A DNA stretch of 64,000 nt. It comes from Octopus sinensis. Its lineage: Eukaryota. The DNA is taken from positions 48,744,464 through 48,808,463 of the forward strand of contig NC_043011.1 in assembly GCF_006345805.1 (NCBI RefSeq), given 5' to 3'. Below are positions 1 to 64,000 of this stretch, piece by piece. The translations under genes were made by a program, and so were the position numbers. How positions within the stretch are numbered: the first letter of the stretch is position 1; each line of letters begins with the position of its first letter. The notes beneath the pieces are model-generated. The model did no database searches and was not told the DNA's origin. It saw only the letters and a list, made by a program, of their open reading frames with translations.

Positions 1-275
1 GCCAGCCTCGTCTGGCCCCCCGTGCCGGTGGCACGTAAAAAGCACCATCCGATCATGGCCGTTTGTCAGCCTCGTCTGGCACCTGTGCAGGTGGCACATA
101 AAAAGCACCCACTACACTCACGGACTGGTTGGCATTAGGAAGGGCATCCAGCTGTAGAAACACTGCCAGATCAGACTGGGCCTGGTGCAGCCTTCTGGCT
201 TCCCAGACCCCAGCTGAACCGTCCAACCCATTCTAGCATGGAAAACGGACGTTAAACGATGATGATGATGATGAT
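1..275 (+). mobile_element. Family D: 3' end of RTE-type LINE/LINE-derived element, cut by window start
   Basis: 63-bp units (gtgccggtggcacgtaaaaagcacc), then ggttggcattaggaagggcatccagctgtagaaa...ggacgttaaac(gat)n; many copies in window. Confidence 0.8.
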
Positions 276-305
276 ATATATGTGTGTGTAGATATATGTA
301 TATAT

Positions 306-615
306 AGTGGCTGTGTGATAAGATACTTGATTCCCAACAAGGTCCAGAGTTCCCCCCCCCACTGTGTGGCACTTTGGGGTAACCGAAGCCTTGTGAGTGG
401 ATTTAGTAGACAGAAACTGAAAGAAGTCCATCATGTATATATATATATGTATGTATATGTTTGTGTGTCTGTGTTTGCCACCCACCATCATTGCTTGACA
501 ACCAATGTTGGGATGCTTATATCCCTGTAACTTAGATCCACAGTAAAAGAGACCATTAGAATAAGTATTAGGCTTACAAAAATTAAGTCCTGGGATAGAT
601 TTGCTCGGCTAAAAG
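306..615 (+). mobile_element. SINE-A, degenerate
   Basis: Aligns by eye to intact copy at 19114-19540. Confidence 0.75.
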
Positions 616-629
616 TAGTACTCTGTATG

Positions 630-830
630 TAAAGATAGATAGACTGACAGGTAGGCCAACAGATAGAGAGAGAGAGAGAGAGAGGGACAGATATGAAAAT
701 AAATATAGAAAAACTGACAGATGGACAGATAGATAGAGAGAGAGAGACGGAATGATGGACAGACGGAAGGATGGATGGATAGAAAGATAGATAGATAGAA
801 AAAAGTAGATAAATAGATGGATAGATGAAT
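630..830. repeat. (GATA)/(GGAT)/(GA) compound microsatellite
   Basis: Direct reading. Confidence 0.85.
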
Positions 831-1442
831 ATAACCGTAGGTTTTGTGCGAATCTATTATGTACCTCCATTTATATAGCTTCCTAGTCACATCAGCACTC
901 ACCACCCGTCCATATGTACTACAAAAATGACTTCGAAACACAAAAATGACATTGTTACAAATATTTGATTGTGGCCCTCAATCTAATCAACCTAAGTATC
1001 CTGACACGCACATATTGCCAGATATGCAATTTATTAAAGTGGCTTGCCACATTGCAAACATCAGTCACATGGTTCCAAGGGACTTTACTTGTTCCATAAA
1101 GGAAATAGTACCCCACCCATCAGTTGCAGTAGGTTTATATTTGTATATTTGTGGCCAAGAGGAAAATGCATTTTGTAATGCATAGAATATTGTCCTACTT
1201 TTTCTTCCTTTCTTATTAAATAAAAATGTCCAGTAGACTGGCATTTAATTTTGTTACAAAATTTTGCCAATATATATTTTCTTGGACATGTTCGTATTCA
1301 AAATTTGCCTGTTGTTGCAGACAAATGTGAAACTATTGGCATGTGCACTCATTTCTTTATTTGGCAAGGAAAATATTCATCTGACCATAGAAACCAATGC
1401 CAAAGTAGAATATAGGGCTTGGCGCAATCTTCTGACTTATCA

Positions 1443-1667
1443 GATGATGATGATGATGAAGATGATGGCGATGACAACAACAACAATGATGATGATGATG
1501 ATGATGTTGATGATGATGATGATGATGATGATGCTGACGCTGATGACGATAATGATGCTGCTGCTGCTGATGCTGATGATGAGGATGACAATGGTGATGA
1601 TGGTGATCATGATGGTGATGATGACAACAATGATGATGATGAGGGTGATGATGATGATGATGATGAC
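1443..1667. repeat. Imperfect (GAT)n microsatellite
   Basis: Direct reading; source of the poly-Met/Asp/His ORFs. Confidence 0.95.
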
Positions 1668-1935
1668 AAATGCTTGTTTCTAGACTTTTAGTTATCATCC
1701 CTTGTTTCATACAGGCTCTGATTGATATAAAACATGCCATATGTAAATCCCATATAAAAAAAAACAAAAAAACTGGAAATGTTTATCACATAGGATACAT
1801 GAATTTCAGAGAAATATGTCCCATGTATCACATGTGAAACACAGGACAAGCAAAGGATTAAGAACTTTATAACAGACATACAGGAATTATCATTGTTTTT
1901 TGCAAAAATGATAGTATTTTGTTCAATATGTTTAC

Positions 1936-2643
1936 TTAACCCTTTTGTTACCAACCCAGCTGAAACCGGCTCTGGCTCTGAGTACAAATATCTTGTTTTC
2001 ATAAGTTTTGAATTAAAATCTTCCACCAATCCTTAGTCACAATTTATGTTCCTAACACTAGCTGAATGATAACAAAGTTATTTTACTCAATTCTTCGTTA
2101 TATTTAAAGTAATTGAAAGAAACACAGAGCATCTCAACAGAAATATGGTAAAAAAAGGGTTAACAAACGATTAATTTAACCCTTTGAATACCAACCCGGC
2201 TGAAACCAGCTCTGGCTCTGAGTACAAATATTTTGTTTTCATAAGTTTTGAATTAAAATCTTCCACCAATCCTTAGTCACAATTTATATTCCTAACAGTA
2301 GCTGAATGATAACAAAATTATTTTACTAAATTCTTCGTTATATTTAAAGTAATTGAAAGAAACACAGAGCATCTCAACAGAAATATGGTAACAAAAGGGT
2401 TAACAAATGATTAATTTAACCCTTGAATACCAACCCGGCTGAAACCAGCTCTGGCTCTGTAGTACAAATGTCTTGTTTTCGTAAGTTTTGAATTAAAATC
2501 TTCCACAAAACCTTAGTCACAATTAATGTTCCTAACACTAGCTTAATGATAACTAAGTTATTTTACTAAATTCTTTACCATATTTAAAGTAATTGAAAGA
2601 AGCACAGAGCATCTCAAAATAAATACAGTAACGAAAGGGTTGA
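1936..2643. mobile_element. Three tandem copies (240-bp period) of a TTAA-CCCTTT...AAAGGG-TTAA MITE (piggyBac-like termini)
   Basis: Copies at 1936-2163, 2176-2403 and 2416-2643; TIR ttaaccctt..gttacc / ggtaac..aagggttaa; 12-bp spacer caaa(c/t)gattaat. Confidence 0.85.
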
Positions 2644-3030
2644 ACTTTTGTGCCTTTTCTGTGCAAAAGACAGGAGGGTTCTTTGCCCTGTTTTGGAGGC
2701 TTGTTTTGTTGACATGTTCGTGTTGAGTATCAGACTTACAAAAAACGTTTTTCAAAATGTCTTCTCTCTCTCTTTTTTTTTTTTTTTTTTACTTAGTATG
2801 TATTTATGTTGTTGAATTGATTATAAACAAATTACAAAAAAAAAATATCATCCTAATTTGGAAAATTGGCAGAATTGGGAAAAAGATGCTTTGTAAAGGT
2901 AAGAAACAGCAACAAGAACAGCATAAACAACCAGGCAGAAAATGAGAATGAGATGGTGATGAGGAAGGAGAAGGCGAAATAAAGAAACTAGAACAAAAAG
3001 TTAGAATAGGAAAAAGAATTTATAAGACTG

Positions 3031-3735
3031 AAAGATGATGATGATGAAGAAGAAGAAGAAAAAGAAGAAGAAGAAGAAGAAGAAGAAGAAGAAATGATGA
3101 AGAAGAAGAAGAAGAAGAAGAAGAAGAAGAAGAAGAAGAAGAAGAAGAAGAAATGATGAAGAAGAAGAAGAAGAAGAAGAAGAAGAAAAAGAAGAAGAAG
3201 AAGAAGAAATGAAGAAGAAGAAGAAATGAAGAAGAAGAAGAAATGAAGAAGAAGAAGAAATGAAGAAGAAGAAGAAGAAGAAATGAAGAAGAAGAAGAAG
3301 AAAAGAAGAAGAAGAAGAAATGATGAAGAAGAAGAAGAAAAGAAGACGAAGAAGAAGAAGAAGAAGAAGAAATGATGAAGAAGAAGAAGAAATGATGAAG
3401 AAGAAGAAGAAGAAAAGAAGAAGAAGAAGAAGAAGAAGAAGAAATGATGAAGAAGAAGAAGAAGAAGAAGAAGAAGAAGAAAGAGAAGAAGAAGAAGAAG
3501 AAGAAATGAAGAAGAAGAAGAAGAAGAAGAAGAAGAAGAAGAGAAGACGAAGAAGAAGAAGAAGAAGAAGAAATGATGAAGAAGAAGAAATGATGAAGAA
3601 GAAGAAGAAGAAAGAAGAAGAAGAAGAAGAAAAGAAGAAGAAGAAATGATGAAGAAGAGGAGGAGCAGCAGGATGCAAGAGGGGAAGAGAGGAGGGCAAA
3701 GAGGAGGAGGAGGAGGAGGAGGAAAAGAAGAAGAC
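3031..3735. repeat. (GAA)n with GAAATGAT interruptions, then (GAG)n
   Basis: Direct reading. Confidence 0.95.
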
Positions 3736-4415
3736 AGAGGTTTCTAAAATTTTCCAAAAATGTATTTATGATCAATAAAATTCAAGACTAAAATGAAAGC
3801 ATTAGAGATTAAAAAAAAAAAAAAAAGAAAGACTTCTACAATTCTAAACTGTAATTCAGAGATTAAGTCATATATATCCCCTGTTTGCACTACTGAACAG
3901 CTACCCCTCCCCCCTTTTGTCTGTCTCTCTCTCTCTCTCTCTCCCTCTCTCTCTTCCTCTCTCTCTTCCTGACATAAATCTGGTAGCCGTTTCACCAAGC
4001 TGTTATATTAACTTCATTCTAGCCCATAACAAATGCTGCTTCCTTGCATTCTACAATGACTTATAGCTAAATCCGTAGACTGATATATCCTATTAATAAA
4101 TGTTGTGAAGTTTTAAGTTGATCTCTGCAATTCTAGGACTTTTTTTTTCTCTCTCTCTCTTTTTTTTTTTTTTTTTTACTTAGTATGTATTTATGTTGTT
4201 GAATTGATTATAAACAAATTACAAAAAAAAAATATCATCCTAATTTGGAAAATTGGCAGAATTGGGAAAAAGATGCTTTGTAAGGTAAGAAACAGCAACA
4301 AGAACAGCATAAACAACCAGGCAGAAAATGAGAATGAGATGGTGATGAGGAAGGAGAAGGCGAAATAAGAAACTAGAACAAAAAGTTAGAATAGGAAAAA
4401 GAATTTATAAGACTG

Positions 4416-5360
4416 AAAGATGATGATGATGAAGAAGAAAGAAAAAAGAAGAAGAAGAAGAAAAGAAAAGAAGAAATGATGAAGAGAAGAAGAAAAAGAA
4501 GACGAAGAAGAAGAAGAAGAAGAAGAAATGATAAGAAGAAGAAGAAGAGAAAAGAAGAAGAAAAAAGAAGAAGAAGAAGAATGAAGAAGAAGAAATGAAG
4601 AAGAAGAAGAAGAAGAAATGAAGAAGAAGAAGAAGAAAGAAGAAGAAGAAATGATGAAGAAGAAGAAGAATAAGAAGAAGAAGAAAAGAAGAAGAAGAAA
4701 TGATGAAGAAGAAAAAGAAGAGAAGAAGAAGAAAAGAGAAGAAGAAGAAGAAATGAAGAAGAAGAAGAAGAAGAAGAAGAAGAAGAAATGAGAAGAAGAA
4801 GAAGAAAAGAAAAGAAGAAGAAATGATGAAGAAGAAGAAGAAGAGAAGAAGAAGAAGAAGAAGAAGAAAGATGAAGAAGAAGAAGAAGAAAGGAAGAAGA
4901 AGAAAGGAAGAAGAAAAGAAGAAGAAAGAAGAAGAAGAAGAAGAAATGATGAAGAAGAGAAGAAAAAGAAGAAGAGAAGAAGAAGAAGAAGAAATGATGA
5001 AGAAGAAGAAGAAAAAAGAGAAGAAGAAGAAAAGAAGAAGAAGAAGAAGAAGAAGAAAAAGAAGAGAAGAAGAAGAAAAGAAAAGAAGAAGAAGAAGAAT
5101 GAAGAAGAAAAAGAAGAGAAAAGAAGAAGAAGAGAAATGATGAGAAGAAGAAGAAAAGAAGACGAAGAAGAAGAAGAAAAGAAGAAATGATGAAGAGAAG
5201 AAGAAGAAAGGAAGAAGAAGAAAGAAGAAGAAGAAGAAAAGAGAAGAAGAAGAAGAAAAAGAAGAAGAAATGATGAAGAAGAGGAGGAGCAGCAGGATGC
5301 AAGAGGGGAAGAGAGGAGGGCAAAGAGGAGGAGGAGGAGGAGGAGGAAAAGAAGAAGACA
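4416..5360. repeat. (GAA)n tract, second copy, longer and with many 1-bp indels
   Basis: Direct reading. Confidence 0.95.
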
Positions 5361-6162
5361 GAGGTTTCTAAAATTTTCCAAAAATGTATTTATGATCAAT
5401 AAAATTCAAGACTAAAATGAAAGCATTAGAGATTAAAAAAAAAAAAGAAAGACTTCTACAATTCTAAACTGTAATTCAGAGATTAAGTCATATATATCCC
5501 CTGTTTGCACTACTGAACAGCTACCCCTCCCCCTTTTGTCTGTCTCTCTCTCTCTCTCTCTCCCTCTCTCTCTTCCTCTCTCTCTTCCTGACATAAATCT
5601 GGTAGCCGTTTCACCAAGCTGTTATATTAACTTCATTCTAGCCCATAACAAATGCTGCTTCCTTGCATTCTACAATGACTTATAGCTAAATCCGTAGACT
5701 GATATATCCTATTAATAAATGTTGTGAAGTTTTAAGTTGATCTCTGCAATTCTTGGACTTTTTTTTTCTCTCTCTCTCTCTCTTTCCTCTTTTTTTTTTT
5801 TTTTCCATGAATGGGCTAAATTATTTTGACTGGTGTATAAATGATAGAGATAAGAAGATGGCTTATTTCACGTTCTTATAACATCTTTAATCTTGTCTAA
5901 AACTTAAAAGTACTTTCATCTTTCTAATTGGAGTGGAAAAACAACCCAAGAAAACTTTGTTTTTCACGATATTCTCATAAAGTTACACATAAACTATTCC
6001 GTGTTTACAACTTGAAGAGTTCCTGTTTTACTTTCATGCTGCTGGCGTGGCTGTGTGGTAAGAAACTTGCTTTCCAGCCACATGGTTCTGGGTTCAGTCC
6101 CATAGCATGACACCTTGAGCAAGTGTCTTTTCCATTAGATTCAAGCTAACAAAAGCTTTGTG

Positions 6163-6548
6163 CAGTTCTATATTTAAGGGATGAGGAATTATGTACATTA
6201 TTTACATTATTTACATTTTATGGATATTTGTCCTCATCTTGTTTGTTGTTAACACAACGTTTTGGCTGATATACCCTCCAGCCACTATGACATATGCCCA
6301 TGGGCATATGGCATAGTGGTTAAGAGTGCAGGCTGCTAACCCCAAGATTCCGACTTCAATTCCAAACAGTGACCTGAATATTAATAATAATAATCATAAC
6401 AATGAAAAATACCTTAGGAATGGGAACCCAGGTTCGAAACTTCCCAAAGACACCTGAAGAAGGTTGGAGGATATATCAGCTGAAACATTGTGTTAACAAC
6501 AAACAAGACGAAGACAAATATCCGTCAAATGTAAATAATGTAAATAAA
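6163..6548. mobile_element. Fold-back non-autonomous element: inverted dimer of tRNA-like head + hammerhead-like motif (Penelope-like)
   Basis: 12-bp TSD aaaagctttgtg (6151-6162 / 6549-6560); central palindrome 6282-6319; outer arms complementary; second copy at 41996. Confidence 0.85.
6449..6494 (+). ncRNA. Minimal type-I hammerhead ribozyme-like motif
   Basis: gacac CTGAAGA a ggttg-gaggatatat-cagct GAAA c att gtgtt: both core boxes, stem I gacac/gtgtt, stem II; activity untested. Confidence 0.6.
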
Positions 6549-8699
6549 AAAAGCTTTGTGAGTGGATTAGATAGACAGGGACTGAAAGAAGCCCATCATA
6601 TATATATTTCTCTGTTGCTTCTGTCCCTCTGCCCTTCGTGACTTTTTCTCTCTCCTCCCACTATCACATGACCTGTGACCAGCTAAACCTCTCTCATCCT
6701 TTTTTCAGTTTTGCTGTCGACCAGGTCAGTCATGCTTCTTTCCACTCCTACACCTTTTTCCTACACAGGTTGCTGACTTCTTCCTTCATCTAGACTTTCC
6801 ATCTGCCCCTCTCTCATCTCTAGTCCTACCGCACATTTTCATTTTCTTTTGCATTACCCCATGTTCATCTGCCTGGCAGCTACGTGGCTTTTCTTTTTTT
6901 TTTTTGTATATGTATGACTATTATAATTATTTCATTTTGTCATGTCTGTTTACATCATTGCTCTGGACATTCATTAGCCATTCACAGTGGCTTTTTGCCA
7001 CTGGAAACTACCAAAGTGAAAATATCAATGATAAAAGGCAAATGAACTGGGATTAATCCATACCAAAAACTCCAGGTCTATAAACAGTGAAATATTGCAG
7101 TAAATGTTTCTTGTGTAATCTGAAGTCTGCCCTGACAAAACATCCTAAGATCAAAGGCATTCCAACCATGATCATCCCATCGTTCTCTCAAACACTGAGG
7201 AACTAGGACTACTTTATACTGTATTGTGTTCTGTCTTTATTAAACAAGGTTGTATATAATGTGAGAAAGATTTGGCTAACATTTCTAGCAGATCCAGTGA
7301 CCATGTAGAGGCTCGACTCATTTGTTGGCTAATATCGTAATACATTAAACATGATTCTGTAGTGATATGATTGAAAGGAACTTAGCTCTTTTATTCTAAC
7401 CAGCTGAGTCACAATCTTTAATTTGCAACATACTATTAGTTAAGATAAGTAAACGGTAGTTTAGGAAAGCCCACATATATATGTGTGTGTAACTGTAGTT
7501 GTATGTAATGAAGTCAACACAAAGATTGATTACCAGCCTAGAAGTAGACAGACAGGCTTGGCATAGCTGACCCAGTCCACTTAACTCTGAATAAATATAA
7601 TTATACAAAACAGTTCATCACTAAACAGACAGGAGCACAATAACTTTGTTCTGCGTTTCCTTAGCCTGCAGCACCACTGAATTCCTCAAACTCTTCGAAT
7701 AATATAACTTGGTGAAAGATGACATCAGCCAAACTGACTTATAACTATAATGCAAATATCTCTTAAGCTCTGGTCATAGCTTTTACAGATCAGCACTTGG
7801 CTGTTGTTGCAAGGCAATAAATTGATAAGAAATAAATCATTCTTCTGGATAGAAAGCCAATCTACTGCAGGCAACATTCTGCTCGTAATCTCATTCTTAT
7901 TCCCAAATGTTTGATCAAGGAAGAGATGCAACGTAGAATAAATTATTCTGATTATAATAAACAGAACAAAATGCTTGCAGTTGATTAGAACTCGTGTACT
8001 CATTTTAACTCAAGGCATAAAAGCAAAAGTCTCCAAACAGTTCTCTTAAATATCCAATTGTTTATCAGACACAGAGCAAATATGCAGTGGTTAGTTCAAT
8101 AGTGTAGAGTGACCAAGTGTACAAAAAAAAAAAAAACAACCTAGATGGTCTTGATACTATGGGAAATAAGGTAATAAATTAGAAAAATTCATTATGAAAT
8201 GGTGAGAAACATGTTTATCACAGTTTCTATTCTAGGTTAATTATCAATATTGTTCTTGTGTCAACAATATGTCAGACAAATGAAAGATACGATAAATATA
8301 AATTTTTTTCTTAAAAGGAGAAAAAAAAAAAAAAGACAAGAATTAAATGTTAACTCTTTGTTTATCATGATTCATGTTGGAGTTTTATTTTTTTTTTTTA
8401 AACTTTTCCTCTGAGAAAAAAAAAAAAAAATGAGAGAGGAAACTTCTGTACTTAGATATTATTTTTTTTTATTTTCTTATTGGTGATGTTGGCATTGCTG
8501 TTGTTGCTGCTGCAGACACCTCACAGCAATAAGAGTGATTTTCTTGCAAAACAGTCATCTATTTTTACTTCCAAGAAGAATACAAGAATCGATCTTTTAG
8601 AAAGCAATATGTTGTCGAAATATTCTTCATCGCATGTAGGTAGATGTACGTTTCCTCAGACAGGAATTCTCCACTACACACTCACACATGCAAACATAC

Positions 8700-8757
8700 A
8701 TTTCTATGTATCTATTTCTATCTATATATATATATACATACATATATATATATATAT

Positions 8758-8809
<52 letters not shown>

Positions 8810-8900
8810 CAAATATATACATATATATGTATATACACACACACAAACACTTATATATATATATAAATATATGTATATATGTATGCACATACACACACAT
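8700..8900. repeat. (TA)n/(CA)n compound microsatellite
   Basis: Direct reading. Confidence 0.9.
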
Positions 8901-9129
8901 TAAATGTTTACTTCACTAAATTTAGGTCAAATGAAATGTGTTACTTCCATAAACAGTACTCCAGACAAAATATGAGAGTAAATTTCCATGTTTATCTAAA
9001 GGTTTGATTTAACCACTGGCCATCCTCAGCTGTCTGAGGATAACCAGGACTTCAAAGGATTGGAGTGTAAGCTTTTAAATAAAATACACACACGCACAAA
9101 CACACACAAGTACGTAAATCTTTATAAAG

Positions 9130-9432
9130 GACCCCCCTTCAGTCATGAATGACCATGAGATTGCACCTAGTAAGTTCCCCTCCGAGGCACAAGTCTGGGC
9201 AATTTTGTTTATGGAAGACCAGGAGTCACCCATGCATAAAAGTCTCCTCTCTACATGCCACTGGTGTTGTCCAAGGGAAAGGCAAAGGCTGATACAGCTT
9301 GGCTGTCACAACTCATTTCTATGGCTGAGTGAACTGGAGCAACATGAAATAAAGTGTCATGCAGCCTGGTCTAGGAATCGAAATCACTGCCTCAAGATTA
9401 TGAGCCCAGCCCTCGAACCACTAAGCCATGCA
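9130..9432 (-). mobile_element. SINE-B
   Basis: Reverse complement of the 9945-10289 copy with internal deletions. Confidence 0.85.
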
Positions 9433-9925
9433 GTATATAAGGTGAGATCTATAATAAACTTGTAATTGTTTTCTATACATATTTTTTTTGTTATAACAGC
9501 CACTCCTATAAAAGGAGAAAAAAGAAAAAAAGAAAAATGGGACATCAACTGCGGTTGGTGATACACTGCCGGCATATCCCGAAGCCAGATTTTGGGGTCG
9601 ATGTAATCAACTTAAACTCATTGTTTGTCCCCTCTTGTATAGCCACCCCCTGTGGGCAATAAAGCAAGATAATAAAGGGAAGATCAAATAAATAATATGT
9701 GTTTAATTGACAAAAGATGACCATTCTAATAAATAACAATAATTATATTTTTTTTTATATTATCATATTTTTTATACTGTATTGTATTTATATATTTGTG
9801 TCCTGATTTTTGGGCAATGAATTGACCTGCTGTTCTTCTCTAATATAAAATTAATCAGTCTCTTTAATTATGCATTTTTATATCTTTCTATTCTTCATGA
9901 TTTTCTTCCGGTATATTTTTTTATT

Positions 9926-10610
9926 GTGAAGGTGCATGGTTCAGAAGTGAAGGCGCATGGCTCAGTGGTTAGAGCATCGAGCTTACGATCGTGAGGTTGT
10001 GAGCTCGAATCCCGGACCGGGCTGCGTGTTGTGTTTTTGAGCAAGGCACTTTATTTCACGTTGCTCCAGTTCACTCAGCTGTAGAAATGAGTTGCGATGT
10101 CACTGGTGCCAAGCTGTATCGACCTTTGTATTTCCCTTAGATAACACTGGTGGTGTGGAGAGGGGAGGCCGTATGCATGGGCGACTGCTGGCTTTCCATA
10201 AACAACCTTGCCCGGACTTGTGCCTGGGAGGGTAACTTTCTAGGTGCAATCCCATGGTCATTCATGACCGAAGGGGGTAGAAAAAAAAAGCATGGTTCAG
10301 TGGTTAAAGCATCAGGCTCACAATCATGAGGTAGTGAGTTTGATTCTGGGACTGGTCTATGCGATGTGTTCTTGAGTAAGACACTTTATTTCACATTGCG
10401 CCAGTCCACTTGGCGGTAGAAATGAGTTACGATGTCACTGGTGCCAAGCTGTATCAGCCTTTGCCTTTCCCTTGGCATGGAGAGTGGAAGATGGTATGCA
10501 TGGGTGACTGCTGGTCTTCCACAAACAACCTTGCCTGGGTTTGTGCCTTGGAGGGTAACCTTTTAGGCGCAATCCAATGGTCATTCATGACTAAAAGTGG
10601 GGCTTTATCC
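9926..10610 (+). mobile_element. Older SINE-B interrupted in its A box by the 9945-10289 copy
   Basis: Head gtgaaggtgcatggttcag at 9926-9944 continues at 10290. Confidence 0.8.
9945..10289 (+). mobile_element. SINE-B, young full-length tRNA-derived copy with CORE-like centre and A-tail
   Basis: A box tggctcagtgg, B-box-like gagctcgaatccc, ttgagcaaggcactttatttcacgttgctccagttcactcagctgtagaaatg; 11-bp TSD gcatggttcag. Confidence 0.9.
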
Positions 10611-11354
10611 TTTAGCTTTGATCCAGCATATCAGTGTATCTAAGGTGTCCAACAAGTCTTTTATTCTGACATAATATACTAGTTTCAAATTCTGGCACAA
10701 AGCCAGCAATTTTGGAGTGGCGGTACACTGATTACACCAGCCATCAATTACATGAAGTGCTTATCTGGCATTTCATGACCAAAGGGGTCTTTATATATTT
10801 AATCTTCATTCTTCCTTCCATTTTTTTATATCACCTTTCTTCCTTACATCTTACTTCTGACTTACCTTTTTCCCCTTAAATAATGCCCTTTGTAGATACT
10901 ATTATGTTGCTACTACCCTAAGTTAAATACCGATCTCTTTGCACAGATAGTTATCCACTTTTGATATCCCTAGTCACGCCTAAGTTATTATGCCCGGTAC
11001 CACAATCAATTTATCTCCTATTATACAAGACAGTCTGTCATTTCAATCAATTTACTTTGCACCTTTCTATCGACATGTCAAAGTGATTAATTTCATGGTG
11101 TGATATTCTAAGCTATTCCCACTTATTCTCTTTATAAAGGTATTCATCAAAATGCAAGCATAGCGCCTCTCATCCACCTTCACAATTGGATCACAGAATT
11201 AGGCTCCATTTAATGCCACATGAAATTACATAATCATTGTTTATATTAATTGCAGCATGTTAAATGATTTATTTATTCTATCTGTTAGTGAAACTGTAGC
11301 CAGTTAATAAATGCAATGCCAATAACAACGTCCTCATATTTATATATATATATA

Positions 11355-11490
11355 CAGTAAATCCCAAAAAGAAGAACAAACACAAAAAAACAACAGCATG
11401 AGGACTTGGTACATGTAAAGTATTAGCAGACACTCAGGGAAGGAAAGAAAGATGGTTTAACATTTCAAGCAGACACACTTCTTCAGGAGA
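11355..11490 (-). mobile_element. Degenerate copy of the hammerhead-containing repeat seen at 61510-61945
   Basis: Reverse complement reads ctgaagaag...cttgaaatgttaaaccatctttctttccttccctgag. Confidence 0.55.
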
Positions 11491-11537
11491 GAGAGAGAAC
11501 AAAGTTATTTTACTCTATGCAGGTAGAAATATATGAA

Positions 11538-11893
11538 TCATCATTATCATCATCATCTAACGTCCGTTCTCCATGCTAGCATGAGTTGGACGGTTCGACC
11601 GGGGTCTGGGAAGCCAGGAGGCTGCACCAGGCTCCAGTCTGATCTGGCAGTGTTTCTACAGCTGGTTGCCCTTCCTAACGCCAACCACTCCGTGAGAGTA
11701 GTGGGTGCTTTTTGCGTACCACCTGCACAGGTACCATACGAGGCTGGCAAACACCCACAATCGGTTGGTGCTTTTTACGTGCCACTGGCACAGAAGCCAG
11801 TCAAGGCGGTGCTGGCATCGGCCACGTTCAGATGGTGCTTTTTATGCGCCACCAGCACAGAAGCCAGTCAAGGCGGCGCAGGCATCGGCCACA
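11538..11893 (-). mobile_element. Family D with internal tandem units
   Basis: (cat)n ctaacgtccg...tttctacagctgg...ggtgctttttacgtgccac repeats. Confidence 0.85.
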
Positions 11894-12458
11894 TCTCTCT
11901 TTCTCTCTCTCTCTCTCTCTCTTAATATATATATCTGTCTATATGTATATATGTATGAATATATGGTTTTTATTACTTTTTAAGACTCAAACTTCCTGTG
12001 GCCATTATAAACCCTTTGAGACTAATATCAGCAAGGAAGGAAGGAATTCTTGAACTGGAGGCTTGCATTAGAGTGAAATCTACTGAGAGCCCCAAGAACC
12101 AGAGGTTAATTCTACCCCCCATGTATTTCATAACAGGGTTTTCAACTCAGTATTGAAACAGTTCCACTTTGAAATGGCCTGTTTTTTTTCTATTGAGCTG
12201 AAAGTATGAACAGAAAATTTGACTTCAACAGGATCTAAAGTCAGAGCACACACAGTCGAAACATATATAAGTGTGTGGTTATACCTATATTTATAAATAA
12301 AGAAGCATGGACAATTCTACATCTCACCTTGTAGATATTTGCTCAAATTCATTATTTCTTTCCTGCCAACTCATCTGTTTCTAGAATACTTACACTGATT
12401 AGAAGTTGGATTTTAAGAAATTGAATTGTCCAAGCACTCTTACATAAGCAACCTCATG

Positions 12459-12459
<1 letters not shown>

Positions 12460-12527
<68 letters not shown>

Positions 12528-12596
12528 CAGCCAGCCATCTATCTGTCCGTCTGTCTATCTATCTATCAATCTTATTTATCTATCAATTTATCTATC

Positions 12597-12650
<54 letters not shown>

Positions 12651-13105
12651 TAATCTATCTGTCTATCTATCTATTAATCTGTGTGTCTGTCTATCTATTA
12701 ATCTATCTATCTATTAATCTGCCTGTCTGTCTATCTATCTATCTATCTATCCCTCCATTCATTCATCCATCTTTCTATCTGCTCATCTATCTATCCATCC
12801 ATTTATTTATCATCTATCTATATCTATCTCTTTAGGTAGCTATCCAATCATTTGTCTGTCTATCTATCTAGCCATCCATCTACCTATCCATCCATCCAAC
12901 CATCTGTCTATCTACTTCTTTATCCATTTATTCATTCTGTCTACCTAGCTACCTATCTATCTATCTACATATCTCTCTATCTATTTGTCTGTTTATCCAT
13001 CCATCCATCCATCCATCCAACTGCTTATCTTATCCATCTAACCATTTATTTATCTATCTGTCTGTCTGTCTGTCTATTACCATCTGTTTTTCTTTCTATC
13101 CATCC
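12460..13105. repeat. (CTAT)n/(CCAT)n compound microsatellite
   Basis: Direct reading. Confidence 0.9.
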
Positions 13106-13320
13106 TTCACTTGTTCTCCCACCACCGCTTGATAACTAACGATGCTGTGTTTATGTCTCCATAACTTAGCAGTTTAGCAAAAGGGAGCAATAAAATAAGT
13201 ACCAGGCTTTAAAAGAGTTTACTGGGGTCAATTCATTCAACTAGAAAAATTTTTTAAAGCAGTGCCCCCGCATGGTCGCAGTCTAATGACTGAAACAAGT
13301 AAAAAATTAAAGATAAGAAG
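13105..13320 (+). mobile_element. SINE-A 3' half, diverged
   Basis: ccaccgcttgataac...ataagtaccaggc...gactgaaacaagtaaaa. Confidence 0.7.
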
Positions 13321-13732
13321 ATATTACATGATTTCTATTGCTGTGGCTTTTGAATAAAAAGGGTTTTATCTCTCTCTCTCTCTCTCTCCTCCGGATTTAT
13401 ATCAGCATCACTTGAGAGTGTGCTGTTCAAAGAATACTTTGAGAAAATAGAACACTACAAGTAGTTGTGAAACAAAACACTCCCTGACCATTTCCTAAAA
13501 AAATGTTTACTGTCGAGGGATTTCTGCAAATCTGTAAAAGCAAGGCTCAACATTATAACACTTTTCATAGTAACGTTAAAAAAAAAAACTGGATGGCCAT
13601 TGTTTAAAATAGTGTGTGAACTTGATGTGAATGAATGGCGTAACAAACCAGTTTTGTGATGCAATAACAGGTGCAGTCATCCATAGAGGAATTTATAACA
13701 TTTCAGTTTTATTTCGGCGTATTTGTGTGCGA

Positions 13733-13764
<32 letters not shown>

Positions 13765-14411
13765 CAAACAAACAGAAGTATCCAACCTCCAAACTTTGAA
13801 AGAATTTCCTTTTATGTTCTTGTATCAAACATCTTATCTACTTAAGCTTCACAATCATGCAAGTTTGTAAATTGATGTTGATTTTAGTGATGCACCAGAT
13901 GAAAGCAATAAAAATAGTATTATATTGACTAAGTCTTTAGAATACTTTTCAATTGCTCTGTTCAACCTTATATGTGTAAAATAGAAACTTCATATCCATC
14001 TTATCGCATCCAAACATTTTTCTTCCTCTTTTTTTTTCTCTGCCTATTTGAAATAAGATGAATTTTATGTATTTTATTCCTGGTAATAACTCTACGTGTC
14101 TTTGAATCACAGCCACAATAAATTCGTGTTGCTTCTCTATTCTTTCTTCTAGTTTAATGATAACCAACGTTCAGTGATATACATTGGTAAATTTAAATTT
14201 ACTCTCAACATTAAGAGATAATACACAATAAGAGAGCAAATATAGTATGTACAGAGACATCAATGTACTTAGTGTTGGTGGGGGTCATGTTTTACCCAAG
14301 TTGTCATTCCTTTTTGTCATCCTTTATTGTGCCTCACCAAACTTCACCCATACTCTATTTAAACAGGATGCTGTGCAATTTGAACAATTCTATCTTAATT
14401 ATCAATTAATT

Positions 14412-14751
14412 AATTTCGATTTTGGATTTGGTTTGCAAGATTCTTTATATGAGTTCGTGTGTTGAAGCATATTCTGTTGTGTCCGGGGAGAGTCATTTTC
14501 TTTTTGTGCCTTATTACGTAACACACTCACCAGTAAAATTTCCACTTATTTCTTATTTTAATTGTCCTAAAATTTTCGTTGCGTCTTGCAACCTTTTCAA
14601 TAGTTCTAAGAGTCGAAACTATTGAAAAGGTTGCGAGACACAACGAAAAGTTTAGGAAAATAAAAATAAGAAATAAGTGGAAATTTTACCAGTGAGTGTG
14701 TTACATAATAAGGCACAAAAAGAAAATGACTCTCCCCAGACACAACAGAAT
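14412..14751. mobile_element. Fold-back element with about 135-bp inverted arms and a possible left-only extension
   Basis: Arms 14471-14605 and 14617-14751, 11-nt loop; partial copy at 21481-21546. Confidence 0.8.
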
Positions 14752-15559
14752 TAATTGTTTAACAGATAAGCAATTTTCTGCTTTTATATGAATTTTTTTA
14801 TTTCTGTTTTATTTACCAAAACTGATAATCACATTTTTTTTTAAGCAATTTTAACCTTACAGAAATTCACAAACAACCAGAATTTCCATTGTCACTTCCT
14901 TACTGATTTCATTTGGTAAAACTAAAAACTTTATAAAGACCGTTACAATTGATAGTCAGCCAAATTTTACTATCGAATTCTAATTAAAGGATTACAATAG
15001 TTGTTTTAGAAATAATGAAGACCAAGTCATTTGACAAATTCTGTATTAATGCCAGTCTGTCAATAAACTTTTATTCAGTTTAGAAGAAGGACATGATATT
15101 GCTGAAAAATCAAATTTATTGCCAGCAGATTTGCAATTTATAATCAGTTTCATTTACCATTTTTAATCATGGTATACTTTGTTCCAAATAACCATAGTAA
15201 TATTTTTTTGCCAATTCTGTAAGCAGTTATTAGGAATTATTCCAACGTTCATAAAAACAATGCAATAATGGGGCTATTTAAAATCTATTTCAACCAATTA
15301 AATATATTTCTTTTGATCTGCTACAAAAAGGCCCAATATTTTTATAGAGAAATTGATGAAATAAATAGCTTTATCGTTAATTTGCCTATAGACTGAGGCA
15401 GCAGAATAGTTGAGGAATTCGACCATTTGCTAATGATTATATATCTGCTCGAGGCATTTTGTATTTTCTACAAACTGCATGTTGTTCTACACCTCTCATT
15501 TTGCCTGTTTAATGCCAAATCCTTAAACCCTTTTGTAGTCAGAATACTCAATGAAGTTA

Positions 15560-15720
15560 TCATTATCCTTTAATGTCCATTTTCTATGCTGGCATAGGTT
15601 GGACAGTTTGACAGGATCTGGCCAGCCAGGGCCTCTAATTGCCTGTTTTGGCATGGATTTTACAGCTGCATGCCCTTCCTTATGCAAGCCACTTTATAGA
15701 GTGCGCTGTGTGCTTTTTAA
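15560..15720 (-). mobile_element. Family D, degenerate
   Basis: tttaatgtccattttctatgctggcataggttggac...tacagctgcatgcccttcct. Confidence 0.6.
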
Positions 15721-15754
15721 TTCTCATCAGCATAGGTGTATTCACTTAGCCCTG

Positions 15755-16292
15755 GTGTTATGCTTATTTATTCACACTGTCTTGAATTAGTCACACATTA
15801 TCTTTTAACTTGGCTCAGTGGTTAGAGCGTCGAGTTTACGATTGTAAAGTTGTGAGTTCAATTCCCGGCCTGGGCTGCATGTTGTGTTCTTGAACAATAC
15901 ACTTTATTTCACGTTGCTCCAGTTAACTCATCTGTAGAAATGAGTTGCGACATCACTGGTGCCAAGCTGTATTGGCCCCTTTGCTTTTCCCTTGGATAAA
16001 ATCAGTGGTGCGGAGAGGGAAGGCTGGTATGCATGGGCGACTGCTGGCCTTCCATAAACAACCTTGCCCAGACTTGTACCTTGAAGGGTAACTTTGTAGG
16101 TGCAATCCCATGGTCATTCATGACCGAAGAGGGTTTCCCACATCTTTTAACTTTGAACTTTCAATGACATGAGTATTTAATTTTAGAATAATGTTGTAGG
16201 TTATTTCTTAGAGGCCAGATCTGGCCAGTTTCAACATGAAACCGGTAGAATATTTTGGCTGGATATGGTTGGTTTAAAGGCTAAATGATTAA
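15755..16292. mobile_element. Second TTAA-CCC MITE family (degenerate), interrupted by SINE-B
   Basis: Shares gaggccagatctggccagttt and tagaatatttt..ggatatgg..ggtttaaa segments with 42545-42752 and 53658-54182. Confidence 0.6.
15812..16141 (+). mobile_element. SINE-B
   Basis: Nearly full body; 12-bp TSD atcttttaactt (15800-15811 / 16142-16153). Confidence 0.9.
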
Positions 16293-16599
16293 GAATTTTT
16301 CTAACTCTAACTAGACTCTGTCAGTTATCTTGTCTTGCATCAATAATTTTAACCAATCATATAAGCCAAGCCTGTGTTGCCATTTGGCATTTATTTTATT
16401 GATCTCTAACCCTATGCCCCCAACACTCTCTCTGTCTCTGTCTCTCTCATATTCATCTTGTATCTTGAGTATAGGCCCCACTAATTGTCTCCCTCTTCTT
16501 CTCTTTCAAGCTGGGGGAGATATGTATTTGCGCTTCAGCAAGACACCCCTTCTATCTCTATAATATATTTCCACTCCCTTTAATACTACATCCCTCTCA

Positions 16600-17142
16600 C
16601 TGGAGAATCCTTGTCTTCCAAATACTGGGTAAATTTACTAGTATCAGTGTCATGAAAATGGCACCCGTTACGCTCTGTAAAGTGGTTGGCATTAAGAAGT
16701 GTGTCTGGCTGTAGGAACCATGCCAAAGCAGACATTGCAGCCTTGTGCAGTCCTCTAGCTTGTCAGTTCTTGTCAAACGGTCCAACCCATGCCAATCTTG
16801 TCTTTCACAAGAGCGAAAATAAATTAGTAAATGAATAAAGCAATCTGTACATATTATGGCAGCGTTAAATGATGATGATGATGATGATGATAAGTTTTTG
16901 ACAGAAGGATATACATAAAGGGTCTAATGGGATTACCGCCAGACTGGCCCTCATGCCAGTGGCACATAAAACCACCCTCTACACTCTCAGAGTGGTTGGC
17001 ATTAGGAAGGGCATCTAGCTGTAGAAACTCTGCCAGATCAGATTGGAGCCTGGCGCAGCCCTCTGGTTCGCCAGTCCTCAGTCTAATCGTCCAACCCATG
17101 CTAGCATGGAAAGTGAACGTTAAATGATGATGATGATGATGA
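16600..17142 (+). mobile_element. Two family D copies (about 16600-16795 degenerate; 16935-17142)
   Basis: gtggttggcattaggaagggcatc...gttaaatgatgatg. Confidence 0.75.
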
Positions 17143-17729
17143 CACACATACACGCACACACACACACACACAAACAATGCAGAACTGTGGCTGGTTCTTC
17201 TTAACACACGGCCTTGCCAATGGAGTGTGTGCTTTGATGATTCATCTGAACATCGATCATTGAATCATTCAGCCAATCTGCCCATGTTGTGGCTTTCATT
17301 CTAACAATGAACTATAACTCAAACAGCATAGTCAGGGCATTTCCAGAACCTTTCTCATCCTACATCTTATGAAGAAAGAAGCTAAGAGAGTCTTAGGAAA
17401 ACCCATCCAGCTAAATTGGACTAAACTGTATACACTCAAAATGGAAAACAGGTGAATAGATTTGAAATAGCTACCTCCTGCCAAGAATTGAAACCAGATC
17501 TCTAGTTAAGCTCCATAGGAGCTTACCACAATCTGCTACATTGTACTTGTATAGATGCATTCAGGAATTATTAGGATACATTTATTTTTACAGTTTGCCA
17601 ACAACAATTACTTAAATCACCATCAAGTTATAATATGATATTGGCAAATGTCATGTGTGCAGGGGAGCATGGAAATTATATTACTTCTTCTAACAATCAC
17701 ATAATGTGTTTTGTTGGCTTTGTAATTGT

Positions 17730-17741
17730 TCATATATGTAA

Positions 17742-17777
<36 letters not shown>

Positions 17778-17853
17778 TTATATACATATATGTATATATA
17801 TACACACATATGTGTGTGTACATATACACACATATATAGATATGCAAATAAAC

Positions 17854-17896
<43 letters not shown>

Positions 17897-17981
17897 TATA
17901 CTTATATATCTATTTATATATATATATATATTAATAGTAATAGTATGACAACAAAAGAATGAATGAGACCTCAATATTATG

Positions 17982-18032
<51 letters not shown>

Positions 18033-18161
18033 GTATGTATGTATATACACATACACTACATATATATATACAAACATATATATATATACATATATAAATA
18101 AACATAAATATATACATATATATATACACTTATACATACATACATATATATATGCATACAT

Positions 18162-18211
<50 letters not shown>

Positions 18212-18250
18212 TATATATATATGTACACACATATACGTATATTCATGTAT
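17730..18250. repeat. (TA)n/(TACA)n low-complexity block
   Basis: Direct reading. Confidence 0.9.
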
Positions 18251-19113
18251 ATAGACAGAGTGATTATATTTACATTTTCTTAATAAACTTTGCTCAGATA
18301 ATAGTTTGCGTAAACAGAAAAGATAAACCAGTGACTGCATTATGATGATTATTATATTTTCCTACCATCAACAATTTCTTGCCTTCTTTGTTGCTGTCAT
18401 TTTTGTTGTTGCCACTTGTTACAATAGGGTGGCTTCAGTCATATCTGCTTGAGTAGGCCTCGATTGCGGATTAAACAAACCAGACAGTTCATCCAATCAG
18501 CAGTCATTATCTGATCACAAACAAAGGGCTTTCATTAACGAGTCAGTAATTCACAGGCTAAAGATGTAGACTGTGTGGCCCTCTCTCTATTAAATATAGT
18601 TAGATGATTGCTGAAGGAGATTTGTTAGCTATAATAAGCAAATCAAGGGATTGCATAGAATTTACCTGCCAATTTCTTAAACCTCCTATTTCATAGAAGG
18701 TAAAACATTTGTAAGGTATTTGATTGTGCTTTTCAAAGCATCAAGTATCTTGAACCAAAGCCACAGATGCATGCTTACTTTATTTGTGAGTTAAGGCAAC
18801 CAATGATTTCAAGAAATTTTCACTATTGTCCAAGTTTTCCTATGTGGAAGGGTTCATAGTCATCTCCATTTCAGATGAGAATACATGAGATTACACAAGA
18901 CTGAATGGGATTTCAAAATAAATACATAGATCATGGGAGGTAACTTATGAGAATATCATAATTGTTGTCTCTTATGCTTAGCCTTGGATTTTTGAAAGAA
19001 ACTGTATTCCTCTAATTATCTTTTGTGAGAACATTCATGCATGACCATATTTATAAATATATGCATATGTGTGTGTGTGTGTGTGTGCACATACTTTTTT
19101 TTATAAATATCAT

Positions 19114-19284
19114 AGGCGCAGGAGTGGCTGTGTGGTAAGTAGCTTGTTTACCAACCACATGATTCTGGGTTCAGTCCCACTGCGTGGCACCTTGGGCAAG
19201 TGTCTTCTACTATAGCCTCGGGCCGACCAAAGCCTTGTGAGTGGATTTGGTAGACGGAAACTGAAAGAAGCCTGTCGTATATAT

Positions 19285-19322
<38 letters not shown>

Positions 19323-19540
19323 TTGTGTGTCTGTGTTTGTCCCCCTAGCATTGCTTGACAACCGATGCTGGTGTGTTTACGTCCCCGCCACTTAGCGGTT
19401 CGGCAAAAAAGAGACCGATAGAATAAGTACTGGGCTTACAAAGAATAAGTCCCGGGGTCAAGTTGCTCAATTAAAGGCGGTGCTCCAGCATGGCCGCAGT
19501 CAAATGACTGAAACAAGTAAAAGAGAAAGAGAAAGAGAAT
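19114..19540 (+). mobile_element. SINE-A, full-length reference copy (tRNA-derived, CORE-like centre, internal (TA)n(TG)n)
   Basis: A box tggctgtgtggt, B box ggttcagtccc, caccttgggcaagtgtc (CORE-like), tail gactgaaacaagtaaagaga. Confidence 0.9.
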
Positions 19541-19580
19541 ATATATGTAAATATATATTTCTTTTAAAAATCTAGGGGTA

Positions 19581-19630
19581 ATGTGATACATGTGATACAT
19601 GTGATACATGTGATACATGTGATACATGTG
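19581..19630. repeat. 9-bp tandem repeat (ATGTGATAC)x5.5
   Basis: Direct reading. Confidence 0.9.
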
Positions 19631-19943
19631 CTTATTTTGAAATCCTGTTCACTCTCGTGTAACTCATGTATTCTCATCCAAAATGGAGACAAGTACCAAC
19701 ACTTCTATGGGGTACATTTGAACAACAGTGAAGATCTCTTCACGTTAAACCGTTGGTTGCCTTGTTAACCCACAAATAGAAAATATTTATTCACCCATAT
19801 GATGTTAAGTTTTCATTCTCATTGTTTGACATTAGCGTGTATATATGTATGCATATATATATGTGAGTGTGCGTGTGTGTGTGTATATATATATATATAT
19901 GCACATAGGTTAGATGGTTTGGAAGAATTCAGCAAGCTGAGTG

Positions 19944-19988
<45 letters not shown>

Positions 19989-19994
19989 GGATAC

Positions 19995-20202
19995 AGGTAA
20001 GTTCCTGACTTTGAGGAAAAGAAAATTCAGGAGCATCAGTTAGTTATGATTTTATTCAGCATATTCCCCTCTCGGATACACAACACTTATTGTGGCTGTC
20101 CTTAAGTTTTTCTAAGCCTTGTAAAAGAAGCTGGAAGTTTGTACCTCCAGCCAGACCTTTCTCAGCATCCTTAAAACCAAGAACTTTTCAGCACCCACCT
20201 CG

Positions 20203-20204
<2 letters not shown>
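19995..20204. mobile_element. Tc1/mariner-type MITE, left end degraded
   Basis: Right TIR aagaacttttcagcacccacctcgTA; homologous to 36471-36691 and 53422-53626. Confidence 0.75.
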
Positions 20205-20248
<44 letters not shown>

Positions 20249-20947
20249 ATAAGAGTATATATATATATTTAATGCATTGATTTGCGTGTGTATATGTATG
20301 TGTGTACTTGCATATATTTTTATGTTATAGCACAAAGAGTGCTCCCCCCATCTCTCTCTGTCCATATATATATATATCATTGAAAGTCCAAAGAACTTAT
20401 TTCAATCTTCAATCAACAGTGATTGATATATTCCTTAGAAGCCCTTAGGCAGTTCTCTATGTGTCTCAATTCTCCGTCTTCTTCCAATTAGAGCCATATA
20501 AATTTCTTCGTTTTTTTTTTTTTTGTACTTCACATATCAACGAATCTGTTTTTATTTTTAAAGAAATATACTAAAAAAGATTAATAAATATGGCTCAGAA
20601 ATTTTATGCTATCATACCGCATTCACTCGTTTTCTTGTTATAGTAATGTTACTGTATATATCTTATCTTTTCAAAAGAAAATTCTTGATAAATGACATCT
20701 CCCAAAAATCATATTAAATGTAGCTGTTTTAAGATTTTGAATCAAAACACAAAAACTTAGAAGAATATATATTCAGCATTTGATTGACGTTTATTGGAAT
20801 TTGACCTTTTCTTGAATTCATCATCATGTATGAATATAAACATTGTTCTATTGTCTTGTTCTTAATAACTACATTGATTTGTTATGTAAAATACATGAAC
20901 CTTAATATGAATTTATATATTTATATATTTTTTATTTATATTATAAA

Positions 20948-21258
20948 TAGACACAGATGTGGTTGCTGTGTGGTAAGAAGTTTGCTTTTCAACCACATGG
21001 TCCTAGGTTCAGTCCCACTGTATGGCACCTTGAAGTCGATTCTTGTATGAGTTATTGTAATAGCCTGAGGCCAACCACAGCCTTTTCAGTGGATTTGGTA
21101 GAAGGAAACTGAAAAAAAAAACCTCTCATATATGTGTGTATGTGTTTGCATTTGTGTTTGTCCCCCCACCACTACTCAACAACTGGTGTTGGTGTGTTTA
21201 CATCTCTGTAACTTAGTGGTTTGGCAAAACAGACCGACAGAATAAGTACCAGTCTTAT
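20948..21258 (+). mobile_element. SINE-A, diverged
   Basis: Alignment by eye to 19114 copy. Confidence 0.75.
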
Positions 21259-21957
21259 CAGATCACAAATCAGCTACAGTTGAAAGTGGATACTTTTCTG
21301 AGGCTCAAACTTGTATGGTAATTTACTGTGCACCTAATGGATCTACTTCCACCCATATTTACAAATATATACATATATACAAATATATACAAATATATAC
21401 ATATTCTTTTAAATGGCGGTGCCCCGGCATGGCCACAGCTCGTGAGCTGAAACTAGATAAAATAAAATAAAATATATATACTGTTGTGTCTGGGGAGAGT
21501 AATTTTCTTTTTGTGCCTTGTAATTTAACACACTCACCGGTAAAATGTACGTATGTACGTGTGTATGCGTGTGCATGTATGTATATATGTGTGCGTATGC
21601 ATATGTATATATGTATGTATGTGAGTGCATCTGTATGCATGCATGCATTGGCATACACACACACTGACCCACACACATGCGCACAAACAAACAAAAAGGA
21701 ATGCAGTGTAAATAACGGAGAGAGTCAAGACAAAATTTCTTAAGAAAAAGTACATTTCAAATAAGTAAAACTTAATATCATGAATAACGATAGCAAAACC
21801 GGTCGATATATTAAAAATTATATTAAAACTATGTAAGTGTGCATATTTTCCTTTTTTAATTTCTTATATACATTACAACTCACCATGTGGGGATAATCGA
21901 AATTCCTCTTTTCTGTTACTACTACTACTACTATATATATATATATATATATATATG

Positions 21958-22100
21958 GTCCAACTCCAGTACACAACTGGTACTTAATTTATCAACCCCA
22001 AAAAGATGAAAAGCAAAGTCAACCTCAACAGAATTTGAACTCAGAACATAAAGACAGATGAAATATCGCTAAGCATTTCACCCAGCCAGCTAATGTTTCT
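21958..22100 (-). mobile_element. SINE-C fragment
   Basis: ctggtacttaatttatcaacccc..gatgaaaagcaaagtcaacctc..gaatttgaactcag. Confidence 0.75.
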
Positions 22101-22534
22101 CTCTCTCCATCACACTCTAACCTTTCATCATCCGAGAAAAGATCACCTCTTCCAGTGTCCTTTCCCCTCTCGAAGAATCCTTGTCTTGCAAAGTTACTTG
22201 GTGATCCTGCCAGCACATGTGCCGCTTAAAACACCCAGTGAACACTGTAAAGTGGTTGGTATTTGGAAGGGCATCCAGCTGTAAAAAACATTGCCAAACT
22301 GACCTTGCCTGTGTTGGCACCATGTAAAAAGCACTTAGCCCACTCTACAGATTGGTTGATGTATGTACACATGTATACATATATATACATGTACACATAT
22401 GTACACATATATATGTGTTCACATATGTACATATACATATATACACATATATGTATACATATATATATATATACATATATATATACATACATATACACAC
22501 ACACAAATGAACAACATATATATGTATTTTATAA

Positions 22535-22802
22535 TTTATATTGCCCACAGGAGGCTAAACATAGAGGGGACAAATAAGGACAGACAAAGGAATTAAGTTG
22601 AGTACATCGACTCCAGTGAGTAACTGGTACTTATTTAAGCGACCCTGAAAAGATGAAAGGCTAAGTCGGCCTCAGTGGAAATTAAACTCAGAACGTAACA
22701 GCAGACTAAAAACTGCTGAGAATTTCACCCAGCATGCTAACATTTCTGCCAGCTCACACCTTCCCTGCCAGCTCTCTGGCTTTTCTGCCAGCTTGCCACC
22801 TT
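22535..22802 (-). mobile_element. SINE-C (tail type 1)
   Basis: Full body; 5' end ctgccagct repeated three times. Confidence 0.8.
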
Positions 22803-23339
22803 ATGCACACACACACACATATATATATTGAATACTATGCCAGTATAGTTGGAATCAACAAAGAGAATCATACTCTATCCAGTGATATCATTTAATATAC
22901 ACAGGATTTAAATGTGAAATGTATACTATCGGTTTCATTCTCTGATATTACGATATTACAATTATTGGATAAAGTTGTATGGCCTGATATAATACCATTG
23001 TGTAATCTTTCAGCATCATATTACACAGTATGCCATTCAACCTTGTTTGACTATTGTACTGTGAGAGCATGAAACTTATGGCTGCTCACATTTAAATCCT
23101 GTCTATGTTAAGTGATTAGTGAGCATCTGCATGTATAGTTACCTTCTTCGTCTGCTATTCTTGCCCATCCTCTGCCATCTATTCTTTCATTCTTTCATAC
23201 TACTAAAGCCCCATTTTCTGTGGAGAACTAGGAACAGTTTAAAATCTATCTACCTGCTTCAAATCGGCTTCATCATCCTTTGTTAAAGTATTTTCATCTG
23301 CTTTCCACAAAATCTCTCCTGCTTTCTTGCTTTCTCTTA

Positions 23340-23341
23340 CA

Positions 23342-23372
<31 letters not shown>

Positions 23373-23530
23373 TAATAATAATAATAATAATAATGATAAT
23401 AATGATAATATAATAATAATAGTAGCAACATCAAAACAATAATAATGAAAACAAATAATACATTGAATTTTCATTATTACTGTTATTATTAGTAATATTA
23501 TTACCATTATTGTAATTATTATTGTTATTT
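23340..23530. repeat. (AAT)n followed by (ATT)-rich tract
   Basis: Direct reading. Confidence 0.8.
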
Positions 23531-23779
23531 TAATGAAAGCTAGGGATAAAAGATCTAAGAGGATGGAATAAAAGGGTCATATCTAATATGCAGATATTTT
23601 CTTTTATTACACTTTATTGTATTTACATTTTATCACATATTCAATCAAAACTTGTCTTTGAAACATTTTATCATTAATATTTTTATTACCATTGTTGCTA
23701 TTAATATTATTACTACTGCTATATGTTTACACAGCCTTTGGATATTTTTTTGTTTTTTATTATGAACAAAGGCATAATG

Positions 23780-23901
23780 TGTTTGTACACACACACCTCA
23801 CATACACACAAACACACACACAATTACGCATACACACACATTATATGTATACATGTAAACACAAATATGCGCTCATATATATACACACATATATATATGT
23901 G

Positions 23902-23943
<42 letters not shown>

Positions 23944-24091
23944 TTTACATAAATATGTGTTTATATATATATATATGTCTTTACATAAATATGTGTTTAT
24001 ATATATATATATATGTATATATCTATATTTATATATATGCCTTTACATATATATATATATATATATAATATATATATATATATGTCTTTAC

Positions 24092-24162
<71 letters not shown>

Positions 24163-24230
24163 TATATATGTCTTTACATATATATGTACGTATATACATT
24201 ATACATATATGCACATATATACACCTTTAT
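23780..24230. repeat. (CA)/(TA) block with recurring gtctttacat unit
   Basis: Direct reading. Confidence 0.85.
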
Positions 24231-24380
24231 AAATATAAAAGTCCAGTGCATGCCTGTATAGAAAGATGGAATGAAATGGTGATGGCATAATGTACATGTG
24301 ACATGACTTGGCTTCTTTGATTCAGACTTGACACACCCAACTGAGAACAATACACCTACCAGCCAAATTGTGCCCCTTGA

Positions 24381-24381
24381 A

Positions 24382-24418
<37 letters not shown>

Positions 24419-24451
24419 TAATAATAATAATAATAAAAAATAATAATAAAA

Positions 24452-24517
<66 letters not shown>

Positions 24518-24549
24518 TAATAATAATAATAATGAAAATGATAATAATA

Positions 24550-24582
<33 letters not shown>

Positions 24583-24663
24583 TTGACAATGATGACAATG
24601 ATGACGATGATGATGATGAGGATGTTGATGATGATGATGATGATAACTATGATGAGGATGTTG

Positions 24664-24695
<32 letters not shown>

Positions 24696-24951
24696 AACTA
24701 TGATGAGGTTGTTGAGGATGATGATGATGATAACTATGATGAGGATGTTGATGATGATGATGATGATAACTATGATGAGGATGTTGAGGATGATGATGAT
24801 GATGATAACTATGATGAGGATGTGGAGAATGATGATGATGATAATAACTATGATGAGGATGTTGAGGATGATGATGATGAGGAGGAGGATAATGATGTCG
24901 ATGACAAGGAGGAGCAGGATGATGATGATGATGTTGATGATGGGGATGAGA

Positions 24952-24991
<40 letters not shown>

Positions 24992-25179
24992 CGACGATGA
25001 TGATGACGATGATGACGACAATACTAATGAAATGTTATTGTTTTTTAAGGTAAAGGTGAGATCACAGAGGGAAAGAGAGAAAAAGATGGACAGGGGATGG
25101 AAGGAGAGGGGAAAAAATTTTAAGAATAAACAAAATGAGATACAAAACAATAAAATGTAAAATATTGCCAATAATAATG

Positions 25180-25230
<51 letters not shown>

Positions 25231-25255
25231 TAATAATAATAATAATAACAATAAC

Positions 25256-25323
<68 letters not shown>

Positions 25324-25350
25324 TAATAATATTGATAATAATAATAATAA
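24381..25350. repeat. Compound (AAT)n-(GAT)n-(AAT)n with higher-order unit gataactatgatgaggatgttg
   Basis: Direct reading. Confidence 0.9.
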
Positions 25351-25524
25351 TGAAGGATTTGAAGAATGAGAGCGAAAAGAAATAGCCCAAATCAAAACCT
25401 TCTACTTCCTGATAAATCAATAATGGTCATGCTATAAAGGAATATAAATAGGGGTACTAGATTTCCCCAGCATCCACACTCACCCCTGTTTGAAGAAGAT
25501 CAGTTATGTGACAGGGGTAAGCTG

Positions 25525-25995
25525 AATGTACACACACACATGCACACATACACACATACAAGCACACAGACATATATATGCACATGCTCATATAAATACA
25601 TATATACACAAACACATATAAATATAATGTACATATAAATACGTATACACATATATATATGCATATATAAATATATATATGCATGTGTATATATATATAT
25701 GTTGATAGATAGACAGATAAATAGACTGATAGATACACATATACATATATACTCTTATATATGTACCACACATATAAATATATATAAACACACACACACA
25801 CATATATATATATATAAGTATATTTATACACCCACATGCATATGGAATTTTATATACATACATATATATACATATAAAATATGCATGCATATATACATAC
25901 ATATATACATACACACAAATATATATGTATAAATATATACACATAAACACACTTACATACACACACACACACCCACACACACACACACATATATA
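25525..25995. repeat. (CA)/(TA) low-complexity block
   Basis: Direct reading. Confidence 0.85.
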
Positions 25996-26599
25996 AATAT
26001 AACATCAATGGATGCTATTTCTAGTCTGAACCCCCCCCCACACACACACACACAAATAAACAAAAGTAAAAAAAAACAAGAAAACAGAAGCCCTAACAAA
26101 TCACATAGAACATTGCCCCTTTCAAAGATAACATAAGCCAGCTCAATATTTTGATGGATGCTTCCAAGAGAGGATTTATACCGAACGTTCCCATTCTCAA
26201 TCACAGATTTATGCATACATGTCAGCAAGCACTCACACACACACTTCAACATCCAGTCATTGGAGATAATTTATAGCTAAGCAATGTGGCTTCTTTTGTA
26301 TGTTTCCTGTATGAAATAGTTGCAAAGGTGTTCACGGAATATGTATACATGGCTTGTATTCATATATAATGTGTAGATGAGTGTTTATGCATTACATAAC
26401 AGCAGCATAGATGAATATATATATGTTCTGAGTATAGAGATACGGCATATTGTATGGACATAAATTGCTTGCACGCATGTTGCATGCATGCATGTATCTG
26501 TATCTATACATAAGTGGAGTCAGTGAGTGTGTATATAATGCAGGTGTGCCTGAAAATTTGTATTATATTTTCATGAATATATGTGAGCATATATACATG

Positions 26600-26638
26600 T
26601 GTGTAAAGATATATCTATATATATATATAATATATATA

Positions 26639-26686
<48 letters not shown>

Positions 26687-26687
26687 C

Positions 26688-26777
<90 letters not shown>

Positions 26778-26807
26778 TAAGTGCGATGATGATGATGATG
26801 ATATAAG

Positions 26808-26841
<34 letters not shown>

Positions 26842-27008
26842 CATATATATATTGTACAAATTTACAGAAGACAAAAGCCAAAGACAGGTGAGGGAACAAT
26901 AAGTATGATGGTTGGGAATAATGGAAAAGTTGTTGATGTTTTGAACCTAAGCTCTTCAACAGAAAGGGATGAAAGGGAAAATATGGAGAGAGAACGTAAT
27001 AATGTATG

Positions 27009-27050
<42 letters not shown>

Positions 27051-27131
27051 CATGCACACACTTATATACATACAAAATATATTCACACAGTATATGTACG
27101 AATATATGTACATGTATACCTATATGTCTAT

Positions 27132-27183
<52 letters not shown>

Positions 27184-27495
27184 ATACATGTGTGTATATA
27201 TATATATATATATACACACACATACATACATACACTTATATACATACAAAATGTATTCATACAGTATATGTACACATATATGTACATGTATACCTATATG
27301 TCTATCTATCTATATATCTATCTATATACATGTGTGTATATATATATATACACACACATACATACATACATACACACACTTATATATGTATATACAAAAT
27401 GTATTCGTACAGTATATGTATGCATATGCGCACACACACTCACACACACACACACATATATATATGTATGTATGTAGATATGTATATATACATAT
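26600..27495. repeat. (TA)/(CTAT) block with a thrice-repeated higher-order unit
   Basis: cacttatata..tacaaaat(a/g)tattc..acagtatatgta at about 27059, 27233 and 27377. Confidence 0.85.
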
Positions 27496-27734
27496 CACTT
27501 AGGGATTGTGATACTAATAACCTTGTTTTAGGACTCAGAATATGTATGAATCAGAACAAAATGTTAGTCAAGTACAGAAGAGTAATAAGAAATAGGGATG
27601 AGAAAGGAAAAGATAATTATCTTATAAACTTCATTAGCTAACAGTTGTTTCAGTTATAAGATACAACAGCATATTATATTTGTGTGTGTGTGTTTGAATA
27701 CATATATATATAAAATATATATATGTATGTATAT

Positions 27735-28107
27735 GGTGGCACGTAAAAAGCACCATCCAACCGTGGCCGTTTGCCAGCCCTGTCTGGCCCCTCTGCCGGT
27801 GGCATGTAAAAAGCACCATCCGACCATGGCCATTTGCCAGCCCCGTCTGGCACCTGTGCCGGTGGCACGTAAAAAGCACCATCCGACCATGGCCATTTGC
27901 CAGCCCCGTCTGGTACTTGTGCCGGTGGCACGTAAAAAGCACCCACTACACTCACGGAGTGGTTGGCGTTAGGCAGGGCATCCAGCCGTAGAAACATTGC
28001 CAGATCAGACTGGGCCCAGTGCAGCCTTCTGGCCTCCCAGACCCCAGTTGAACCGTCCAACCCATGCTAGCATGGAAAGCGGACGCTAAACGATGATGAT
28101 GATGATG
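27735..28107 (+). mobile_element. Family D with three 63-bp tandem units
   Basis: ggtggca(c/t)gtaaaaagcacc at 27735, 27798, 27861 and 27924; (gat)n tail. Confidence 0.9.
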
Positions 28108-28306
28108 GTGTGAGTGGTATTGTGTGTGTGTGTGAAAGAGAGCAAAGGGGAGATCTTCATTATTATAATTTAACATCAACCTTCCATGCTTCCATGTGTT
28201 ATAACATCATTTCATTTTGAATCATTTCTTATTGGAAGCTACTGTTCCTAAAGATTAGTGTTAGTATGTGCAATTTGGGTTGGTTTGTCTGACATGATGA
28301 TCACTA

Positions 28307-28588
28307 ACATTTTTTTCACGCTGAGAGTTGCTGAAGCATGGAACAAACTGCCGGCATCGGTTGTTAGTTGTCGGAGCACTGCATCCTTCAAAACTTCCAT
28401 GCTTCCTGAGATTCGCCAACACTACACTTGATTTTCTCCCCTCCATACACACACAAGCATGTATCTGACTCATACATTGTTCGCTTTCCAGACATTTCTA
28501 CATTAATGCATGTACTTTATATGCACTTTCTGACAAGTTGCGGTGCACCTGAGCACTGTATACAATAATTTCATTATATATTATTATA
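28307..28588 (+). mobile_element. CR1-type LINE 3' end (ORF2 C-terminus + 3' UTR)
   Basis: 28312-28431 translates FFTLRVAEAWNKLPASVVSCRSTASFKTSMLPEIRQHYT*, matching the CR1-clade FF..RV...WN.LP..VV....SFK motif; (att)-type tail. Confidence 0.85.
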
Positions 28589-28700
28589 CATCCATCAGAG
28601 AATGCTAGCTTCATTTTATTTTTATCCTCTTTTCACATGCCATCTGCATTCGAGGTTGGTGTCTTGCTATCCATACTACTTTGTCAAAATTTAACCAGAA

Positions 28701-28950
28701 TAGGCGCAGGAGTGGCTGTATGCATGGTACCTTGGGCAAGTGTCTTCTGCTATAGCCTCGGGCTGACCAAAGCCTTGTGGGTGGATTTGGTAGACAGAAA
28801 CTGAAAGAATGTATGTTTGTGTGTCTGTGTTTGTCCTCCCAACATCGCTTGACAACTGATGCTGGTGTGTTTATGTCCCTGTAACTTAGCGGTTTGGCAA
28901 AAAGAGACTGATAGAATGAGTACTAGGCTTACAAAGAATAAGTCCTGAGG
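28701..28950 (+). mobile_element. SINE-A, internally deleted, fused tail-to-tail with an inverted copy
   Basis: aggcgcaggagtggctgt ... aagaataagtcctgagg. Confidence 0.85.
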
Positions 28951-29043
28951 CCTCTTTTGCCAAACCGCTAAGTTATGGGGACATAAACACACCAGTATCA
29001 GTTGTCAAGTGATGTTGGGGGGACAAACACAGTCACACAAACC

Positions 29044-29102
<59 letters not shown>

Positions 29103-29294
29103 CTATACATATACATATATCTATACATATACATATATACGATGGGCTTCTTTCAGTTTCCGCCTACCAAATCCACTCACAAGGCTTTGGCCAGCCCAAA
29201 GCTATAGTAGAAAACACTTGCCCAAGGTGCCACGCAGTGGGACTGAACCTGGAACCATGTGGTTGGTATGCAAGCTACTTACCACACAGCCACT
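28951..29294 (-). mobile_element. SINE-A
   Basis: Reverse complement of the reference copy, 3' end missing. Confidence 0.85.
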
Positions 29295-29476
29295 CACTTT
29301 AAATTCTTCAGTTATTTTGAAACATTCATCCAACATAACAGTCTTTATTCATGCAATTTCTTCTCAAATAACTACACTTCCTCAGCAAGGTCATTTATCA
29401 CATGAAAATCATGCTCTGTCTGATGGTTTTGCTCTTAAGTTAACCTTTTCTTAAATACTTTAGCTAATAGTATCAT

Positions 29477-30798
29477 CAGGGCTGGATTAACCATGATGCA
29501 AAATAAGCATGTGCTTAGAATGTCAACAGAAGGGGAGCACCTAAGAAATGGTAAATGGCTTATGCCACAAAATAAATCATTTTAAAGTTGCTAAAATAAT
29601 AAAGTTTGAGGATATGATCAAAGGCTTGGCCAATGGAAAGAGTAGAAGAAATCATTTCAAATATGCAGGTGGGGCACAATGAGTAATATTTACTACATTT
29701 CTGACCAAGGGAATAAATATTTTTTATGTATGTCCACTGCCTTGCAAAAACTACCTCAGGTAAGCAAATGACCTGCTTTAAATGCATTACAAACACTGTA
29801 ATATATTCAGAACACTATTTCAGAAAGTTATATCCATTCTCTTTGAGCATACTAAAGACAAATTTAACCGGGGCAAAATGAGTAAGACTGAGTAAAGTAA
29901 ACCCGCCTCTTCAATTATCAAGAATTACATTTGAGAACAGACTCTTACACATCACTATTTATTCTTAGGCATCAGGTTGATCAGAAATGTAACAAAACTT
30001 TTAAATATCTTGGTCAAATGATACAGGGTCATGGAAAAATGGAACATGGTATGAAATTAATGAAACTCAACTAAATCTAAAATCTTGGCATAAAATATTC
30101 TTATTTCTTTACTACCCACAAGGGGCTAAACATAGAGGGTACAAACAAGGACAAAGGGATTAAGTCGATTACATCGACCCCATTGTGTAACTGGTACTTA
30201 ATTTATGGACCCAGAAAGGATGAAAAGTAAAGTTGACCTCGGTGGAATTTGAACTAAGAACGTAACCGCAGACAAAATACCTATTTCTTTACTATCCACA
30301 AGGGGCTAAACACAGAGAGGACAAACAAGGACAAACAAACGGATTAAGTCGATTATATCGACCCCAGTGCCTAAGCATTTCACCCAGTGTGCTAACGTTT
30401 CTGCCAGCTCACTGCCTTCTTGGCTTAAAATATTCTCCATAGCTTCTTCATTCGCGATCAGCAGGAGAAGCTCTGCTTGTGATATATTTAGGCACAATAC
30501 CACTAAAGAGAAAAAAATACTGTGATTAATTACTTATTTTGCCCCGCTTTAGCAATCACTTTCCGGAAATTGAAAATTATCACATTAGACATTAATTTGG
30601 GATGAATTGACTTGAAATCCAACAGAGAAAAGAATTCTGATTACTAGAAACCACAAAATATCTAGATATTTTATTAGCAACCTCAATTATAATCAGGTCA
30701 AAATTGAGGAAAATATTTCTAGGAAAAAAAAATAAAGTTCTTTTCACCTGACCACCCAGGTATGTCACATAATCATATAGACTCTTAACCCGGCTCTT
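29477..30798. mobile_element. Possible decayed hAT-family non-autonomous element
   Basis: cagggctggattaacc at 29477 and ttaacccggctct at 30785 resemble hAT TIRs; internal tcaattatcaagaattac gives IIKNY, like the hAT dimerisation motif; no 8-bp TSD found. Confidence 0.35.
30102..30418 (-). mobile_element. SINE-C dimeric copy
   Basis: Two tails; TSD cttggc(a/t)taaaatattct (30084-30101 / 30419-30436). Confidence 0.85.
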
Positions 30799-32319
30799 TC
30801 AGTGCAGGAAACCTAGGGATTTCTAACCAGAAACTATGGTATTGCTTATTACTATTGCCGCTTCTATGCAACTTACTTTCTTTTAAAGATAAATGAAGAG
30901 CATATTGCTGATTCAAGGGAATTCACTAAAACACTCTTGACAGTGGTGCAATGATGGAAGAGTTAAAATAACAGCAGCTGGATTCAAACGCACAACATTG
31001 GTGTCATACTTTTATAAGATTAATAAATCTAATTAATAAAACACGCAAATAAAAATTCGAAATTTTAATGGTTTTCTTGTTAATAGCAACTGTTTGGGAA
31101 CAATGGAATGAGTAAGACAAGAGTTGGTAATTCTCTTCCCATCACTCTACATTTATGGTCTTGTAGTTACCACCCTTTTTAGGGTGGTGTACTTGCAGTA
31201 ATAACAGAGGAATGACTGCTTCCCAATATTTGTTCTGAGTCTCTTGTATACTGAGTTCAAATCTCATTAAGATTAACTTTGCCTTTCACCCTTTTGTGGT
31301 CAATAAAGGTGTTCAACCAAGACAATAGATTGACAGAACATACACTTCTCAGTATTTAATCCAATTCTCTGCATTCTGAGTTCAAATCTCTATGGGATCA
31401 ACTTTGCTTTTAGTTCATTCATGGTTGATATAAAAATAAAAATTCAGCCAAAATGGTGGACTGGCAGAACAATTAAAAGGTTGAGTGAGATGTCTTTGTG
31501 TTGTGACACCTGTGACGATCCTTTGCCAAGCTAATGGTCCTAAATTTGTGGATTCCTCCTGGATGAACAGTTGTAGCATCGAGAGAATAAGCTTGCACAC
31601 ACACAGAGTCTTCTTCAAAAAGCCAGGACTAGGCATGCACATACAAGTGTAGATCAGCGCTGGATAAAGCCTTGAGTAAAATAAGCACATTCTTAGAACA
31701 TCAAGGAAAGTGAGGTACCACAGAAATGGTAAATGGTATAAAAGAAAATCACTTCAAACTTACTAAAATAATATTCAAAGTGGTTTATATGATCGAAAAT
31801 ATAATTTCTAAGTGTTCATGGTATCAAAATGAAACAATACTTTCCATCTTACTGTTAGTACAGACATACATAGGCCGGATATTGTTTTTTGGGATAGAGG
31901 GGCAATGGTATGTACTGTCCTAGAGGTCAGCTGCCTTACAGATATAAATATCTCTTTGGAAATTAAAGAAAAAGAGGATATCTATGGATAACTGTTTTAA
32001 AACTTCCAGCTTCTATATCTGGACTATGAATTCATATTGATACCAATGATAATGGGAGCACTAAGTTTTTCTAGTAAATGCTTAAAGGAGAATCTGGATA
32101 AACTGGAGTTTTTAGAAAGAGAAATTGACTGGCTGATTCGTACATTACAAATGCAATCTGTTAGTGGAACAGTATAAATGTGCAAGACTTTTCTCAAGTT
32201 CCAAATGTGAATTTGTCTGTGTTAACTACATCCCAAGGATGGAGCCTTGTATCTTTGTTGGAAACTGACTCCCTCCAAAGTGGAAGATTTATAATAATTA
32301 AAAATAGAAGATCCATACA

Positions 32320-32555
32320 AACATATGTGTGTGTGTGTGTTTATTTGCTTGTCCCTCACCACTGTTTGACAACCAGTGTTGGTGTGTTTACATCCCTGTA
32401 ACTTAGTAATTTGTCAAAAAAAGAGGCTGATACAATAAATACCAGGCTTAAAAATAACTACTGGAGTCAATTTGTTAGGTTAAAATTCTTCGAGGCAGTG
32501 CCCCAACATAGCCACAGTCTAATGGCTGAAAAGAGTGAAAGATAACAGATTAAAG
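32320..32555 (+). mobile_element. SINE-A 3' half
   Basis: ttgacaaccagtgttggtgtgtttacatccctgtaacttag. Confidence 0.7.
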
Positions 32556-32684
32556 ATGTGTGTGTGTGTGTGCACGTGTATGTGTAATAATAATCAATTA
32601 AGTTATAAAAGATTGATAGATAATGGCTTTCAGACCAACGAAAGTTATCAAAGTTTAAATACTTTACAGAGAGGAAAAGTAAAC

Positions 32685-33860
32685 AGCTGAGAGAAGATGG
32701 AGAGGAAATAGAAAATAAAAATAGAAACTACAAAAAAGAAAAAAGAAAAAACTGAAGAGAAAAATAAAATGAAAACAACGAAGAAAAGGAGAAACAGAGA
32801 AGAATAAGAAAAAAAGTGACTTGGAGAAATACAAGTCTTGGAGAATGGTAAGTAAAGTGAAAGTTGTGATGTGGAGAGGAATGAAAAGAGAGACAAAGGG
32901 AAAGAGATCATGAGATGGAAAGAAGTGAATGAATAATGTGAAGGAGTAGAGATAGATAAAGGAGGGAGAGAGAGGGGGAAAGGGGAGAGATGGGAAGAAA
33001 GAAAATGAATGAAAATAAGGCGCAGAAGTGGCTGTGTGGTAAGTAGCTTGCTTACCAACCACATGGTTCCGGGTTCAGTCCCACTGCGTGGCACCTTGGG
33101 CAAGTGTCTTCTACTATAGCCTCGGGCTGACCAAAGCCTTGTGAGTGGATTTGGTAGACGGAAACTGAAAGAAGCCTATTGTATATGTGTATACGCATGT
33201 ATATATGTATATGTATATATAAATATATGTGTGTGTGTGTGTGTGTGTGTTTGTGTGCCTGTGTTTGTCCCCCCCCCAGCATCATTTGACAACTGATACT
33301 TGTGTGTTTACGTCCCCGTAACTTAGTGGTTTGGCAAAAAGAGAATGATAGAATAAGTTCTAGGCTTACAAAGAATAAGTCCTGGGGTCGATTTGCTCAA
33401 CTAAAGGCGGTGCTCCAGCATGGTCACAGTCAAATGACTGAAACAAGTAAAAGAGTAAAGGTGGAGTAAAGGAGAAGAAAAATGAAGTGAGAGTAAAAAG
33501 GAGAATGAAAATATGTGTGGAAGATAAAGAAACAGAAAGCCAGAGAGAGGGTGAAGAAAGAAAGTGAATGAAAATGAATGAAAATGCGGTTGAATAAGAG
33601 GGAAGAATAATGGAGTGAGAGTAAGAAGGAGAATGAAAAGATGTGAAGAAGATAAGGAAGTAAAAATACAGAGAAAGAAAGAGAGAGAGAAGATAAAGGA
33701 AAGTAAGCAAAAAGATGGAATGATGTGAAGAAGAGAAGGAGAAAAAGATGAGAAAGAAATAAAAAAGAAGGCGAAAAAAAAAAAGAAATTTTTTAAACAC
33801 AATGTAAGGTTTTGAGTGAGAAAGGAAAGGAAAGAAAAGTTTCTAACAAAATAATGGAGA
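32685..33860. repeat. Purine-rich (GA/A) low-complexity tract split by SINE-A
   Basis: Strong A/G bias on + strand on both sides of the SINE. Confidence 0.8.
33018..33460 (+). mobile_element. SINE-A full-length
   Basis: Matches reference copy. Confidence 0.9.
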
Positions 33861-34006
33861 AAAATATATATTCTATGATCAATCTTTCCTAATCAGTCAT
33901 ATAACAGATTTTCTGGGTGTTTTTTTTTTTTTTGAAATTATTATTTTATTTAATTTTTTTATATATATACATATATATATATATATTATATATATATATA
34001 TTATAT

Positions 34007-34041
<35 letters not shown>

Positions 34042-34776
34042 TCGTGTTTAAACCATTTCTGAATTCAAATAGCCGATTAAAGGAAAGATAAAATAGAAAT
34101 TAATTCAAATGATTCTAAAACGTGTATGTAGATGTGCGTGTGAAAGAATGGAAGAATGTGTGTGTCTATGTGTGTGTGTGTGTTTGTGTGTGCTACAGTT
34201 GCATAAATGTATCAGATAAAGTCCAAACCAAGTTAAACGTAGGTCAGATAAGCTTATATACAGAAGATATCAAAAAAATTCAAAATCCCTTTCAACTTAT
34301 AAATCTACTATCAATCTCCATAGAGTTAAATAAATCGGAAGTTAAGTATACACAGGACTTCTTTTTATTAAAGCTAAGTTGATTATCTCTTTTTCATTTT
34401 TTTTTTTGTAATTTTTTTTTTTTGCTTTATATTATTGTTGTTCTCCTTGATGTTGTTGTTGTTGTTATTGTTGTTCACTGTCTACTTCTTGTCTGTATTT
34501 TGCTGAATTTTCCAATAAACTGATTTTCCTTCATAAACTAGAACGCATCCTGGAGTTCTTTTAGCTTCTTCATTATTTCTTAATTTATCATAATTGCTAT
34601 CTAAATATATACTTCCTGCATTCAATAAAAAGTTTTCTCTTCTTTACTTCTTTAAACTCTGCCCAAACAACAAAAACAACAACAACAACAAAAAAAAACG
34701 ACTGGAGTCTTTGGTACAAAAGTAAACAATTTGGCAGAGTGCTTCCAAGTCATGACTCTGGTCTATTAGCCAGGGG

Positions 34777-35443
34777 TATTCTTTTATCCTTCTATTCTTT
34801 TATTTGTTTCAGTCAAGTCATTTGATTGTGGCCATGCTGGAGCTCCACCTTTAGTCGAGCAAATCTACCCCTGGACTTATTCTTTGTAAGCCTAGTACTT
34901 ATTCTATCGGTCTCTCTTGCCAAACCGCTAAGTGACGGGGACATAAACACACCAGCATCAGTTGTCAGTCGATGTTGGGGGGACAAATACAGACATACAA
35001 ACATATACACACACATGCATATATATATATATGTATATCGGCACAAGGGTCAATCAAGCGGTACTGGCCCTCGTGCTGGTGGCACGTAAAAGCACCCACT
35101 ACACTCTCGGAGTGGTTGGCGTTAGGAAGGGCATCCAGCTGTAGAAACCCTGCCAGATCAAGATTGGAGCCTGGTGCAGCTATCTGGTTCGCCAGTCCTC
35201 AGTCAAATCGTCCAAGCCATGCTAACATGAAAAGCGAATGTTAAACAATGATGATGATGATAATGATGATGATATATACGATGGGCTTTTTTCAGTTTTC
35301 GCCTACCAAATCCACTCACAAGGCTTTGGTTGGCCCGAGGCTATAGTAGAAGACACTTGCCCAAGGTGCCACGCAGTGGGACTGAACTCGGAACCATGTG
35401 GTTGGTAAGCAAGCTACTTACCAAACAGCCACTCCTGCACCTA
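34777..35443 (-). mobile_element. SINE-A full-length, with family D inserted in its internal microsatellite
   Basis: 3' part 34777-35038, 5' part 35274-35443. Confidence 0.9.
35040..35273 (+). mobile_element. Family D nested in SINE-A
   Basis: gtgctggtggcacgtaaaagcacccactacac...ttaaacaatgatgatg. Confidence 0.85.
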
Positions 35444-36125
35444 TCAGTACATCATGTTAACCTTCTAAATATTAGTTGTCATTTCTGAAAGATATTTTCT
35501 TAATTATTTCTATGACATACCCTCCCTTATTGTCAATTAGATCCCATCAATGAATTCCAAAGGTACAGATAGTAATCGTTTTTACGAATTAATTGAAGTG
35601 AAAGTGCTTGGTCCAGTGATTAATGTGTTGCACTAGTGATCGAGAGATCTTGGGTTCAGTCCCCAGAATGGGTGGTGTGTCATGTTCTTGAGCAAAGCCT
35701 GTCCTTTCACATTGCTCTAGTGCTGTGTAGGGACCAGCATGTCATAATAAGTGACTAAAAGCGGTTGAGGTAGGATTTGCACTCTGACCTTGTAACTCCC
35801 ACACCAGCAGCAACTACACAACCAGACAAACGGGATTTCCAGGTAAATGATACAAAGATGCCATCCATCAGGTGTTGGGAATCACCAACAAATGGTAAAT
35901 ACAGCAATGTGATGTTACAGTGCATGTCACCTTACTTCTACTAATAAATCTCAATTGCTTTTTCATTACTAATTTCCTGTGTTAGGAAAAACCAAATAAC
36001 AAAAGGATGGAATGGAATTTTGCTAATTCATCATTCTCGTTAGTTTTAATGTTCGTTACACTTAGTTATTTATCTTCTTTTTTAATTTTAGATAATGGAG
36101 AAGAGACTCTGGTTTGGCATCTACT

Positions 36126-36445
36126 TTCGTTCTTTCGTCACCCTTTTCAAACCTAGCCAGGCTCATGGGCCTGGTTTCCTGGTTTCTGTGGCATAAGTGT
36201 CCCCCCCCCAGCTGGACGGGACGCCAGTCCATCACAGCATTACTCAAGAAGAAGGAAGAGAGAGTGAGAGAAAGTTGTAGCGAAAGATTACAACAGGGGT
36301 CACCACCAGCCCCTGCCGGAGCCTCGTGGAGCTTTTAGGTGTTTTTGCTCAATAAACACACACAACACCTGGCCTGGGAATTGAAACCATGATTCTCCGA
36401 CCGCAAGTCTGCTGCCCTAACCACTGGGCCATTGCGCCTCCACTC
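36126..36445 (-). mobile_element. SINE-G (tRNA-derived)
   Basis: Reverse complement tggaggcgcaatggcccagtggttagggcagc...ggtttcaattccc; 3' gatggactggcgtcccgtccag; TSD ttggcatct(a/g)ct (36114-36125 / 36446-36457). Confidence 0.85.
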
Positions 36446-36470
36446 TTGGCATCTGCTGTCTCTCCAATAT

Positions 36471-36691
36471 TATGAGGAGGTGATGGAAAGTTCCTGGCTT
36501 TGGGTAAAAGAAAATACAAGAGGATCTGTTAATTATGATTTTATTCAACATATTCCCCTCAAAGATTCACACACTTAGTGCAGCAGTCCTTCAGTTTTTC
36601 TAAGGCCTGTAAAAGAACTCAGAAGGTTGGGTCTCGAAGCAGGCCCTTCATGATAGCCTTAGAGTCAAGAACTTTACAGCACCCCTTCATA
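36471..36691. mobile_element. Tc1/mariner-type MITE
   Basis: TA-tgaggaggtgatggaaagttcctggctt ... aagaactttacagcaccccttca-TA. Confidence 0.8.
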
Positions 36692-36896
36692 GTAAGATCA
36701 ACACCACTTATAAAACTACCATTCTTCTTGTACAAATTTGGTGAGTTTGGTAAAAACTCACAACATTGTGGTCGGTTGGATATAAACAAAAAGCATAGGG
36801 CCAGTTTTAAATAGTTACCTGTTTCATGAAGGGCGTTGTTCTCAATTTTCATCATGGCTTTGTTGTAAGGTTATCATAGATCAGGCTAAGGTAATG

Positions 36897-37100
36897 AGGT
36901 GGCAGAATCATTAGCATGCTGGGTGAAATATAAGCAGCATTTCATCCATCATTATGTCCTGAGTTCAAATTCCACCAAAGTCAACTTTGCCCTTCATCCC
37001 TTTGGGGTTGATAAAATTAGCACCAGTTATGTACTGGGGTCAATGCAATCGACTTACTCCTACTCTGAACTTGCTGGCTTTGTGCCAAAATTCGAAAACA
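36897..37100 (+). mobile_element. SINE-C (tail type 2)
   Basis: ggcagaatcattagc..gagttcaaattcc..cttcatccctttggggttgataaa..gctttgtgccaaaattcgaaaac. Confidence 0.75.
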
Positions 37101-38598
37101 TTATTATGGATCAGACTGGGCCATGTGTGTAAACGGAAACAAAACTTGTGAACATTCTATATATTTATTTAAGGAAAGGATGTACATATATATCCATGGA
37201 TTTTCAGATACTCACTGTTGAGATTTTCATAGTATCTAAGTTCTACAGTCATTAATGGATTATTCTAGAGACAAGAACGAATTAGTTTTGGATGGAAGTC
37301 GAGATGTGTGTTCATCCGAATCTACTCACATTTCTTCTCCAGTTTGCTTTGGGCAAGAGTGAAATAATTTATCTTTAGCTGTGCTTACTCAGCTATTAGT
37401 TTTGAGAGAAAAAGACAAGATGTCTTGCTAAAGCTCTGGCCTAGCCTGGCTTGCTTGTCATTAGAGGTGTGATGTGTGTTCTCAGATTGCTCTCAGCCTC
37501 TGCTAAGATTCTTCACACCAAACTGCTTATAATTAGAGAAAAGCAGGTGGATCTCAAGGACACACACTTTTGTTCTGACTTAGTGGTGTGATTTCCTGCA
37601 ATTCAGATGGTTGGCAACTAGAACACACATGTGGTACATTTGTGGGACTAACCTGATAACTTAGCGATTGGTGTTCGAATCCTGGGTTTCACTATAAATG
37701 CAAAGCACAATGACTGCTATCTTGTTGTCCTTAGTTAAATTTCTCCTGCCAGATAATTCTGTTTTGTCCCTGAGAAAAGCCAAGCAATCAGCTTCTCTTA
37801 CACTTGTTAGCTTGACTTTACAAAGATGTTCCCTACATAAGCATCACAGATGAGGAGTTAGTGATAAGTGGTACCGAAATAGTTCATCCAATATTAAAGA
37901 CAGCTGTTTTAGTAGATACACCATCTCACCAATACTAACAGGCAGGAAAACAAATTAATATTATACTCTAGCACTGAAGGAAAATAGGAAAACTTCTTAT
38001 TTCCCAAATCACATTCCAATTTTAAGATCTCACAAAGTTTTCCTTCCCTTCTTAATTAAATCTAATTGATTTCTAATTATCTGCTCCTTCCATTTGATGT
38101 AAGACGTTTAAACCGACAAAATAGCATTAAACTGAATGAAATTTTCTGAGTCATTACCGTTAAACCTGCAAATCAATGAAGTTCTATAATGCGGGAGAAA
38201 TTGATTTTAAAGACAGATCTATCTGTGGTTTTTGTTGGTTGAAGTAGCCAGCTCCTCTCATTTCCCTTGCAAGGTTTTACTGTTCTGTCATGAAATACAA
38301 ACAACTTCTTTTCTTGTGTGACTTAATTACATGGTATAGAAGGTTCAGTGAGTGAATGAAAAGACATTTCTTTTTTTTTTGTTTTTTTTGTAAAAAAATG
38401 CGGTCCAAGTCAATCACGGCAATACAAAATCAAAGAAATAACAGGTTTTTTTCTTTTTTCCTGCAAGAATATGAAGAAGCCACAAGCGCAATGACTAACT
38501 GATAGTTCCAATAACAATAAAGATTTTATAATTTCCATCATATATGTAAGATCGTATATCTTGAGTAAGTAAGCAATGGATTAATTAACCCAAGTTTA

Positions 38599-39015
38599 TT
38601 ACTCTTTTACGTGTTTCAGTCATTTGACTGTGGCCATGCTGGAGCACCACCTTTAGTTGAGCAAATCGACCCCAGGATTTATTCTTTGTAAGCCTAGTAC
38701 TTATTCTATCGGTCTCTTTTGCCAAACCACTAAGTGACAGGGATGTAAACACACCAGCTCGGTTGTCAAGCAATGTTGGGGGGACAAATACAGACACGAA
38801 TGTATACACACACACAAACATACATACACACATATATATATACATATATATGACAGGCTTCTTTCAGTTTCCGTCTACCAAATCCACTCACAAGGCTTTG
38901 GTCGGCCCGAGGCTATAGTAGAAGACACTTGCCCAAGGTGCCACGCAGTGGGACTGAACCTGGAACCATGTGGTTGGTAAGCAAGCTACTTACCACACAG
39001 CCACTCCTACGCCTA
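38599..39015 (-). mobile_element. SINE-A full-length
   Basis: Matches reference copy. Confidence 0.9.
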
Positions 39016-39172
39016 TTGATATTTATTGTAGTAACCACCTCCCTCATAAGAACGAAAGGTGAAGTTAACTTTGATGGGATCTGAATTCAGATAATTAAAT
39101 GCTGGTAAAAGAAAATACAGTTCAAATACAGGGATTGATTAACAATCATCCTGGCCCCATTTTCACATCTGT

Positions 39173-39474
39173 GGTGTACAGCTCAGTAGTTAGAGGTAGT
39201 GAGTTCAATTTCAGGGGGCCGGGCAGTGTGCTGTGTTCTTGATCAAGACACTTTATTTCACATTGCTCCAGTTCACTTGGCTGTAGAAATGAGTTGTGGC
39301 ATCACTGGTGCCAAGCTGTATTGGCCCCTTTGCCTTTCCCTTGGATAACATTTGTGGCATGGAAAGGGGAGGCTGGTATGCATGGGTGACTGCTGGTCTT
39401 CCATAAACAACCTTGCCTGGACTTGCACCAGGGAAACTAACTCTCTAGGTGCAATCCCATGATCATTCATGATC
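39173..39474 (+). mobile_element. SINE-B
   Basis: Matches the 9945 copy. Confidence 0.85.
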
Positions 39475-40169
39475 GTTACCTGGTGGTGTGTATATATGTG
39501 AAATCATTTACGATATGGATAAAGAAATTATATGGTGGTCAAGATTTAAAAGATTGAAGTCAAACACTTTTCCTCTTTGACCAAGTCCTCATCAACTTCA
39601 AGTTCCACTTATAGAGCAATGTTAAGATGGAAAGGGTTGTACTGGCCTCTGTCATATTTGGAGAAAGACACATTAGAGTGCCCACTATAGCTCAAAAAGC
39701 TTTACTTTTAGTATGTTCCTGTAGGCAAGCAAACAGATGGGAGATGGCACTTGACCTAAGTAATCAGGGTACTTAAAGATATGAGGGGTACCTTGATTGG
39801 TCCTAGGTGACTCTATCTTTATTTGGACAACTCATTCAATTTCTTTTGTCCACTGTTGCTTTTCATATAACTTTTTAATGACCCCCCTCAAAGTCAATTG
39901 TTAATTGAACAAAGCATGTTACATGATTTTTATTAATTTTATTAACTTAGTTTATTTGATAAAGGCCTGTATGAGATTTCCTCTAATTTTATGACTCAAA
40001 ACTTTTTAATTTATGATGTTAATTTTCAAATTAAAACTTTCCATTAAAATTTTATGTAAGAGCCTTATGTTATATTTCAAACACCAGCTTAATAGGCAGA
40101 GGCTATTTTCTTAAATGCAGCTAAATTCTTTATTATTTTCAAAATTAATACAGATGCATGGACAATGCA

Positions 40170-40928
40170 AATGCAAAAGAAAACATCAAATTTAGAAGCA
40201 ATAGCTGCCAAACTAGGATTGAAAGTCAACCGCAACAAATCAAAAAATATGCGCATTAATGAAGAAGACAGCAAACGTATTAAAGTCGAAACCGGTGAAC
40301 TAGAGAATGTAGCTGAGTTTACGTATTTAGGTAGTAAGATAACGTTTACAGGTGGCACCGACGAAGATATTAAGACGAGAATAAGTAAGGCAAGGACCGC
40401 TTTTCACCGGTTAAAGAAAGTATGGAGCACAAGTGTAATTTCAATAAAGAACAAAATATGAATTTTTAACACTGATGTAAAAGCGGTGTTATTGTATGGA
40501 GCTGAGACATGGCGAACAACAGTTAAGTCAAATAAGCAAATACAATCATTCATCAACAGATGCTTGTGAAGTATACTTAAAATTAGATGGCCCAAACACA
40601 TAAACATAAGCAATATGGAGCTATGGCAAAGAACAAATCAAGTTTTGATTAGGGAGCAAATATTTAAGAAAAAGTGGAAGTGGATTAGTAGCACAATTAG
40701 AAAAGACACACCAAATGTAGCAAAAAGTGCTTTACAGTGGAAACTGGATGGATATAGACAGAGAAGTAGGCCTAAGAATTCGTGGTGGAGATCAACACAA
40801 AAGGAACTAGAAAAAGGGGGACATTCATGGCAGAGTATAAGTACAGAAGCCAAAAATTATGCGACATGGAATTCAGCTATAAGTGGACTATACGTTGAAG
40901 GGTTAAAGGCAGAAAAAGAAAAAACGAA
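40170..40928 (+). pseudogene. 5'-truncated RTE-clade LINE (RT C-terminal region), dead
   Basis: One frame reads KLGLKVNRNKSK..EFTYLGSKIT..DIKTRISKARTAF..VLLYGAETW..FINRCL*SILKIRWP..RQRSRPKNSWWR, with stops at 40459 and about 40567; TSD gcatg(g/a)acaatgca (40156-40169 / 40929-40942). Confidence 0.92.
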
Positions 40929-41995
40929 GCATGAACAATGCATTTCATTAGAAATATGCTCACAAAAGAGTTAAGAAAGATATGATGTAATGTTGATCTT
41001 GACAGGATTCGAACTCAGAAAGTAAAAGGAGATAATTAAATATAACAGAGCAATTAGTTGACCACTTTAGTGTTTCTGTCATTCCATTTAAAAGCACAGC
41101 ACACATTTCCTCTCAGAGACATTTGTGCTAGCTTTGATAAAAGGTATTTAAATTTCCTGCCTATTTCCTGCCATCAACCATAACACTTATTAAAAGATTT
41201 TCTGGTCCTTCATTATTTCATAATTAATCCTAATCACCTTCTAATTATCGCCGTACGTACTTCCTACATTTGACGAAAGGTATTTAAACTCTGGCTAAAT
41301 GACAAAAGATTCAATGAAATTTTGCAAAGTCTTTCACTGTTGCCGTTGTCATCATTCTCATCATTAGTCTTAGTTCAATGTCTATTCTTCGATGCTGGCA
41401 TAGGTTGAAGTTTGCCGAAGTAAATAGGAATTGAAATAAATTCTGACACTATAGTTCACAGAGAATAACATTCAATAACCAGCAGCCTTACATACTCGGT
41501 GGACATGTCTTCCATTCAACTTCGGCATTATCACTTTCAATTTGAAATAACATGTCTCTCTCTCTAACAATTCTTACCGAAAATTGGGACCTGAATTCAA
41601 TGAATTCTAGATTGAAATATGATTAATTCTTGAAAGTATTTTTAATCAGATTGCTTGATGCTGAAATAACTATAAAGTAGCGCTACACTCTGTGTACACT
41701 CTACTTTCTCAGTCCATTAGAAATCAGGAGAAATTTTAACTCAATTGTTAATGTTTAAATTAACAAGTGAAAACAAAATCAGTTTTCACTGTGAATGCTT
41801 TTAGTATTTCAATGTATTTTGCACAGCTATTATACCAATATAATGAATTAGTATTTTAGTTTTTGGTGTAGTACTAACTATCATATCAACATATGTGACT
41901 GCTATTCAGATATATTTTGTAAAAGTAACATTTTCCAATGCATTTTAGCCATATAACCACTATATCTTCATATGTGGTCAATATCTAATCTTTTA

Positions 41996-42173
41996 CAGTT
42001 CTATATATAAGAGATGAGGAATTATGTACATTATTTACATTCGACGGATATTTGTCCTCATCTTGTTTGTTGTTAACACAATGTTTTGGCCGATATACCC
42101 TCCAGCATTCTTCAGTTGTCTTTGGGAAATTTCTAACCTGGGTTCTCATTCCTAAGGTATTTTTTGATGTTAC

Positions 42174-42215
<42 letters not shown>

Positions 42216-42308
42216 GATTATTATTATTATTGTTCAAGTCACTGCTTGCAATCAAACTCAGAATCTTGGGGTGACCTGAACAATAACAATAATAACAACA
42301 ACAACAAC

Positions 42309-42357
<49 letters not shown>

Positions 42358-42542
42358 TTGAAAAATACCTTAGGAATGAGAACCCAGGTTAGAAATTTCC
42401 CAAAGACATCTAAGGAAAGCTGGCGAGTATATCAGCCAAAACCATTGTGTTAACAACAAACAAGATGAGGACAAATATCCGTCGAATGTAAATAATGTAA
42501 ATAATGTAAATAATGTAAATAATGTAAATAATGTAAATAATG
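41996..42542. mobile_element. Second copy of the fold-back tRNA-head/hammerhead element
   Basis: 13-bp TSD atctaatctttta (41983-41995 / 42543-42555); same left terminus cagttctatat; about 230-bp inverted arms; (aatgtaaat)x6 right end. Confidence 0.88.
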
Positions 42543-42544
42543 AT

Positions 42545-42752
42545 CTAATCTTTTAACTTTCAGATGACTCTGTCGAATTCAATGCTTGTTTTGAATAAAT
42601 CATGCATTATCTTGTAGCTTTGATATTTCGGTGATGTGATTGTGCATTATTAGAATGACATTGTAGAGTAGATGTGAGAGGCTGGATCTGGCCAGTTTGT
42701 ACAGACATCATGTTTGGGTCAGTTATAGCCAGCTTAAATGTTACAGGGTTAA
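42545..42752. mobile_element. TTAA-CCC MITE (second family)
   Basis: Ends acagggttaa; degenerate left TIR ctaatcttttaac. Confidence 0.7.
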
Positions 42753-42855
42753 ATATATTTTGTACTGCTAACTATTATGTCTACATATGCCGTCTGCATT
42801 TAAATATAATATATTTCCTATTACTATATATGACGTGTGTTATTGATCAATATTA

Positions 42856-43020
42856 GTTTCAAATTTTGATACAAGGCCTGCAAGTTCTAGGGAGGGTTAA
42901 GCCGATTACATCAATCACAGTACTTATTTTATTGACCCTGAAAGGATGAAAGGTAAAAACAACCTTGGCAGAATTTGAATTCAGACTGTTAAGGTAGATG
43001 AAATGCCACTAAGCGTTCTG
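42856..43020 (-). mobile_element. SINE-C (tail type 2)
   Basis: tttcaaattttgatacaaggcc..attgaccctgaaaggatgaaagg. Confidence 0.75.
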
Positions 43021-43117
43021 TGAGTTTGCTACATAATTGATGATCAATATTGATTTCACATTGTGGTATAAAGTTAGCAATTTTAAGACAGGAGCAAGTT
43101 GATTATATTGACCCCAC

Positions 43118-43511
43118 AGGCGGCGAGCTGGCAGAACCGTTAGCACGCCGGGCGAAATGTTTAGCCCTAACGTTCTGAGTTCAAATTCCACCGAGGTCAA
43201 CTTTGCCTTTCATCCTTTCGGGGTCGATAAATTAAGTACCAGTTATGCACTGGGGTCGATGTAATCGACTTAATTCGTTTGTCCTTGTTTGTCCCCTCTG
43301 TGTTTAGCCCCTTGTGGGTAATAAAGAAACAGGTATTTCGTCTGCCATTACGTTCTGAGTTCGAATTCTGCTGTGGTCGACTTTGCCTTTCATCCTTTCG
43401 GGGTCGATAAATTAAGTACCAGTTACACACTGGGGTCGATGCAATCGACTTAATTCGTTTGTCCTTGTTTGTCCCCTCTGTGTTTAGCCCCTTGTGGATA
43501 ATAAAGAAACA
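43118..43511 (+). mobile_element. SINE-C dimer (tail type 1), inserted antisense into an older SINE-C (about 43050-43650, -)
   Basis: 14-bp TSD tatattgaccccac (43104-43117 / 43512-43525); central ctttcatcctttcggggtcgataaattaagtaccag resembles the Meta/Sauria-type SINE domain. Confidence 0.9.
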
Positions 43512-43725
43512 TATATTGACCCCACTGAACAACTGGTATGTATTTTATCAATCCTGAAAGGACAAAAGGCAAAGTCAGCCCTGGCAGAATTTGAACTTAG
43601 AATGTAAAGACTGACGAAGTGCTACTAAGCATTCTGCCAGTTCACCACCTTTTTGTGATCAATAATAAAATGTATTTTGTCTTATTGAGTATTACGTCTA
43701 CATATGTACTCTTTTACTTCTGATA

Positions 43726-44110
43726 TACTCTTTTACTTGTTTCAGTCATTTGACTGCGGCCATGCTGGAGCACCGCCTTTAATCGAGCAAATCGACCCCG
43801 GGACTTATTCTTTGTAAGCCCAGTACTTATTCTATCGGTCTCTTTTGCCGAACCGCTAGGTGATGGGGACGTAAGCAATGCTGGGGGGACAAACACAGAC
43901 ACACAAACATATACACACACACTTATATATATATATACATATATACGACAGGCTTCTTTCAGTTTCCGTCTACCAAATCCACTCACAAGGCATTGGTCGG
44001 CCCGGGGCTATAGCAGAAGACACTTGCCCAAGATGCCATGCAGTGGGACTGAACCTGGAACCATATGGTTGGTTAGCAAGCTACTTACCACACAGCCACT
44101 CCTGCGCCTA
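43726..44110 (-). mobile_element. SINE-A full-length
   Basis: Matches reference copy. Confidence 0.9.
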
Positions 44111-44214
44111 TGTGGTCAGCATTTGAATATATATTTCTTATTTTATGAACGAGTGGTACATAGTGCATTTAGTGTGTTAACAATTATACCAGCTCACTGG
44201 CTTGTCCAGTCCTT

Positions 44215-44602
44215 TCATCATCATTGTTTAATGTCCGATTTCCATGCTGGCATGGGTTGGACGGTTTGACTGAGGTCTGGAGAGCCAGCACCTGCACCAG
44301 GCTCCAATCTTATCTGGCAATGTTTCTACAGCTGGATGCCCTTCCTAATGCCAACCACTCCGAGAGCATAGTGGGTGCTTTTTATGTGCCACCAGCACAG
44401 GAACCAGTCAGGCAGTACTGTCATTGGTCAGGATCAGCTGGTGTTTTTTATGTGCCACCAGTACGAGAGCCAGTCAGGTGGATCTGGCATTGACCATGTT
44501 CGGATGGTGCTTTTTATGTGCCACTGACACAGGAACAAGCCAGGGGTACCGGTCCCAGCTATGATACTGGTTTTATTTGACTCAACAGACCTTCTCAAGT
44601 AT
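44215..44602 (-). mobile_element. Family D including a residue of the LINE ORF end
   Basis: (cat)n tail, tandem units, reverse complement cttgagaaggtctgttgagtc. Confidence 0.8.
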
Positions 44603-44619
44603 ATGTCTTGTTGCAAAAT

Positions 44620-44820
44620 TGATTTCAAATTTTGGCACAAGGCCAGCAATTTCAGAGAGTGGGCTAAGTCAATTACATAAAACCAGTACTTATTTTATCA
44701 ATCCCGAAAGAACTAAATACAATGGTGACCTCAGCAGAAATTGAACTCTGAACGTAAAGACAGATAAAATACTGCTAAGCATTTTGACTGGCTTTCTAAC
44801 AATTCTGCCAGATCGCCACG
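44620..44820 (-). mobile_element. SINE-C (tail type 2)
   Basis: tttcaaattttggcacaaggccagcaat...ctgccagatcgcc. Confidence 0.8.
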
Positions 44821-45470
44821 TTGTCCTGTCCTGTCCTGTCCTGTTGCAATATTACCACAAGTAATTATTTATGCAATGGCCTAACAAGAAGCATATATAA
44901 TTAAAAGTATATGCAAACATGAGCGTGTAGGTGTGTCTCATTAGAATTTTAGATCAAAGGTAACGGTTTTCTTTTCCATCTGCTTTTCATGTTTTGAGGA
45001 AATATGATCCGCTTTTGAAGTGATAATTTGAATCATTAGAATTTTATAAGATTCTTGCAGCAATAACTTTCATTGCATGGTTAATGTGCCTTCATCATCA
45101 TCATCATTATGATGATGATCATCAACATAGCTGATCTGTAGATTTATATAAGTGTGTGTATGATTGGGTGTGTGAGATTTAGAATAAAATGCAAAGTATA
45201 AAATTGAAAACAGAAAAGTAATACATGCTATTGATATTTCCTATCTTATCAAAGCAATCTTTTCTCTCATCGCTCAGTTGGCGTCTTCTAAAGAACATCT
45301 TAAGAACAAGGATTATACACCTGCCTTATAGAAAGCTGATAAGATATAAATTCTTGATTAGTTGTCTATGTGTGAATGGTAAAGTGGGTGGCCATGTGGT
45401 TTGTACTTTAGATGCAATATATTCAATGATTTCATTAGCTTCGATATTTCCTGTCGTATGTGAATGCATG

Positions 45471-45508
<38 letters not shown>

Positions 45509-45625
45509 CTTTTCTTTCTTTCTTTAAGGATGACCTTTTTCTGTTACAATTCTTATTGTAGCTCAGATTGTATCCTTTAATTAAATTTGAAGTATTACCA
45601 TAGCCCAACCAAAAATATTGTTTTT

Positions 45626-45660
<35 letters not shown>

Positions 45661-45683
45661 ATGTGTGTGTTTGTGTTTGTGTT

Positions 45684-45848
45684 GGTACAGGTGTGGCTGT
45701 GTGGTAAGAAGCTGGCTTCCCAACCACATGGTTCTAGGTTTGGTCCCACTGCATGGCACCTTAGGCTTGTGTCTTCTACAAATATCCTAGGGCTGACAAA
45801 AGCCTTGTGAGTGAATTTGGTAGACAGAAACTGAAAAGAAACCTGTTG

Positions 45849-45850
<2 letters not shown>
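45684..45850 (+). mobile_element. SINE-A 5' half
   Basis: Head and CORE-like region. Confidence 0.8.
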
Positions 45851-45940
<90 letters not shown>

Positions 45941-46085
45941 ATGTATGTATATGTATGTATGTATGTATATATATAAATACAGTGTACATTTACACAAAAG
46001 AGGTATCCATCATAGGACTATCTGCACGCTAGAGAAGCCTCTGGTAATGGACATTTCTAATATTTCAGATTACCCTTTGATATTA

Positions 46086-46156
<71 letters not shown>

Positions 46157-46157
<1 letters not shown>

Positions 46158-46321
46158 CGATGGGCGTCTTTCTGTTTCTGTCTACCAAATCCACTCACAA
46201 GGATTGGTCGGCCAGAGACTATAGCAGAAGACATTTGCCCAAGGTGCCACGCAGTGGGACTGAACCCAGAATTATGTGGTTGGTAAGCAGGCTGCTTACC
46301 ACACAGCCACTTCTGTGCCTG
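46157..46321 (-). mobile_element. SINE-A 5' half
   Basis: Head and CORE-like region, inverted relative to the 45684 copy. Confidence 0.85.
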
Positions 46322-46333
46322 CAGACACTCCTG

Positions 46334-46388
<55 letters not shown>

Positions 46389-46391
46389 AAG

Positions 46392-46442
<51 letters not shown>

Positions 46443-47044
46443 TATATGTATATGTATGTATATATATGCATGTGTATGCATATTGTATGTAATGTTCCTA
46501 TCCCAACACAATAAGACTAACAATAGCCTGTTGTGGGATAGCCCCATTTGCTCAAACCTCATTGGTCAAGCAGGTAACAATTCAGAGATATGACAGTGTG
46601 TGTCTGATTGTGTGGAATAAATAGCCTTGTACAAGTATACAAAACATACATATCTATCTCAACGGTTAGCTGCAACTTTGTATTAAACATTGGATACTAG
46701 TATATAGTTTAAACTACTAAACAAAATAAAACATGCAAAGAGAAGATTAATAAAAGAAATTAAATTGGCAAGGATTTCGGTTTTTATGCAAACTTTGGCA
46801 CTAAGACTTTTGTTCTCTCTCAAGAAGAATTACCGTCTATATTTGATCGTTTGACTTTATCTAAAATATAAAGTTACACATGCAGACACATTAAGCATCA
46901 ACTGAGCCAATCTTGCTAGATGTGAGTTGATATGCAAGCTTCTATTTGGTCGGCCAAGTTGGTAGAAATAGCAGCCAAATCTTACCAAAATCACAACATA
47001 CTGTCTTTAAAAAAATGTTGATCCGCATTAGATAAACAGATAGT

Positions 47045-47268
47045 TGGTGAGCTGGCGGAATCATTACCACATTGGACAATATGTTTAGCAGTGCTTTATT
47101 CATCTTAGCAGTCTGAGTTCAAATTCTGCCAAGGTTGACTTCACCTTTCATCATTTCAGGATCAATAAAATAAGTGCCAGATGAGCATGTGAGTTGAAGT
47201 AATCAACTTAACTCTCCCCACTCCCCCTTACCTCGAAATTGCTGGCCTTGTGCTAAAATTTGAAATCA
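47045..47268 (+). mobile_element. SINE-C (tail type 2)
   Basis: ggtgagctggcggaatc...gctggccttgtgctaaaatttgaaatc. Confidence 0.75.
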
Positions 47269-47343
47269 GTATATTATGTCAGAATAAGAGACTTAGTGGA
47301 CACCTTTCATCACTAATCTGCTGGATCAGAGCTAAAGGGTAAA

Positions 47344-47666
47344 GCCCCGCTTCGGTCAAGACTGACCATGGGATTGCACCTAGAAAGTTACCCTCCGAGG
47401 CACAAGTCCAGGTAAGGTTGCTTATGGAAGACTAGCAATCGGCCATGCATATCAGTATACCCTCTCCATGCCACCAGTGTTATCCAAGAGAAAGGCAAAG
47501 GCTGATACAGCTTGGCACCAGTGATGTCACAACTCATTTCTACAGCTGAGTGAAATGGAATGATGTGAAATAAAGGGTCTTGCTCAAGAGCACAACATAC
47601 CACCTGATCTAGGAATCAAACTCACTACCACGTGATTGTGGGCCTGATGCTCTAACCACTGAGCCA
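47344..47666 (-). mobile_element. SINE-B
   Basis: Matches the 9945 copy. Confidence 0.85.
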
Positions 47667-47986
47667 ATCTAGAGCTAATCAAAAAGTACAATACTAACTA
47701 CAAAGCTTTATAAAAATACCAGCTAAATTTCTTTATATTCACACACTGCCTTCTTAAAAATGAAGAACACATTGGATATATCCAAAACTCAACATTCTTA
47801 AGAAATCAAGAATATAAAACAAAAAACCCAATTTGCATTTTCTCATTTTTTACTCTCTCATTAAATTACAACAATCATAAATATAAAAATTTATTCCATA
47901 AGAGTTATATATCTATAGTCCCTCCTAGAGTGAGGCATTTATGTATAGTAATGCCCTTAATATAAATAAATATTCACATCTACGTA

Positions 47987-48896
47987 TAGGTGCAGACATG
48001 TCTGTGTAGTAAGAAGCTGGCTTTCCAACCACATGGTTCCAGGTTCAGCCCCACTGTGTGGCACTTTTGGCAATTGTCTTTTACTATAAGTTTCGGCTGA
48101 CCAAAGCCTTGTGAGTGGATTTGGTAGATGGAAACTAAAAGAAGCCCATTGTATATATATATATATGAATATATGGTTCAAATTCTGCTTAGGTCAACTT
48201 TGCCTTTCATCCTTTCGGGGTCAATTGAATAAGTACCAATTAATCCCTGGGGTCGATGTAATCGACTTAATCCCCTTGTCGGTCCCCTCTATGTTTAGCC
48301 CCCTGTGGGCAATAAAGAAACATATATATATATATATATATATATATTGATAGTGGTGTGTGGTGTGTGTGCGTGTTTGTGTTTTGGATTTTGAGAGTTT
48401 GTCCCCCTCCACTTCTCGACAACAGTGTTGGTGTGTTTACATCCCATAACTTAGTAGTTCAGTGAAAGATATTTATAAAATAAGCACCAGGCTTAAAATA
48501 AAGAAAGATTTCTGGGGAGTGGTTAAGTCAACTACAATGACCCTAATATTCAACTGGTACTTATTTTATCAACCCCTGAAAAGATGAAAGGCAAAGTCAA
48601 TCCTGCCAGAATTTGAACTCAGAATGGGAAGACAAAAGAAGCACAGCAAAGCATTTTGCCTAGTGTACTAATGACCCTTATCTCTTTATTGCCCACAAGG
48701 CGCTAAACATAGAGGGGACAAAGGGGTTAAGTCAATTACATCGACTCCAGTGCATAACTGGTACTTAATTTATCAACCCTGAAAGGATGAAAGGCAAAGT
48801 CGACCTCAGTGGAATTTGAACTGAGAACGTAAATGCAGAGGAAATATCGCTAAGCATTTTGCCCGGTGTGCTAACGTTTTTGCCAGCTCGCCGCCT
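47987..48896. mobile_element. SINE cluster: A(+) 47987-48515 with C(+) 48176-48321 inside, then C(-) 48515-48672 and C(-) 48680-48896
   Basis: By-eye alignment to reference copies. Confidence 0.8.
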
Positions 48897-48904
48897 GAAT
48901 TGAA

Positions 48905-49644
48905 GACCTAATATTGAGGACAAGGAACAATTTCATTTCTGCAAGTTAACACTTCTATGTCCAGTAATTTCAAACATTTCCATCTCTTTGACAATGTCTT
49001 TTGGTTCCTAAAATAATTGGAATCTCTCTTGATTGCTTTTTCGAAAGCTTTGCTTATGCCAAAAGTTAATTTTTGTAACAGGGACGTTTGTTTTGATGAG
49101 GCTGCCATTGTCATTATGAAGGGTTTGGATTCAGTGCAGGAATGAGGAAACCCTTCTGGCAAAAATCAAACATCCTTTTTGTTTTATCTTTAATCTTTTA
49201 CTTGTTTCAGTCATTAGATTGTGGCCATGCTGGGGCACTGCCTTGACGGGGCTTTTAGTCAAATGGATTGACCCCAGCGCTTATTTTTATTCTAGGCTAG
49301 GAAATTATTCTCTTGGTCTCCTTTGCTGAACTGCTAATTTACAGGGTTTAAGCACCAACACTAGCTGTCAAGCAATGGATGGGGACAAACATAGATACAA
49401 AGGCGTGCACACACAGACACATGTATACAACAGGCTTCTTTCAGTTTCCGACTACCAAATCCACTCACAAGTCTTTTGTCAGCCTAAGGCTATAGTAGAA
49501 GACACATGCCCATGGTACCATGCAGTGGGACTGAACTTGGACCCATGTGATTGGAAAGCAAACTTTTTACCACTCAGCCATGCCTTCACCTATTTTACAA
49601 ATATTCCTGATGGCAAAGTAAGAAATGATTGAAGAGCATCTAAA

Positions 49645-49704
<60 letters not shown>

Positions 49705-50460
49705 GATTATTAAAAGATAAAAGATTATATAAATCTGTCATGAATCCAATCATATTTTTATTCCTTTATTTTTTTGATTCTTATCTTGATCTAGTCTTTC
49801 TACAAGACAGACGTTGATGTTCTTTACCAATTCAATTTTCCAGAAAGAAAAAAAAAAAAAAGAACACAAAACATGTCTTCAGTGGAGACCAGGGTAACAT
49901 CCCTCTGACCTAATTTCCTGGCTCCAGTTTTAATTGGTTTCATTACTGATGCGACAGCATGAATGGCATTGAATTCATTGTCTGAAAAGTTAAGACGATG
50001 TTTTATATTGATCATATATAACTTTTGTAATACGGCTTTAAATAACAACAATTGTCTATTTCCATTTATTTTAGTATCATCGATTAATTACAATTCGTGA
50101 CCATGCTCCTGCTTAACATATTACTGAAGCATTTCAATTTTTGTCGGAGACCCAATAAATAAAGCAACAACTGGTCTCACTTTTTTTTTATGACATTGCT
50201 AATGTTTGAATTTTCTTTAGCGTCAGTGTCTTTGGTAATAGCAGCTATTTCATTAAGTTCAGTTTTACTGCTAATCAATATAAATTATTAGCCATATTTG
50301 AATTACAATTACAGAATCTACGTTTTGATCATCATCCACATATTGAACCTTCGGATCTGTTATCAGTCATTGAATTAGCTTTATCACATGAAGTCCATGT
50401 GCTTAACACAATGCTTACAAAGAATTTAACAATGACACTTACTCCATCAGTTACAACTGC
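48905..50460 (-). pseudogene. Decayed hAT-superfamily transposase, interrupted by SINE-A and (AAT)n
   Basis: Minus-strand pieces in order: VVTDGVSVIVKF; LC*AHGLH; KKVRPVVALFIGSPTKIEMLQ*YVKQEHGHEL*LIDDTK; FSDNEFNAIHAVASVMKPIKTGARKLGQRDVTLVS; KEMEMFEITGHRSVNLQ. Confidence 0.8.
49182..49592 (-). mobile_element. SINE-A, diverged
   Basis: Matches reference copy. Confidence 0.8.
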
Positions 50461-50498
50461 ATCTGGATTTTTTTCAAAATCAAGATTACATTATATTG

Positions 50499-50874
50499 TA
50501 GGTACAGGAGTGGCTGTGTGGTAAGTAGCTTGCTAACCAACCACATGGTTCCGGGTTCAGTCCCACTGCGTGGCATCTTGGGCAAGTGTCTTCTGCTATA
50601 GCCCCGGGCTGACCAATGCCTTGTGAGTGGATTTGGTAGACGGAAACTGAAAGAAGCCTGTCGTATATATGTATATATATTTTTGTGTGTGCTTGTGTTT
50701 GTCCCCCTAGCATTGCTTGACAACCGATGCTGGTGTGTTTACGTCCCCGTCACTTAGCAGTTCGGCAAAAGAGACTGATAGAATAAGTACTAGGCTTACA
50801 AAGAATAAGTCCCGGGGTCGATTTGACAGCATGGCCGCAGTTAAATGACTGAAACAAGTAAAAGAGTAAGAGTA
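50499..50874 (+). mobile_element. SINE-A, near full-length
   Basis: Matches reference copy. Confidence 0.9.
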
Positions 50875-50889
50875 TCTAGGGATGCTGAG

Positions 50890-51215
50890 TATCATGGAGG
50901 CAATGACAAGTGATGGAGACCTTTGGCAATTTGCTGTGCCGGAGAAGACATGTCAAGCTAAGTGAAACCATAATTAGGGCCAGTGTTGGTGACATGTAAA
51001 AGCACCTGTTCCAGGGACACACAGAAGGCACCCATGCTGGTGACATGTATAAGATACCACTACATTCTGGAGTGGTTGGCGTTAGGAAGGGCATCCAACC
51101 ATAGAAACCAAGCCAAAGCAGAGTAGAGCCTGGTTCAGCTCTCCAGCTTACCAGTTCGACTCAAACTCTCTAACCCATGCCAGCACAGAAAACAGATGTT
51201 AAATTATGATTATGA
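50890..51215 (+). mobile_element. Family D with RTE-like ORF terminus
   Basis: atggaggcaatgacaagtgatggagacctttggcaatttgctgtg = MEAMTSDGDLWQFAVPEKTCQAK*, then the D 3' region. Confidence 0.75.
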
Positions 51216-51319
51216 TCCAGGAAGCTTTTATTTCTGGAAGTTCTTTAAGGATTTCAACAGGAAAACCTCCATCAATTCTAACCATTCCTAAATTCCTGAA
51301 TTTACAAGAGGAGTGTTTT

Positions 51320-52485
51320 TGTGTGTGTGTGTGTGTATGTATATTATAATTATATACATAATTATAACAAGGGTTTGGCTTGCGCCTCACCACACACTGA
51401 AAAATAGACATCAAAAGACATTATTACCACCATAAATTCTCTGAGAAAAACACACTACATAATAGGCTAGTAGAAGAAAGAAAATTAATTAGAACTTTGG
51501 TTAAATGCATACAGTATCATGTTTCAGGCTTAAAGTAATAAAAAATATTACCTTTTGCATTCATCGTTATGTATATAACTATAAAATTTACCTCTGAGGT
51601 TTAATTTCTACACTGACCACTTGGTAAAAATCATTTGTGATTTTACCCTTTATGATTATTATTATTATTATTATTATATTTATATATATATAGGAAAAAT
51701 GAACAAGGAGACAAACTCTCAGGATATTTAACAACATCCCGAGAGTTCGTCTCCTTGTTCATTTTTTCCTGTTTTCTACTAAATACAACTTACTATCATG
51801 GATTTAAATCCAGGGGCGCTTAAGCAACATTTAGCTACCTTGTAATTATTCCCCTGGATTCTTTTAAATTGTAAATTCTGTATACGTGTGTTTGTAAGTG
51901 TGAGTGTGTGTGTGTGTGTATGTATATTATAATTATATACATAATTATAACAAGGGTTTGGCTTGCGCCTCACCACACACTGAAAAATAGACATCAAAAG
52001 ACATTATTACCACCATAAATTCTCTGAGAAAAACACACTACATAATAGGCTAGTAGAAGAAAGAAAATTAATTAGAACTTTGGTTAAATGCATACAGTAT
52101 CATGTTTCAGGCTTAAAGTAATAAAAAATATTACCTTTTGCATTCATCGTTATGTATATAACTATAAAATTTACCTCTGAGGTTTAATTTCTACACTGAC
52201 CACTTGGTAAAAATCATTTGTGATTTTACCCTTTATGATTATTATTATTATTATTATTATATTTATATATATATAGGAAAAATGAACAAGGAGACAAACT
52301 CTCAGGATATTTAACAACATCCCGAGAGTTCGTCTCCTTGTTCATTTTTTCTGTTTTCTACTAAATACAACTTACTATCATGGATTTAAATCCAGGGGCG
52401 CTTAAGCAACATTTAGCTACCTTGTAATTATTCCCCTGGATTCTTTTAAATTGTAAATTCTGTATACGTGTGTTTGTAAGTGTGA

Positions 52486-52500
<15 letters not shown>
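51320..52500. repeat. 583-bp tandem duplication bounded by (TG)n
   Basis: attataacaagggtttgg at 51361 and 51944; copies nearly identical. Confidence 0.95.
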
Positions 52501-52537
<37 letters not shown>

Positions 52538-53421
52538 ACACATACACATTCAAATATCTGTGATTATGCAAAGATAATATGTATTCATCTAAAAATATAT
52601 TTTCAGAATATGTTTCTATATTCACCCAAAGAAATTTTCAGAGTTCTTCTTTGTTATTTTACTAATCATATTATAATTTAAAAAAAAAATCATATTAATG
52701 TTGAATCATCTGTGTTAAATAAGAACTGTTCTTTGTTAATGCCAAACCTTTGTCTGTAATAGCTTTCCTAACAAAATCACTTTCAACTGTTGCATTTCTA
52801 GAAAAAATATCCATCAATAGCAATTAACGTGGGTACTGTATTCACATAATTTTGGTCTGTCTTTTTCCATGAAGATTATTTTCTGTCAATGGACTGTTTT
52901 TTTTTAAGAGGTCTGTCTATTTCCTTATTTCACTTGCTCTAGTTTCAGAACAAATGCTATTGTGAATTGTCATCAAATAGCATAAAAAAAACCATTTGCT
53001 GAACCAACCAAGCACTCTTAGATGATCTAAGATGATCAAAATTTTAAATAACGTGGCCAGAAGTCTTAGGAAAGAAAATAAAATCCTGAGAATTCTTGAT
53101 TGCAATTTTTTTTTTTCACCAGAAATTTGGAACCCAGGAATACTGAGAAAGGAACACGGGTCCATAGGCTATACACATTTTTGCAATTAGAAATGCATTA
53201 AAATACTGATTGATCTGTTAGATATGTTACAAACTATGCTATTGTTCTCAAGAAGCACTATAAAATATATTTTGATCTTCAATTGTAATTAAGCCACAAT
53301 CTTATGGAACAAGGCTGAGAATCTTTTTAACATCAGAGGCAAATAACAAGGATATATGAACATTTAGGTTTACACCTATACTGAGAAAAATACTGAATCA
53401 TTTATTTTTCAGTTTCACAGA

Positions 53422-53626
53422 TATGAAGGAGGGCTGAAAAGCTTCTGGCTTTGGGTAAAAGAAAGTACAGGTGGACCAGTTAATTATGATTTTATTCAAC
53501 ATATTCCCCTCTCAGATTCACACACTTATTTGCAGTGGTCCTTCAGGTTTTCTATGCTCTGTGAAAGAACTCAGAAGGTTAGGCCTCCAACCAGGTCTTT
53601 CATGATACCCTTAGCACCCACTTGTA
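53422..53626. mobile_element. Tc1/mariner-type MITE
   Basis: TA-tgaaggagggctgaaaagcttctggctt ... agcacccacttg-TA. Confidence 0.75.
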
Positions 53627-53657
53627 CCCAGGTTTTATAAACACTGACATTTTGGTT

Positions 53658-54182
53658 TTAACCCTTTGTCATTCAGACTATTTTGTCACATATAATTCTT
53701 ATTAATTCATATTCTTGTAAACTTTGATATTTTCATGATGTGGTTGTATGATAAAAATGATAGGTGCATAGCTCGGTGGTGAAAGCACTGGGTTCACAAA
53801 CACGAGGTAGTGAGCTCAATTCACAAACTGGGCTATGTATTCTGTTCTTGAGCAAGACATTTTATTTCAAATTGCTCCAGTTCACTCAGCTGTAGAAATG
53901 AGTTGCAGTGTCGCTGGTGCCAAGCTGTATCGGCCTTTGCCTTTGCCTTGGATAACATCAGTGGTGTGAAGAAGAGAAGCTGGTATGCATGGCTAACTGC
54001 TGGTCTTCCATAAACAAACTTGCCTAGACTTGTACCTTGGAAGGGAACTTTCTTGGTGCAATCCCATGGTCATTCATGACTGAAGTGGAGTTCCTTTATA
54101 GGCTAGGTATGAGAGGATGGATGTGGCCAGTTTTGATATAAAACAAGGTAGGATATCTGGTATAGCAGCATAGTCAGTTTGA
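53658..54182. mobile_element. TTAA-CCC MITE (second family) interrupted by SINE-B (53762-54085, +)
   Basis: ttaaccctttgtcattcagact start; gagaggatggatgtggccagttt resumes after the SINE. Confidence 0.7.
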
Positions 54183-55099
54183 CAAGTAAGACCACAACTA
54201 TTTATGACCATCTGCTTTATACTCTCTACTAACACTGACTGACAGTATTTATAATGACTAGCACATACCACTCATCATATGCGAGCGTGTACCATTATTA
54301 CTATTATCCCCATAACAGAACTATAGTATCGAGTTTGTTGTTCCATTTTTAAGATAGCAATCTGCGTTATGAAGAAGATTTGGCTGCTATTTCTAGCAGG
54401 AATAGTATAAATGCAGAGGCTCACGTGTTTGTATGGTAAAACAGAAATTTATAAAGGACAAAACTAACAAACAGAAAAGTACTCTAGTCTAAATTAGGAA
54501 GAATCAGAAACAAATTCTGAAACCATATCAACTTAATGATATTATTATACACTTTCTAGAAATCATTAATATTATTGTTGTTGTTGTTGTCGTTGGTGGT
54601 GGTGGTGGTGGTGGTGGTGGTGGTGGTGGTGAAGATTTTCTTGCATTGCAATGGCTTGATCTTTCAACAAGCGGGTCAGTCTTTGCGAGTTATTTAGAGT
54701 GCTGTGATGGTTTAGAAAGCAAGAAACAGCATTAATTGGGGCAATGAAAATACGATAAATATAATATTTTGCATGACTTTCTACCCAACCACTTTTCCCC
54801 CCTCCCCGTGTTAGCGTCTGCTTCTTGGAACTTCCAGACACTTTACAGCAACCATCATCCACCACACATCTCTTTTCTTTCCCTCAGCATTCTATCATGC
54901 GAGAACGCGAATGTGCAGGCATGCAATAACGTATGTAGGAAGGGTGGTAGGAAGTGCGAGAGTGCAAGAGTGCAGATGCATCAGAATAAGTGCATAATTG
55001 GTGAGAGTGCTTCTACTTGATTGTGAATGTTTGTGAATGTGGAATTTCATATTTGTAGCAGAGTATATGCGTGCACAACTGTTTGCAATTATGAGTGCA

Positions 55100-55214
55100 T
55101 GAGTGTTCATGGATGTGTGTGTGTGTGTGAGTGTATGCAGACATACACACGCAAACACACACAAATATGTATGTATGTGTGTGTGTTTTTGTAAGCATAT
55201 ATATATATATACAT

Positions 55215-55286
<72 letters not shown>

Positions 55287-55590
55287 TATATAATATATGT
55301 GTATATATATTTAAATATATGTGTCTGTGTGTATGTGGTATGTGTGTGTATGTGGTATGTGTGTGTATGTGGTGCGTGTGTGTGTGCATGTGGTGTGTGT
55401 GCGTGTGCATGTGATATGTGTATGTGCATGTGATATGTGTGAGTGCATATGGTGTATGTATGTGTGTGCATGTGGTGTATGTATAAGCGGTGTGTGTGTG
55501 TGCATGTGGTGTGTGTGTGTGTGTATGTGTGTGTGCATGGTATGTGTGTGCATATGTGGTGTGTGTTTGTGTGCATTCACATACGTGTGC
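55100..55590. repeat. (TG)/(TA)/(CA) low-complexity block
   Basis: Direct reading. Confidence 0.9.
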
Positions 55591-55899
55591 ATCTTTGGTA
55601 CAGATGGAAATGATACTATGTCAGTAAGGATGCAAACTGTCAAAAATTTTGGCCGATTGGACAGCTTCATATAGATGCAACCAGCTGCAGTTTTTAGTAT
55701 TCTTAGAATTACAAAGAATGTGTGTATATGTGTGTATACATATGTATATGATGTATCAAGAATGATAAGTCATTATTAGATCGATACTTTTACCAAAATT
55801 AGTCAAAGTGAATTAGCAAGGAAACTAATTGATGTTGTTTCCAGCCGGAAATTGAATTGCGACCAGGAACACGAGCGAATGCAAATTTGCCAAAGAATC

Positions 55900-56080
55900 T
55901 ACCTTCCTACTTACCTATCTACCTACCAATATCCCTACTTAACTCCCTCTCTTCCTACCTACCTACATACCAACCTACTTACCTATCTACCTACCAATAT
56001 CCCTACTTAACTCCCTCTCTTCCTACCTACCTACCTACCTACCAACCTACTTACCTACCTACCTACCTACCGATCTACTA
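55900..56080. repeat. (CCTA)-rich tract with a 68-bp tandem duplication
   Basis: acctatctac at 55913 and 55981. Confidence 0.85.
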
Positions 56081-56649
56081 ATAAACCCCCTACATAACTT
56101 GCTACCTTCTTGTCTCCCTCCCTTTCTAACATTCCAACTGTAGCCTTTGACATCTGCTACACACATAATAAATGACACTGTTTTCTACAACCAATCCATA
56201 AACTATGTGCATGAAAAATTATAGATACTTCTCGCGAATTATATTTGCAAAGAGTACATATTTGAAAGCGGCAAAAAAAAAAAGCAGAAAACCATAAAAA
56301 ATTCCATAACAAAAACAAACGATGATGATGATGATGATGGAAGAGGTGGTGAAAATAGCAAAAATAACAATAGTAAGGGTTTCTTTTATCGCAATAATAT
56401 TAAATTAATAATGTTGATGTTTTCTGTTGAGGATGATAAGAGCGATCATTATAAAAGTTTTCAGAATATATTTTCATTATTAAATTATTATTGCGATATA
56501 ATTTTCTGTCATGCTTCACTTACAAATCATTTTTATACAGCTACAAACCTAATTTGGTAAGTTTATGATTTTGTGTTCTTGTTTTTGCAAATTGTTAATG
56601 AAAAATGAGTGCATTTGTGGATGGAATGATAAAATGGTATCTAGCTTTA

Positions 56650-57455
56650 ATGGTAACGGGGGATGGGTGGGTAATGGTTGTGGTAGAAGTGGTGTTGGTG
56701 TTGGCTGAGGTGGTGTTAGTGATGGTGGTATAGGTAATGTTGAAAGTTTTTGGTAGCTATGTTCAATGAGGGATTGGTGATGGTGGTGGCAGAGATGGTG
56801 GTGGAAGAGATAGTGGTGGCTGAGATACTGGTGGTGGTGGTGCTGGTATTGATGTCAGTGGTAGTGTTAGTGGTTATGGTAGTAAGGAATTGGTGGTGGT
56901 GGTAGTAGTATTGGTGATAGTGGTGGTGGTAGTGGTGGTGGTGATTGTGTTGGTGGTGGTGGTAGTGAGGGATTGGTGGTGGTGGTGGCAGTGGCGTGGT
57001 GATGGTGGTGGTAATGGTGGTGGTGGCAGTGGTGTGGTGGTGGTGGTGGTGATTGTGTTGGTGCTTATGGTAGTGAGGGATTGGTGGTGGAGGCAATGGC
57101 GTAGTGGTGGTGGTGGTGGTAATGGTGATGGTGGCAGTATTGGTAATGGTGTTGTTTAGCTATGTGTAGTGTGGAATTGGTGATAGTGCTGAAGTGGTAG
57201 TTGTGGTAGGGCAATGGTGGTGCCATTGATACTGGTGGTCGCGGTGGTGATGTAGTATTGGTAATAGTGGTAGTGTTGATAGTTATGGCTGAGAGTGGCA
57301 GCGGCTGCAGCAGTGGCAGTGGTGGTGATGGTGGTGGTGGTAGTATTGGTTATAGTGTTCACGGTGTAGTAGTTTTGGATGTAGCAATGGCAATGATGGT
57401 GGTGGTGGTGGTGGTGGTGGTGGTAGAAGCAATCAATTTGTTGTTGTTGTTGTTC
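56650..57455. repeat. (GGT)n-rich low-complexity tract
   Basis: Direct reading. Confidence 0.9.
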
Positions 57456-57684
57456 CAACCCTAGGTCAGATCTGGTTGAGTATACCTCTGTACAAAGGCA
57501 TTCTGGTTTGTCTTTTCTGAGCTGTAGTGAGCACTTTTAAGAACTATATTAACCTGTATCAACCGGAGTCTATCTTTATGACAATAGGATGTTACTCGAG
57601 AGAAGCTTCACTGCAGTTTCTAGCAATCAGAGTAACTCCACAGAAGTTCTCTCTTTGGCCTGTGTGTTGTTGCTTGCAAAATTG

Positions 57685-57712
57685 GTGTAGTGGTAGTAGG
57701 AGTAGTAGTAGT

Positions 57713-57790
<78 letters not shown>

Positions 57791-58212
57791 GGTTGTAGAG
57801 GGGTTGGCAGTAGCCACCACAACAACTGATGGTATCAATAACAGCTGGTAGAAATAATGATGATGAGGATGATGATGATGATGAAACGATGATGATGATG
57901 AAACGATGATGATGATGATGATAATGACGATGACAATGATGATAGTGATGATGATGATGATGATGATGAGGATAATGATGATAATGGTAGTGATGATAAT
58001 GATAGCGATGATGATGATGGTAATGGTGATGATGATAATGATGATGGTGATGATGATAATGATGATGATGATGATGATGATGATGGTAGTGATGATGATG
58101 ATGATGATGATGATGGTAGTGATGATGGTGATGATGATGATGATAATGGTGATGATGATAGTGATGATGGTGATGATGATAATGATGATGATGATGATGA
58201 TGATGATAATGG

Positions 58213-58243
<31 letters not shown>

Positions 58244-58385
58244 AGCGATGATAGTGATGATAGCGATGATAGTGATGATAATGATGATAATGGTAGTGAT
58301 GATAGTGATGATAACTATACTGATCATGACGATGGCAACGGCGCCGCCGCCACCGCCACCGCCGCCGATGGTGGTGGTGGTGGTA
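57685..58385. repeat. Compound (AGT)/(AGC)/(GGT)/(GAT)n
   Basis: Direct reading. Confidence 0.95.
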
Positions 58386-58794
58386 CATTAATATAATGTA
58401 CACTTATCTACTCAGTTGGCCTCTCTAAGTGTGTCGTGTCAGGTTTACTGTTCAATTCTATACAATGTTAGGTGTAAGTTTAGAAATAGAATATTCAATG
58501 GCAACAACAAAAAAATCAAAAAAAATCAAAAGAGAAAATCAAAATATATCAAACCGATCTCTTCCCACCCACCCAGCTAAACACACTTCCTTTTATGAAT
58601 ATTTTTGTCAATTCAATATTTTCTAATAATGTTTGTTTGCTGTTTATTTCATATCTTCTGACCGTAATTGGCTACACTGCTTTTCCCAGGTGATTGCCGG
58701 ATAAAAAAAAATTAATATATATGTATTTTGATCTTTATATTGATCTGTTTGCCCTGTTGCCTATGTTTTGATTAATATCAATCATAGACAAAAG

Positions 58795-58945
58795 CGTGGC
58801 TGTGTGGTGAGAAGTTTGCTTCCTAACCTTATGGTTCCGGGTTCAGTCCCACTGTGTGGCACCTTAAGTGTCTTCTACTATAGCTTCAGGTCGACCAAAT
58901 CCTTGTGAGTGGATTTGGCAGATAGAAACTGAAAGAAGCCCATTG
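58795..58945 (+). mobile_element. SINE-A 5' half
   Basis: Head and CORE-like region. Confidence 0.8.
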
Positions 58946-59003
58946 TATACATATATATATATATTTATATATATATATAGAGAGAGAGAGATAGATAGAT
59001 AGC

Positions 59004-59034
<31 letters not shown>

Positions 59035-59136
59035 ATAGATAGCTATATAGTTTATGAGAGGTAATGGTGTCATTGAGACCCAAAGGTGTCAGGTAATGCT
59101 GAATAAGTGCTATATATAGATCATACTTAAGGTCCC

Positions 59137-59184
59137 GTCTCCGATGAAGGGATATAATAAATATCCTGAAAACAGCTGTGAGAC
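59137..59184 (+). ncRNA. Degenerate hammerhead-like motif in a Penelope-like repeat
   Basis: gtct CCGATGA a gggatat-aataa-atatcct GAAA acagctgt gagac. Confidence 0.4.
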
Positions 59185-59268
59185 CTTCTATCTATAAATG
59201 TTCTAAAATCTACACAGCCTTCGTTTTTTATCTCATTACGAATAAAAATTTATATATATATATATATA

Positions 59269-59679
59269 CAGGTGCAGGAGTGGCTGTGTGGTAAGTAGCT
59301 TGCTTACCAACTACATGGTTCCAGGTTTGTTTCCACTGCATGGCACACTGAGCAAGTGTCTTCTACTATAGCCTCTGGCCGACCAAAGCCTTGTGAGTGG
59401 ATTTGGTAGACAGAAACTGAAAGAAGCCCGTCATATATATGTATGTATATATATGGGTGTGGGTATGTTTGTGTGTCTATGTTTGTCCCCTCAACATCGA
59501 TTGACAACCAATGGTGGTGTGTTTACGTCCCTGTAACTTAGTGGTTCAGCAAAAATGACCAAGAGAATAAGTAATAGGCTTAAAAAAGAATAAGTCTGGG
59601 GACAATTTGCTCCACTTAAGGTGGTGCTCCAGCATGGCCACAGTCAAATGACTGAAACAAGTAAAAGAATAAAAGAGTA
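59269..59679 (+). mobile_element. SINE-A full-length
   Basis: Matches reference copy. Confidence 0.9.
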
Positions 59680-59699
59680 TATATAAATGAATTCATAGT

Positions 59700-60089
59700 C
59701 ATGGCCGGTGCCAATGTCGCAAAACTGGTATTTGTGCCGATGGCATATAAAAAACACCATTCAAAAGTTCGGCATCACAGAGGCAGCAACAGGTGACTGA
59801 GACCTTAGGCGATATACCTTGCTTGACAAGACCTATTGAGCCAAGTGAGATCATAGTCATGGTTGATGCTGGTGTTACATAACTGGCACCCATGCCAGTG
59901 GTACATAAAAAGCACCCACTACACACTTGGAGTGGTTGGCGCAAGGAAGGGCATCAAGCTGTAGAAACTACATCAAATCAGAATGGAACCTAGTGCAGTA
60001 CCCCAGCTTACTAGTTTTCAGTCAGACCATCCAACCCATGCCAGCATGGAAAACAGATGTTAAATGATGATGATGATGATGATGATGAT
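59700..60089 (+). mobile_element. Family D with RTE-like ORF terminus
   Basis: ggcatcacagaggcagcaacaggtgactgagaccttaggcgatat..gagccaagtga, then the D 3' region and (gat)n. Confidence 0.8.
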
Positions 60090-60299
60090 ATATAAATATA
60101 AACAAATCCCTCAAAAATGCAAAAATAAAAACAAAAATAAGTGAATGTATTGGGCTGATTCTCAGTTCAAGATGACAAAAAGAGAGGCTGTGATATTTCG
60201 AGTATGGGCTCTTCATCGAAAAGGGGAAAGAGGAAAGGTCAAGAGAGAAGGAAAAGAATAGTCCCAGAAAACCATGTGTGTCATTATATATGTATCTAT

Positions 60300-60572
60300 A
60301 TACATGTGTGTGTGTCTGTGTGTGTGTTTATCCCCACCACAGAAATGTACACACACACACACCACTTGACAACCAGTGTTGGTGTGTTTACATTTCCATA
60401 ACTTTGCAGTTTGGCAAAAGAGAACCAACAGAATAAGTACTACACTGAAAAATAAATAAACAATAACAAAAAAGTACTGCTGTCGATTAATTTGACTAAA
60501 ATCCTTAAAGGTGGTGCTCCAGCATGGACGCTGTCTAGTGACTGAAACAAATGTAATACAGAAGATAAAAAA
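60300..60572 (+). mobile_element. SINE-A 3' half
   Basis: ggtggtgctccagcatgg..gactgaaacaa. Confidence 0.7.
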
Positions 60573-61273
60573 TAAAACATATTCCAGGTTTGCCAACCAC
60601 AAGACTATCATGTTTGTTGTAGCTGTCTCAACATGTCCACCTAGGGATGGCCTTGCAATTAACTTTATGTCTTCAATATATCGTATTTCAAATTTAAGTA
60701 GGAGTTTGTGAAAACAGCTGTCTAAGGTTTCTCTTCTCTTCCAATCAGATAATTTGGTGAGATCAATAAGACTGGACCTAGAGAATTTTAGCTTCAATAT
60801 TTTTAGTTCTTTTATCTTGAAAAAATTTTTTTTGTTTGCTGAAGATGTTTTGCCAACTGATGTATATTGCTGACTGAATAGGATGAAGAGGCAGCGGGCT
60901 ACTCAGATAGCTTGAATAGACCTCAGTGTCGGAAATAGAACGTCCAAGTTTGACAACTGTAGAAGCATGATGTGGTGATCTTAGGATTATGCACCTCACT
61001 GCGTAATATTTTTTGTTTTGTTTACTTTTTAAAGCTTATTGCATTTTACACACATGCACAAACACACAAACACACAGAAGCACACACACATACATACATG
61101 CATGCATACATACATAAAACAAAGCATACAAATCTGCACATATACATATATATACAAAAATAAACTGATGCTGAAATTCCAATAAAGAAGTCTTGCATCG
61201 AGATTAGAAACTGGCTCTTTATTGGCAAGAAATCTTGAAATAAAACTGAATAATGACATACATATATACATAC

Positions 61274-61336
<63 letters not shown>

Positions 61337-61464
61337 TATGTATATACATATACATACACATGCATTAATATACATACATATATATATACATATACATACA
61401 CATGCGTTAATATATATATATACATATACATGTACATACATATACATATGTGTATATACACACA

Positions 61465-61509
<45 letters not shown>

Positions 61510-61511
<2 letters not shown>

Positions 61512-61937
61512 TTCAATATGTGACCGCATGTGTATTGTTGGTGATTTTCTTTCTCCGTCTTCCCTTCCTTGGACCTTTTCTTTTTCTATGTTTCTGATGA
61601 AGAGTTCTGCTTGAAACGTTAAAACCTCCTTCTTTCTTTCCGTTCCTGAGTATCCAATAACACTATACTTGTTCCACATCCTTGCATTGTGTTTTCTCTT
61701 TGTTCATGTTTGGAGTAACTACATATATATATATATATATGTGGTGTGTGTGTGTACCATTGGCGATTTTTTTTCCTCTGTCTTCCCTTCTCTGGATCTT
61801 TCCTTCTCCTATGTTTCCGACAAAGAGCTCCGCTCGAAACGTTAAACCCTCCTTCTTTCCTTCTTTCCTGAGCATCCAATAACACTATACTTGTTCCACG
61901 TCCTTGCATTGTGTTTTCTCTTTGTTCATGTTTGGAG

Positions 61938-61945
<8 letters not shown>
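61510..61945 (+). mobile_element. Direct dimer of a hammerhead-containing short repeat (Penelope pLTR/retrozyme-like)
   Basis: Two units about 220 bp apart; gttt CTGATGA a gagt..gctt GAAA cgtt aaaac (61590-61625) and a degenerate second motif (61813-61847). Confidence 0.7.
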
Positions 61946-61979
<34 letters not shown>

Positions 61980-61984
61980 TACAT

Positions 61985-62175
61985 AGTGAATGTAACAGTA
62001 CAATCAAAAGTCCAGGAAAAGAGAACATTTCTGGTGAATTAATGTGGAACTTAGAGCTCTTGTACTCTGATTAAGAATTCTCATTAGTAGCCATCATCAT
62101 TGGTGCATTAGGCGATGTACCCACAAATATACACAAAAATCTAGAAATAATAGGTTTAGCAGAAAAAGAGGGATT
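61985..62175 (+). pseudogene. Remnant of a restriction-like-endonuclease non-LTR retrotransposon C-terminus
   Basis: From 62042: MWNLELLYSD*EFSLVAIIIGALGDVPTNIHKNLEIIG, resembling the post-RLE P(I/V)IIGALG motif. Confidence 0.55.
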
Positions 62176-62630
62176 GTCCAAATCCAATCTATTAGAGGCA
62201 CCAACTCAACCACATATTTACAAACCCTGGGAATTCTCTTAATTCAAAATATTTTATTGTTTTATTAGTGACGGTCTTGAACTCTCTCAAGAAGAATTTA
62301 AATAAAACTCAAAGAATAATCATTCGTTCATTCATACGTACATACATACATGCATGCTTATCAGCACAAGGAGTACTGATGCATTCACTACATCAAGCAA
62401 CTAAACTGAGGTTACTTTACTGTCTTATATGCAGGACACCTCAAAACCTTATCCGTTGTTATTGGTCACTACTTGGTCATCCCTGATTGAACAGACTTAA
62501 ATACAAAGATGTTTTGTATTTATGACTATATTATCCAATATGTTTTTAATAAAATGATAGGATATTTTGAGGTAGATTTTGCTGCTATTTTTAACAAGTA
62601 GTATGAACAAGTGGAGGCAAATGGCCTAGT

Positions 62631-62768
62631 GGTTAGAGCAGCGAAATTGTGGTCAAGGGATCGCGGGTTCGAATCTCAGACTGGGTGATGTGTGTGTTTA
62701 TGAGCGAAACACCTAAGCTCCACACAGCTCCAGCAGAAGGTAATGGCGAACTTCTGCTGACTTTTTCA
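62631..62768 (+). mobile_element. SINE-G 5' part
   Basis: tggcctagtggttagagcagc..gggttcgaatctc..gagcgaaacacctaagctcc. Confidence 0.75.
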
Positions 62769-62786
62769 AGTTATCTTAATTACTCC

Positions 62787-62937
62787 AGGTGTAGAAGTCG
62801 CTGTGTGGTAAGTAGCTTGGTTCCGGGTTCAGTCCCACTGCATGGCACCATGGGCAAGTGTCTTCTGCTATAGCCTCGAGCCGACCAAAGTCTTGTGAGT
62901 GGATTTGGTAGATGGAAACTGAAAGAAACCCATCGTA

Positions 62938-62988
<51 letters not shown>

Positions 62989-63206
62989 ATATGTTTGTGT
63001 GTCTGTGTTTGTCCCCCCAACATCGCTTGACAACTGATGCTGGTGTGTTTATGTCCCCATAACTTAGCGGTTCAGCAAAAGAGACCGATAGAATAAATAC
63101 TAGGCTTACAAAGAATAAGTCCTGGGGTCGATTTGCTCTATTAAAGGCAGTGCTCCAGTATGGCCACAGTCAAATGACTGAAACAAGTAAAAAGAGTAAA
63201 AGAGGT
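62787..63206 (+). mobile_element. SINE-A, near full-length
   Basis: Matches reference copy. Confidence 0.9.
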
Positions 63207-63968
63207 ACAGAACTTCTGGTTTGTCTGGAAGTGTACTTTTTTTCTTTTTTCCAGATAAAGTGTTCAGATCTAGTTTCTTGACATGATGACCAAATTATCT
63301 ATTTCAGCAAATATGCTCAAATAATCTGACCCTATCTGTTACTGACGGATAAACTCAAGGTCATAGACCTGCCTGTATTATCCATATATGCAAGAGAAAT
63401 ATCTGCAGTAGACATGAATGCAATATCCTAGAGCTGTAATAAAAAACATATACACCATATCCACTTGGCCATATTAATTCTACAGTGTATTGCAGAAACT
63501 CTAAGCCAAATATGAGAACAATACTCTAACTGCTTACAATGAAATATTAGTGTTGACATAATATCATTCATAAAGCAAAACATTTCAAAAATAATAATAA
63601 TAATAATAGTAATAATAATAATAATAATAAATAAATAAAAATGAAAACAAATAATTAAAAAAGCAAACTCATATTACATCTGAAGTCAAAAGTCTTTGGT
63701 ATTTTTCAAGTCTTTTTTTAAAATTTTGTATTTGATTTTAAATGATTTTTATTTTTTTTAGATAAATATATTTTGCTGAGATAAATATTTGTTTTAAAAG
63801 ATGAGGGAGAAAGAAAATGAAAATCATAGATTGAAATGAAGCAAAAACATTAATATTAATAATTTCTTAATTTGGCAAAAATCCAAAATCTTGCAGAGAA
63901 GAGAAGAGAAGAGAATGCTGATCCTTGTCTCTTGTATATGGCAGCAGTTTAGTAATGGTATGTTCCAA

Positions 63969-64000
63969 CTCTTTTACTCTTTTACTCTTTTACTTGTTTC
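63969..64000 (-). mobile_element. 3' tail of a SINE-A cut by window end
   Basis: (ctctttta)x3 cttgtttc. Confidence 0.7.

What the first reader, a model, noticed from the sequence alone, without database searches (positions are those of the whole stretch)
6163..6548. Palindromic mobile unit fusing a tRNA-like Pol III head with a hammerhead ribozyme: candidate SINE x Penelope hybrid
Seen: an insertion bounded by a perfect 12-bp TSD inside a SINE-A. Its right arm reads tRNA-like head (A box tggcatagtgg, loop ctgctaa resembling tRNA-Ser(GCT), degenerate B box gacttcaattcc), then (aat)n, then a hammerhead-like motif (6449-6494), then (aatgtaaat)n. The left arm is the reverse complement with an internal deletion. 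The two heads meet back-to-back in a 38-bp palindrome (6282-6319, one mismatch). About 34 bp (cagttctatatttaagggatgaggaattatgtac) exists only at the left end. Known: Penelope-like elements carry minimal hammerheads in their pseudo-LTRs, often form inverted partial dimers and can have a short one-sided 3' tail; SINEs normally have tRNA heads plus LINE tails. Inference: this is a Pol III-driven non-autonomous element mobilised by a Penelope-like RT/GIY-YIG partner, and its transcript may self-cleave or form a long dsRNA hairpin. I do not know whether this family has been described.
Basis: partly seen in the sequence, partly recalled or inferred. Interest (0 to 1): 0.85.

Follow-up and report, generated by a model that had tools for sequence, protein, structure and literature searches.

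The report
Penelope retrotransposon with tRNA-like promoter

Summary
The anatomy is real: 12-bp target-site duplication (TSD), inverted arm, one-sided 34-bp tail, 38-bp palindrome, tRNA-like head and minimal hammerhead. It is not a separate SINE borrowing a Penelope partner. The right arm is the pseudo-LTR (pLTR) of an autonomous Penelope-like element (PLE) of this genome, with an ORF of about 830 codons (RT + GIY-YIG). The head follows the stop codon in 29 of 30 ORF copies; hammerhead and tail encode the ORF start. Inversion, tail, TSD, junction palindromes and hammerhead are documented PLE hallmarks. Solo and ORF-linked pLTRs are indistinguishable.

The new part is a head with perfect A/B boxes at the pLTR 5' end. 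Copies stop sharply there (57 of 70 head-anchored; 10 of 16 3'-anchored arms that reach it), as expected of a transcription start. The sense strand of the whole 3.2-kb unit has no TTTT, a likely Pol III terminator (2.7-4.6 expected in the ORF, P about 0.006-0.03). GGGG is also absent, which weakens that test. Likely mechanism: Pol III starts at the head, and internal priming gives either solo pLTRs or long copies. No paper found; Repbase/Dfam unchecked; no direct transcription evidence.

The parts
6036..6162 (+). 5' half of the host SINE-like repeat (target of the insertion)
   Evidence: 16 other matches in the window, 75-84% identical
6151..6162 (+). left target-site duplication, 12 bp
   Evidence: family TSDs are 9-17 bp, most often 12
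6163..6196 (-). one-sided tail: ORF-start sequence between the proximal and distal 3' ends of the family
   Evidence: continues directly into the ORF in L167, L185, L221, L222; on the forward arm in 25, on the inverted arm in 15, on both in 0 of 70
6163..6283 (-). inverted, 5'-truncated pLTR copy (tail back to hammerhead stem II)
6282..6300 (-). short fold-back copy of the head, extending a native 12-nt hairpin (6295-6306)
   Evidence: the hairpin is present upstream of the head in ORF-linked copies; fold-back of 8 nt or more in 14 of 57 solo copies
6302..6377 (+). tRNA-like head = 5' end of the pLTR; likely Pol III type-2 promoter
   Evidence: 17.4 bits against own-genome tRNA HMM, shuffles at most 4.7; copies start here
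6309..6319 (+). A box
   Evidence: begins at head position 8, as in tRNA (recalled numbering)
6352..6363 (+). B box, degenerate in this copy, intact in the family majority
6378..6403 (+). (AAT/AAC)n microsatellite, variable in length between copies
6420..6548 (+). first 43 codons of the PLE ORF, open in this copy
   Evidence: the same frame runs 401 codons in natural copy L221; the peptide is conserved in homolog P0001
6449..6494 (+). minimal type I hammerhead inside the ORF start; predicted cut after 6489; mutated here
   Evidence: family motif has stem I of 5 bp, CUGA(U/A)GA, an extra A, stem II of 5 bp, GAAA and palindromic ACGU; fits PMC4209133
6549..6560 (+). right target-site duplication; the host repeat resumes to about 6600

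Best explanation
[quoted passage not shown] Shown: the element runs head - (AAT)n - ATG - ORF (RT, GIY-YIG) - stop - short spacer - head - (AAT)n - ORF start, with hammerhead and tail inside the ORF start. Inferred: Pol III starts at or a few bases before the head. The protein would nick both target strands about 12 bp apart and prime cDNA inside the RNA at two sites about 30 nt apart, as measured for the anole element PAc. Priming in the 5' pLTR would give a 250-280 nt solo pLTR ending at the RNA 5' end; priming in the 3' pLTR would give long, mostly truncated copies. One cDNA per strand would give two opposed arms with the tail on one only. A finished cDNA would fold back on the native terminal hairpin and then join the other cDNA, giving the 38-bp palindrome and the apparent deletion. 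Hammerhead cleavage is probably not needed for insertion.
For: The ORF lies directly upstream of the head in 13 of 70 head-anchored copies and the head follows the stop in 29 of 30 ORF-anchored loci. RT: PF00078, E 1.4e-10. A protein named GIY-YIG endonuclease matches at E 3.6e-21, and all 30 loci examined are this family. L222 is a complete natural copy with inverted pLTR, 5' pLTR starting at the head, ORF and 3' pLTR. The column-majority of 73 fragments is open for 793 codons after the tail. 3' ends are bimodal: 144 at +232..256, 133 at +272..291, 2 between, of 279 arms, about 120-129 and 152-160 nt into the ORF; PAc starts at 111-118 nt. Tail never on both arms, 0 of 70. 5' ends: 57 of 70 start within about 8 nt of the head (L053 ambiguous). 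Of 30 3'-anchored arms, 11 end at +104..195, 3 at +9..17, 10 at -11..+4 and 6 further upstream. No T>=4 on the sense strand of the 3.2-kb unit; ORF expectation 2.7-4.6, with 31-159 of 5000 shuffles reaching 0. All 9 control PLE ORFs have 2-12 such runs (56 against 38.3 expected). T4 is the first T-run after 16 of 28 tRNA-gene flanks of this genome.
Against: No direct evidence of Pol III transcription: the RNA-seq laid was unstranded and its depth only mirrors copy number. G>=4 runs are also absent (expected 2.9-4.3, P about 0.014-0.05), so the TTTT gap may reflect a general lack of G/T runs. The variant test was underpowered (0 of 43 T4-creating sites against 22 of 1565 others at >=15%). ARAGORN calls no head at the default threshold and only 10-12 of 71 when relaxed; no donor tRNA was identified. 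The head-anchored sample excludes copies starting inside the head by design. How an uncapped Pol III RNA would be translated is unexplained. The closest sequenced relatives could not be checked for a tRNA head. The fold-back step cannot be told apart from deletion within a full palindrome for any single copy.
Confidence: 0.7

Rival explanations
1. The tRNA-like segment is a fossil SINE piece carried passively in the pLTR. The element is transcribed by Pol II (from the same place, or by read-through), and copies end at the head because reverse transcription stops or snaps back at the native hairpin.
For: The studied Penelope promoter is internal and likened to TATA-less LINE promoters (PMC2377424 abstract). 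The hairpin sits exactly where copies end. GGGG is as absent as TTTT. Pol III RNAs are poor mRNAs (recalled).
Against: A and B boxes are perfect and tRNA-spaced in the family majority while the cloverleaf is degraded. Copies include the whole head and stop after it, not before it. A/C, A/T or G/T at -2,-1 in 41 of 57 solo copies fits a fixed RNA end. Zero TTTT in 3.2 kb.
Confidence: 0.18
2. One reading: a separate non-autonomous SINE lineage (tRNA head plus Penelope 3' end) that amplifies from its own short masters using the PLE protein in trans.
For: Short copies outnumber ORF ends: 1081 exact head hits and 5384 pLTR 3' hits against 423 ORF C-terminus hits (counts depend on pattern decay). 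Any solo copy with intact boxes could in principle be re-transcribed and primed internally.
Against: The same head is part of the autonomous pLTR. None of 14 variable columns differs between 86 solo and 42 ORF-linked copies (lowest P 0.13); distance permutation 395 of 2000; median divergence 5.9% against 6.9%.
Confidence: 0.09
3. The head-to-head palindrome is itself the transposing unit, transcribed as a long hairpin that self-cleaves as a dimer.
For: The window copy folds as one long hairpin (-156 kcal/mol). L054 and L055 share one derived inverted arm and junction in different flanks.
Against: 36 of 70 head-anchored copies lack an inverted 3' arm, and junctions vary between copies. The inverted arm holds the antisense hammerhead, and here only part of it, so it cannot be the dimer partner. 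No 5'-end peak at the cut site: 2 of the body ends fall in the +190..194 bin.
Confidence: 0.03

Closest known systems
EN+ Penelope-like elements with C-terminal GIY-YIG, e.g. Poseidon PAc of Anolis (PMC11167929) and Adineta Pen2/Pen3 (PMC3846280)
   Same: Single RT+EN ORF of about 830 aa; the pLTR includes the ORF start; hammerhead inside the ORF start; optional 30-40 nt tail equal to the gap between two internal RT starts; inverted 5'-truncated pLTR; junction palindromes (18 and 38 bp reported in Adineta); TSDs of 8-10 bp there and 9-17 bp here; solo pLTRs.
   Different: The pLTR here starts with a tRNA-like A/B-box segment and the sense strand lacks TTTT. Reported pLTR promoters are TATA/Inr-like or LINE-like; 'tRNA' occurs 0 times in PMC3846280 and PMC4209133 and once, about selenocysteine, in PMC8557442.
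TRIMp3: Cassandra, Helenus, Ajax (PMC10886601)
   Same: A small-RNA-derived Pol III promoter inside a terminal repeat; proposed to arise by SINE insertion into the repeat.
   Different: Those are non-coding LTR elements of 311-1263 bp, and that paper argues their autonomous partners must use Pol II. Here the repeat is a PLE pLTR and sits on the protein-coding element.
Schistosome Sm-alpha / Sj-alpha SINE-like repeats (as reviewed in PMC6765202)
   Same: Pol III-type promoter followed by a hammerhead, so tRNA-type promoter plus hammerhead is not new in itself.
   Different: They are described as non-coding, often tandem units released by cleavage; in the passages read no autonomous PLE carrying the same head is mentioned.
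Animal non-LTR retrozymes (PMC7229834; bioRxiv 10.64898/2026.07.22.740005)
   Same: Short hammerhead-bearing units related to PLE pLTRs.
   Different: They form head-to-tail tandems and circular RNAs. This family is dispersed and inverted, with a tRNA-like head ('tRNA' occurs 0 times in the preprint).

Membership tests
Penelope-like elements (EN+) | single ORF with RT | tested here: met
   PF00078 E 1.4e-10; 793 open codons in column-majority; 33 homologs with RT
Penelope-like elements (EN+) | C-terminal GIY-YIG endonuclease | tested here: met
   P0038 (named GIY-YIG) matches at E 3.6e-21; invariant Y, G, R, H, E in alignment. Pfam PF01541 itself did not hit L132's ORF
Penelope-like elements (EN+) | pLTRs in direct and inverted arrangement | tested here: met
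   L222 and others; 34 of 70
Penelope-like elements (EN+) | one-sided 30-40 bp tail | tested here: met
   25 forward, 15 inverted, 0 both of 70; bimodal 3' ends
Penelope-like elements (EN+) | minimal type I hammerhead with extra nucleotide after A9 and palindromic 15.2-16.2 | tested here: met
   motif read from alignments against PMC4209133; Rfam gave no hit
Penelope-like elements (EN+) | hammerhead self-cleavage activity | not testable with these tools
   the dimer energy evaluation failed; no 5'-end peak at the cut site
Penelope/Poseidon clade | RT phylogeny with named Penelope/Poseidon elements | not tested
   no named PLE reference proteins were at hand; the assignment is a lead from domain order and likeness to PAc
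tRNA-derived SINE (SINE2) | tRNA-related head with A and B boxes | tested here: met
tRNA-derived SINE (SINE2) | 5' end fixed at the head | tested here: met
tRNA-derived SINE (SINE2) | non-autonomous lineage separate from its partner, sharing only the 3' end | tested here: not met
   head is in the autonomous pLTR; no solo-specific variants
tRNA-derived SINE (SINE2) | transcribed by Pol III | tested here: inconclusive
   indirect only; RNA-seq uninformative
non-LTR retrozyme | head-to-tail tandem hammerhead units | tested here: not met
   an upstream direct partial copy in 1 of 70 (L109)

The most novel reading that the evidence does not exclude
An autonomous, protein-coding retrotransposon captured a tRNA-derived promoter and has its whole 3-kb RNA made by Pol III, with an ORF purged of TTTT terminators; the same element emits SINE-like solo pLTRs by internal priming, so SINE and partner are one entity.
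Probability: 0.35. Interest if true: 0.85.

Novelty: new variant of a known kind. Interest (0 to 1): 0.6.

Why it matters
The tRNA-like head on the coding element is not. If Pol III transcribes the full element, it contradicts the working assumption, stated in PMC10886601, that autonomous retrotransposons must use Pol II. It would also raise a testable question of how an uncapped RNA is translated. Even in the weaker form, the fixed 5' end gives thousands of natural snapshots of PLE integration. They support in vivo the two internal priming sites measured for PAc, point to a sense-strand template (the antisense strand has about 30 TTTT runs), and offer a simple origin for the junction palindromes that PMC3846280 had to ascribe to an antisense template. 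They also show a route by which a PLE can give rise to SINE-like repeats.

Tried and rejected
Rfam scans of the window region and of L255: no tRNA or hammerhead at E<=10. PF26215 is not in the library. PF01541 search: the top 30 loci belong to other PLE families and share nothing with this pLTR; one served as control. Donor tRNA: 42 distinct tRNA sequences covering only Lys, Thr, Cys, Arg, Ala, Phe and Ser gave no clear parent (best Arg-TCT); a guessed motif returned only another element copy; one degenerate pattern was mis-spaced and found nothing. RNA: no RNA holder was listed by index; three raw RNA runs and one contig set laid on L233 were unstranded with depth highest at the pLTR, which is no evidence either way. 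Relatives with DNA: 8 metagenome contigs at 32-44% identity had no A/B-box match or relaxed ARAGORN call, but most are too short to include a pLTR; none in viral or prokaryote collections. Protein-level Phe content was not discriminating. Hammerhead-cleaved RNA as template: rejected, no 5'-end peak; the bump at +155..164 there comes from selecting copies like the window's. The first majority frames broke at alignment artefacts and were redone by multiple alignment. Earlier findings of this scan: none. Lunse et al. 2017 is not held. Literature searches without a matching description. 'Octopus' in two of them was my guess from genome size and repeat content, established by no call. Supplements of the papers were not read and may list this family.

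Full report
Observation. The genome is 2.72 Gb; a search with the whole insertion had 6472 candidates, of which 40 were scored, all covering most of the query. That sample favours palindromes, so I took less biased ones. A 26-nt head pattern has 1081 exact hits, a pLTR 3' pattern 5384 and an ORF C-terminal pattern 423, with reversed controls at 0.

Architecture of copies. I examined the first 70 of the 1081 head hits, all on contig C1. 34 of 70 have an inverted 3' arm upstream, truncated at varying points. The tail is on the forward arm in 25, on the inverted arm in 15 and on both in 0. TSDs of 9-17 bp, most often 12, score in 23 of 30 best-matching copies and in 0 of 90 displaced positions. 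These are PLE hallmarks: PMC8557442 (passages) describes an inverted 5'-truncated copy and a 30-40 bp tail at one end, and PMC3846280 (passages) describes inverted pLTRs with 8-10 bp TSDs, 18- and 38-bp palindromes at pLTR 5' ends, and solo pLTRs.

The autonomous element. 13 of the 70 copies continue upstream of the head into shared coding DNA. Searching with it gave 30 loci encoding RT and a GIY-YIG-type C-terminus; in 29 the head follows the stop codon after a short spacer. A protein-anchored search gave 30 of 30 loci in this family, 22 with the head by a strict rule and two more with it in whole or part. Copies reaching the 5' end show that the pLTR runs on into the ORF: the ATG lies at +122, the hammerhead at +151..196 and the tail at about +245..275, all in frame. 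L222 is a complete though decayed natural copy. The column-majority of 73 fragments from 60 loci is open for 793 codons after the tail, about 830 in all. The nearest database protein, P0001 (54% identical, 847 aa), keeps the peptide encoded by the hammerhead. The 3' ends of 279 arms are bimodal, 144 at +232..256 and 133 at +272..291. This matches PAc, where reverse transcription starts inside the RNA 111-118 nt into the ORF, the tail is the gap between two start sites, and hammerhead cleavage is dispensable in vitro (PMC11167929, parts 1-2 of 4). So the finding is a solo pLTR plus an inverted truncated pLTR.

No separate SINE. Across 86 solo and 42 ORF-linked pLTRs none of 14 variable columns differs (lowest P 0.13), the between-group distance is not elevated (395 of 2000 permutations, on 72 and 24 sequences) and divergence is about 6% in both. 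The family is moderately old and the window copy is decayed.

The unusual part. The pLTR starts with a tRNA-like segment. Its majority has canonical A and B boxes at tRNA spacing (consensus recalled) and scores 17.4 bits on an HMM from this genome's tRNAs, against at most 4.7 for 1000 shuffles. It no longer forms a good cloverleaf and its donor is unresolved; the loop is CTACTAA, not the GCT of this copy. Copies end sharply there: 57 of 70 head-anchored copies begin within about 8 nt, while the other 13 end tens to hundreds of bases upstream. Among 30 arms anchored at the 3' end, 16 reach +4 and 10 of those stop between -11 and +4 (sorted by hand). Of 7 loci with a direct 5' pLTR before the ORF, 2 reach the head and both stop there. 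A native 12-nt hairpin straddles this point, and 14 of 57 solo copies extend it by fold-back to 8 nt or more, some with no second arm. That explains the window's palindrome.

Is the whole element a Pol III transcript? The sense strand of the 3.2-kb majority has no run of four T, against about 30 runs of four A. In the 2379-nt ORF the expectation is 2.7 (synonymous shuffle; 159 of 5000 reach 0), 3.1 (140), 3.9 (52), 4.1 (68) or 4.6 (31). Nine control PLE ORFs hold 56 runs against 38.3 expected; scaling by that ratio gives P about 0.002. T4 is the first T-run behind 16 of 28 distinct tRNA-gene flanks here. Against this, GGGG is also absent (P about 0.014-0.05), so selection for an unstructured A/C-rich RNA could produce the same gap; the test was one I chose after seeing the head; and the RNA-seq laid was unstranded and uninformative. 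I put Pol III initiation at the head at about 0.7 and full-length Pol III transcription at about 0.35.

Mechanism. Shown: layout, two 3' ends, one-sided tail, TSD, fixed 5' end, fold-backs, missing TTTT. Inferred: Pol III start, double nicking with internal priming, snap-back and joining. Because priming is internal, a transcript from the 5' pLTR offers two priming regions, one yielding a solo pLTR and one yielding long copies. The hammerhead has no stable stem III and would need a sense-sense dimer (PMC4209133, passages and section 4); the inverted arm cannot supply it, and 5' ends do not pile up at the cut site.

Comparison and novelty. It is a PLE on every feature tested, and fails the SINE test of being a separate non-autonomous lineage. 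Pol III-type promoter plus hammerhead is known from schistosome repeats (review PMC6765202, passages). Pol III promoters in terminal repeats are known from non-coding TRIMp3 elements (PMC10886601, passages). Retrozymes are pLTR-related tandems (bioRxiv 10.64898/2026.07.22.740005, part 1 of 5 and passages; PMC7229834, passages). The Penelope promoter is likened to LINE promoters (PMC2377424, abstract). PMC6962438 (passages) had nothing on this. Nine searches (listings only for most hits) found no PLE with a tRNA-derived pLTR head, but Repbase, Dfam, SINEBase, subscription journals and supplements were not seen. Verdict: new variant of a known kind, interest 0.6.

Noticed in passing
window 41996-42505: A second copy of the same family, again two opposed arms with the tail on one.
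   Followed up: partly
L054 and L055 (G000:C1, about 143 kb apart): Two insertions share the same internally deleted inverted arm, junction and head variants but have different flanks; a composite may have been copied as a unit, which a start at the head does not explain.
   Followed up: no
L067, L068 and related loci: A second, apparently young PLE family with intact-looking ORFs of about 781 codons in several places and 5029 GIY-YIG candidates; it does not share this pLTR.
   Followed up: partly
window 6036-6162 and 6549-6600, and 16 other places in the window: The host repeat is an abundant SINE-like family; not identified against any database.
   Followed up: no
window 40096-40974: Two open frames that look like the RT C-terminal region of a LINE (resemblance recalled, not tested).
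   Followed up: no
family ORF, column-majority: GGGG runs are absent as well as TTTT runs, while A and C runs are at or above expectation.
   Followed up: partly
L233:1673-1725: A frequent opposite-strand joint in all three RNA runs (118-152 reads each), possibly one highly expressed inverted copy in the related organism.
   Followed up: no
L069, L244, L247: Other PLE-type loci carry different hammerhead-like motifs, in L069 and L244 as inverted pairs.
   Followed up: no

Follow-up and report, generated by a model that had tools for sequence, protein, structure and literature searches.

The 547-nt non-coding insertion at 41996-42542 is made of two long inverted arms, and the question it raises is whether the palindrome itself is what moves, or whether a shorter element is copied into a head-to-head pair when it integrates. 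An earlier sequence-only reading held that this insertion and a copy at 6.2 kb confirm the fold-back as the mobile unit, which would insert as a whole and then be eroded by different deletions. Both loci lie in a 64-kb window, by which we mean the whole stretch of octopus DNA that was analysed.

Two fold-backs, each bracketed by a single TSD

The left terminus of 41996-42542, CAGTTCTATAT, starts at 41996, and the same start sequence is found at 6163 in the 6163-6548 copy. The insertion is bracketed by the 13-bp TSD ATCTAATCTTTTA, whose left (41983-41995) and right (42543-42555) copies, both read on the plus strand, match at 13/13 positions; this 13-mer occurs exactly twice in the window, and the flanks are 31% GC. 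The arms (42021-42240 versus 42272-42505) were identical in 206 of 235 columns, microsatellite tracts included, with an arm length of about 220-235 bp, and the predicted RNA fold of the insertion reached -294 kcal/mol (z -34.7), with 0 of 100 shuffles as stable. The second family locus, 6151-6560, lies inside another SINE and has a 12-bp TSD (6151-6162 and 6549-6560) around the element at 6163-6548. In eight matched paralogues of this host SINE, used as empty-site proxies, the target sequence was uninterrupted and present once. With one TSD pair per locus and an uninterrupted target at 6.2 kb, the earlier proposal that both arms integrated in one event is borne out, and the features on which that reading was built (left terminus, 13-bp TSD, inverted arms, six 9-mers versus two, a minus-strand CTGAAGA and a decayed GAAA) are all present in the sequence. 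A self-search of the window recovered these two family loci only, both of them fold-backs; no monomeric copy was found in the 64 kb, tandem units were likewise absent from both loci, and the 3' end of the element had no match beyond the two loci.

Read outward from the centre, both arms show one and the same monomer. It measures about 280 nt and consists of a head resembling a tRNA, then (AAT)n, a body, a minimal hammerhead and the 9-mer. It follows that both outer ends of the insertion are monomer 3' ends, the "left terminus" included, a point that the sequence-only reading had missed. On the left arm (minus strand) the 3' half of the head is kept at 42232-42272, with a degenerate box B at 42248-42258 and box A lost, and 67 nt of (AAT)n at 42166-42236 separate head from body. 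The right arm (42271-42542, plus strand) keeps the last 7 nt of the head, followed by 80 nt of (AAT/AAC)n, the body and a decayed hammerhead. Only the left arm carries a 31-nt 3' extension, or "tail" (41996-42026, minus strand), the end of which is the invariant left terminus. The tail is identical to 6163-6193 at 29 of 31 positions, and the right arm is without it in both copies, a second point that had escaped the earlier reading. Next to the tail, at 42024-42041 (minus strand), lie one AATGTAAAT unit and a variant unit, AATGTACAT, which together amount to 1.67 perfect repeats. At the right integration junction (42485-42542, plus strand) there are six perfect AATGTAAAT units (42485-42538) plus AATG, versus two perfect units (6528-6545) in the 6.2-kb copy; the left-arm 9-mers vary too, with one plus the variant unit in 41996-42542 and two plus the variant at 6.2 kb.

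The two loci are damaged in different places. At 6.2 kb a near-perfect palindromic centre of 38 bp is preserved (6282-6319, axis between 6300 and 6301). Relative to this centre, about 106 nt of the two heads are absent from 41996-42542, where the head-to-head junction (42271-42272) shows a 2-nt GT microhomology. The earlier description of a deleted centre with most of the tRNA head gone therefore stands, with the refinement that the loss is asymmetric, as the head is retained from about position 38 in the left arm, and only from position 68 in the right. This gap could reflect truncation at insertion or a later deletion, and the data fit both: two 5'-truncated cDNAs annealed at a microhomology would leave the same junction as a later loss from a perfect centre, so that post-insertion erosion is possible only, and the claim that the deletions postdate insertion does not follow. 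In the 6.2-kb copy it is the left arm that is shortened, by a 144-nt segment equivalent to 6319-6462 (gap at 6279-6285); here the tail-bearing arm carries the deletion and the other arm is complete. At neither locus does any arm today combine the two promoter boxes with the tail. The 144-nt gap can be placed exactly as GT..AG, which 0.5-0.7% of possible deletions can, and Penelope pLTRs can contain introns beside the hammerhead, as described in part of PMC4209133. Since the sites are weak, the test was post hoc and the junction of a related peptide (P0020, see below) misfits the same acceptor, we treat splicing as a lead only.

In their cores the two arms of 41996-42542 differ in a single region. 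All eight core differences are confined to the 34 hammerhead columns (42072-42120 versus 42404-42445), and the other 104/104 positions are identical, a clustering with P 1.4e-4 for the core, 0.005 for the whole non-microsatellite arm and 0.002 by Fisher test. Among the arms compared, two sites carry three different bases in three arms. Ideas that might account for the cluster are arm-to-arm conversion that halted at a group of mismatches, or two templates that differed only there; it was reported, in the portion of PMC4209133 on this subject, that the hammerheads of Penelope-like elements (PLEs) are highly variable within genomes. When shared variants were compared among the four arms, one site grouped the arms by copy and none by side, which is weak as this is a single CpG site.

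Other repeats were noted in the window. An unrelated palindrome at 14416-14751 has arms of about 140 bp (90%) and is extended on the left side only, by about 55 nt; its 8-bp, AT-only TSD candidate is weak. The centre of the palindrome contains GAGTCGAAAC, which we take to resemble half a putative hammerhead. The tail-less end point of this palindrome is also where a fragment at 21476-21546 stops, and the palindrome may represent a second family that bears the same signature of integration. A 75-nt palindrome is present twice (51692-51766 and 52278-52352) within a tandem duplication of about 586 bp, and a composite SINE at 28703-29295 forms an inverted repeat with another nested in it (28721-28809 with 29148-29236; 28815-29042 self-inverted). 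Two GAA-rich simple-repeat blocks (2988-3781 and 4373-5405) have near-identical unique ends, suggesting a local duplication. A broken LINE-like RT fragment lies 1 kb to the left of 41996-42542, at 40089-40974 (RVT_1, E 0.034; DUF6451, E 3e-4), and has no visible link to the insertion.

The tRNA-like head and the hammerhead

The complete tRNA-like head is found at 6302-6375 (plus strand), with an exact box A (6309-6319) and a degenerate box B (6353-6363) that has three mismatches. The boxes, at 6309 and 6353, are 44 nt apart, a spacing equal to that of six other SINE heads in the window, so that internal Pol III boxes at tRNA spacing, as in tRNA-derived SINEs, are present. With a profile of those six heads, in a test that is partly circular, the 6.2-kb head was the best match outside their families and scored above 20,000 shuffles. 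ARAGORN reported no tRNA genes and did not call the head down to -ps70. A search with Rfam gave no gathering-level matches in the window; at the E-value level both loci yielded chance hairpin matches only, with no tRNA or hammerhead family among them, and a neighbouring SINE head was also without an Rfam tRNA match. T4 runs were absent from the sense strands of all four arms, and every antisense strand had one or two, which fits Pol III transcription that would run outward from the centre. Because the Pol III boxes also face outward from the centre of the element, the RNA intermediate probably corresponds to the monomer, and integration is probably the step at which the fold-back arises.

As for the hammerhead, those of metazoan PLEs belong to a minimal type in which one additional nucleotide precedes helix II and the helix III site is palindromic (PMC4209133, in its account of these motifs). 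Our test for a minimal type I hammerhead asked for CUGANGA, an extra nucleotide, a helix II of 6-8 bp, GAAA and a palindromic helix III site. The descriptor found two sites in the window, versus a mean of 0.05 in 20 shuffles, one of which is at 6454. The best-kept motif of the family, at 6449-6494 (plus strand), has a 5-bp helix I, CTGAAGA, the extra nucleotide, a 6-bp helix II and GAAA, with the palindromic helix III site decayed; the ACGT of that site survives in the left arm of the 6.2-kb copy only. Its MFE fold yields helices I and II, at an energy no better than that of shuffles (z -0.95). In 41996-42542 the left-arm motif (42072-42120, minus strand) keeps CTGAAGA at 42109-42115, and GAAA reads AAAA at 42084-42087; it fails the descriptor and gives no hammerhead fold. 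The right arm has both boxes decayed, to CTAAGGA (42410-42416) and AAAA (42438-42441). All four hammerheads, in two arms at each of two loci, are decayed.

A second, unrelated minimal-hammerhead family is present at 61505-61950 as two head-to-tail units, identical at 182 of 208 positions. Its first unit passes the hammerhead descriptor at 61594 and has a palindromic AACGTT site, and a third, decayed copy lies at 11368-11486 on the minus strand. The arrangement at 61505-61950 looks like a partial-tandem pLTR or a retrozyme dimer.

Relatives and known elements

Relatives of the element can be followed through peptides predicted elsewhere. The translated left arm of 41996-42542 matches an Octopus bimaculoides UniRef entry (P0003) at 80% identity over 89% of the query, which indicates that the family is present in Octopus. 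When the open frame of the arm was searched against protein representatives, 47 matches were obtained and sorted by eye; after removal of two unrelated ones (P0022 and P0045) before counting, 21 were assigned to this family or near subfamilies and 24 to a sister family. These comparisons are made at the amino-acid level and favour junctions across which the reading frame stays open. Among the 21 family peptides, six end at the last codon of the tail, eight are tail-less and end about 10 codons earlier within the 9-mers, and seven are ambiguous. The fixed left terminus described earlier thus extends from 2/2 loci to 6/21 peptides that end at the same codon, and the variation of left termini that would have contradicted the earlier reading did not appear. 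Where the six tail-bearing ends mostly read as the variant unit (H in three, R, K and N in one each), the tail-less ends read N in 8/8 cases, which corresponds to one extra perfect 9-mer. This lends some support to the earlier suggestion of RT slippage at the right junction, the tail-less peptide ends being one 9-mer longer in all eight cases; against it, the 9-mer number also varies internally, in the 6.2-kb left arm and in P0025.

Several of these peptides span junctions. P0025 represents a third fold-back with a different junction, in which both heads are gone and the tail-less arm apparently has about one 9-mer. P0020 reproduces the palindromic centre of the 6.2-kb copy exactly, and its arm deletion is almost identical, being offset by two codons. 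Both P0020 and P0025 are broken at one and the same hammerhead position, to within about two codons. The likeness of P0020 to the 6.2-kb copy could be due to a breakpoint hotspot, to an inherited asymmetric palindrome or to orthology. In P0020 the element centre and the hammerhead segment form the first exon or exons of an EF-hand gene model (PF09068 match), a possible exonisation or annotation artefact; the model is presumably dystrobrevin-like. No downstream exon of it was found in the window near the 6.2-kb locus, where 6 kb are covered on that side. In the sister family, 6 of the 24 matches contain an antisense arm joined, at differing points, to sense units, of which several are tandem.

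An autonomous partner was sought in the same material. The 547-nt insertion has no ORF with the PLE-type RT and GIY-YIG endonuclease of an autonomous PLE, and the open frames of its arms had no Pfam match. No long protein was found for the open frame (four candidates, none of which scored), none of the 47 open-frame matches was recognisable as an RT (six of them were scanned against Pfam), and the frame that opens the tail with ATG gave no long partner protein, each of these being a weak negative. A collection of bacterial and archaeal genomes, scanned twice for stray host DNA, contained no match to the element.

The architecture of the two loci has close parallels among PLEs, for which we cite the relevant passages of each source. 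PLE insertions often include an inverted copy that is truncated at its 5' end, and one of their ends often bears a tail of 30-40 bp (PMC8557442), an anatomy restated in PMC8969392. In Adineta, Pen2a was shown to have a 31-bp tail on one inverted pLTR, TSDs are 8-10 bp, head-to-head is the usual arrangement and the head-to-head junctions carry 18-38-bp palindromes or microhomologies (PMC3846280). It was also demonstrated that purified PAc nicks and extends both strands and that its RT starts at two internal sites, the interval between which corresponds to the tail (PMC11167929). In our element the inverted, head-to-head, 5'-truncated copy is found at 2/2 loci and in P0025, the one-sided tail, 31 nt long, is on the left arm at 2/2 loci, and a minimal type I hammerhead is represented by the 6454 site. 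Together with the variable TSD this is the published PLE signature, and insertion by PLE enzymes is therefore likely. With the EN+ PLEs (Penelope/Poseidon, Neptune; Pen2a_Av, PAc) the element shares the head-to-head inverted copy, a one-sided tail of about 31 nt, the variable TSD, a palindrome or microhomology at the inverted junction, the minimal type I hammerhead and an AT-rich target. Unlike them, it is without an RT/GIY-YIG ORF, its unit is about 280 nt, it has 9-mer runs at the tail-less end, and its head has Pol III-type boxes whereas theirs is a pLTR Pol II promoter. The fold-back is thus a known footprint of PLE integration and the architecture is not new; what is unusual is a SINE-type head on a PLE-type tail and the extra 9-mers at tail-less ends.

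Among the known non-autonomous derivatives of PLEs are animal non-LTR retrozymes (10.64898/2026.07.22.740005; PMC7229834), MRC1 of Chlamydomonas (PMC8557442) and short Penelopes of Heliconius (PMC6685494), as far as the cited parts of these sources go. Like our element they are non-coding, have a PLE-like 3' part and are presumed to use PLE enzymes, and the retrozymes have type I hammerheads. In the parts referred to, retrozymes and MRC1 are described as head-to-tail tandems with no tRNA head mentioned, whereas the octopus loci are single inverted pairs, and at neither locus is there a head-to-tail tandem of at least two units with intact hammerheads such as defines a non-LTR retrozyme. Sm-alpha and Sj-alpha of schistosomes are also short, tRNA-related, Pol III-transcribed and equipped with a hammerhead (PMC2770079, PMC6765202); in the passages concerned they are tandem repeats cleaved from multimers, with no mention of an inverted pair, a one-sided tail or a PLE partner. 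With tRNA-derived SINEs, such as those in SINEBase and the octopus OK and OR families, the element shares its short length, tRNA-like head, body, simple-repeat end and TSD. SINEBase, in its definition, makes SINE reverse transcription dependent on a partner LINE (PMC3531059), whereas the 3' part and insertion signature of the octopus element are PLE-like by motif and signature. In the O. vulgaris assembly, PLEs were given as 6.83% and SINEs as 11.6% in the relevant section of PMC13282606. The literature searched, to the exclusion of subscription papers and repeat libraries, described neither a PLE passenger with a tRNA head nor this octopus family, and there is nothing on the fold-back family in the cited passages of PMC6962438 and PMC10886601. 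Earlier work on octopus, by Albertin in 2015, reportedly included a SINE named "Twin".

How the head-to-head pair may be built

The single TSD at each locus, the polarity of the arms, the one-sided tail, the junction and the decay of all four hammerheads are direct evidence. From these we consider it reasonably probable that the element is a decayed octopus repeat whose unit was likely transcribed as a monomer and likely inserted by PLE enzymes, which would build the head-to-head pair during integration, by priming on two strands. Pol III would transcribe one arm outward from the centre, and a competent source would be only a tail-bearing arm with both boxes. By analogy with the biochemistry of PAc, a PLE protein would nick both strands 12-13 nt apart and prime cDNA from both ends; one cDNA would start at a distal site in the RNA and keep the tail, giving the left arm, and the other would start at an internal site in the 9-mers, giving the tail-less right arm. 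At that internal site the 1.67-repeat template may be copied again, adding 9-mers in a telomerase-like manner. The cDNAs would then be joined 5' end to 5' end, in a perfect centre if full length (6.2 kb) or by microhomology if truncated, and a perfect centre may also be deleted later. That the RNA was a monomer is suggested by the outward boxes, the two fixed classes of 3' end, the mixed inverted and tandem joins of the sister family and the one copy-grouping versus zero side-grouping sites; moreover, an RNA of both arms would bury the hammerheads in one hairpin. Against two-strand priming it has to be said that no autonomous partner was found, that no monomer is present in the window and that 2/2 loci are fold-backs. 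If the centre and deletion of P0020 were inherited, an arm without box B would have had to be carried inside a palindrome. The clustering of arm differences in the hammerhead, which is left unexplained, and the failure of ARAGORN and Rfam to recognise the head also count against this explanation as a whole. Renewed copying of the 9-mers, for its part, sits poorly with the roughly one unit on the tail-less arm of P0025 and with a 9-mer number that varies away from the junction too.

The same observations bear on other explanations. That a palindromic master was transcribed whole, reverse-transcribed, inserted as a unit and eroded by different deletions, as the sequence-only reading had it, appears unlikely to us. 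It would account for 2/2 loci being fold-backs of the same polarity and for the perfect centre that the 6.2-kb copy and P0020 share along with a nearly identical arm deletion, and asymmetric microhomology deletion is to be expected at palindrome centres. However, the promoter boxes are central and face outward, the RNA of both arms would be the -294 kcal/mol hairpin, the predicted fold of which pairs the hammerhead regions arm to arm, and the left end, which is fixed to the nucleotide, would have to be a 5' end. Shared variants also give no side-specific site versus one that is copy-specific, and the sister family mixes inverted and tandem units with varied joins. Given that the insertion is bounded on both sides by 3' ends of the element, and that its anatomy is as reported for PLE integration in parts of PMC8557442, PMC3846280 and PMC11167929, the palindrome itself is the less likely candidate for the mobile unit, and two copies alone confirm neither this claim nor that of post-insertion deletion. 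Fold-back self-priming by PLE enzymes, in which the second arm is made from the first antisense strand and a single RNA, the tail-less end is cut and joined and the arm differences and deletions arise after insertion, seems rather improbable. It was proposed to act on an antisense template at head-to-head junction palindromes (the passage in PMC3846280), and the identity of the arms of 41996-42542 at 104/104 core positions outside the hammerhead would agree with it; but the 6.2-kb copy, where the tail-bearing arm is deleted and the other complete, then needs a later deletion, self-priming alone gives no extra 9-mers at tail-less ends, and PAc extends both strands in vitro (PMC11167929, in the part cited). 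Dependence on PLE enzymes, which is common to two-strand priming and self-priming and compatible with a palindromic master, is likely.

Explanations without PLE enzymes fare worse. The tRNA-like head, the variable 12-13-bp TSD and the tandem-repeat right end would suit an ordinary tRNA SINE mobilised by a LINE, with 5' inversion by twin priming and the 9-mers as a normal slippage tail, and an LINE RT fragment is at hand at 40096-40458 (weak RVT_1 match, E 0.034). Twin priming, however, yields a single copy that is partly inverted, with no second 3' end on the other side, it leaves the one-sided 31-nt tail and the PLE-type hammerhead unaccounted for, and the self-search found no further match in the window to the 3' end of the element, so we hold this to be very improbable. 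We give hardly any weight to a fold-back DNA transposon or MITE, to two separate insertions or to an assembly artefact. The long inverted arms and the size are MITE-like, but a MITE has TIRs and a TSD of fixed length, and here one terminus is the tail and the other 9-mers, with TSDs of 13 versus 12 bp; one TSD brackets both arms, which argues against separate insertions; and the eight core differences between the arms would not be expected from a chimeric fold-back read, and the architecture recurs in P0025.

Should two-strand priming by PLE enzymes be confirmed, the element would be of use beyond its own family. The origin of the inverted copies and tails of PLEs was stated to be unresolved in passages of PMC8557442 and PMC3846280, and a short, probably high-copy element with arms that are often both complete would offer natural products in which two-strand priming, self-priming and palindrome copying could be separated by sequence. 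It would likewise allow telomerase-like repeat addition by a TERT-related RT to be tested. In its widest form the proposal is tentative and, taken as a whole, doubtful: a tRNA-headed SINE mobilised by PLE enzymes and not by a LINE, in which two-strand priming would make every insertion a self-regenerating head-to-head palindrome, with telomerase-like 9-mers from a 1.67-repeat internal template and a ready-made long dsRNA that possibly feeds octopus hyper-editing. If true, a Pol III-headed PLE passenger would widen the definition of SINEs, which are defined as passengers of LINEs. Octopus was found to have an exceptionally high fraction of dsRNA-forming loci and of hyper-editing (PMC5625713, in the part concerned), and a palindromic insertion forms dsRNA without a neighbouring partner.
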